Positions 1 through 24,000 of a DNA stretch of 24,000 nucleotides are shown here, in pieces. How positions within the stretch are numbered: the first letter of the stretch is position 1; each line of letters opens with the position of its first letter. The position numbers were made by a program, and so were the translations under genes. Below the pieces are notes generated by a model that did not search any database, had not been told where the DNA came from, and worked only from the letters and a program-made list of their open reading frames with translations. The DNA comes from an uncultured Methanosarcinales archaeon (GTDB lineage Archaea; Nanobdellota; Nanobdellia; Woesearchaeales; GW2011-AR9). The stretch covers positions 371,529-395,528 of the forward strand of contig CAYFMJ010000001.1 of assembly GCA_964344235.1 (NCBI GenBank). Reading direction: 5' to 3'.

Positions 1-395
1 CGGAGATGAAAGTGGTTACCTAAGTTGATTGAATAGGTTTTGAAGATTTTGTCCAAGAAGTGTTTTTCAGGTTTTGAGTTCATGACGTTGAGGTATGTGA
101 TAGATTTTTTCCCAAATTGAATGTGGCTCTGATAAAAGATAAATGGTTTATGGGCACGTTTAAACGTGAGGATAACACCAATAATGATGACGACGAGAAG
201 AAGGCCCAGGCTGCTTATTTTAACGATGGTTTCCTCAGATGCAGTAAGGCTCAGAAGTGCGAGGTTTAGTAGAATACCAACGTAGAAAATAATGCCAAGG
301 ATGAGGAACGAGAGGATTTTTGGGATGACTGCTCGTGATTGTTTTTGTTGTAAAATGTATAATGGTTTCTGTTGTGGTGTTGTGGGGGGTTGCAT
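1..395 (-). CDS. Membrane protein, truncated by the window edge (N-terminus at 395)
   Basis: Hand translation of the minus strand from ATG (393-395) stays open to position 3, about 131 codons. It is absent from the supplied track, presumably because it has no in-window stop. Sequence: MQPPTTPQQKPLYILQQKQSRAVIPKILSFLILGIIFYVGILLNLALLSL...ISSLGLLLVVIIIGVILTF..., with two clear hydrophobic helices. Confidence 0.45.
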   Translation of the reverse strand, partial: MQPPTTPQQKPLYILQQKQSRAVIPKILSFLILGIIFYVGILLNLALLSLTASEETIVKISSLGLLLVVIIIGVILTFKRAHKPFIFYQSHIQFGKKSITYLNVMNSKPEKHFLDKIFKTYSINLGNHFHL

Positions 396-445
396 GTGTG
401 TAAGGAAGAAAAAGAGGTTTATATGTTTTTGGGAGAAGTGAGAAA

Positions 446-531
446 TGGGCCCGCCCGGACTTGCAAAGAATTCTTGCACCGGGGATCCCCGCCAAGTCAA
501 GGCGGTATCATAGCTACTAGACCACGAGCCC
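446..531 (-). tRNA. tRNA-Val(GAC)-like gene with a 13-nt insertion in the T-loop (possible non-canonical intron)
   Basis: The reverse complement folds as acceptor GGGCTCG/CGGGCCC, D-stem GTCT/TGAT, and anticodon stem CCGCC/GGCGG with loop TTGACTT. It continues with variable GGATC and T-stem CCCGG/CCGGG. The T-loop is 20 nt (TGCAAGAATTCTTTGCAAGT, plus coords 459-478) instead of 7. Deviations are U37, no GG in the D-loop, and no encoded CCA. Confidence 0.5.
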
Positions 532-554
532 AGGATTTTGTGGGGATTAGGGTA

Positions 555-569
555 ATTTATTAATATTAT
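555..569 (+). promoter_or_regulatory. TATA-box-like element for the methyltransferase gene
   Basis: aatttattaatatta is centred about 26 nt upstream of ATG 588. No SD is present, consistent with a leaderless archaeal transcript. Confidence 0.45.
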
Positions 570-587
570 GTTGATTTTTAGAGAATA

Positions 588-1238
588 ATGAAGAGAATGG
601 ACGCAGAAACGGAATTCTTGAGTGGGCTGATTGAGTTACAGTATGGAGTTGATGTTGAAGATAAGTTGCGTGATGTGGCCGATAATGTCGGATGGGTAAG
701 GGGTTGGCCAAAGAATAAGAAAGCGTTTTGGAATGCCGAAGCGTTCATGTGGGGTAGAAAAATTAGTAAGGAGAAACGAGCACTGATCGCAAATGAGTTG
801 CGTTTTTTGGAAGGAGAAAAGAATTTAGACGTAGGGTGTGGGGCGTTTAGTTATGTAAAAGAAAGTGTGGGATTTGATATATCATCTAAAATGCTTGATT
901 TTAATGACACTATCGGTGAGAAAGTTGTCGGTGATTTAGAGAAAGAGTTGCCGTTTGCCTCAGAGAGTTTTGATTCTGTCACTGCAGTGTTAGTGGTTAA
1001 TTATGTAAAGAATGTTACTGGTTTGTTTTGTGAGTTACTGAGGGTTTTGAGGGATAGAGGGGTGTTTGTGATGGTTTTATCCAGCAAAAAAATTAATGAA
1101 TGGCAGAGGCAGAAAGAAGTGACTAGTTTGCATTTTGGAGAGTGGAAAGATGTTTTGGAAAGGAGTGGTTTTACTGTTGAGGCGTATGAAGAAGAGAATG
1201 TATGGTTTTTTAGGTGTAGAAAAGAAAAAAGTTATTAA
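588..1238 (+). CDS. Class I SAM-dependent methyltransferase
   Basis: 216-aa ORF. It has the motif I LDVGCGAFSY followed by acidic D (GFDIS), and a later VLVVNYV / GVFVM pattern typical of Methyltransf_11-type Rossmann methyltransferases. Confidence 0.85.
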   Translation: MKRMDAETEFLSGLIELQYGVDVEDKLRDVADNVGWVRGWPKNKKAFWNAEAFMWGRKISKEKRALIANELRFLEGEKNLDVGCGAFSYVKESVGFDISSKMLDFNDTIGEKVVGDLEKELPFASESFDSVTAVLVVNYVKNVTGLFCELLRVLRDRGVFVMVLSSKKINEWQRQKEVTSLHFGEWKDVLERSGFTVEAYEEENVWFFRCRKEKSY

Positions 1239-1271
1239 ATACTATTGTGCTTTACCTTATGAAAAGGTGTG

Positions 1272-2699
1272 ATGATGGGACGTTCTGAACTATTGAAAGA
1301 ATTTGGGTTTAAGGAAGAGGTTACGGAGACGTTAGAACGCCAGTATGGAAAAACAGGCTTCCCCAAACCGCATAAGACGTATCGTATGTATTGGGAACTG
1401 TATGACCTAAGCATGGAAGAACCATATTTTTGGATTCTTGATACATTAAAACAGAATTTTCCAATTATTGACAAGTTGGAAGATTCGTTTGCAGCTGCTG
1501 AGAATTCTGCTTTCTTTGGAGTGACACAACAACGGTTAGGGGCTCAGCAGGATAAAGTTTCACAGTTCCTTGCAACTACAGGAAAGATGATTAAGGAGCT
1601 GTTCCAGATGGTACGGGAGTTGCGGATTATCGATGAACGGTTAGGATATTACAAACAAGTTGCTGTACAGCTGGAGAGAGATCTTAAGGCACGTGAAAAG
1701 GGAGCAGAGATTACATTAAAAGGGTTCTTTGTTGATTTAGTTCAGGGAGGGGGGAAAAGTGCTGCTTCTGTCTATGGGATGGCGAGGGAGTTAGAATTTA
1801 TTACACTCCCCGATTTGTTTTTCGATGCGCCGCCATTCAGAACGAGCTCAGAGGTTGAGAAACATATTAACAGTTTAGAGAAAGATTTTAACAAGAATGT
1901 TTTACGAGTGTTACATCGGCATTTGACGCAATATATGCAGTGGAGGAAACGCACACACTCTGAGCATGTTAATAGGAAACAATTTATGTTGAAGTATCTG
2001 GATCAACATTTTCAGATTATTAATATGTATATTACGTGGATTAAACCGTATTTACGGAATGTAAGAAATTTGTCATTGAACCAGAAAGCAATGTCCTCTG
2101 CTGATTTGATTTCTGGTTTTGAAGGGAGTATGCTCGACGTAGAATTTTTGGCCCGACGGAGGATTCCCATAGGAGATTCTGGGGCGAATGGTTGTGTTTT
2201 AGCGACGTTTCAATATAGAACACGACCGGAGATGAAAGTTGTTTCTGAAGGATATCAGCGAGGTCCAGTGCATATTGGCGGCATGACGATGGAATTGCGT
2301 GTGTATACGTGGACCGATGAGGAAGTTGAAAATTATAAGAAGCTAAAGCAGAAAGAAACGTTGGAGCTATTTGGTGATGTTTCAGAGTCAGTACGGGGTG
2401 CTATGGAATCGTTAGGAGATGTGCTAGAGAAATATTTAGAGGAAGCGCGTGGTTTGAAGAAGGAAAAGAAAGAGGAAAAAAAAGAGACGAAACAAAAAAA
2501 AGGATTAAAAGGTTTATTTGGGGAGTTTTATCGGTCGAGACCTAAACGTGATAAAGATAAAGCTCAAAACAGTAAAGAAGCAAAGGTACTTAGCGATAAA
2601 CTGAAATCTACAAATGAAGGTTTAATTAAGGGTGTAAAGTTTACTGCGTGGAATACGTATAAGAATTTTAAAAAAGCACACCGGATGATTCAGTGGTAG
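1272..2699 (+). CDS. Hypothetical protein (about 475 aa), helical/coiled-coil with Lys-rich C-terminal tail
   Basis: Long ORF. The first ATG at 1272 is preceded by aaggtg (SD-like); the track start at 1269 is GTG. I recognise no family. The C-terminus is KKEKKEEKKETKQKKGLKG... Confidence 0.8.
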   Translation: MMGRSELLKEFGFKEEVTETLERQYGKTGFPKPHKTYRMYWELYDLSMEEPYFWILDTLKQNFPIIDKLEDSFAAAENSAFFGVTQQRLGAQQDKVSQFLATTGKMIKELFQMVRELRIIDERLGYYKQVAVQLERDLKAREKGAEITLKGFFVDLVQGGGKSAASVYGMARELEFITLPDLFFDAPPFRTSSEVEKHINSLEKDFNKNVLRVLHRHLTQYMQWRKRTHSEHVNRKQFMLKYLDQHFQIINMYITWIKPYLRNVRNLSLNQKAMSSADLISGFEGSMLDVEFLARRRIPIGDSGANGCVLATFQYRTRPEMKVVSEGYQRGPVHIGGMTMELRVYTWTDEEVENYKKLKQKETLELFGDVSESVRGAMESLGDVLEKYLEEARGLKKEKKEEKKETKQKKGLKGLFGEFYRSRPKRDKDKAQNSKEAKVLSDKLKSTNEGLIKGVKFTAWNTYKNFKKAHRMIQW

Positions 2700-2728
2700 T
2701 GTTTTGTATATAATACAGTATATTCCCA

Positions 2729-2740
2729 CTATTTTTATAG
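2729..2740 (+). promoter_or_regulatory. TATA-box-like element
   Basis: ctatttttatag is centred about 26 nt upstream of ATG 2761. Confidence 0.4.
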
Positions 2741-2760
2741 TTCTCGTTTCTGAAGTTGTT

Positions 2761-3459
2761 ATGGTTGATGAATTAAAAGGCTTACCTCCGGAAGAGCGAA
2801 TTAAGAAGTTACGGGAGTTAGAAGCGAAGAAGAAGAAAGAAATAGAGGAAGCTGCCCGTTTAATTCGAGAGAGTGAAGATGAATTAACTGATAGAAGAGC
2901 CTGGGAGGAGAAGGTTCCTATACCCGAAGTGGCACAGGAAGAACTTACTGGGTTAAGTGTGGGAGCGAAGGATATTCTTAAAGTTCAAGGTAGAGTACAA
3001 GAGAAACAGGAAGTTGTTGAAGATCCTGAAGAGACAAAAGAGGCTGTTGAAAAAGAAGAGAGAAGTTTAGAGGATACGGTTGAAGCAGAGGTTGTTAGTA
3101 AAAGTAATGAGTTACAGAATGTTCAGTATGGTTTCCCCCAGGATTTAGCACATCCTCAAGCGAATGCAGAATATGCAATGCGTCTAAGCTATATGCCTGC
3201 AGAAGAATTACGAGATAGAGTTGAAGCGGTACGGGCTTCTGTGCAGGATAGGGGGTATATGACGCATGAGGAACAGAATTTTGTGATGGCAGCGTATGCG
3301 GCGTCTGAAAATAAAGAAAGAGCCGTACAGGAAGGGAAATATTCGATGATAGAGGAGGCTGCACAGGCAACGTCTTTGATTGCACAGACAACCGGACGAT
3401 TATTAGATCAAGCGTATCATGCACGACAAGAGGAACATAGGACGCAGTATCAGAGATGA
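2761..3459 (+). CDS. Acidic coiled-coil protein (232 aa), unknown function
   Basis: The ORF is 2704..3459 in the track. I prefer the internal ATG at 2761 (MVDELKGLPPEERIKKLRELEAKKKKEIEE...) because of the TATA box 26 nt upstream. It is very Glu/Lys rich and contains NVQYGF. Confidence 0.7.
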   Translation: MVDELKGLPPEERIKKLRELEAKKKKEIEEAARLIRESEDELTDRRAWEEKVPIPEVAQEELTGLSVGAKDILKVQGRVQEKQEVVEDPEETKEAVEKEERSLEDTVEAEVVSKSNELQNVQYGFPQDLAHPQANAEYAMRLSYMPAEELRDRVEAVRASVQDRGYMTHEEQNFVMAAYAASENKERAVQEGKYSMIEEAAQATSLIAQTTGRLLDQAYHARQEEHRTQYQR

Positions 3460-3614
3460 ATTAGCTGCGTCCTAAATACCCTACTTCAGAGACGAGAACC
3501 CAATACTTATGTGTAGGAACCTCGTATCTTACGTCTGGCCATGCCATCAATAACTCCGTTATTTCTGTCATTGATGGCACAGACGGTTATTTAAGACACA
3601 ACTCAAATGACGAT

Positions 3615-3626
3615 AAATTTTATATA
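3615..3626 (+). promoter_or_regulatory. TATA-box-like element for the 708-aa gene
   Basis: aaattttatata is centred about 27 nt upstream of ATG 3648. Confidence 0.5.
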
Positions 3627-3647
3627 CGATAAACTGTTCTTTCTCCT

Positions 3648-5774
3648 ATGGCTGATTTTGGTGATGGATATTATATGCCGATGGACCGTGGACATGCACA
3701 TGATCATGGACATCATGGTTTTCCAGGGGTTTCAGGGAAAGCAACAAGTGATGTAGGGATTTCTATCGGTGATTTAGGAACAAGTATGGGTTTAGGTCCG
3801 GTGCCGAATGTGCAAACTGTTAAATCGCGTCTTCATCCCGGAGCGAAGAAGTTAGAGTTCGTATTTTTTGGTCGAGGAAAAGGTTCTGCTCAGGGACATA
3901 CGCCAGGACAGTATGGGTTTAAGCAACGACAAGCATTAGTAGAGATTGGAAGATCAAATAAAGTTGATTTTACAACGCACTCTGCTGTTGGCATTATGGG
4001 TTTAGCAGGGATGGATCAGCAAGGGAATTTCTCAAAAGCAAGTAAGCAGGATTCTCTATTGGAGTTAAAGCGAGCAGTTGAATTCGCTGCAGATGTGGGA
4101 CAGGGAGGGCCCGTTGTTGTTCATACTGGGGAGTTTGACAGGCCAATTGTTGACGCTGAGTGGAACCAACAGGAAGGCGATCCGTACAAAGGGAAGTTTA
4201 CTCGGTATGCTGATGAGGAAGGAAGAACGGAGTATAGGGTTGTTGATAGAAGAACTGGAAGACTGGTACAGTCAGCTCAGAAGAATAGAAAAGTTTCCCG
4301 GCCAGTATGGAATGTTGCTACAGAGGGAGAAGAGTATGTCGACTTTGATGGGGTGACAAAAAAGGGTGAGAAAGGAAAAAAAGTGTATTTAGATTATGAG
4401 GGAAACCGCGTACAGCCAGAGTTACGAGTTCCGAAGTTTAACAAAGATGATCAAAAATTCGAAGTGGTGCAGCTAGGGTGGGAAGATCTTGTTGAGGAAG
4501 CAAAAGAAATGACTACCCGTGCTAAAGAGGTGTGGAAAGATTGGAAAGCTGGTAGAATTAGTAATAAAGAGTTTGAAAAATCGTATTGGGCTCGATTTAG
4601 GGATGCGAAGAGTGTTAAAGATGTTAACGTCCGGGCTGAGGAAGCGTATATTATCTCAACATTAGAAACCAATGCTGCTAGGGACAGGGGTTGGGCGTTG
4701 TATTATGGGGGGAATTTTGATGATTATATCAAAAAAATGAAGAAGTTTAAGAAAGCGCTGGCGTTTTATGAGCAATTGGAAGAAGCAACTGATGAAGAAG
4801 AGAAGTGGCAATTGAAGCGCGAAATTGGCGAGTTGCGTTTACCGAGTGGGTTGGTGCCGCCTGATTCTAAATTTCCCTCTGAAATTTTGAGAGAGCAGAT
4901 TAAAGAAGTTGATCGGCAAATGAAATATTCGCGTGAATCTTCAGCAGCACAATGGGCGCAATCAGAAGAAGCGGTGGAACAGATCAGGAATATTGAGAGT
5001 GCGGAGACGTATGCAATTAAAGAAGCGTATGATGCGTATGCACAATCAGCAATTAGTGCAATGAGACAGAGTGATGCGTTAGAGAAGAAAGGTAAGTTGA
5101 AGAAGCCGATTGCAGTTGCTCTTGAAAATTTATTCCCAGAAGCATATGGTTCACACCCTGATGAGTTAAAAAGTTTAGTGCTTGGGAGTCGGGAGAGGAT
5201 GGTTGAGTTGCTGAAACAGCAAGGAATGGCTGAAGAAGCGGCTAAGAAGAAAGCCACAGCGCACATTACTGCAACATTTGATACCGGGCATCTTAACATG
5301 TGGCGGAAGTATTGGCGAGGGGATCCAAATAAAAGTATCAAAGAAAATGATAAAGCATTTGATAAATGGATGTTAGATAAAGTTGGAGAGCTAGCAAAGG
5401 ATAAGATTATTGGCCACGTACATATTGATGATAATTATGGGTATCATGATGATCATCTCGCTCCGGGTGAAGGGAATACGCCGATTAAAGAGATGGTGAA
5501 AGTGTTAAAAAAGAACGGGTACAAAGGAGAATTAATTGTGGAGCCCGGTGCAGATTATTATACAGATACGGGAAATGGCTTTGCGTCACTTGCGAAGACA
5601 TGGAAACATTTTGATCTACCAGTCTATGGACGAGGAGGGTTGTCTGGACAAGGAGCAACGTGGGGGAATGTGCAGTATGGTTTCTTTGGACATAATCAAC
5701 CTGCATATTTCGTGTTTGGAGCATATAGCCCGTCGGAAGAATGGACGTTGTGGTCAGGAGTGCCGTTGGAGTAA
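3648..5774 (+). CDS. Xylose-isomerase-like TIM-barrel (AP endonuclease 2 / sugar phosphate isomerase-epimerase superfamily) protein with a large internal insertion
   Basis: The N-terminal part (LEFVFFG...HSAVG...AVEFAADVGQGGPVVVHTGEF) and C-terminal part (AVALENLFPE...FDTGHLNMW...IIGHVHIDDNYGYHDDHLAPGEGNTPIKEMVKVLKKNGYKGELIVEPG) match the family motif order (H..G, E, D.GH, HxHxxD, DxHxxxG, E). They are separated by about 320 charged/helical residues. The N-terminus is His-rich (DRGHAHDHGHHG). Confidence 0.8.
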   Translation: MADFGDGYYMPMDRGHAHDHGHHGFPGVSGKATSDVGISIGDLGTSMGLGPVPNVQTVKSRLHPGAKKLEFVFFGRGKGSAQGHTPGQYGFKQRQALVEIGRSNKVDFTTHSAVGIMGLAGMDQQGNFSKASKQDSLLELKRAVEFAADVGQGGPVVVHTGEFDRPIVDAEWNQQEGDPYKGKFTRYADEEGRTEYRVVDRRTGRLVQSAQKNRKVSRPVWNVATEGEEYVDFDGVTKKGEKGKKVYLDYEGNRVQPELRVPKFNKDDQKFEVVQLGWEDLVEEAKEMTTRAKEVWKDWKAGRISNKEFEKSYWARFRDAKSVKDVNVRAEEAYIISTLETNAARDRGWALYYGGNFDDYIKKMKKFKKALAFYEQLEEATDEEEKWQLKREIGELRLPSGLVPPDSKFPSEILREQIKEVDRQMKYSRESSAAQWAQSEEAVEQIRNIESAETYAIKEAYDAYAQSAISAMRQSDALEKKGKLKKPIAVALENLFPEAYGSHPDELKSLVLGSRERMVELLKQQGMAEEAAKKKATAHITATFDTGHLNMWRKYWRGDPNKSIKENDKAFDKWMLDKVGELAKDKIIGHVHIDDNYGYHDDHLAPGEGNTPIKEMVKVLKKNGYKGELIVEPGADYYTDTGNGFASLAKTWKHFDLPVYGRGGLSGQGATWGNVQYGFFGHNQPAYFVFGAYSPSEEWTLWSGVPLE

Positions 5775-5797
5775 TTGTTGCTGTATTTTTTCGACGA

Positions 5798-5865
5798 CAA
5801 AATTGAGCGGAAGGTGTTATGCCCTGGGGACTTTACGTCCCCACGAGGAGCGTAGCGACGAAGAG
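5798..5865 (+). repeat. Linker module copy A (conserved structured inter-cassette element)
   Basis: Sequence: caaaattgagcggaaggTGTTATGccctGGGGACtttacGTCCCCacgagGAGCGTAGCGACGAAGag. It aligns with copies B and C. The hairpin is 5826-5831/5837-5842. An outer helix gttatg (5816-5821) with cgtagc (5851-5856) is possible if G-U pairs are allowed. Confidence 0.8.
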
Positions 5866-5984
5866 TTTTTGAACTACCGTGCATTGACACTGGCGCCGAT
5901 TAACACTTACAGTTTTTAGTTTTAGTATTTCAAAGAAGGGGGAGTTCCGTTAGTTTTAGTTACACATTAAAGGGGGGACAATTT
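5866..5984 (+). repeat. Cassette 1 left inverted-repeat arm
   Basis: Five perfect blocks occur in nested order with the right arm: tttttgaactacc 5866-5878, actggcgcc 5889-5897, gattaacact 5898-5907, gggggagttcc 5938-5948, ggggggacaattt 5972-5984. Confidence 0.85.
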
Positions 5985-5986
5985 AG

Positions 5987-6748
5987 TTACTTGAAAGGTT
6001 TACTTTGTTTCCAGAACCATTCAAAATAATTTCTAAAAGAATCAGCAACTTGTTGACTTGTTATTTCAAAGGCAAAGGGCATTTCACCCTGAGGGATTGC
6101 AATGAGAACCACATCTTTGTAGATCATTACCCAAGAGGGAGATTCAATATTGAGGGGCATTCTTCTGGCTTCGCAATATTTGTAACTATTTCTGTTCTTT
6201 AAGTTTTCATTAGTTACATCAGGATGATAAAGCATTCTGCATTTGATTTTTTCTTTTGCCAAAATCTGATGGTGCTTTTTCCAATACGCATGATGAAAGC
6301 CCGGTTGTTGCGGAGGCAACCCGTACAAAACAACCTCATCTCCCTGTTTCAATTTTTGATAGCGGTTTTCGTAAGCAGTCATTAATCCTCTAAATCCCTC
6401 ATACATATTAGCCTCACTTTTTTTGGCTAACTTTTGTTTAAGGATTAACTGGGGAATCATCTCTTGGATTTTCGCTTTATTTTGTTGAATCTCTTTTTCT
6501 CTAGTTTCAACATAATCCAAGAGTGTATTTGGCGGTGCTGCTTGGTAATACTTAGTTTTTTCTTTGGTCACATAGGAAACAAGCCCTTTCTTGATTAGTT
6601 TTTCAAGAATCCTATAGATGATTGATCTATTTACTCCAGATTTTTCAAGAATAGGGCCGATTGTTGACGAACCAAGCTCTAGCAAAGCCAAGTAAGTTCT
6701 TGTTTCACCATCAGTTAATCCTGCTTCTTGAAGGGCTGAAATGTCCAT
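5987..6748 (-). CDS. TrmB-family transcriptional regulator
   Basis: 253-aa ORF. The N-terminal winged HTH is typical of TrmB (LQEAGLTDGETRTYLALLELGSSTIGPILEKSGVNRSIIYRILEKLIKKGLVSY) and is followed by a C-terminal effector-type domain. Confidence 0.8.
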   Translation of the reverse strand: MDISALQEAGLTDGETRTYLALLELGSSTIGPILEKSGVNRSIIYRILEKLIKKGLVSYVTKEKTKYYQAAPPNTLLDYVETREKEIQQNKAKIQEMIPQLILKQKLAKKSEANMYEGFRGLMTAYENRYQKLKQGDEVVLYGLPPQQPGFHHAYWKKHHQILAKEKIKCRMLYHPDVTNENLKNRNSYKYCEARRMPLNIESPSWVMIYKDVVLIAIPQGEMPFAFEITSQQVADSFRNYFEWFWKQSKPFK

Positions 6749-6867
6749 GCTTTGTTTATGATTGGTTGTTTTATTTAAATCTTTCTAATTAGCATACTAG
6801 TGGTGGTATGATAAAATTATTAAAGAAAGTAGTTGCTACTGTTAAATAAATAACTTAGGAATTAAAA

Positions 6868-7317
6868 ATGACAGAAGAAAATAATGGGCTTGACGAGAGA
6901 TTACTAACACAAGTACAGGCAATTAGCAGATTAGTAATTCCAGGTGTACAAACTGAATTTTGCAGGGGGGTTCCAAAGGAAGGCAGTACTAATGAATTTA
7001 GTCCAAGCACTAACATTCTTATTGAAAACTGTCTGGGTAGAACTGTTTTTGCATCATATATCCACACTCCGTATGGTAAGAATCAATTTAGGATGTGGTT
7101 AGACAATCGTCCAAAAATGTTGGTACCCGCTAGAGATCATTACGATCGTGGAGGCAGTTCAAGAGAAGGCAGCCACTGGTTTTTTGAAGCTACTGGACTA
7201 ACCGAACCAGTACAATCAATAAGAGATCTGTTGACGGATGGTTGGGAGAAAAAAGATGAATACAGCCATAGGGCAACTGCTATTCTTTACGCAAAAGGCG
7301 GGTTTTCGGATGAATAA
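6868..7317 (+). CDS. Hypothetical protein (149 aa)
   Basis: The ORF is divergent from the TrmB gene across an AT-rich region (6749-6867) with TATA-like words. No family is recognised. Confidence 0.65.
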   Translation: MTEENNGLDERLLTQVQAISRLVIPGVQTEFCRGVPKEGSTNEFSPSTNILIENCLGRTVFASYIHTPYGKNQFRMWLDNRPKMLVPARDHYDRGGSSREGSHWFFEATGLTEPVQSIRDLLTDGWEKKDEYSHRATAILYAKGGFSDE

Positions 7318-7344
7318 TCAAGATGAAACTAGGAGCTAAATAAA

Positions 7345-7887
7345 ATGGCAAAAATTGAAAGCATTGAAAGAATACTTGTTGTTGAGGATACTGAACAACA
7401 TATTCAGGCAGCTAGAGAACAACTTGGTGAGTATGAACTTACAATGGTGGGAGATTTCGAAAGATTCCTCGACGCAGTGAAAGGTACTTGTTTTGACGCG
7501 CCGAATAATAGAATGAAGCGTAATTATAACTTTCCTGAAGATCCAAAATTTGATGCTGTACTTAGCGATATGAATTTTCCTATGAATGTAAAAGACTTGT
7601 ACAGTGGTTACAATTCCCCTGGTGTTTTAGGATATGCAGTAGGGATGATCTGTTCACAAGCATCAATTCCATTAGTAGGAATTGTGTCTGCAACAAACCA
7701 CCATGAAGGATCTGTTGCAGGAAGTCTAATGTACTTGAAAGCAACAAGACACGCTGATAGAATTTTTCAAGTAGGAGATACACGAATAATGTATTTTGAT
7801 GATGACTCTTTTGGCACAAGGGATCAACCTAAGAGATGGGATAAAGCATTAGAATGTTTAAATGCAGGAACCAGAAATATTGATTAG
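7345..7887 (+). CDS. Flavodoxin-fold protein resembling a stand-alone CheY-like receiver domain
   Basis: An SD aggag lies 9 nt upstream. The pattern is RILVVEDTE (beta1 acidic pair), FDAVLSDMNFP (beta3 Asp), IPLVGIVSAT (beta4 Ser/Thr), YLKA (beta5 Lys), with an insertion between beta2 and beta3. The assignment is by pattern only. Confidence 0.55.
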   Translation: MAKIESIERILVVEDTEQHIQAAREQLGEYELTMVGDFERFLDAVKGTCFDAPNNRMKRNYNFPEDPKFDAVLSDMNFPMNVKDLYSGYNSPGVLGYAVGMICSQASIPLVGIVSATNHHEGSVAGSLMYLKATRHADRIFQVGDTRIMYFDDDSFGTRDQPKRWDKALECLNAGTRNID

Positions 7888-8031
7888 AAATTGTCCCCCC
7901 TCTTTTTTTTGTTTTTAGGAACTCCCCCGTTAAAGTTTTAGTGTTAATCATAGTTTTAGTTCTTAGAAAGGCGCCAGTTAAGATTGTTTAATTTAGCGTT
8001 AGCGTAGTATCCAAAATAGGTAGTTCAAAAA
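7888..8031 (+). repeat. Cassette 1 right inverted-repeat arm
   Basis: These are exact reverse complements of the left-arm blocks in mirrored order: aaattgtcccccc 7888-7900, ggaactccccc 7918-7928, agtgttaatc 7940-7949, ggcgccagt 7970-7978, ggtagttcaaaaa 8019-8031. Confidence 0.85.
7901..7916 (+). terminator. Oligo-T archaeal terminator candidate
   Basis: tcTTTTTTTTgTTTTT lies immediately after the stop at 7887. Archaeal termination typically uses T-runs on the coding strand. Confidence 0.5.
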
Positions 8032-8090
8032 TTGGGCATATACGATGTTATGTGCCCCCGACTTCACGTCGGGGTGCGTAACGACCGAAG
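8026..8090 (+). repeat. Linker module copy B
   Basis: Sequence: caaaaattgggcatataCGATGTTATGtgccCCCGACttcacGTCGGGgtGCGTAACGACCGAAG. Positions 8047-8082 fold as one 15-bp hairpin (4 G-U pairs, C8059 bulged, loop 8063-8067). Confidence 0.8.
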
Positions 8091-8103
8091 GGAGTGGAGC
8101 AAG

Positions 8104-8165
8104 TATTTGAGTTGCGTCATAGAAAGGGGCTTGGCATAGTTTTGGTTTTTAGAGGGGCTTAAGTT
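8104..8165 (+). repeat. Cassette 2 left inverted-repeat arm
   Basis: Blocks: tatttgagttgc 8104-8115, ggggcttggc 8126-8135, agaggggcttaagtt 8151-8165. Confidence 0.85.
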
Positions 8166-8501
8166 TTACTTTTTGAAAATGTTTACTAAAGAATCCTGAA
8201 TCTCTTTGATTTTGTTTTCTTTCAAAGTGCCAATTTTTGAAGAAATGATTGAAACATCGGCAGTGAAAAGCTTGTTTGGTCTTACAAGACTTGATACTGT
8301 CAATTTTCCAGTTTGAAAATTTTCTGTTTCAAGAGGAACTGCATATTCATCGCTACGAGCAGAAGCAGTTGTTATCTGTGCAAGAATTAAATCGTCACCT
8401 GTGAGATTTGCCACCACTACTGCTGGTCGTTTCCGTGATGAACTTAGATCAGAGAAAGGAAAAAGAAGAACAACGACATCTCCTCTTACAAGTGTTTCCA
8501 T
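8166..8501 (-). CDS. mazF: PemK/MazF-family type II toxin (endoribonuclease)
   Basis: 111 aa. RGDVVVLLFPFSDLSSSRKRPAVVVANLTGDDLILAQITT matches the MazF/PemK N-terminal SH3-like signature. It overlaps the upstream antitoxin gene by 16 nt. Confidence 0.85.
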   Translation of the reverse strand: METLVRGDVVVLLFPFSDLSSSRKRPAVVVANLTGDDLILAQITTASARSDEYAVPLETENFQTGKLTVSSLVRPNKLFTADVSIISSKIGTLKENKIKEIQDSLVNIFKK

Positions 8502-8734
8502 GCTTCATCCTCCTCTTTAGTAAGCCAATCTTTTGCTAAAGATTTTTCACTGGCTAAAGCTGGAAACATTTTTTCATTGAATTGTTTTAACGGTCGTAGT
8601 TCTACTTTATTATCAAAGGCTAAAATTGCTACTTTTGTTCCCTCTTTGAATCCCTCAAGTTTTCTAATGTTTTTTGGGATAGCAATTTGACCTTTCTCTG
8701 TTACAGTTGCAGTTCTCATTTCGATTAATGGCAT
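8486..8734 (-). CDS. mazE: AbrB/MazE/SpoVT-family antitoxin
   Basis: It carries the swapped-hairpin motif TVTEKGQIAIPKNIRKLEGFKEGTKVAILAFDNKVELRPL. I prefer ATG at 8732-8734 (SD aggtga 5-6 nt upstream) over the GTG at 8743 used in the track. Confidence 0.8.
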   Translation of the reverse strand: MPLIEMRTATVTEKGQIAIPKNIRKLEGFKEGTKVAILAFDNKVELRPLKQFNEKMFPALASEKSLAKDWLTKEEDEAWKHL

Positions 8735-8742
8735 TTTGATCA

Positions 8743-8768
8743 CCTACTTAGTAATTCTTACAAGTAGG
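8743..8768. promoter_or_regulatory. Palindrome at the mazE 5' end (candidate autoregulatory operator)
   Basis: In cctacttagtaattcttacaagtagg, cctactt (8743-8749) pairs with aagtagg (8762-8768). It overlaps the SD complement tcacct (8740-8745). Confidence 0.4.
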
Positions 8769-8896
8769 ATAAGTAAGAAATATATAAATTTTTCTGTATT
8801 TATGTTGTTACTAAATGATGAATAAATCAAGGAAAGATTTATAAATGATTAGCCGTTTCTAAGACTATAATCATTAAAATCAAGAGGTCAATAAAA

Positions 8897-9199
8897 ATGT
8901 CAGAAAATAAATTAGTATTTGCTCGTGCATATTGGATGAATAGTCCATTTGAAGAAGGACAAGCAGGATTCTTTGTAGGAGATCCAAGTAATCCATCTAA
9001 AGGATCATATGAAGGTAACAATAATTTAAGGTTTGCTGTTGCTAAAGTTGCTGAAAGAAGTTCTGAATTATCTACAACTGTTGATACAGAATTTGAAGGT
9101 CTAGCAAGAGATGGCAAAATGACTTTATTGTTGCAACCAATTGAGCAAGATACTGCTAAATACAAAAGTGTTGATGAATTAGCACGCATGTATCTTTAA
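8897..9199 (+). CDS. Hypothetical protein (100 aa)
   Basis: The ORF has an SD-like agaggt 9 nt upstream and is divergent from mazEF. No family is recognised. Confidence 0.6.
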   Translation: MSENKLVFARAYWMNSPFEEGQAGFFVGDPSNPSKGSYEGNNNLRFAVAKVAERSSELSTTVDTEFEGLARDGKMTLLLQPIEQDTAKYKSVDELARMYL

Positions 9200-9204
9200 A
9201 ATTA

Positions 9205-9216
9205 TTTTTTCTTTTT
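9205..9216 (+). terminator. Oligo-T terminator candidate
   Basis: TTTTTTcTTTTT lies directly after stop 9199. Further T5 runs are at 9231-9235 and 9237-9240. Confidence 0.45.
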
Positions 9217-9347
9217 AACTTAAGCCCCTCTTTTTCTTTTTACATTTTAGTTTTTAACATAGAGCCAAGCCCCATCAATAATAGAATTTCTGCATTCAGT
9301 TTATAGTCAGTAAACAGAAGCAGAGTAAACATCAAGCAACTCAAATA
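9217..9347 (+). repeat. Cassette 2 right inverted-repeat arm
   Basis: These are exact reverse complements of the left-arm blocks in mirrored order: aacttaagcccctct 9217-9231, gccaagcccc 9264-9273, gcaactcaaata 9336-9347. Confidence 0.85.
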
Positions 9348-9409
9348 TTGCACATAACGATGTTATGTTGTGGGAGGTTCATCCTCCCAGCCGAGCGTTA
9401 GCGAGGAAG
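9342..9409 (+). repeat. Linker module copy C
   Basis: Sequence: caaatattgcacataaCGATGTTATGttgtGGGAGGttcatCCTCCCagccGAGCGTTAGCGAGGAAG. The 10-mer cgatgttatg (9358-9367) is identical to 8043-8052. The hairpin is 9372-9377/9383-9388. Confidence 0.8.
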
Positions 9410-9443
9410 TTTAGAAATCAGGAACAAGCTTTACCCCCGCCAT
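9410..9443 (+). repeat. Cassette 3 left inverted-repeat arm
   Basis: Blocks: tttagaaatcaggaa 9410-9424 and ttacccccgccat 9431-9443. Confidence 0.7.
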
Positions 9444-9485
9444 TGTAGAATTTCACTGCCATACTCATCTTTTACTATTTTTTAG

Positions 9486-9499
9486 TAATATTTTTAAAG
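9486..9499 (+). promoter_or_regulatory. TATA-box-like element
   Basis: taatatttttaaag is centred about 29 nt upstream of ATG 9522. Confidence 0.4.
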
Positions 9500-9521
9500 A
9501 AAGAGGTTTCTCATACTATTT

Positions 9522-10040
9522 ATGCAACAATTACTAACATACAGAGAATTTCCATTTGATCATTCATTATTTTTGGATAAAGGTATTAATGCAGGAGATT
9601 TGCATGTTACTCTTTATGATGAAATGGGTTGTACTCAAGATGGTGACCAAAAGTTAAGTGAAGTAAATAGAAGAGTTCATAATGCTGCTGTAAGAAGTTT
9701 AGTTGGTAAATTTGCTGGTGATTTAGGACAAAGAGTTTCTTTTGGTGTTTCTAGATTTTTAAAAAAAAGTAAACGTGCTAGTCCTGATTATTCATTAAGT
9801 GAAGTTGCAGATGTTCTTGTTGGAGCAGGAGCGTATGAATCAAGAGAAGCAGCATTAGAACATTTACCTGAATTTTTAGGAACCTCTTTAAGGACTGATG
9901 GAAAACGAAAATATGCTAACTCAATGTGGACGGGAGTACAAACTAGTTTAGATATTGAAGTAAAAGATGAGTGGCATTGGTTTGGAAGAATAGATTCTGA
10001 TAGTGGTGAACAGAAGGTATATTTACATAAGCAAAAATAA
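9522..10040 (+). CDS. Hypothetical protein (172 aa)
   Basis: This is the only long ORF of cassette 3. No family is recognised. Confidence 0.6.
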   Translation: MQQLLTYREFPFDHSLFLDKGINAGDLHVTLYDEMGCTQDGDQKLSEVNRRVHNAAVRSLVGKFAGDLGQRVSFGVSRFLKKSKRASPDYSLSEVADVLVGAGAYESREAALEHLPEFLGTSLRTDGKRKYANSMWTGVQTSLDIEVKDEWHWFGRIDSDSGEQKVYLHKQK

Positions 10041-10044
10041 TTTT

Positions 10045-10091
10045 ATGGTGGGGGTTATTCAAGTTCTACGTCCTAATTCCTGATCTCTAAA
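10045..10091 (+). repeat. Cassette 3 right inverted-repeat arm
   Basis: atggtgggggtta 10045-10057 pairs with 9431-9443 (11 Watson-Crick pairs, 1 G-T, 1 mismatch). ttcctgatctctaaa 10077-10091 is the reverse complement of 9410-9424 at 14/15. The order is nested. Confidence 0.7.
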
Positions 10092-10156
10092 TTCAACATA
10101 CGGACTACTTAAGTGCACTTTGGGCTTAAGTAGTGAAATTCTTTGAATTCAAAGCC

Positions 10157-10250
10157 TCTACTCAATCCCATAACGCAAAAAACTGTTACTACTTTGCATG
10201 GAAATGTCTCACTACCCACTCGACAACCACGGGTAGAGTATATAAACGAG
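10157..10250 (+). repeat. Degenerate fourth linker-like module at the right edge of the array
   Basis: ctcaatcccataacg (compare ctcaaatattgcacataacg in copy C) ...gttac... is followed by the GC-hexamer hairpin ctaccc 10212-10217 / gggtag 10231-10236. The similarity to copies A-C is weak. Confidence 0.3.
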
Positions 10251-10281
10251 TTTCTTCACTAAGAATGTCGAGGTGATAGAA

Positions 10282-10407
10282 ATGAAAATGAAATTATTTC
10301 GGCGCGGTAAGTTGGTTGGTTTAGTGACTCCTAGTTTTTATATGGGGGAAGTGGAAAAAGAACGATTGATTTGGGATGATATTGATTTACCGTATCTTGA
10401 GGCGTGA
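10282..10407 (+). CDS. Small ORF (41 aa), hypothetical
   Basis: ATG is preceded by a strong SD gaggtga (10270-10276). Sequence: MKMKLFRRGKLVGLVTPSFYMGEVEKERLIWDDIDLPYLEA. It is below the 60-aa track cutoff. Confidence 0.35.
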   Translation: MKMKLFRRGKLVGLVTPSFYMGEVEKERLIWDDIDLPYLEA

Positions 10408-10444
10408 GTAAGATTTATAACCTCTTATTCTTTTCTTTTTATTG

Positions 10445-11008
10445 ATGAAAAAGAAGGTGACGAAGAGAACAGTTCGTAGGAAAGTTGTGAAGCGTAAGCC
10501 TGCTGCAAAAAGAGCTACGAGAAGAAAGAAAGTTGTTAGGAAACCGGTTCGGAAAAAGACAGTGAAGCGATCTGTTAAAAGAAAGCCCGTAAAGAAGAGA
10601 GCTGTGAAACGAAAAGTTCTTCACAAAAAACCGCCACAGAAAAGACGTGCGAGAGGATATATTCCGTTCGATGTTCTTGTCGATAAATTACAGCATTCTA
10701 AGAAGAAACAGAGTGTGCTTGATGTGACTGATTATTCTAAAGCCGTGAAGACTGTAAAGATGAAAGAATCGAAGGATTACATCCCAGTTTCACAGTTAGC
10801 AAAGCGGTTTGAGAAGAAACGAACACCAGAGTCGTATCGAAAGGAAATTAAGAAAAAGATGCGGAAAGGTTTATTGCATCGGATTAAAGATAAAGTGAAA
10901 AGAAAGAAGCCAGTTAAACGGCGAGTTGTGAAAAAGAAGAAAACTGTTTCCAAAAGAAAATCTGTTAAGGGAAAAGTAACGAAGAAAAAACCACGTAAGA
11001 AAAGATAA
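10445..11008 (+). CDS. Extremely Lys/Arg-rich protein, probable nucleic-acid-binding
   Basis: Both termini are KRK/VKRKP-type repeats. The centre has two copies of a [GD]-Y-I-P-x3-L motif ending in a K/R run (GYIPFDVLVDKLQHSKKK; DYIPVSQLAKRFEKKR). TATA atttataa (10413-10420) lies about 28 nt upstream of ATG 10445; the track start 10442 is TTG. Confidence 0.75.
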   Translation: MKKKVTKRTVRRKVVKRKPAAKRATRRKKVVRKPVRKKTVKRSVKRKPVKKRAVKRKVLHKKPPQKRRARGYIPFDVLVDKLQHSKKKQSVLDVTDYSKAVKTVKMKESKDYIPVSQLAKRFEKKRTPESYRKEIKKKMRKGLLHRIKDKVKRKKPVKRRVVKKKKTVSKRKSVKGKVTKKKPRKKR

Positions 11009-11121
11009 TGCTCCCGCGAGGACTTTCATTCACGTTTGTGATTTTGAACCCCGGATTTCTAGGTCCGCAACCTAGCGTCCTATTTGCACTCTTTGAGAGA
11101 TCCATGCTAGACGATGGGAGC
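11009..11121 (-). tRNA. tRNA-Arg(GCG) with two non-canonical introns (D-loop and T-loop)
   Basis: The reverse complement reads GCTCCCA TC GTCT AGCATGGAT[18 nt]A GGAC G CTAGG TTGCGGA CCTAG AAATC CGGGG TTCAAA[20 nt]T CCTCG CGGGAGC A. Removing plus-strand 11082-11099 and 11023-11042 gives a 75-nt cloverleaf with a TTCAAAT T-loop. There is one A7-C66 mismatch and no CCA. Confidence 0.7.
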
Positions 11122-11154
11122 ACTAACGGTTCGAGAAGGAGTTATTTTAAAAAT

Positions 11155-11940
11155 TTATTGGCGCTTCGCAATATCGGCCCCACCAGCAGGTAAGAATTTA
11201 ATGATATCATTTAAGTCTCCACCTTTCAATTTTGCTTTAATCTTTTTTGCTAATGCGGATTTTTTATTTCTTCCTGGAATGACAACGATGTAATTCTTTG
11301 TTTTTGTTTTAATTGCATTTAGCGGTCCTCCAATAATTTCTTCGTTTAATAGACCAATAGTGTATTGGGCTTTTGGGTGGAAGTATTGCGTTTTTCCATA
11401 CACCATGAATGCGCCTTTAGGAAGATTTTCTCCGGCTTGCGCTTCTTTCGTCACCTGTTCTGGTTTTACATAGAAAACGTCCGCAGTGGTATGGCCGAGT
11501 TTCCATGCTCTTGAATATGCTGCAACAGCTTGCGCGGCTTCCTGAATTGTTGTTTCAGTTGCTGCTTGTCCGTTTTTGATAATGAAGAAGGGGGAACCTG
11601 CCATGTCGGTGTGTAGGACTAGGTCGTCTTTCTCCATATGTTTTTTTACGATGATTTCGTTTGATGTTGCGTCTTTTCCTCCAATACAAAGAAAATCTTC
11701 AGAAGAGATAAACCAATGAAATTTTTCATACCACTCTTGTTTTCTCTGACGCTTCGCTTCCTTCTTCTCTTCCTCTTCCCAGAAAGTTGATTCTTGCTGT
11801 TTGAGAGTTTTAAGCTTATGTTGGCTGTCTCGCAGTGCTTTCTGTGCTCCTTCAAGTTTCTTTCTCGCTTTTTTTGCAAGGTTGAAGTATGTGCCAGCAT
11901 TTTCATCTACTGATTTTGTGAGGTCGAATTCTATTTGCAT
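11155..11940 (-). CDS. NFACT-R (DUF814) domain protein, Rqc2/NEMF-related, lacking the NFACT-N domain
   Basis: A coiled-coil is followed by FHWFISSEDFLCIGGKDATSNEIIVKKHMEKDDLVLHTDMAGSPFFIIKNG, the DUF814 signature. I chose the start at internal ATG 11938-11940 (MQIEFDL...) because the longer track ORF would run through the neighbouring gene and its promoter. Confidence 0.8.
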   Translation of the reverse strand: MQIEFDLTKSVDENAGTYFNLAKKARKKLEGAQKALRDSQHKLKTLKQQESTFWEEEEKKEAKRQRKQEWYEKFHWFISSEDFLCIGGKDATSNEIIVKKHMEKDDLVLHTDMAGSPFFIIKNGQAATETTIQEAAQAVAAYSRAWKLGHTTADVFYVKPEQVTKEAQAGENLPKGAFMVYGKTQYFHPKAQYTIGLLNEEIIGGPLNAIKTKTKNYIVVIPGRNKKSALAKKIKAKLKGGDLNDIIKFLPAGGADIAKRQ

Positions 11941-11961
11941 GGGTGTAGGAAGAAGGGAATG

Positions 11962-11973
11962 CTTATAAAAATA
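11962..11973 (+). promoter_or_regulatory. TATA-box-like element
   Basis: cttataaaaata is centred about 25 nt upstream of ATG 11992. Confidence 0.5.
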
Positions 11974-11991
11974 GTGCTGAATGACTCGTAG

Positions 11992-12303
11992 ATGGAGAAA
12001 CTGGCTTTCCCAAAACCGCAAATTCATGTATTTGTTTGTGTTAACGATAGGTCTCATAAGTTGGGTGGTGCGACGCCAAGTTGTGGACCAACTGTCACTG
12101 CAGAAATGGTGCGAGAGGTTAAGCAATGGGTGTTATCCCAAGGTCTGGTGGGAAAAGTGTACGTGACGAAAGCAAGCTGTTTAGGGTTTTGTAATCCAGA
12201 TGGAGGAGTGGCGGTGGTCTATCCTTCTGGTGATTTTTTTAAGGGTATTAGAAGTGTTGATGATTTGAAGAAGATAATTATGAAGGGTCTTAACAATTTC
12301 TAA
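11992..12303 (+). CDS. Thioredoxin-like [2Fe-2S] ferredoxin
   Basis: 103 aa. The Cys pattern is VFVCVN ... SCGP ... SCLGFC, with a following GGVAVVYP motif typical of the thioredoxin-like 2Fe-2S ferredoxin family. Confidence 0.75.
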   Translation: MEKLAFPKPQIHVFVCVNDRSHKLGGATPSCGPTVTAEMVREVKQWVLSQGLVGKVYVTKASCLGFCNPDGGVAVVYPSGDFFKGIRSVDDLKKIIMKGLNNF

Positions 12304-12748
12304 TGTTTTCGAGAATGAGGGATTTTTCGGTACAAATTTGTTCTGCATCAAAGAGAATAACTTTAGGTGTGATTTTGACTTGACGGATCGCTCCTGAGAC
12401 GGCAGCGTTGTAGTTTACTTGACCGAGATATGTTCCTGCTTTAGTCATTTTAGCATTATTTAATTCGAAAGTTTCTGCTTTATTTTGGCCAATGATGTTG
12501 ACAATAAGACCCTCTACAGGGATGTTAACGCCATTTTCTACCGTGAATTGAACTTTCTTTTGCGCGGTGTTGTAGCAGACTTGTTCTTGGTTTGAAATCT
12601 TTGCGAGTTTTAATCCAACGTCGATAGCACATTCCGCTTCTAATTCAACTTGTGCTCTCCCAAAATTCATAATTACCACTCCAAGCGCTACGGCGAATGA
12701 GATTAGGAGAAGTGTTGCAATAATGGGCGAGATCCCTCTTTTGTTCAT
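12290..12748 (-). CDS. Archaeal type IV pilin-like protein (class III signal peptide)
   Basis: The N-terminus MNKRGISPIIATLLLISFAVALGVVIM has a prepilin-peptidase-type K/R-G site followed by a hydrophobic helix. Its 3' end overlaps the ferredoxin gene by 14 nt. Confidence 0.8.
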   Translation of the reverse strand: MNKRGISPIIATLLLISFAVALGVVIMNFGRAQVELEAECAIDVGLKLAKISNQEQVCYNTAQKKVQFTVENGVNIPVEGLIVNIIGQNKAETFELNNAKMTKAGTYLGQVNYNAAVSGAIRQVKITPKVILFDAEQICTEKSLILENIRNC

Positions 12749-12872
12749 CTGGTTTTATGATAGTTTTAGGTATATAAATATTCGGGGGGTTTTGTTACAC
12801 TTTGATAGTGGTTACTTGCGGAAAGTTTTATAAATGGGTCTGAGAATTTAGGGGTGGAGAAAAAGGTGACCC

Positions 12873-13502
12873 ATGGATCTTTTAGAGCTTAAGAAAGAGC
12901 AACTACGGTTGGCTGAGAAGATTGTACTTGCAGATCGTGTTAATATTCGTGAGATTAAGACTGTAGGGGGAGCGGAGTGTGTTCACGTGGGAGATGATTT
13001 GGTTGCAGTTGTTGTAGTATGTGAGTTTCCTGCAATGAAATTGTTAGAGAAACAAACGTATCGGCTATCAAATCCGTTAGGGTTTAGAAATGGGTATCAA
13101 GCGTATCGAGAAATGCCAGCAATTATTGAAGCGTTTAACAAGTTGGAACAAGAGCCAGAGGTGTTATTGGTTAAGGGAACAGGGATAATCCATCCACGCC
13201 GTTTTGGTATTGCTTCTCACATTGGGTTAGCGTTGAATGTTCCTACGGTTGGAGTGGCGGCGAAGCTGAATTTAGGTAGCGTTGAAAATGGTAAAGTAAT
13301 TGTTGATTCTGAAGTTCGAGGATTTGAATTTCGGACGCGGGAACATGCTAACCCAATTTACATTTCTCCTGGGCATTTAGTGTCGTTGGGTAGCGTGTTG
13401 GGAATTATGTCGAAGTTGGTTATTCCTCCCCATAAAATGCCGGAACCGTTGCATATTGCACATAAGATTGGTAGGAAAATGAGTAAGAAGGTGAAAGGAT
13501 GA
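12873..13502 (+). CDS. nfi: Endonuclease V
   Basis: LLVKGTGIIHPRRFGIASHIGLALNVPTVGVAAK matches the conserved EndoV core (G.G..HPR..G.A.H.G......P.IGVAK). An SD aaggtga lies upstream. Confidence 0.9.
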   Translation: MDLLELKKEQLRLAEKIVLADRVNIREIKTVGGAECVHVGDDLVAVVVVCEFPAMKLLEKQTYRLSNPLGFRNGYQAYREMPAIIEAFNKLEQEPEVLLVKGTGIIHPRRFGIASHIGLALNVPTVGVAAKLNLGSVENGKVIVDSEVRGFEFRTREHANPIYISPGHLVSLGSVLGIMSKLVIPPHKMPEPLHIAHKIGRKMSKKVKG

Positions 13503-13702
13503 GTGAAAAACTGGAGAATCTTGCACGTATTGGCTCGGCAGTAGTGGGTTTGGGCATTGCGTATCTTGCCCATAATGGTTGTAATGCGGAATTTACTGAA
13601 GATTTTTCTCTAACTGTACGACAAACGTTAGAGTTTGGCTATATTGCAGCAGTGTATGGTGTTAGTTCCTGGTACGTTGGTGGTGATGAAAATGCAGGAT
13701 AG
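13499..13702 (+). CDS. Small hypothetical protein (67 aa)
   Basis: There is an ATGA start/stop overlap with nfi and an SD ggtga upstream. One hydrophobic segment is present. Confidence 0.45.
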   Translation: MSEKLENLARIGSAVVGLGIAYLAHNGCNAEFTEDFSLTVRQTLEFGYIAAVYGVSSWYVGGDENAG

Positions 13703-14237
13703 ATTCACTGCAGCAATTGATGTGCATTCTTCGTACAGGGAACATTTCGATAGGCTTTGGGAAGCAGGTGTTCAGTTAGACTATGAACTAGCTCTAGCTT
13801 ACGCTGCACCAGTGCTTCAAGATAGTATTCCTGTAGCGGTGTCAGAACTGGGAGAAATCCCTGAGCCGTATTTGACACGATTGTTCTCAGAGGGAACTCC
13901 TAATTTTTTTATTACGGGTGGTTTCTTTCTTGGGTGTTGCTTTAGAGCTACCGAAACGTTGGTAGCAGAGCAGGTTGCCAGAGGTTTGCCTTCCGTAACC
14001 TATACATTTATTGGTGATTTGTTGATTGACCCGAAAAGCACAGAAAATTGGAGTGGTCGTCTTCATAGGGTTGGGAGATCTCCAAGAACAACACATGCTC
14101 GCCTCTTAAGACAGTTAGGAGGACAGCCCCATGTTTCTTTTAATGGAGAGAAGGTATATGTTGATGAATCGGCGTCTGGACCAGTGATTGATCTACAGTA
14201 TTGGATAACTTTAGACAATTATGTTGAGGGAATATAG
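13686..14237 (+). CDS. Hypothetical protein (about 183 aa)
   Basis: The track ORF is 13635..14237. Internal ATG 13686 (MKMQDRF...) minimises overlap with the preceding ORF. No family is recognised. Confidence 0.6.
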   Translation: MKMQDRFTAAIDVHSSYREHFDRLWEAGVQLDYELALAYAAPVLQDSIPVAVSELGEIPEPYLTRLFSEGTPNFFITGGFFLGCCFRATETLVAEQVARGLPSVTYTFIGDLLIDPKSTENWSGRLHRVGRSPRTTHARLLRQLGGQPHVSFNGEKVYVDESASGPVIDLQYWITLDNYVEGI

Positions 14238-14240
14238 AAA

Positions 14241-14359
14241 AGCCCCGGGCGAGAGTTGAACTCGCGACCTCCTGATATCTTACCATGCTTGTGCTCTATT
14301 GAAAACATAGCAGATAGATGGCTACAAGTCAGGTGCTATAGCCACTAAGCCACCGGGGC
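14241..14359 (-). tRNA. tRNA-Thr(UGU) with a 46-nt intron at the canonical 37/38 position
   Basis: The reverse complement reads GCCCCGG TG GCTT AGTGGCTA TAGC A CCTGA CTTGTA[46 nt]A TCAGG AGGTC GCGAG TTCAACT CTCGC CCGGGGC T. The intron is plus-strand 14277-14322. No CCA is encoded. Confidence 0.85.
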
Positions 14360-14395
14360 AATATGTGGTACGGGGCAATGACTTCTTTATTAAGT

Positions 14396-15028
14396 TTATC
14401 CTTCTTTTAGGTGGGATGGCCAAGCCTGGGATGGATAGAAGTTCCGCGTTTCTTCGTATGGTAAGTAGCGCTTTAACTTAAACCATTGTTTGATGAAGTT
14501 GTTGAGAATGTAACATTCTTGATATAATGCTTTTTTCCGTGATTCAATTGTTTTGCGATAAATTCTTTTATTGAAGATGCCAATAACGTTTTTGAGAAGT
14601 GAATGTTCTTTAAACTGTTTAAAATATAATGGTTCAATGAACGCCCGGATATGCAATTCACATTCTCCTTTATGGGCTTTAACTTTCATACCATCTTTGA
14701 CAACCTCGGTCCCTTTAAGGCCAAGGCAGTGAAAGTCAAGATCTAAGTAATATTTTAACATCGGAGCATCAGGTGCTTGCTTTGCTAATCTCCAGCGAAT
14801 CCATAGCTCTTTTGCGCCACCCTGGTCGACTTTTTCGAAGTAATAACTCTCCCATTGTTCTTTATTTAGGTCACTCTCATCTGATTTCCAACCATGGTCC
14901 CACATCCACTCTTTAAGGGAGTCGTAAAAGGCTTTCATGTCAAAAATATCTTTATATTTCATCCGCATGGGGCTAAATTCTGGGAATACGAAGATGAATT
15001 TGTTTTTCTTTGGATCCTTTAACGGCAT
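14396..15028 (-). CDS. Hypothetical protein (210 aa)
   Basis: Clean ORF, Trp/Lys-rich. No family is recognised. Confidence 0.7.
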   Translation of the reverse strand: MPLKDPKKNKFIFVFPEFSPMRMKYKDIFDMKAFYDSLKEWMWDHGWKSDESDLNKEQWESYYFEKVDQGGAKELWIRWRLAKQAPDAPMLKYYLDLDFHCLGLKGTEVVKDGMKVKAHKGECELHIRAFIEPLYFKQFKEHSLLKNVIGIFNKRIYRKTIESRKKALYQECYILNNFIKQWFKLKRYLPYEETRNFYPSQAWPSHLKEG

Positions 15029-15070
15029 GTTTAGAGGAAGAAAGAGAGTTATATAAATGTTTTTGAGGGG

Positions 15071-15586
15071 TTAGAATTGAATTTTTTTCTTAAACCACAG
15101 GTAGAAGAGCCATGCTGTGCCTAGCCCCATGTCAACAATTGCTTCTCGTACTGTTGCAATGAGTTGTTCGCCAGACATCTTAGAGAATCCAAATAGAGAG
15201 GGATCAAGTTGCATTATGCCGTCTTGGAGTGAGAAGAATAATGTGGAAGGCCATAACAGGGTGGTTCCGGGATATGTTAAGATATCGAGAGCAACGTGGG
15301 TGAGGATGCCGGCGGAGATTGCTGTCGCAAATTGTTTTTTTTCGTTTGATTTGTAGAATATAAAGTAAACGAGTGTGAACATAATAATGGCGAAGAGAAT
15401 GCTGTGGCTGAATGTTCTATGCAAGTCTGTTTTGAAGACCCAATCAATAATAAGATCTGCATCGGGGAGAATACTTCCGAATAAAAGGAAGAACCACGTA
15501 TTGTGCGAGATGGTTTTTTTTGTGATTTTCTGGTAAATAGTACCAACAATCCAGGCAACAATGAGGTGTGTAAATGCAAAAGCCAT
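15071..15586 (-). CDS. Membrane-bound metal-dependent hydrolase, DUF457/YdjM family
   Basis: N-terminus MAFAFTHLIVAW, then LPDADLIIDW and HRTFSHS motifs and multiple TM helices. Confidence 0.8.
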   Translation of the reverse strand: MAFAFTHLIVAWIVGTIYQKITKKTISHNTWFFLLFGSILPDADLIIDWVFKTDLHRTFSHSILFAIIMFTLVYFIFYKSNEKKQFATAISAGILTHVALDILTYPGTTLLWPSTLFFSLQDGIMQLDPSLFGFSKMSGEQLIATVREAIVDMGLGTAWLFYLWFKKKIQF

Positions 15587-15593
15587 TTTATCT

Positions 15594-15708
15594 GAGTTAA
15601 GCCTTTTTCAGTGAGCAGGGCACGGCACGATTACGGTGACTTATTGAATCTTTTATTCTACGCCACCGTGTGCCTCCATTGGCGCTGCTCACTTACACGG
15701 CTTAACTC
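15594..15708. other. 115-nt long imperfect hairpin (candidate structured RNA or 5' UTR element)
   Basis: gagttaagcc 15594-15603 pairs perfectly with ggcttaactc 15699-15708. agtgagcag 15610-15618 pairs with ctgctcact 15685-15693. An inner GC-rich region has two mutually exclusive pairings. Confidence 0.45.
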
Positions 15709-15723
15709 TTATTTTTTTACTTA

Positions 15724-15736
15724 ATATTTATATAAG
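15724..15736. promoter_or_regulatory. Near-palindromic TATA element, possibly bidirectional
   Basis: atatttatataag is centred about 27 nt upstream of ATG 15757. Read on the minus strand it would start transcripts just outside the hairpin 15594-15708. Confidence 0.45.
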
Positions 15737-15756
15737 TACTGTTTTTTGGATCTAGC

Positions 15757-16950
15757 ATGTTAGTTGGAATTGTGGGAAAACCAAATGTTGGGAAATCAAC
15801 GTTCTTTAAGGCGTTGACTCTGGCAGAGGCGGAGATAGCAAACTATCCGTTCGCAACAATTAAACCAAATGAGGGTGTCGGTTATGTGCGTGTTAAATCT
15901 GCTGCGCAGGATTTTGGAAAAGAGCCGAACCCACGTGAAGGGTATTATTTGAACGGCTGGCGGTTTGTGCCTGTTAAGGTAATAGATGTTGCAGGGCTGG
16001 TTCCGGGAGCACATGAAGGAAAAGGTATGGGTAACCAATTTCTGGATGATTTACGACAAGCAGATGTGTTGATTCATGTGATTGATGTGTCTGGGGGAAC
16101 GAATGAAAAGGGAGAAACGGTTGAAGTAGGAAGTTATGATCCTGTGGAAGATGTACGTTTCTTAGAAGTGGAACTAGATATGTGGTATCTTGGCATTTTA
16201 CAGAAAGGTTGGGAGAAGTTTGCTCGAACAGTTGTGCAAGAAAAGAGAGAAATTCATGTTGCGCTTGCGAAACAAGTGTCGGGTTTAGGAGTTACAGAAG
16301 AGATGATTGAAGATGCTATTGGTGTTTTGAGTTTAGATAAAGATAAACCGCAGTTATGGGGGGCTAATGATTTAAAGAAGTTAGCAGTTGCGTTACGCCG
16401 TAAGACAAAGCCAATGATTATTGCGTGTAATAAAGTTGATGTCCCCGGAGCAGCAGAGAATTTAGAAAGGTTGCGCAAGGAATTTTCAGATTATATGTTT
16501 GTTGGCTGTTCTGCCGAATCAGAGTTAGCGTTGAAAGAAGCGGCTAAAGGAGAATTGGTTGAGTATGTCCCTGGTAGTGAAAAGTTTGAAGTGAAAGGAG
16601 ACTTGAATGAGAAGCAACAGGCAGCGTTACATTTTATTCAAGAGAATATTTTAGGCAAATTTAATTCTACTGGTGTGCAGACTGTTATAGATAAAGCAGT
16701 GTTCGAATTGCTAAAGTATATCGCGATTTTCCCAGGAGGAGCAAGCAAGTTAGAGGATAAAGATGGAAATGTCTTGCCGGATTGTTTTTTATTGCAAGAG
16801 GGAAGTACAGCGCTTGATTTTGCATATAAATTGCATACAGATTTAGGTAAGAATTTTATCCGAGCGATAGATGTGCGGACAAAGAGGACGGTTGGAAAAG
16901 ATCACCTATTGCAACATCGAGATGTAGTGGAGATTGTTGCAGGGAGATGA
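15757..16950 (+). CDS. Obg-like GTPase of the YchF/Ygr210 group with C-terminal TGS domain
   Basis: G1 [21 protein letters not shown]3 DVAGLV, G4 CNKVD, and a C-terminal TGS-like [12 protein letters not shown]. Confidence 0.9.
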
Positions 16951-17016
16951 TATTGTTTTCTATCTATGGTTTCTTCTACCTAAATAGTTAAATATGCTTT
17001 TTTCAATAATAGTTTT

Positions 17017-18303
17017 ATGGGGTGGCTCCAACGTATTTTTAGTGGATTGCGGTCTGATTCAGGGTCAGAGATGGTTGAAGTTCTGCCAGTAGCAGAGATT
17101 ATTAGCTGGCTACAGACCCAGCGACAGCATTGCATTACTCGTTTTGAGTTAGAGAGGCATGCTAGCGTTTATTTGAAAAAATTGGCTTCTCGACGGTGGT
17201 TTGTTGAGTGTAAGTTAGATGAATGGGAAAAGAATGTTGCTGGTTTTTCAGATCCTATCCGTGAAGAGGTTGCTGAAATGTTTAGAGTATTACGCTATGC
17301 CCTTGATCAAATTCCAGAACGACAAGAAAGTCCCGTATCAACAGTTATTATGTTTCATAGAGGGTTTGGGAAGTCTATTGAAGAACTTTTTAAGTTGCTT
17401 AAGAAAAGTGATTTTGAGCATTCTTTCACTCCAATCATGACAGAAGATGATAAACGGGAACAGCAAGGGACTCTCGTTAACCCGTTCTATAAAGAATTAT
17501 TAGAGTTAAATGACCGATGGTTGGTGTTTGAACAGCAAATTATTCGAAGTGGTTTAAAGAAGATGGATAGTATTGAGAAACGTGCTAGGGTTCTTATTGA
17601 TAAAGAAGGGCAGTTACGTGAACTTGCTGAGACCGTAATGGAACGGCAAGAGCGGTTACGTTTGTTGGGTCGTAAGAAGATAGAAAAAGAAACCGAATTA
17701 CAGGAGTTGCAGAAGGAGGAGGAGTACCAAGAATATGTTCAACACCAACGCATGAAAGAGAGTGTGCAAAGTCAAATGGTGCAGTTGGAACAAGAAATTG
17801 TTAACTTTTTCACACCAATCCTCCCTCTGTTTGCGAAGTTACCTCTTGGAGAAGAAACGCGTCGTTTCTTACAGAGATATAGCGATGATGTTGTGATGGC
17901 ATTTCGGGATGATGAGTTTTTGCAAATTACACATTGTATTGATCATGTGAAAGCTTTGCATGGTTCAGGAAAATTAGAAGAGATTTCGTTTGAGGCAACA
18001 GAATTATTAGAGAAAGATATTGCAGTCGTATTGAAAGATCTCCAGAGAAGACTCAATGTTTTGTCTCAAGAGAAAGGAAGAGTGAGGGTTTCCAGTGTAA
18101 AAAGTGATTTTGCACAGAAGGTGGAAGAAGTACAATATCGGGTTGATCATTTTACACGCCAGCATGATAGCTTGGAGGAAGCGTTTGGTGAAGTTGATGA
18201 AAAGAAGCAAGAGCTTGAAGATACGTATACCAATAAGGTTCTGGAATTCCAAAACCTGGTGAGTGTGGGGTTAGGCAAACAGATTCGGGTCACGTCTCGC
18301 TAA
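17017..18303 (+). CDS. Coiled-coil protein (428 aa), unknown function
   Basis: Long ORF with TATA-like agttaaatatg (16986-16996) about 26 nt upstream. It has extensive heptad-like E/K/Q/L composition. Confidence 0.7.
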   Translation: MGWLQRIFSGLRSDSGSEMVEVLPVAEIISWLQTQRQHCITRFELERHASVYLKKLASRRWFVECKLDEWEKNVAGFSDPIREEVAEMFRVLRYALDQIPERQESPVSTVIMFHRGFGKSIEELFKLLKKSDFEHSFTPIMTEDDKREQQGTLVNPFYKELLELNDRWLVFEQQIIRSGLKKMDSIEKRARVLIDKEGQLRELAETVMERQERLRLLGRKKIEKETELQELQKEEEYQEYVQHQRMKESVQSQMVQLEQEIVNFFTPILPLFAKLPLGEETRRFLQRYSDDVVMAFRDDEFLQITHCIDHVKALHGSGKLEEISFEATELLEKDIAVVLKDLQRRLNVLSQEKGRVRVSSVKSDFAQKVEEVQYRVDHFTRQHDSLEEAFGEVDEKKQELEDTYTNKVLEFQNLVSVGLGKQIRVTSR

Positions 18304-19491
18304 TTTCTTAAACCGTTTGTAGTTTTTTTCTAATGCAATTATTGCAGGTAATGGTTTGCCTGAAAGGAGAAGTAAACTTGCTCCCCCTCCTGTTGAAACG
18401 TGGCTTAATTTATGTTCTAAATGGAATTTTGTTACTGCGTCAGCAGTTTCTCCACCGCCGCAAATAGTTGTTGCAGTGAGTGTCGTGAGGAATCTCCCTA
18501 TCGTTTTTGTTGCAGTGGCAAATGGTGTCCATTCGTAATACCCAAGAGGACCGTTCCAAATAATTGTATGAGCTGTTCGTAGTTTTTGTTTGAAGAGTTT
18601 TATCGTTTCCGGCCCAAGGTCAAGGCCGATTTGTCGGTTTGTAAATTGGTTGGCTTTTGTAGTTGTTGTTTTTGCTCTTGCTGAGAATTTTTCTGTTGTT
18701 ATGAAATCAGGTGGTAAAATGATCTTTCTTGCATTTCTTTTTTTGAGAATCTTTCTTGCGATGCGAAATGATTGAACATCTGTTTTTGACATTCCTATTG
18801 GGAAACCTCTCGCTTTCATAAAAGCGAAGGCAAGCGCTCCTCCCACGAGGATATAATCTGCTTTTTTGAGTGCTTGATTGATGGGTGGGATTTTGTCAAG
18901 TTTTGCCCCTCCTAAAATCCAGATTGCAGGGCGTTTTGGTTGTAACGCTTTCTGAAGGTAATGTATCTCTTTTTCTAATGAAAGTCCTGGAAGTGATGGG
19001 ATGAATTTCGTGATAGCGTGCATTGATGCGTGTTTTCGATGTGAATTGGAGAACGCTTCGTTAATGTACACATCTGCTAAGTTGGCTAGGGCATGTGCAA
19101 ACACTGGGTTATTGCTGCGTTCTTCTTTGTAAAACCGTACGTTCTCTAAAAGGATGATTTGTTTCGGCTTTGCTTTCTCAATTATTGCTTTGACGTGTTT
19201 ACCAATACAATCGTTAGTGTAGGTGATTTTAGTTTGTGGGAAATGTTTCTTTAGTTCTTTCAGTAATTGTTTTGTTGAGAACTCTTTCGTGTGTTTACCT
19301 TTCGGCCTGCCTACATGTGTGAGAAGAATTATTTTACAATTTTGTTTTTGTAAGAATTTGATAGTGGGAATTGCAGAGAGAATACGCCAATTATTCATTA
19401 CTTTTCCACTCTTCAATGGGACGTCGAAGTTTACTCTTACTAAAACGGTTTTATTCTGTACTGGGAACGTTTTTAGAGAGAATAGTTTCAT
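18271..19491 (-). CDS. pgk: Phosphoglycerate kinase
   Basis: N-terminal VLVRVNFDVPL, mid GGAKLDKI, and C-terminal STGGGASL motifs. It is 406 aa. Its 3' end overlaps the convergent 17017..18303 ORF by 33 nt. Confidence 0.92.
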   Translation of the reverse strand: MKLFSLKTFPVQNKTVLVRVNFDVPLKSGKVMNNWRILSAIPTIKFLQKQNCKIILLTHVGRPKGKHTKEFSTKQLLKELKKHFPQTKITYTNDCIGKHVKAIIEKAKPKQIILLENVRFYKEERSNNPVFAHALANLADVYINEAFSNSHRKHASMHAITKFIPSLPGLSLEKEIHYLQKALQPKRPAIWILGGAKLDKIPPINQALKKADYILVGGALAFAFMKARGFPIGMSKTDVQSFRIARKILKKRNARKIILPPDFITTEKFSARAKTTTTKANQFTNRQIGLDLGPETIKLFKQKLRTAHTIIWNGPLGYYEWTPFATATKTIGRFLTTLTATTICGGGETADAVTKFHLEHKLSHVSTGGGASLLLLSGKPLPAIIALEKNYKRFKKLARRDPNLFA

Positions 19492-19522
19492 AGTTTGAAG
19501 AATTGTTTGGGGTATATAAAAT

Positions 19523-20740
19523 TTATTCCGTGTTAAGAAGCTTACTCATATCTTCTTTGACACGTTTTTGGAAGTCAGTGGTAGTTTCACCCTCTTTCTT
19601 TGTGGTGTTGATTGTGGTGAGGAGAGATTTGATAAGATGGAGTTCGGTTTCTTTGTTGAATACAGTGGTTTGTTGCAGGTGTTCTTTGATTGTTTCTTCT
19701 TCCACCGTTTCAGGGTTGGCAGCTTGACCCAGAGCAATTTCTTCGTATTCTGATGAATTCAATTTTGCCGTGTTTTTCATCACAAAATACGCGTTTTTTT
19801 GATATAATTGTGTGAAGATCTCTTTGAAGTTGATGTTAGTTGTGTTGCCTGATGAAAGAGTGCCGTGGAAGCGTAGAGTGACAATGGTATTCGTGAGGTC
19901 TTGGTTTTCGAAGTGTTGGAGAGTTTCGTAAGTGATAATGTCAGGGGTTTTGTTATCGCAGTTGATTTTTAGTGAAGCATGTTTGATGACTTCTAATGGT
20001 TTCCATTCTACTGTTTCGTTTGTTATTAGGTAGTAGCCACCTTTCCCGTATTGTTCTAATTCTTGGAAGTTGTTTGGGAATAATGCGCCAGGGTAGGTAA
20101 CGCAGGGATAGTTTGGCTGTTCTATTTTTGTTGGATGATGAATATGGCCGCCAGCGTAGTAGTTGAATTTTTTTGGGAGGAATGATAAAGGAGCAGAATC
20201 AATAATCGCTAAACTTTTAGGTAGCATTTCTGTGATTGAGGTATGGAACATAAAAATTTTGTAGCCTGGCTCGTTTTCTAGGGAGGGTCGGTGGAGGTTT
20301 TCGTAATAGGTTTGATCGAGTTGACCTTTTCTTCCTAAAATTCCTGTTATTTTTACTTGCGTTTTTGGATCTGTTGTGAATTTGAGATGGAGTTCTTTTG
20401 TTTCCTGGTTGATGTCTCCCTTGCAGACGTTTGTTAATAGACCCGCGTTTTCTAATACGCCAATCATTGTTTTTCCTGAAGGGGAGAAGTCGTGGGAACC
20501 TGCGATAACGTAGAGCGGAATGTTGTGATCTTTCAAATCTTTAATTTTTTTTGTTACTATTTTCAGTGTGTCTACTGCTGGAAGGGAAGTGTTGAAGAGA
20601 TCTCCTGCGAAAAGAATGAAGTCTACCTGTTGTAGGATACATTCATCGATTGCTTGTAGGAACGCTTTGGTGGAAAGAGCACGCATTTTTTCTTCTCGCC
20701 ATGCACCTAAATGGAGATCTGCTAAGTGAGCATATTTCAT
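19523..20740 (-). CDS. mre11: Mre11-like calcineurin-type metallophosphoesterase (DNA repair nuclease)
   Basis: Phosphoesterase motifs occur in order: HLADLHLG, FAGDLFN, AGSHD, GGHIHH. No rad50 is adjacent. Confidence 0.8.
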   Translation of the reverse strand: MKYAHLADLHLGAWREEKMRALSTKAFLQAIDECILQQVDFILFAGDLFNTSLPAVDTLKIVTKKIKDLKDHNIPLYVIAGSHDFSPSGKTMIGVLENAGLLTNVCKGDINQETKELHLKFTTDPKTQVKITGILGRKGQLDQTYYENLHRPSLENEPGYKIFMFHTSITEMLPKSLAIIDSAPLSFLPKKFNYYAGGHIHHPTKIEQPNYPCVTYPGALFPNNFQELEQYGKGGYYLITNETVEWKPLEVIKHASLKINCDNKTPDIITYETLQHFENQDLTNTIVTLRFHGTLSSGNTTNINFKEIFTQLYQKNAYFVMKNTAKLNSSEYEEIALGQAANPETVEEETIKEHLQQTTVFNKETELHLIKSLLTTINTTKKEGETTTDFQKRVKEDMSKLLNTE

Positions 20741-20819
20741 GCACTATTTTTTGGCTGAGAAGTTTATATGGATTGTTGTTGTGGAGAAGGTTTTTATACA
20801 ATCTTTCATTACTTGCTCT

Positions 20820-21326
20820 ATGGGAAAATTAGTAACTATTCCGAATGTTATAACTCTTGTTCGTGGGTTTCTTTTAATTCCCGTGTTATACTACTTGTTT
20901 CAGGGAGATGTAATGGTGGCATCGGTTCTTGTTGCAGTGAATGTGTTTATGGATTTTTTGGATGGCTATCTCGCTCGGACATTGAAACAAGAGTCAGAAT
21001 TGGGGAAGAAGTTAGATCCAATTGTTGATGGTATGTTCTCAATTACGCTTTTGCTGAGTGTTTTTGTTTTGGATTATATCTCGTTGATAATTGTTTTAGT
21101 TATCTTATTAGCAAAATTGGTTTCTTTTACTGCAGGAACAATGCATGTTCGTAAAGGAAAGCCAAAACTTCCTGTGCATCAATACTTTCATAGGCCCGTT
21201 GCTGGCTTGATTTTTTTTACGTTAATTGTAGCGTTGATTTATGGCGAAACAATTTATGTTCTTGTTAATGCAGTTCTGTATCTTTTAGTAAGTCTTGTGT
21301 ACCTATACTATGCTTGGAAACTATAA
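20820..21326 (+). CDS. CDP-alcohol phosphatidyltransferase
   Basis: DFLDGYLAR...ELGKKLDPIVD matches D-x2-D-G-x2-A-R...G-x3-D-x3-D. I chose the start at ATG 20820 (MGKLVTIPNVITL) with TATA tttttataca (20791-20800) about 24 nt upstream. Confidence 0.85.
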   Translation: MGKLVTIPNVITLVRGFLLIPVLYYLFQGDVMVASVLVAVNVFMDFLDGYLARTLKQESELGKKLDPIVDGMFSITLLLSVFVLDYISLIIVLVILLAKLVSFTAGTMHVRKGKPKLPVHQYFHRPVAGLIFFTLIVALIYGETIYVLVNAVLYLLVSLVYLYYAWKL

Positions 21327-21365
21327 CAAAGGAATGTTTTTATACTTTTGAAGAATCGTTTCCGT

Positions 21366-21824
21366 ATGGCGATGTTTTATGTTCTGTATTTTGGGTTAGG
21401 AATATTAGTGTCGCTGTTCTTTGCGTTGTTGGAGATACAAATTGAGGGAAAGAATGGTTGGGCACGAAAGTTGCCAACATGGCGGAAGAAGTTTTCGTTT
21501 ACTAAGTTTATTCCAGGAGCTGATAAAGAAATTACAGGATATCATCTCTATATGGGTTTGTATCGATTTTCAATTTTACACGTTGTGTTTATTTTTATCG
21601 AATGGAGTGTTGGTATAGAATTGTTGTTAATTTCATTCCATTTGTTTGTGAGTAGAGTGGAAGACTTCCTGTGGTTTGTGCTCAACCCCGCGTATGGAAT
21701 TAAGAAATTTAAGAAAGAATTCATCCCGTGGCATCCAACATGGTTTTTAGGATTGCCAGTACAGTATTACACTTCAATTATTGTGTGGGGTTTGTTGTTC
21801 TGGAGTGGATTACAATTATTGTAA
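21366..21824 (+). CDS. Integral membrane protein, unknown function
   Basis: Four or so hydrophobic helices. ATG 21366 is preferred over the TTG at 21348. TATA-like tttttatac lies about 22 nt upstream. Confidence 0.65.
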   Translation: MAMFYVLYFGLGILVSLFFALLEIQIEGKNGWARKLPTWRKKFSFTKFIPGADKEITGYHLYMGLYRFSILHVVFIFIEWSVGIELLLISFHLFVSRVEDFLWFVLNPAYGIKKFKKEFIPWHPTWFLGLPVQYYTSIIVWGLLFWSGLQLL

Positions 21825-22496
21825 ATGGTTGAGAATTATTTCAGGAGCTTCTTGCCAATCCCTTATGGGAATGACATTGCCATTTTGACTTTCGTACTCT
21901 TCTGATCCTGGACCGAAAAGAAAGAATTTTCCTCTGTATTGTAGCCTCTCTGCATGACGAGCAATTCCAGTATTATCATCAAGCGCACCTGATACAATAG
22001 GATATAGCCTCTCTAAAACCATTGCTTTCCAGGTCGTATGATGGAGATCTGCGATGGTTCTATCACGAAGCATGATTGGCTTTTGTGGAAACCCATGCTC
22101 TTCTAACCACTCCCGTGTTTCCTGTTCCATATCGTCAGTTCTTGCAGTCACATAGCATGATACTAGCCCTGCTTCTTCTAAGAGCTGTATCCCCTCTCGG
22201 GCACCTTTCATTGGTGAAAAAGTTCTGTGAAATGCAGGGTCGTACGCCATTGTTTTGTATAGTAGCCGTGCTTCCGGTAAACCACCCCAATAAATCGGTT
22301 CTCCATTAAGAGCATAGTGTCGCTTTGCACTTTCTACAGTAATGTGCATACCTGTGGGTGGAGGAAAATCTTGGCTAAGACGTTCAATAAACGCTGCAGT
22401 TGTTTCACTTAGGCTGTCATCAATGTCAATAGCTAAACCAGAATAACCATTGAGCTGTGCACCGAATGTTGCGATTTGTTTTGCGAGTTTTCCCAT
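21816..22496 (-). CDS. HAD-superfamily hydrolase (nucleotidase-like)
   Basis: Motif I is LAIDIDDSL, motif II YVTAR, and motif IV GALDDN. Confidence 0.7.
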   Translation of the reverse strand: MGKLAKQIATFGAQLNGYSGLAIDIDDSLSETTAAFIERLSQDFPPPTGMHITVESAKRHYALNGEPIYWGGLPEARLLYKTMAYDPAFHRTFSPMKGAREGIQLLEEAGLVSCYVTARTDDMEQETREWLEEHGFPQKPIMLRDRTIADLHHTTWKAMVLERLYPIVSGALDDNTGIARHAERLQYRGKFFLFGPGSEEYESQNGNVIPIRDWQEAPEIILNHLQ

Positions 22497-22499
22497 AAT

Positions 22500-22808
22500 T
22501 TACTCTAGAATTTTTTGTAACTCTCCAGATTCGGCTAATTGTAAAGTAATATCGCAACCACCAATGAGCTTGCCGTTAACCCATAATTGGGGAAATGTTG
22601 GCCAATTAGCGAATTCTTTGACTCCCTGTCTGATAGATTCATCTTCCAGAACGTCAAACGATTTGAATTCTGCATTATGTTGTTTTAAAACTTCCACCAC
22701 TTTCATTGAGAAACCACATTGTGGTTGTTCGGGAGTGCCTTTCATGAAAAGAAATATTCTACTTGAGTTAATGAGTTCTTGAATTCTGTGTTGTAATTGT
22801 TCGTCCAT
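22500..22808 (-). CDS. Monothiol (CGFS-type) glutaredoxin
   Basis: FMKGTPEQPQCGFS active site, with WPTFPQLWVNGKLIGGCD downstream. Confidence 0.9.
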   Translation of the reverse strand: MDEQLQHRIQELINSSRIFLFMKGTPEQPQCGFSMKVVEVLKQHNAEFKSFDVLEDESIRQGVKEFANWPTFPQLWVNGKLIGGCDITLQLAESGELQKILE

Positions 22809-22820
22809 TTTATAGAAAAA

Positions 22821-23027
22821 TTATGCCTGCTGTGCTTCACTTAGTACTTCTTGACTTAGTGTTTTGCTTGCATTTAACACTTCTACGCCAATAAGTTTGT
22901 CGTTTTCGTTGAAATCAAGAATTATGTTATCGTTTAAACCAATTGTTTTCTTTGCTTCACCCTCTTTGATGGGGTATTGCAAATAGATATAGGCTGCGTC
23001 TACTTCTTTGTCGTATTCTAATTTCAT
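22821..23027 (-). CDS. DUF2283-family small protein (putative antitoxin partner)
   Basis: MKLEYDKEVDAAYIYL ... ILDFNENDKLIGVEVLNAS is the typical DUF2283 pattern. Confidence 0.75.
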   Translation of the reverse strand: MKLEYDKEVDAAYIYLQYPIKEGEAKKTIGLNDNIILDFNENDKLIGVEVLNASKTLSQEVLSEAQQA

Positions 23028-23030
23028 TTT

Positions 23031-23240
23031 CTACATTATGGTTATAATCTTTATATACTTTTCTTGCTCAGTGAAGATAATTCTAATTTGGCGGCTGTCC
23101 ACTTCGCTTATTGCTTCTTTTCTGCCATCCGCTAATTTTCTTGTGTACTTGGGATGTTTCAGTGCGAGGCGAATTTGAATGTCGGTAATGGCCCGCTGTT
23201 TCATCCTCTTTTTTGCGTGAGCAGAATATTGTAACTCCAT
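23031..23240 (-). CDS. DUF4258-family small protein (putative toxin partner)
   Basis: YSAHAKKRMKQRAITDIQIRLAL is the typical DUF4258 N-terminus. A 3-nt gap separates it from the DUF2283 gene. Confidence 0.75.
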   Translation of the reverse strand: MELQYSAHAKKRMKQRAITDIQIRLALKHPKYTRKLADGRKEAISEVDSRQIRIIFTEQEKYIKIITIM

Positions 23241-23244
23241 AGTC

Positions 23245-23472
23245 CTATTGTGTTCGTGTCTCTAATCCTAATGCGTGGACTTCTTCTTTTAATTCTTCTT
23301 TTAGTGTATCATACACCATACGATGTTGTTCTAATAATGGTTTGCCTTTAAACCCTGCGTAGATAACAATGGCTTTAAGGTGTATGCCGTCTTTTCGGGG
23401 ATCTTCGATCCGGACCTTCGAACCTGGCAGGCCTTGCTCGATCTTCTGCTGGATTTGGGTGGTTGTTAACAT
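23245..23472 (-). CDS. bolA: BolA-family protein
   Basis: IQQKIEQGLPGSKVRIEDPRKDGIHLKAIVIYAGFKGKPLLEQHRMVYDTL is the BolA fold signature. ATG 23472 is preferred over the TTG at 23493 used in the track. Confidence 0.85.
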   Translation of the reverse strand: MLTTTQIQQKIEQGLPGSKVRIEDPRKDGIHLKAIVIYAGFKGKPLLEQHRMVYDTLKEELKEEVHALGLETRTQ

Positions 23473-23815
23473 TGTTTGTGTAGGAACTTTCAATCAATAT
23501 AAGTGTTTCTTCTAATAAGCCTGCAGCAGGGTGAGTTGTCCAGTCGCCGTTAACGTAGTGTCTTGTGCTAATGTGCATTGTAGTGTAAGGAGGTTTTGCG
23601 GCGATAGAATTGCCTAGTTTAATTGGAGGGAGTTCTGCAGAGGGATGTGAGTAAGATCTGCCGTTTCTTCGTTCGTACCCTAAGTTTTGAAGAATATCTG
23701 GCCATTGTCTTGCAATGTCTGGGTGGCCTGCTCCGATAATTAGGCTGTCGTCGCTTGCGATAACGTGTCCACCACGAGCGCGGATTTGTTTAATTGTTGA
23801 GAGTAAATCTGACAT
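23375..23815 (-). CDS. Hypothetical protein (146 aa) whose 3' end overlaps bolA out of frame
   Basis: The ORF starts MSDLLSTIKQIRARGGHVIASDDSLIIGAGHPD... Its last 33 or so codons lie inside bolA in another frame, so the true C-terminus is uncertain. Confidence 0.45.
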   Translation of the reverse strand: MSDLLSTIKQIRARGGHVIASDDSLIIGAGHPDIARQWPDILQNLGYERRNGRSYSHPSAELPPIKLGNSIAAKPPYTTMHISTRHYVNGDWTTHPAAGLLEETLILIESSYTNNVNNHPNPAEDRARPARFEGPDRRSPKRRHTP

Positions 23816-23890
23816 AATGGTTGCGGTTTAGGTGTGTTATTTAAGTTTTATTATGGAAATGGTTAAATAGTTTGTAATCCTATAAGTTGT

Positions 23891-24000
23891 ATGGGTTATG
23901 ATAAGCTTGTTCGAGATAAAATTCCAGACAAAATTAGGGGGAATGGAGAAGTGCCGATTACGCGTATAGCGTCTGATGAGGAGTATTTGGAACGGCTTCG
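23891..24000 (+). CDS. MazG-like NTP pyrophosphohydrolase, truncated by the window edge
   Basis: MGYDKLVRDKIPDKIRGNGEVPITRIASDEEYLERL carries the KLVRDKIP N-terminus characteristic of the small all-alpha NTP-PPase family. Confidence 0.55.
   Translation, partial: MGYDKLVRDKIPDKIRGNGEVPITRIASDEEYLERL

Follow-up and report, generated by a model that had tools for sequence, protein, structure and literature searches.

Mobile elements of the IMEX type (CTXphi, VGJphi, TLCphi and the gonococcal genetic island) lack a recombinase of their own and are integrated in tandem at dif, where they are separated by dif-like sites in direct order; for CTXphi, the attachment site is a folded DNA hairpin of about 150 nt (PMC5357621). 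The plasmid dif (pdif) modules of Acinetobacter are small, often toxin-antitoxin pairs or single adaptive genes, are bounded by plain 28-bp Xer sites that alternate in orientation (C/D, then D/C) on Rep_3 plasmids, and are shuffled between replicons without encoding a recombinase (PMC13141974, PMC6449649). In integrons, tandem cassettes are separated by attC sites that have R'' (RYYYAAC) at the 5' end and R' (GTTRRRY) at the 3' end, enclosing L''/L' and a variable loop, and archaeal integrons have been reported as well, including in Nanoarchaeota (PMC9668308). Finally, the archaeal XerA/dif site, which resolves chromosome dimers, consists of two inverted arms of about 11 bp around a 6-bp spacer; linkage of dif to xerA is known in Sulfolobales, and inverted repeats flank dif in Thermococcales (PMC2958812). 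Here, we describe an array of gene cassettes, in a 24-kb stretch of DNA (hereafter, the window) from a Woesearchaeota-like DPANN archaeon, whose intervening linkers resemble dif with two small hairpins attached, and for which we found no published description of the arrangement.

Linker structure and covariation

The original prediction was that three linkers in the window share TGTTATG, a GC-rich hairpin conserved in shape but not in sequence, and a 3' box, and this observation held on re-examination. TGTTATG is found at 5815, 8046 and 9361, followed by a hairpin (P1) with loop TTYAY and a GCGT(T)ARCGA..AAGT box. A pattern covering all three copies had 0 matches in 100 shuffles of the window, and each copy folds better than its own shuffles (RNA z-scores of -2.7 to -3.3), with the second copy folding as one continuous hairpin, as predicted. 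The decisive support comes from outside the window, however. A metagenome scan returned 25 exact-pattern hits, and a covariance model returned 54 hits representing 51 distinct homologous copies, in which P1 is 95% paired and all 7 pairs change on both sides; 0 of 500 shuffles reached the observed value, and slid controls were only 34-49% paired. The features of the array are as follows, with model scores for the linkers.

5797-5866, plus strand: linker A, the first site of the array, with an atypical left arm (AAAATTGAGCGGAAGG), TGTTATG 5815-5821, P1 5825-5843 (stem GGGGAC/GTCCCC, loop TTTAC), P2 region 5844-5863 (GC-GTA-GC core at 5850-5856) and AGT 5864-5866 (57.3 bits, E 1e-12).
5815-8045, no strand assigned: cassette 1, with a TrmB-family regulator (5987-6748, minus) and two unknown ORFs (6868-7317 and 7345-7887, plus), bounded by nested inverted-repeat islands TTTTTGAACTACC 5866-5878 / 8019-8031, TGGCGCC 5891-5897 / 7970-7976, GATTAACACT 5898-5907 / 7940-7949, GGGGGAGTTCC 5938-5948 / 7918-7928 and GGGGGGACAATT 5972-5983 / 7889-7900.
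8032-8098, plus strand: linker B, with left arm TTGGGCATATAC 8032-8043, centre GA/T, TGTTATG 8046-8052, P1 8056-8074 (CCCGAC/GTCGGG, loop TTCAC), P2 region 8075-8092 and AGT 8093-8095 (51 bits, E 5e-11).
8046-9360, no strand assigned: cassette 2, with a MazF/PemK toxin (8166-8501, minus), a MazE antitoxin (8486-8743, minus) and an unknown ORF (8897-9199, plus); its ends GTTATGTGC and GCACATAAC are perfect inverted repeats, with further inverted-repeat islands GCAAGTATTTGAGTTGC 8099-8115 / 9336-9351, GGGGCTTGG 8126-8134 / 9265-9273 and GGGGCTTAAGTT 8154-8165 / 9217-9228.
9347-9410, plus strand: linker C, with left arm ATTGCACATAAC 9347-9358, centre GAT, TGTTATG 9361-9367, P1 9371-9389 (GGGAGG/CCTCCC, loop TTCAT), P2 9390-9407 (CCGAGC-GTTA-GCGAGG) and AGT 9408-9410 (80.7 bits, E 7e-19).
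9361-10174, no strand assigned: cassette 3, with one unknown ORF (9522-10040, plus) and inverted repeats TTTAGAAATCAGGAA 9410-9424 / 10077-10091, and TACCCCCGCCAT / ATGGTGGGGGTTA.
10164-10174, plus strand: degenerate terminal half-site AATCCCATAAC, a left arm only, without hairpins, marking the end of cassette 3 and of the array.
10210-10247, plus strand: block CACTACCCACTCGACAA..GTATATAAAC, homologous to the sequence immediately upstream of xerA in related loci, but followed here only by a 44-aa ORF, with no xerA.

The interpretation that had been attached to the hairpin was only partly supported. That the inner hairpin keeps its shape while its sequence turns over is now backed by strong covariation, and, of the three functions proposed (a recombination site folded as single-stranded DNA, an RNA processing site, or a small RNA family), the recombination site folded as DNA is closest to the evidence. 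In contrast, the proposed outer helix, pairing gttatg with the 3' box, was not supported: it can be drawn in 86% of copies, but only with two G·T pairs, and shows no covariation since GTTATG is invariant, while the triplet next to it does not covary with the 3' box either (17/43 fully paired vs. 31% in controls). Instead, the 3' box forms its own hairpin (P2; loop GTA/GTTA, with tandem G·A), with compensatory changes such as GC/GC, AC/GT, GT/AC, GGC/GCC, GCAC/GTGC and GCATG/CATGC. Also missing from the original prediction were a conserved 5' box and palindromic core to the left of TGTTATG, the cassette-specific inverted repeats abutting every linker, and the half-site at 10164-10174.

The argument that G-U pairs favor a plus-strand RNA was likewise not supported, since P1 has 7 G·T vs. 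6 A·C mismatches among 357 pair positions, that is, no strand bias. Alternatively, it is possible that the linkers encode, or are processed into, small structured plus-strand RNAs (sRNAs, or processing or termination signals), with the cassette arrangement being incidental. In addition to the covarying hairpins, a T-run often follows the AAGT box, and plus-strand folds of reconstructed junctions are more stable than minus-strand folds (-8.2 kcal/mol with RNA parameters, p 2e-4), as also in the window, although the latter could be an effect of base composition. However, no Rfam family matched the linkers at gathering score or at E<=5, cassette genes lie on both strands, the best folding requires the two ends of a cassette to be joined, which a linear array transcript does not provide locally, and the synteny breaks and xerA linkage described below also speak against this explanation, which we consider unlikely.

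Cassette arrays, breakpoints and linkage to xerA

The linkers form same-strand arrays in the related metagenomic loci (designated L plus a number), with cassettes of 0.5-3 kb; L190+L163 carry at least 12 linkers, L157 has 5 and L171 has 4. The cargo is typical of such platforms, i.e., MazEF, RHH/PIN, ParE, methyltransferases and unknown genes, and the cassette ORFs have no recombinase domains. The loci are chromosomal, with housekeeping neighbors, and no plasmid matches were found. In five independent loci (L171, L185, L190/191, L192 and L193-196), a protein of 277-301 aa that passes the NCBIfam XerA equivalog cut-off (230-236 bits vs. 220) is encoded just downstream of the array, on the same strand. 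No tyrosine recombinase was found within the 24-kb window and its terminal site, although of the same kind as the ends in L171, L185, L143, L192 and L193, is degenerate; hence, this array may be a fossil or be served in trans.

Each linker contains a dif-like palindromic core, ATTnnnCATAAC-GAT-GTTATGnnn, that is, left arm ATT-n'n'n'-CATAA(C), centre GAT and right arm (G)TTATG-nnn, with P1 and P2 filling the gap before the last three bases (AGT) of what would otherwise be an 11-bp right arm. The consensus 5' box ATTGAACATAA matches the left arm of the experimentally validated, XerA-bound Pyrococcus abyssi dif, ATTGGATATAA, at 9 of 11 positions (PMC2958812), and the inner CATAA/TTATG is also shared with E. 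coli dif. A copy next to xerA that lacks the hairpins, ATTTTGCATATAC-GGT-GTTATGTTCATT, has the right arm unbroken. The arms are inverted repeats of 6 conserved plus 3 cassette-specific nt, plus ATT/AGT, around an odd-numbered centre (3 nt between 6-bp arms, or 5 or 7 by other parsing), as opposed to the 6 bp of known dif sites. Further, the first and last sites of arrays carry centres other than GAT (GGT at the start, and TCG, TGT, TCA, AGA or GCA at the end), which simple reciprocal recombination does not predict.

Synteny breaks, between strains and between paralogous cassettes, fall inside CATAAC-GAT-GTTA, and P1 and P2 travel with the downstream cassette. Specifically, L157 and L171 share the hairpin and downstream sequence but differ upstream of AACGATG; one cassette end is joined to two different hairpin types in L183; a duplicated cassette in L190 is 93% identical, with homology ending at CATAACGATGTTA|; and L196 and L193, which have an identical XerA, become identical exactly after AAC|. 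Likewise, the hairpin and downstream flank of linker A occur behind different upstream sequences in L150 and L178, and the flanks of cassette 1 are conserved in L138, L150 and L178. These breakpoints bear on the possibility that an HUH-type single-strand DNA enzyme (IS200/IS605 TnpA-like, or a rolling-circle Rep) recognizes and nicks the P1 hairpin, with cassettes moving as single-stranded circles. A conserved loop on a stem of variable sequence is typical of HUH substrates, the plus strand folds better, and an IS200-like Y1 transposase is present in L160. However, that gene is 4.4 kb away from the array, no other Y1 gene lies in the window or next to the arrays, no HUH gene is consistently linked to them, the breaks map to the core and not to the P1 loop, and P1 shows no strand asymmetry, making this possibility improbable.

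The two ends of each cassette are inverted repeats, abutting AAGT and ATTG, although about half of the cassettes lack clear end complementarity: 13 of 25 cassettes exceeded the 95th percentile of cross-cassette controls, and the 3 nt after GTTAWG match the 3 nt before the next linker's left arm in 11 of 22 cassettes, vs. 12% for random pairs and 5% within a linker. Reconstructed circle junctions fold better than array junctions in 20 of 22 cassettes (mean difference of -14.9 kcal/mol), with -62.1 (z -7.9), -58.4 (z -7.3) and -42.4 kcal/mol (z -4.3) for cassettes 1, 2 and 3, respectively. Such ends could also be expected if the cassettes were non-autonomous terminal-inverted-repeat transposons with ends GTTATG...CATAAC, inserted one after another into a preferred target by a transposase encoded elsewhere, the hairpins being part of one transposon end. 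The inverted ends extend from the terminal hexamers inward for 10-140 nt, and one left-flank module occurs with different cargo in the window, L150 and L129, which are consistent with this alternative. However, no transposase gene lies in or beside the arrays (except for the distant one in L160), the spacer between elements is a constant GAT rather than variable target duplications, the outer flanks of an array are not direct repeats (GGT vs. GCA in the window), the arrays occupy one locus next to xerA, and the end sequence itself resembles dif. Therefore, we regard the transposon explanation as doubtful.

Taken together, we favor the hypothesis, with a probability of roughly 0.6, that the linkers are site-specific recombination sites delimiting mobile cassettes in a XerA-dependent, integron-like or IMEX-like platform of Woesearchaeota-type archaea. 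While the data directly show the family and its same-strand arrays, the covariation of both hairpins, the co-transmission of P1 and P2 with the downstream cassette, the location of the breaks, the position of arrays upstream of xerA in related genomes and the inverted cassette ends, the enzymology, including binding and recombination of the sites by XerA and the dependence of integration and excision on the host Xer, is inferred from linkage and site similarity; no enzyme activity, circular intermediate or empty site was observed. Under this hypothesis, the host XerA would excise and insert cassettes as circles by crossover in the core, as for IMEX elements, dif modules and integron cassettes, and in the excised circle, supercoiled or single-stranded, the ends would pair and P1 and P2 fold out, giving a long hairpin, cloverleaf or cruciform in which the split right arm is restored. 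In the array, each linker would have arms from two different cassettes and no closing stem, so the site would be poorer and cassettes stay put. The hairpin would thus be a structure-specific DNA accessory of the site, explaining why its shape is kept and its sequence is not. It is important to note that this arm-restoring role of P1 and P2 is a hypothesis drawn from geometry alone, and that a pure double-strand cruciform model does not predict the better folding of the plus strand. It is also intriguing to hypothesize, if more tentatively (somewhat less likely than not), that this is a previously undescribed archaeal gene-capture platform, in which the housekeeping XerA/dif module of DPANN archaea is the hub of an integron-like array, each cassette carries a dif-like site whose right arm is split by two extrudable hairpins, and the site becomes a good XerA substrate only when the cassette is an excised, folded circle (cloverleaf or cruciform); that is, recombination would be gated by DNA structure, having evolved independently of integron attC sites.

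Comparison with known systems

Similar to IMEX elements, the cassettes carry no recombinase of their own, sit at a dif-like site, with the arrays ending at a hairpin-less core next to xerA, and are separated by dif-like sites in direct order. However, the system described here is archaeal and would use a single recombinase (XerA), its cargo is small cassettes rather than phages or islands, its arrays hold up to at least 12 units and lie directly upstream of xerA, two covarying hairpins sit inside the right arm, and cassette ends are inverted repeats. The pdif modules are also small, bounded by Xer sites, without a recombinase, and with ends that are inverted copies of one half-site, but the sites here all point the same way, lie on the chromosome, and carry hairpins plus long cassette-specific inverted flanks.

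As in integrons, including the archaeal integrons of Ghaly et al. 2022, we observed a tandem array of promoter-poor accessory genes, including toxin-antitoxin cassettes, with sites that keep their folded shape while their sequence varies and a linked tyrosine recombinase gene at one end. A classical integron, with attC sites recombined by IntI, is nevertheless very unlikely, having failed on two defining features. The array-linked recombinases score 199-217 bits on the integron-integrase model (TIGR02249), below the 265-bit cut-off, and match it in two stretches; and CATAAC and GTTATG are only 3 nt apart, with the hairpins lying 3' of GTTATG, so that GTT comes before the hairpin on either strand, instead of AAC...palindrome...GTT. 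That is, a double-strand-type palindromic core with the hairpins beside it replaces the R''-L''...L'-R' layout. Further, cassette genes lie on both strands and the recombinase gene is at the far end of the array, pointing the same way as the sites. Finally, compared to the archaeal XerA/dif site, with which the linkers share palindromic arms and the left-arm match to P. abyssi dif, there are many copies per chromosome instead of one, the centre is odd-numbered, the right arm is interrupted by two hairpins, and the copies delimit accessory genes.

The linkers and gene blocks of the window

The observation behind the original prediction held: the three linkers share the TGTTATG motif, followed four nucleotides later by a GC-rich stem of 6-7 bp with a 5-nt loop (TTTAC, TTCAC, and TTCAT), and then by GCGT(T)ARCGA and GAAG. 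A pattern covering all three copies never occurred in shuffled windows, each copy folds better than its shuffles, and the copy referred to here as linker B (the middle one) forms one continuous hairpin. The interpretation was only partly supported since, as described below, an inner hairpin that keeps its shape while its sequence changes was confirmed, whereas an outer helix, and the G-U pairs within it that were taken to favor a plus-strand RNA, were not. The features of the window that are needed for this and the following sections are:

5815, TGTTATG of linker A
8046, TGTTATG of linker B
9361, TGTTATG of linker C
10164-10174, a fourth, hairpin-less half-site (CCCATAAC) that closes the array
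10210-10247, a copy of a conserved block that precedes xerA in other loci
10442-11008 (plus strand), a Lys/Arg-rich 188-aa ORF with an internal repeat and no Pfam match, just downstream of the array
11009-11135 (minus strand), a tRNA-like cloverleaf
14241-14359 (minus strand), a tRNA gene of 119 nt
15588-15712, a rod-like inverted repeat of about 115 nt between divergent genes

The linkers separate three gene blocks, the first encoding a TrmB-family regulator and two unknown ORFs, the second MazF, MazE and one unknown ORF, and the third a single unknown ORF. Two features had been missed by the original prediction. First, the sequence to the left of TGTTATG is conserved and makes a palindrome (CATAAC-GAT-GTTATG in linker C and CATATAC-GAT-GTTATG in linker B), and the array is closed by the half-site at 10164-10174. 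Second, every block is bracketed by its own nested inverted repeats, which start right after one linker and end right before the next. Between these inverted-repeat islands, GTTTTAG / TTAGTTTTAG motifs recur on the plus strand in both flanks of cassettes (window 5910-5965, 7910-7965, 8139-8152, and 9236-9252, as well as cassette flanks of L143 and L171; L numbers denote the loci retrieved in our searches), and thus represent direct, not inverted, repeats, for which we have no explanation.

The neighboring genes are archaeal housekeeping genes, and the closest PGK homologues, at about 60% identity, are from Nanoarchaeota or Woesearchaeota, so the host is a DPANN archaeon; no paper was found that mentions the source metagenome project, PRJEB17505. 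Consistent with an archaeal host, the tRNA gene at 14241-14359 carries an intron of about 48 nt and was scored by Rfam at 56.6 bits although ARAGORN with bacterial settings missed it. The cloverleaf at 11009-11135 has a 7-bp acceptor-like stem (GCUCCC..GGGAGC) but no Rfam hit at E<=0.1 and a z-score of only -2.1, and may be an unusual or multi-intron tRNA, or nothing. The inverted repeat at 15588-15712 has an RNA MFE of -50 to -55 kcal/mol, with z-scores of -6.7 and -8.4, and matches no Rfam family.

The linker family and its two hairpins

To test whether the linkers belong to a broader family, we first scanned genome contigs with a loose pattern, which returned only chance hits; the one hit with a hairpin (L071) is the 3' end of a gene. 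A tighter pattern applied to metagenome contigs gave 50 loci, about 25 of which are true relatives, with fully complementary stems of at least eight different sequences, an invariant TTYAY loop and a conserved upstream box (aAATTgaRCWTAACGA). A covariance model subsequently found 62 copies in those loci and 37 more around xerA genes. The copies form arrays on one strand, spaced 0.5-3 kb apart, with up to at least 12 copies in one genome (L163 plus L190). In contrast, the plasmid, phage and viral collections searched held no copy. No Rfam family matches the linkers and ARAGORN finds no tRNA there, while C/D-box, K-turn, CRISPR-repeat and bulge-helix-bulge readings, considered from the sequence alone, were dropped because the defining boxes or bulges are absent.

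Among 51 distinct copies, the inner hairpin (P1) is 95% paired and all seven of its pairs change on both sides; none of 500 shuffles reached the observed value, and slid controls paired at only 34-49%. P1 shows no strand bias, with 7 G·T against 6 A·C mismatches. The outer helix of the original prediction (GTTATG with CGTAGC) can be drawn in 86% of the copies, but only with two G·T pairs, and it involves an invariant hexamer, while the neighboring triplet does not covary with the 3' box; hence, neither the helix nor its extension is supported by covariation. The 3' box is better read as a second hairpin (P2), centered on GTA/GTTA, with the compensatory variants GC/GC, AC/GT, GT/AC, GGC/GCC, GCAC/GTGC, GACAC/GTGTC, and GCATG/CATGC. 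The outer pairs of P2 begin right after P1 and end right before AGT, with tandem G·A in between.

A further hairpin within a linker, formed by the two core arms (P0), was also considered and rejected, since the arms do not covary and the variable position 18/32 fails to pair in 19 of the 51 copies; the arms of one linker belong to two different cassettes. Instead, the three bases after GTTAWG match the three bases before the left arm of the next linker, that is, the other end of the same cassette, in 11 of 22 cassettes, compared to 12% for random pairs and 5% within a linker.

Cassette boundaries and the link to XerA

Comparisons among loci showed that the cassettes are discrete units that break in the core. 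The hairpins and the downstream flank stay together while the upstream sequence differs (L157 against L171, L164 against L146, and linker A of the window against L150 and L178), and in L183 one cassette end is joined to two different hairpin types. A cassette duplicated within L190 (93% identity over 919 nt) loses homology at CATAACGATGTTA|, whereas L193 and L196, which encode the identical XerA, carry different last cassettes and become identical exactly after the left arm AAC|. L171 and L143 diverge at the same kind of point. Together, these comparisons place the crossover inside AAC-GAT-GTTA, as expected for the overlap region of a tyrosine recombinase.

Additional variation was observed around cassettes. 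A strain variant (L129, ERZ930062; 1793-2593 against window 9235 onward) departs from the window inside the right flank of cassette 2 and carries a diverged linker (TGTTAAG..GAGCGAAGCGACCGCAGAGTTTTT) followed by a left flank of the cassette-1 type with different cargo. In L167 (Ga0257124_1044934, 1420 nt), the same cassette start follows both a foreign cassette end and the cassette's own end, which fits either a circle junction or a tandem duplicate. Several short assemblies of the same population (contig ends of L121, L131, and L126 against window 5809, 8015, and 10160) stop within a few bases of a linker or terminal site, hinting at branching, and so heterogeneity, in the assembly graph at these points. 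Distant copies of the module encoding TrmB and a 180-aa protein (L133, L137, and L138) carry no linkers, although L138 does keep the cassette-1 right flank. This non-coding flank (L138 2318-2420 and window 7889-7976) looks about 85% identical, by eye, between two metagenomes, while the 180-aa cassette protein is only 61% identical and TrmB is 94% identical.

A 277-aa tyrosine recombinase lies just beyond the last cassette in L171 and L185, on the same strand as the linkers, and its homologues are widespread in Woesearchaeota and Nanoarchaeota. Four of them pass the NCBIfam XerA equivalog cut-off and fail the integron-integrase model; this score, together with the box order, led us to reject the reading of the linkers as attC sites of a classical integron. 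Three further XerA proteins were then examined, and each has an array immediately upstream, in the same orientation, with conserved housekeeping genes downstream and strain-variable cassettes upstream. Next to xerA there is a hairpin-less core with an unbroken right arm (ATTTTGCATATAC-GGT-GTTATGTTCATT). A conserved block, CACTGGACA..CTGGACA..TGCGG..TATATAAA, precedes xerA in five loci (L171, L185, L190, L192, and L193). The window, part of a 412-kb contig, itself has no xerA and keeps only a copy of this block (10210-10247), followed only by a 44-aa ORF, while L137 (2560-2620) has a copy in front of a RhuM-family gene; the block may be a shared promoter or operator module.

The consensus left arm of the linkers, ATTGAACATAA, matches the left arm of the P. 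abyssi dif site (ATTGGATATAA), which XerA binds and recombines in vitro, at 9 of 11 positions (PMC2958812). A dif site next to xerA is known in Sulfolobales, and inverted repeats flank dif in Thermococcales. Alternatively, the linkers might represent a small-RNA family, or the cassettes might be terminal-inverted-repeat transposons or HUH-type single-strand elements, but none of these alternatives, nor a classical integron, fits the breakpoint, linkage and symmetry data as well.

A proposed mechanism and its relation to known systems

While the family and its same-strand arrays, the covariation of both hairpins, the breaks within the core and the position of arrays next to xerA in related loci are shown by the data above, the role of the hairpins, the movement of cassettes and any binding or recombination of these sites by XerA are inferred. 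When a cassette's start is compared with the reverse complement of its end, the start reads GTTATG-nnn-[P1][P2]-AGT-flank and the end reads GTTATG-nnn-AAT-flank; P1 and P2 are therefore an insertion of about 45 nt inside an otherwise palindromic 11-bp right arm. Joining the two ends of each cassette in silico, as in an excised circle, gave a long imperfect hairpin or cloverleaf. The window cassettes fold in this form at -62, -58, and -42 kcal/mol, with z-scores of -7.9, -7.3, and -4.3, whereas the real array junctions do not fold notably (z-scores of +0.6 and -1.9), and across 22 cassettes the circle form is more stable in 20.

We therefore propose that cassettes move as circles by XerA crossover in the core, that folding, either by extrusion in a small supercoiled circle or by folding of single-stranded DNA, restores the site, and that the integrated hybrid sites are poorer substrates. 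It is important to note that several observations are weak points for this proposal: the center of the core is odd-numbered, array-end sites have centers other than GAT, the plus strand shows a modest folding advantage, about half of the cassettes lack clear end pairing, and the window has no xerA. The split-arm, two-hairpin site makes a concrete prediction, namely, that DNA structure controls a tyrosine recombinase.

DPANN archaea have very small genomes, and how they gain and lose accessory genes is poorly understood. A cassette array built on the universal XerA/dif machinery would be a second, independent solution to the problem that integrons solve in bacteria, and would show that a chromosome-resolution system can be turned into a gene-capture platform in archaea. 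It would also give a simple, searchable marker (the core plus P1/P2) for the flexible gene pool of these organisms. In the literature available to us, which was not complete, we found no paper that links XerA with DPANN or with cassette arrays.

Finally, in the view proposed here, the system works like IMEX arrays at dif, Acinetobacter dif modules and integrons, but it lacks defining features of Acinetobacter dif modules and of integrons. It also differs from IMEX arrays, from Acinetobacter dif modules and from integrons in host domain, site architecture and placement. We thus regard it as a variation on systems already described, with a real possibility that it represents a distinct platform.

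Follow-up and report, generated by a model that had tools for sequence, protein, structure and literature searches.

The window, a stretch of DNA of 24,000 nt, is part of a Woesearchaeota (DPANN) chromosome and carries an array of three gene cassettes at 5816 to about 10101. The array begins approximately 40 nt 3′ of a conserved gene, and its cassettes are arranged in tandem and in direct orientation. The GC content of the array is 0.36, compared with 0.40–0.41 in the flanks, and synteny with 36 relatives stops exactly at the gene upstream of the array, so that the array appears both foreign and variable. The sequence is not an assembly artefact, since nine contigs obtained from other samples and with other assemblers match the window at 99.8–100%. 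The features of the array, together with an intron-containing tRNA further downstream, are as follows.

5816–5865, plus strand: left-end module X1 of cassette 1 (covariance-model match, 38.3 bits), with half-core GTTATG at 5816–5821, cassette-specific CCC at 5822–5824, hairpin TGGGGAC/GTCCCCA with loop TTTAC at 5825–5843 and tail GCGTAGCGACGAAGAG at 5850–5865; the chromosomal flank GGAAGGT lies directly 5′
5866–5984: left arm of cassette 1, helix strands A–E
5985–7887, both strands: cargo of cassette 1
5987–6748, minus strand: TrmB-family regulator of cassette 1
6868–7317 and 7345–7887, plus strand: two uncharacterised ORFs of cassette 1
7888–8031: right arm of cassette 1, helix strands E′–A′, whose outer ~80 nt share homology with the d2 cassette's right arm in genome L212
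8032–8046, plus strand: right end of cassette 1 (TT, GGG, CATATAC, then junction spacer GAT at 8044–8046), in which GGG is complementary to the CCC at 5822–5824
8047–8103, plus strand: left-end module X2 (GTTATG, TGC, hairpin CCCCGAC/GTCGGGG with loop TTCAC, tail with GCGTAACGACCGAAGG)
8104–9347: arms and cargo of cassette 2, with orthologous cassettes in L212 and L211
8104–8165: left arm of cassette 2, with helices TATTTGAGTTGC, GGGGCTTGGC and AGAGGGGCTTAAGTT
8166–8501, minus strand: MazF of cassette 2
8486–8743, minus strand: MazE of cassette 2
8897–9199, plus strand: ORF of cassette 2
9217–9347: right arm of cassette 2
9348–9361, plus strand: right end of cassette 2 (TT GCA CATAAC and spacer GAT), which together with 9362–9370 forms the palindromic dif-like core GCACATAAC-GAT-GTTATGTTG
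9362–9409, plus strand: left-end module X3 (GTTATG, TTG, hairpin TGGGAGG/CCTCCCA with loop TTCAT, tail GCGTTAGCGAGGAAG)
9410–10101: arms, cargo and right end of cassette 3
9410–9443 and 10045–10091: left and right arms of cassette 3
9522–10040, plus strand: cargo ORF of cassette 3, with its own promoter
10092–10101: right end of cassette 3, TT CAA CATAC
10102–10177, plus strand: degenerate terminal region (spacer GGA; short hairpin CTACTTAAG/CTTAAGTAG at 10105–10133; a further CCCATAAC end at 10167–10174), probably a terminal site or what is left of a decayed cassette
10215–10246, plus strand: conserved 32-nt box with the TATA-like element CCCACTCGACAACCACGGGTAGAGTATATAAA
14241–14359: intron-containing tRNA

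All three cassettes are built on a single plan. The left end consists of GTTATG and three further nucleotides, a 7-bp hairpin with the loop TTYAY and a purine-rich tail (together the X element), and is followed by the left arm, the cargo, the right arm and a right end of the form TT, three nucleotides and CATAAC. Nearly all cassettes keep the conserved pair CATAAC/GTTATG; variant ends occur as CATA(T)AC in cassettes 1 and 3 and as GTTATA/TATAAC in cassette f0. The same plan recurs in at least five further cassettes of two other metagenome-derived genomes, L212 and L211; the cassette family was found in only three or four genomes and is confined to tandem arrays, one place per genome. A covariance model of the X element, run over 0.97 Mb of related loci, matched only the three window copies and one unrelated borderline sequence in L009, and no further X elements were found in the approximately 1 Mb of related loci searched. 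A scan of viral contigs for the core and tail pattern returned 120 random matches, none with the hairpin. A weak inverted chain in L029/L066 falls within a coding region and was attributed to chance. Two candidate functions of the X element were rejected. A tRNA-derived attachment site was discarded on the grounds that the element bears no resemblance to the tRNA of the window and that none was detected by ARAGORN, and a small peptide starting at the ATG of GTTATG would, as read from the sequence, be scrambled by the compensating hairpin changes.

The sequence-only reading had described the first cassette as bracketed by arms of 119 and 144 nt that share five perfect nested inverted blocks totalling 56 nt. 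The arm lengths (5866–5984 and 7888–8031) were borne out, and all five blocks were found where they had been placed, each unique in the window and together 57 nt long.

Block A, TTTTTGAACTACC: 5866–5878 and 8019–8031, exact reverse complements
Block B, ACTGGCGCC: 5889–5897 and 7970–7978, exact reverse complements
Block C, GATTAACACT: 5898–5907 and 7940–7949, exact reverse complements
Block D, GGGGGAGTTCC: 5938–5948 and 7918–7928, exact reverse complements
Block E, GGGGGGACAATTT: 5972–5984 and 7888–7900, exact reverse complements, with a true length of 14 nt (5971–5984 and 7888–7901)

The arms enclose 1903 nt of cargo with genes on both strands, in line with the 1.9 kb first estimated, and the spacers between the blocks are unequal and non-complementary (10/40, 0/20, 30/11 and 22/16 nt). 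The earlier description of a block-wise complementarity, closer to a long helix interrupted by internal loops than to a recent perfect duplication, agrees with blocks that are 100% Watson–Crick paired, spacers that are unrelated, and substitutions that are double and compensating. The numbering of this unit as the first cassette likewise holds, as the adjacent units at about 8047–9361 and 9362–10101 have their own, different arms. The spacers also carry a U-rich, strand-specific motif, TAGTTTTRGT, found on the plus strand only, which a cassette model leaves unexplained.

Chance or low-complexity complementarity in AT-rich intergenic sequence could in principle generate such a pattern: the genome is AT-rich, simulated windows yield chains of short inverted words that score up to 37, and one such weak chain (L029) was found inside coding sequence. 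However, the blocks are collinear and nested, and their chained inverted-block score is 57, compared with a maximum of 37 when the entire 24-kb window was simulated 30 times under a first-order Markov model. Upon co-folding, the arms of cassette 1 reach −94.0 kcal/mol on the plus strand (z = −6.7 against shuffles) and −90.5 kcal/mol on the minus strand (z = −8.3), and the corresponding z values are −10.3 for cassette 2 and −4.0 for cassette 3. As the architecture additionally recurs, with covariation, across the three neighbouring cassettes and in two further genomes, a chance origin is already refuted by both statistics and recurrence, and its probability is virtually nil.

Sequence changes in the arms and hairpins preserve the helices. 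A comparison of paralogous and orthologous cassettes shows compensating double substitutions in the helices; the X hairpin is 100% paired in six sequences with double-sided changes in all seven pairs (7/7), and helix A shows such changes in 10 of its 13 pairs. The arm frameworks of cassette 1 and of d2 in L212 are homologous, and the differences between them are compensated. The hairpin pairing, the double-sided changes and the compensated differences indicate that the structure of the arms and hairpin is under selection. All 90-odd helix pairs are Watson–Crick pairs with zero G–U pairs, and both strands of the arms fold equally well, pointing to a DNA rather than an RNA structure.

These properties bear on the alternative that the arms are RNA processing stems, formed in a long transcript of the array so as to close each cassette, and cut at the base by the splicing endonuclease or another RNase to free or circularise cassette RNAs. 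Long-range stems closing large loops are typical of archaeal rRNA processing, and the stems of the array resemble these and bulge–helix–bulge introns in closing kilobase-sized loops (0.6–1.9 kb); a splicing endonuclease is to be expected given the intron-containing tRNA, and the U-rich loop motif is restricted to the plus strand. The sequence-only reading had raised the possibility that the helices contain bulge–helix–bulge motifs, in which two 3-nt bulges on opposite strands flank a 4-bp helix, for a splicing endonuclease to cut. This idea found no support, as motif counts between the arm regions are at shuffle level for every cassette and strand; the single strict match, next to helix A on the minus strand of cassette 1, is not replicated in cassettes 2 and 3. 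Unlike archaeal processing stems, the arms contain no G–U pairs, have equal folding energy on both strands and enclose protein-coding cargo on both strands with its own promoters. Runs of T5–T8 act as archaeal terminators, and those within the arms would end transcription. Rfam searches of the window and of eight related loci, with gathering and with E<5 thresholds, gave no match at the array or near it, and no flanking RNA gene was found. An RNA processing role, which would also leave the dif-like palindromic core, the matched ends and the adjacent recombinase unexplained, is thus very unlikely.

Neighbouring cassettes abut via a 3-nt spacer, usually GAT, and the abutted ends make a palindromic core, GCACATAA-CGATG-TTATGT, reminiscent of both the integron R-box and the Xer/dif site; the junctions thus have the look of core sites for a tyrosine recombinase. 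All junction cores share one polarity, CATAAC–spacer–GTTATG followed by hairpin and tail. The X3 core, TTGCACATAA-CGATG-TTATGTTGTGG, can be set against E. coli dif, GGTGCGCATAA-TGTATA-TTATGTTAAAT, as checked in MG1655: the internal cores agree with its arms (GCNCATAA/TTATGTT), but the distance between CATAA and TTATG is 5 nt, compared with a central spacing of 6 nt in dif. The outermost half-sites of the window, to the left of X1 and to the right of cassette 3, are not dif-like. The short motif GCGTWAGCG is found close to the core on either side of it, in direct orientation. The three nucleotides beyond the 6-nt core are complementary within the same cassette in 7 of 8 cassettes and at two of three positions in the eighth, whereas only 0–2 of 3 match when neighbouring cassettes are compared. 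This pattern of matched ends suggests that the exchange point lies in the core centre. The GTTG, TGGT and GC skews show no inversion across the window array and have the same sign on both sides, so that the array does not appear to lie at a replication terminus; a location at the chromosomal dif was rejected on the same grounds.

A recombinase comes into view in L212, which carries the same kind of array together with a terminal dif-like site of 11-6-11 layout, ATTGGACATAA-CTCTTA-TTATGTCCACT, with the 6-nt central spacing of dif. The arms of this site are symmetric at 10 of 11 positions and identical to the E. coli dif arms at 15 of 22, and the site lies 296 nt from a gene for a 278-aa XerA-like recombinase; a second recombinase fragment flanks the other side of the array. 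The top matches of the 278-aa protein are archaeal XerA proteins (211.7 bits with the NCBIfam model; PDB 4A8E and 5HXY), and on the integron-integrase model TIGR02249 it scores 203.6 bits, in two stretches, against a cut-off of 265. The conserved 32-nt box lies 27 nt upstream of the XerA-like gene in L212 and recurs just past the window array with 28 of 32 positions identical. No recombinase gene was found in the window or within approximately 4 kb upstream, the contigs recovered at the window ends being short. The window retains the promoter box of the recombinase gene without the gene itself.

The favoured reading of these data, with a probability of roughly 60%, takes the two arms as matched termini of one gene cassette, which would be the first of three tandem insertions made by a tyrosine recombinase. 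The cassettes would most likely have been inserted successively as circles, and might be excised again, by a XerA-family tyrosine recombinase acting in trans, with crossover within the central few bases of the core. In the predicted circle of cassette 1, 8019–8046 would be joined to 5816–5843 (GGTAGTTCAAAAATTGGGCATATACGAT followed directly by GTTATGCCCTGGGGAC), and the arms on either side of the core would form a single long, interrupted, cassette-specific hairpin or cruciform of approximately 330 nt, its tip being the core; once a cassette is integrated, pairing between its arms could hold its two ends together. By analogy with the folded attC site, the arms might serve as a structure-specific accessory in synapsis, site presentation or excision. 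Several points count against the cassette model: the lack of a recombinase gene in and upstream of the window, the uniform cassette order with no sign of mobility, the 5-nt centre of the internal cores, the outermost half-sites that are not dif-like, the skews that keep their sign, the small number of genomes with the family and the unexplained spacer motif; moreover, a duplex palindromic core would not need arms. The predicted circular form resembles phage attP, as in lambda, in being a composite site of roughly 300 bp whose arms come to lie at opposite ends of the element after integration and in bearing a repeated motif, here GCGTWAGCG, on both sides near the core. Lambda-type arms are made of repeated protein-binding sites with a shared consensus and are not mutually complementary; they are the same in all elements served by a single integrase, whereas the arms of the array are cassette-specific.

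In the contigs recovered from the samples of the project, cassette order is identical throughout, and no circle-junction or empty-site contig was found among them. Contigs from five other samples are 99.8–100% identical to the window, with few SNPs, all outside the arms. The 36 genome and 30 metagenome loci that contain the upstream 708-aa gene all lose synteny downstream and none shares the right flank of the window, so that no empty site can be defined.

The terminal symmetry of the units could also be that of non-autonomous, MITE-like transposons with passenger genes, mobilised through their terminal inverted repeats by a DDE-type transposase whose gene lies elsewhere. All units end in 9-bp terminal inverted repeats (GTTATGNNN...N'N'N'CATAAC), to which long sub-terminal ones are added; the spacers have a length of 3 nt, with GAT on either side of cassette 2; the abutted ends resemble the inverted-repeat junctions of copy-out-paste-in IS3/IS30-like elements; and related ends (GCGTTATG...CATAACGC) bracket MatE and the conserved gene at a different locus in L007/L050. 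However, among the cassettes with both flanks comparable, the flanking triplets match only for cassette 2 (GAT/GAT) and differ for most (GGT/GAT, GAT/GGA, GGC/GAT, GAT/GTC and GTC/TCT), so that a target-site duplication is lacking, and since only 6 nt of the ends are common to the cassettes while the arms are cassette-specific, a single transposase could not read the ends. No transposase was found in the window, L212 or L050, and no dispersed copies were found in approximately 1 Mb of related sequence; the units lie in tandem at a single place per genome, beside a tyrosine recombinase and a dif-like site. Transposition of this kind is therefore rather unlikely.

A recombinase could alternatively flip the cargo between the arms and so switch its expression, as in invertons and shufflons, and there are indeed inverted repeats around gene-sized segments; the L212 enzyme also has weak secondary matches to tyrosine recombinases, DNA invertases among them. 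An invertase acts on short, identical sites that its segments have in common, whereas the arms of the array are long, interrupted and different in each cassette. Moreover, all independent assemblies show one orientation, and at both boundaries the conserved core is external to the arms and in direct orientation, an arrangement that predicts excision and not inversion. An invertible segment is accordingly highly improbable.

Given the favoured reading of the units as inserted cassettes, the array looks like an undescribed archaeal relative of integrons or of Xer-dependent cassette systems. IMEX elements and the dif modules of Acinetobacter lack a recombinase of their own, are bounded by dif-like sites, lie in tandem beside dif and often carry toxin–antitoxin cargo (PMC5357621, PMC6449649, PMC13141974). 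A dif-like site has two inverted 11-bp arms that flank a centre of 6 bp; the elements insert at the chromosomal dif, at the replication terminus, and depend on the Xer recombinase of the host. The array resembles IMEX elements and dif modules in that its cores share the CATAA/TTATG arms with dif and that the L212 array abuts an 11-6-11 dif-like site and a XerA-like gene. It differs in the 5-nt rather than 6-nt centre of its internal cores; in the direct orientation of all its sites, which contrasts with the alternating C/D and D/C orientation in Acinetobacter; and in the window array being neither at a skew switch nor accompanied by xerA. To our knowledge, IMEX elements, dif modules and other Xer-exploiting elements are known only from bacteria, and a search of the accessible literature for an archaeal IMEX or dif module found no case. 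We also know of no IMEX or dif module with cassette-specific complementary arms of 60–140 nt, a structure-conserved hairpin or matched ends.

Archaeal integrons and CALINs, first reported in 2022, have canonical attC sites (Ghaly et al. 2022, PMC9668308). Like integrons, the cassettes form tandem arrays of small, tightly packed units with accessory cargo, adjacent to a tyrosine recombinase of the Xer/IntI clade; their sites keep structure and complementarity while the sequence varies between cassettes; they carry AAC/GTT triplets, as CATAAC/GTTATG compared with RYYYAAC/GTTRRRY in integrons; and arrays without an integrase occur in both. The attC site is a local imperfect hairpin of ~55–150 nt (R''-L''...L'-R') with paired RYYYAAC and GTTRRRY boxes. 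A scan of both strands of the four junction regions for hairpins closed by AAC...GTT boxes at a distance of 50–150 nt found no canonical attC; at the junctions, a mere 3 nt separate CATAAC from GTTATG. Unlike attC, the palindrome is split with one half at each cassette end, and the putative exchange point falls at the centre or tip of the folded structure, not close to the base. The cassettes further differ from those of integrons in having their own promoters and genes on both strands. Integrons are defined by an IntI integrase with an extra IntI-specific domain, adjacent to an array with attI, whereas the window contains no recombinase, and the L212 enzyme falls below the integron-integrase cut-off and best matches XerA.

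A more specific proposal, which is tentative and falls somewhat short of even odds, is that the array belongs to an unrecognised archaeal cassette platform, a DPANN counterpart of integrons, in which a XerA-family recombinase would capture and release cassettes at a dif-like core; a long, structure-selected and cassette-specific palindrome would be split around the cargo upon integration, leaving each cassette between complementary arms, and the arm-and-hairpin framework would serve as a reusable vector for different genes. DPANN archaea have genomes of ~1 Mb and a host-dependent lifestyle, and how they acquire and shuffle accessory genes is poorly understood. Cassettes with dif-like cores beside a XerA-like gene would show that Xer-type gene capture reaches into the archaea, and such an array would also form a bridge between Xer systems and integrons. 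Short and well defined, the system is amenable to direct test with synthetic sites and one recombinase.

The cargo, which comprises MazEF, a regulator and ORFans, is typical of cassettes, and one arm framework bears different cargo in the window and in L212, indicating that the cassette cargo is exchangeable. How integron cassettes and their structured sites are generated is an old open question, on which the covariation of the arms and the occurrence of one framework with different cargo would bear. The three-gene TrmB module of cassette 1 is also found in other archaea without arms, and the gene of cassette 3 has an 81%-identical homologue in L079, likewise without arms. A homologue of the MazEF cargo, P0024 (87% identity), lies in a housekeeping context without cores, beside a decayed inverted-repeat element.

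The arms of cassette 1, the first of the tandem units of the window array (5816 to about 10101), consist of five inverted blocks whose exact reverse complements lie nested and in mirror order at the very positions assigned to them in the sequence-only reading, each occurring once in the window. The spacers between the blocks (10/40, 0/20, 30/11, and 22/16 nt) are unequal in length and without complementarity, as had been claimed, and only the paired length is revised, from 56 to 57 nt in total, as the innermost block is 14 nt long. Collinear inverted-word chaining gives this arrangement a score of 57, whereas 30 simulated whole windows of matched composition reach 37 at most, and co-folding of the two arms yields z-scores of -6.7 (+ strand) and -8.3 (- strand) relative to shuffled sequences. 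Contigs from five other samples and from a second assembler match the window at 99.8-100% identity, which excludes an assembly artefact. The name given to the unit also holds, as two further units, each with its own, different arms, follow directly to its right.

Paired arms and cargo of the three window cassettes
5866-5984 (left, 119 nt) with 7888-8031 (right, 144 nt): arms of cassette 1; cargo, a TrmB-family regulator and two unknown ORFs
8104-8165 with 9217-9347: arms of cassette 2, z = -10.3; cargo, MazE/MazF and an unknown ORF
9410-9443 with 10045-10091: arms of cassette 3, z = -4.0; cargo, a single unknown ORF

All three cassettes follow one plan on the + strand. Each starts with GTTATG and 3 nt, followed by a 7-bp G+C-rich hairpin with the loop TTYAY and by a tail that contains GCGTWRCGA and has GAAG at its end; the left arm, the cargo (with stop codons 0-17 nt from the arms), and the right arm come next, and the unit closes with TT, 3 nt, and CATA(A)C, separated from the next GTTATG by the 3-nt spacer GAT. 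The array has a GC content of 0.36, compared with 0.40-0.41 in its flanks. The host is a metagenome-derived Woesearchaeota/Nanoarchaeota (DPANN) archaeon; synteny over the four genes ahead of the array extends to 36 related genomes and breaks exactly at the 3' end of the conserved 708-aa gene that precedes the array.

The whole architecture recurs on two contigs of other genomes, L212 and L211, which were reached via close MazF homologues. The reverse strand of L212 (GCA_964460195.1) carries at least four cassettes of the window plan, with the junction cores CATAAT-GGC-GTTATG, CATAAC-GAT-GTTATG, and CATAAT-GTC-GTTATG, the hairpins CCTGCAC/GTGCAGG and CCTCGGC/GCCGAGG (both with the loop TTTAC), tails that match those of the window, and arms specific to each cassette (e.g., four helices, score 54). 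One of them, d1, is the orthologue of window cassette 2 and has the same helices. The framework of another, d2, is homologous to that of cassette 1, whose paired blocks are termed helices A to E from the outermost to the innermost, with a prime for the right-arm strand: E' is unchanged, identity over the outermost 80 nt of the right arm is about 75%, and helices A and B can be made out. The cargo of d2 is different and comprises an Asp/Glu racemase and another ORF. On L211, the MazEF cassette is found again, together with a neighbour cassette bounded by GTTATACGA...TCGTATAAC. This neighbour (reverse strand 136-811) is a 670-nt imperfect palindrome with 11 collinear inverted blocks (121 nt), and its centre is spanned by an HD-domain ORF, which places complementary blocks within coding sequence.

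Cargo also occurs without the framework. A homologue of the cassette 3 gene, 81% identical, lies between a PLD-like gene and the gene for ribosomal protein L15e, with DNA homology limited to the promoter and ORF, and the TrmB/180-aa/149-aa module of cassette 1 has neither arms nor cores around it in several other archaeal contigs; ordinary gene modules are thus enveloped by the arms and end modules. The three-gene module itself (window 5987-7887) recurs in several unrelated archaeal contigs (L084, L085, L086, and L087), where a TrmB-family regulator of 253-254 aa is divergent from a protein of ~180 aa; the ~149-aa protein is present in the window, in L085, and probably in L086, and none of the three proteins has a Pfam, PHROG, or NCBIfam match.

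The helices of the framework covary. In the hairpin of the left-end modules (six sequences from three genomes), pairing is 100%, with double-sided changes at 7/7 pairs and no one-sided changes. Helix A shows double-sided changes in 10 of 13 pairs among the window cassettes, a comparison of only three sequences aligned by position, and most differences that separate the cassette 1 and d2 frameworks in helices A and B are compensated. In the MazEF framework of three genomes, the spacers vary and the helices are invariant except for two unpaired changes in helix A' of d1. This pattern argues that the helices are selected for pairing. Because G-U pairs are absent from the arm and hairpin helices and the folding energy is equal on both strands, the pairing looks like that of DNA rather than RNA. 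The sequence-only reading had suggested that the folded arms might carry bulge-helix-bulge motifs open to an archaeal splicing endonuclease, but no enrichment of such motifs was found in the arms. The lone strict arrangement of this kind (5879-5893 with 8006-8020, - strand), immediately inside helix A of cassette 1, includes two G-U pairs, is absent from cassettes 2 and 3, and is probably a chance occurrence; no Rfam family was found.

The junction core, in which a spacer separates CATAAC from GTTATG, resembles Xer/dif sites and the integron R-box. The core at the left-end module of cassette 3 reads TTGCACATAA-CGATG-TTATGTTGTGG, and E. coli dif reads GGTGCGCATAA-TGTATA-TTATGTTAAAT (sequence verified in MG1655). 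Within seven of eight cassettes, the triplets just outside the 6-nt core are complementary (2/3 nt in the eighth), whereas only 0-2 of 3 nt are complementary across the junctions between neighbours, and each cassette therefore retains both of its own half-sites. This is the outcome that would be expected of exchange in the central bases of a palindromic site, with a circular cassette.

The L212 array ends in an 11-6-11 site, ATTGGACATAA-CTCTTA-TTATGTCCACT, with arms that are symmetric at 10/11 positions and match those of E. coli dif at 15/22. A gene for a 278-aa tyrosine recombinase lies 296 nt downstream of this site, and a further, shorter recombinase ORF is found on the opposite side of the array. 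The best match of the 278-aa protein is archaeal XerA (NCBIfam XerA_Arch, 211.7 bits; cut-off 220), with 4A8E and 5HXY as the best PDB matches, and against the integron-integrase model the protein reaches 203.6 bits (cut-off 265), split over two stretches. The enzyme may be the housekeeping XerA, in which case the cassettes would exploit dif as IMEX do, or a dedicated integrase for cassettes on an integron-like platform. Close upstream of the XerA-like gene lies a 32-nt TATA-containing box that is conserved at window 10215-10246 (28/32 identical), 110 nt past the last cassette, and no recombinase coding sequence is left in the window. With the box kept and the gene absent, the window array looks like a platform that lost its recombinase, by analogy with integrase-less attC clusters.

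The best explanation of the arms is that each is one half of a long palindrome, interrupted and cassette-specific. This palindrome would lie on either side of the dif-like core as long as the cassette is circular, and integration by a XerA-family tyrosine recombinase would split it so that one half remains at either end of the cargo. As a hairpin or cruciform, the arms may present or regulate the site; alternatively, they may serve excision by drawing together the junction cores on either side of an integrated cassette. What is observed is the architecture and its recurrence, covarying helices, matched cassette ends, a recombinase gene and a dif-like site next to the L212 array, and different cargo in one framework; that recombination takes place, by which enzyme, and with what help from the arms is inferred. 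On this reading, the system is a kind of gene cassette for site-specific recombination, unusual in that its site is split and selected for structure. Against this model, the centre of the internal cores is 5 nt long compared with 6 nt in dif, and the outer half-sites of the window array are not dif-like; no skew switch was found at the window array, and the population data showed no sign of mobility. In their working, the closest systems are integron cassettes and Xer-dependent elements or dif modules, but the array lacks defining features of each. Archaeal integrons, as described, have canonical attC sites (PMC9668308). No canonical attC was found at the array, nor were a transposase or target duplications, and no description of Xer-exploiting cassettes in archaea was found in the searchable literature.

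The mirror-symmetric structure also contains motifs in direct orientation. TAGTTTTRGT occurs four times in the window (0.18 expected), each time within a spacer of the arms and in + orientation.

Copies of TAGTTTTRGT in the spacers of the cassette 1 and cassette 2 arms
5917-5926, + strand
5951-5960, + strand
7951-7960, + strand
8137-8146, + strand

In each of these four copies, a G-rich helix strand follows 7-11 nt downstream; a fifth copy, with one mismatch, is located at 7933-7942. In cassette 1 and d2, a GCGTWAGCG-like motif likewise keeps to one strand, both in the left tail and within the spacer of the right arm beside helix A'. Such direct orientation within a mirror-symmetric structure suggests a strand- or direction-specific reader.

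Looser relatives and other inverted elements occur around orthologues of the 708-aa gene. In L021, TCTAACGATGTTATG...CGAAGAG directly follows the stop codon of the orthologue, and the contig ends after it. L007/L050 carry GCGTTATG..CGAAGAG.., then 111 nt of near-perfect arms, then ..CATAACGC; this inverted repeat (7920-8085, 12324-12464), with its GAAGAG tail, has a MatE transporter gene and the 708-aa gene itself between its arms, and may be either a young cassette relative or a capture of a chromosomal gene. In the related archaeon L025, a block-wise inverted repeat (4518-4622 / 9848-9960) has 77 nt in six perfect blocks, with mismatched patches of equal length (3-7 nt) between them. It encloses 5.2 kb, in which an XPD-like helicase is encoded, and stops 40 nt short of the 708-aa orthologue; GTTATG/CATAAC ends are absent from it. 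A recurrent Woesearchaeota intergenic element, often <1 kb downstream of the 708-aa gene, comprises an A-run, a G+C hairpin whose stems covary, the motif GAAGGTG, repeats of GGTGTTT, and a TATA-like box, and GAAGGTG is shared with the left flank of the window array (GGAAGGTG followed by TTATG).

Positions of the recurrent intergenic element
L012, 12174
L015, 3788
L016, 12943
L029, 3361
L038, 16378
L052, 3994
L057, 21757
L069, 12833
L078, 532

An 87%-identical MazEF pair, itself in a housekeeping context, is followed by an element of ~200 nt (L215 8334-8620) that contains direct repeats GTACGAAGACTAG, inverted arms like helix A (TATTTAGTTC), and a degenerate hairpin with a TTTAC loop, and that may be a decayed or cargo-less framework. 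In the related genome L009, a G+C-rich, apparently structured intergenic stretch (1740-1960) gives a borderline match to the left-end hairpin model (E = 0.058) and looks like an unannotated RNA gene, not a cassette end. Within the window, the array is directly followed by a 188-aa ORF (10442-11008) that is extremely lysine/arginine-rich and without a family match, and a tRNA gene with a long intron (14241-14359, - strand), missed by ARAGORN in bacterial mode, scores 56.6 bits with the Rfam tRNA model.
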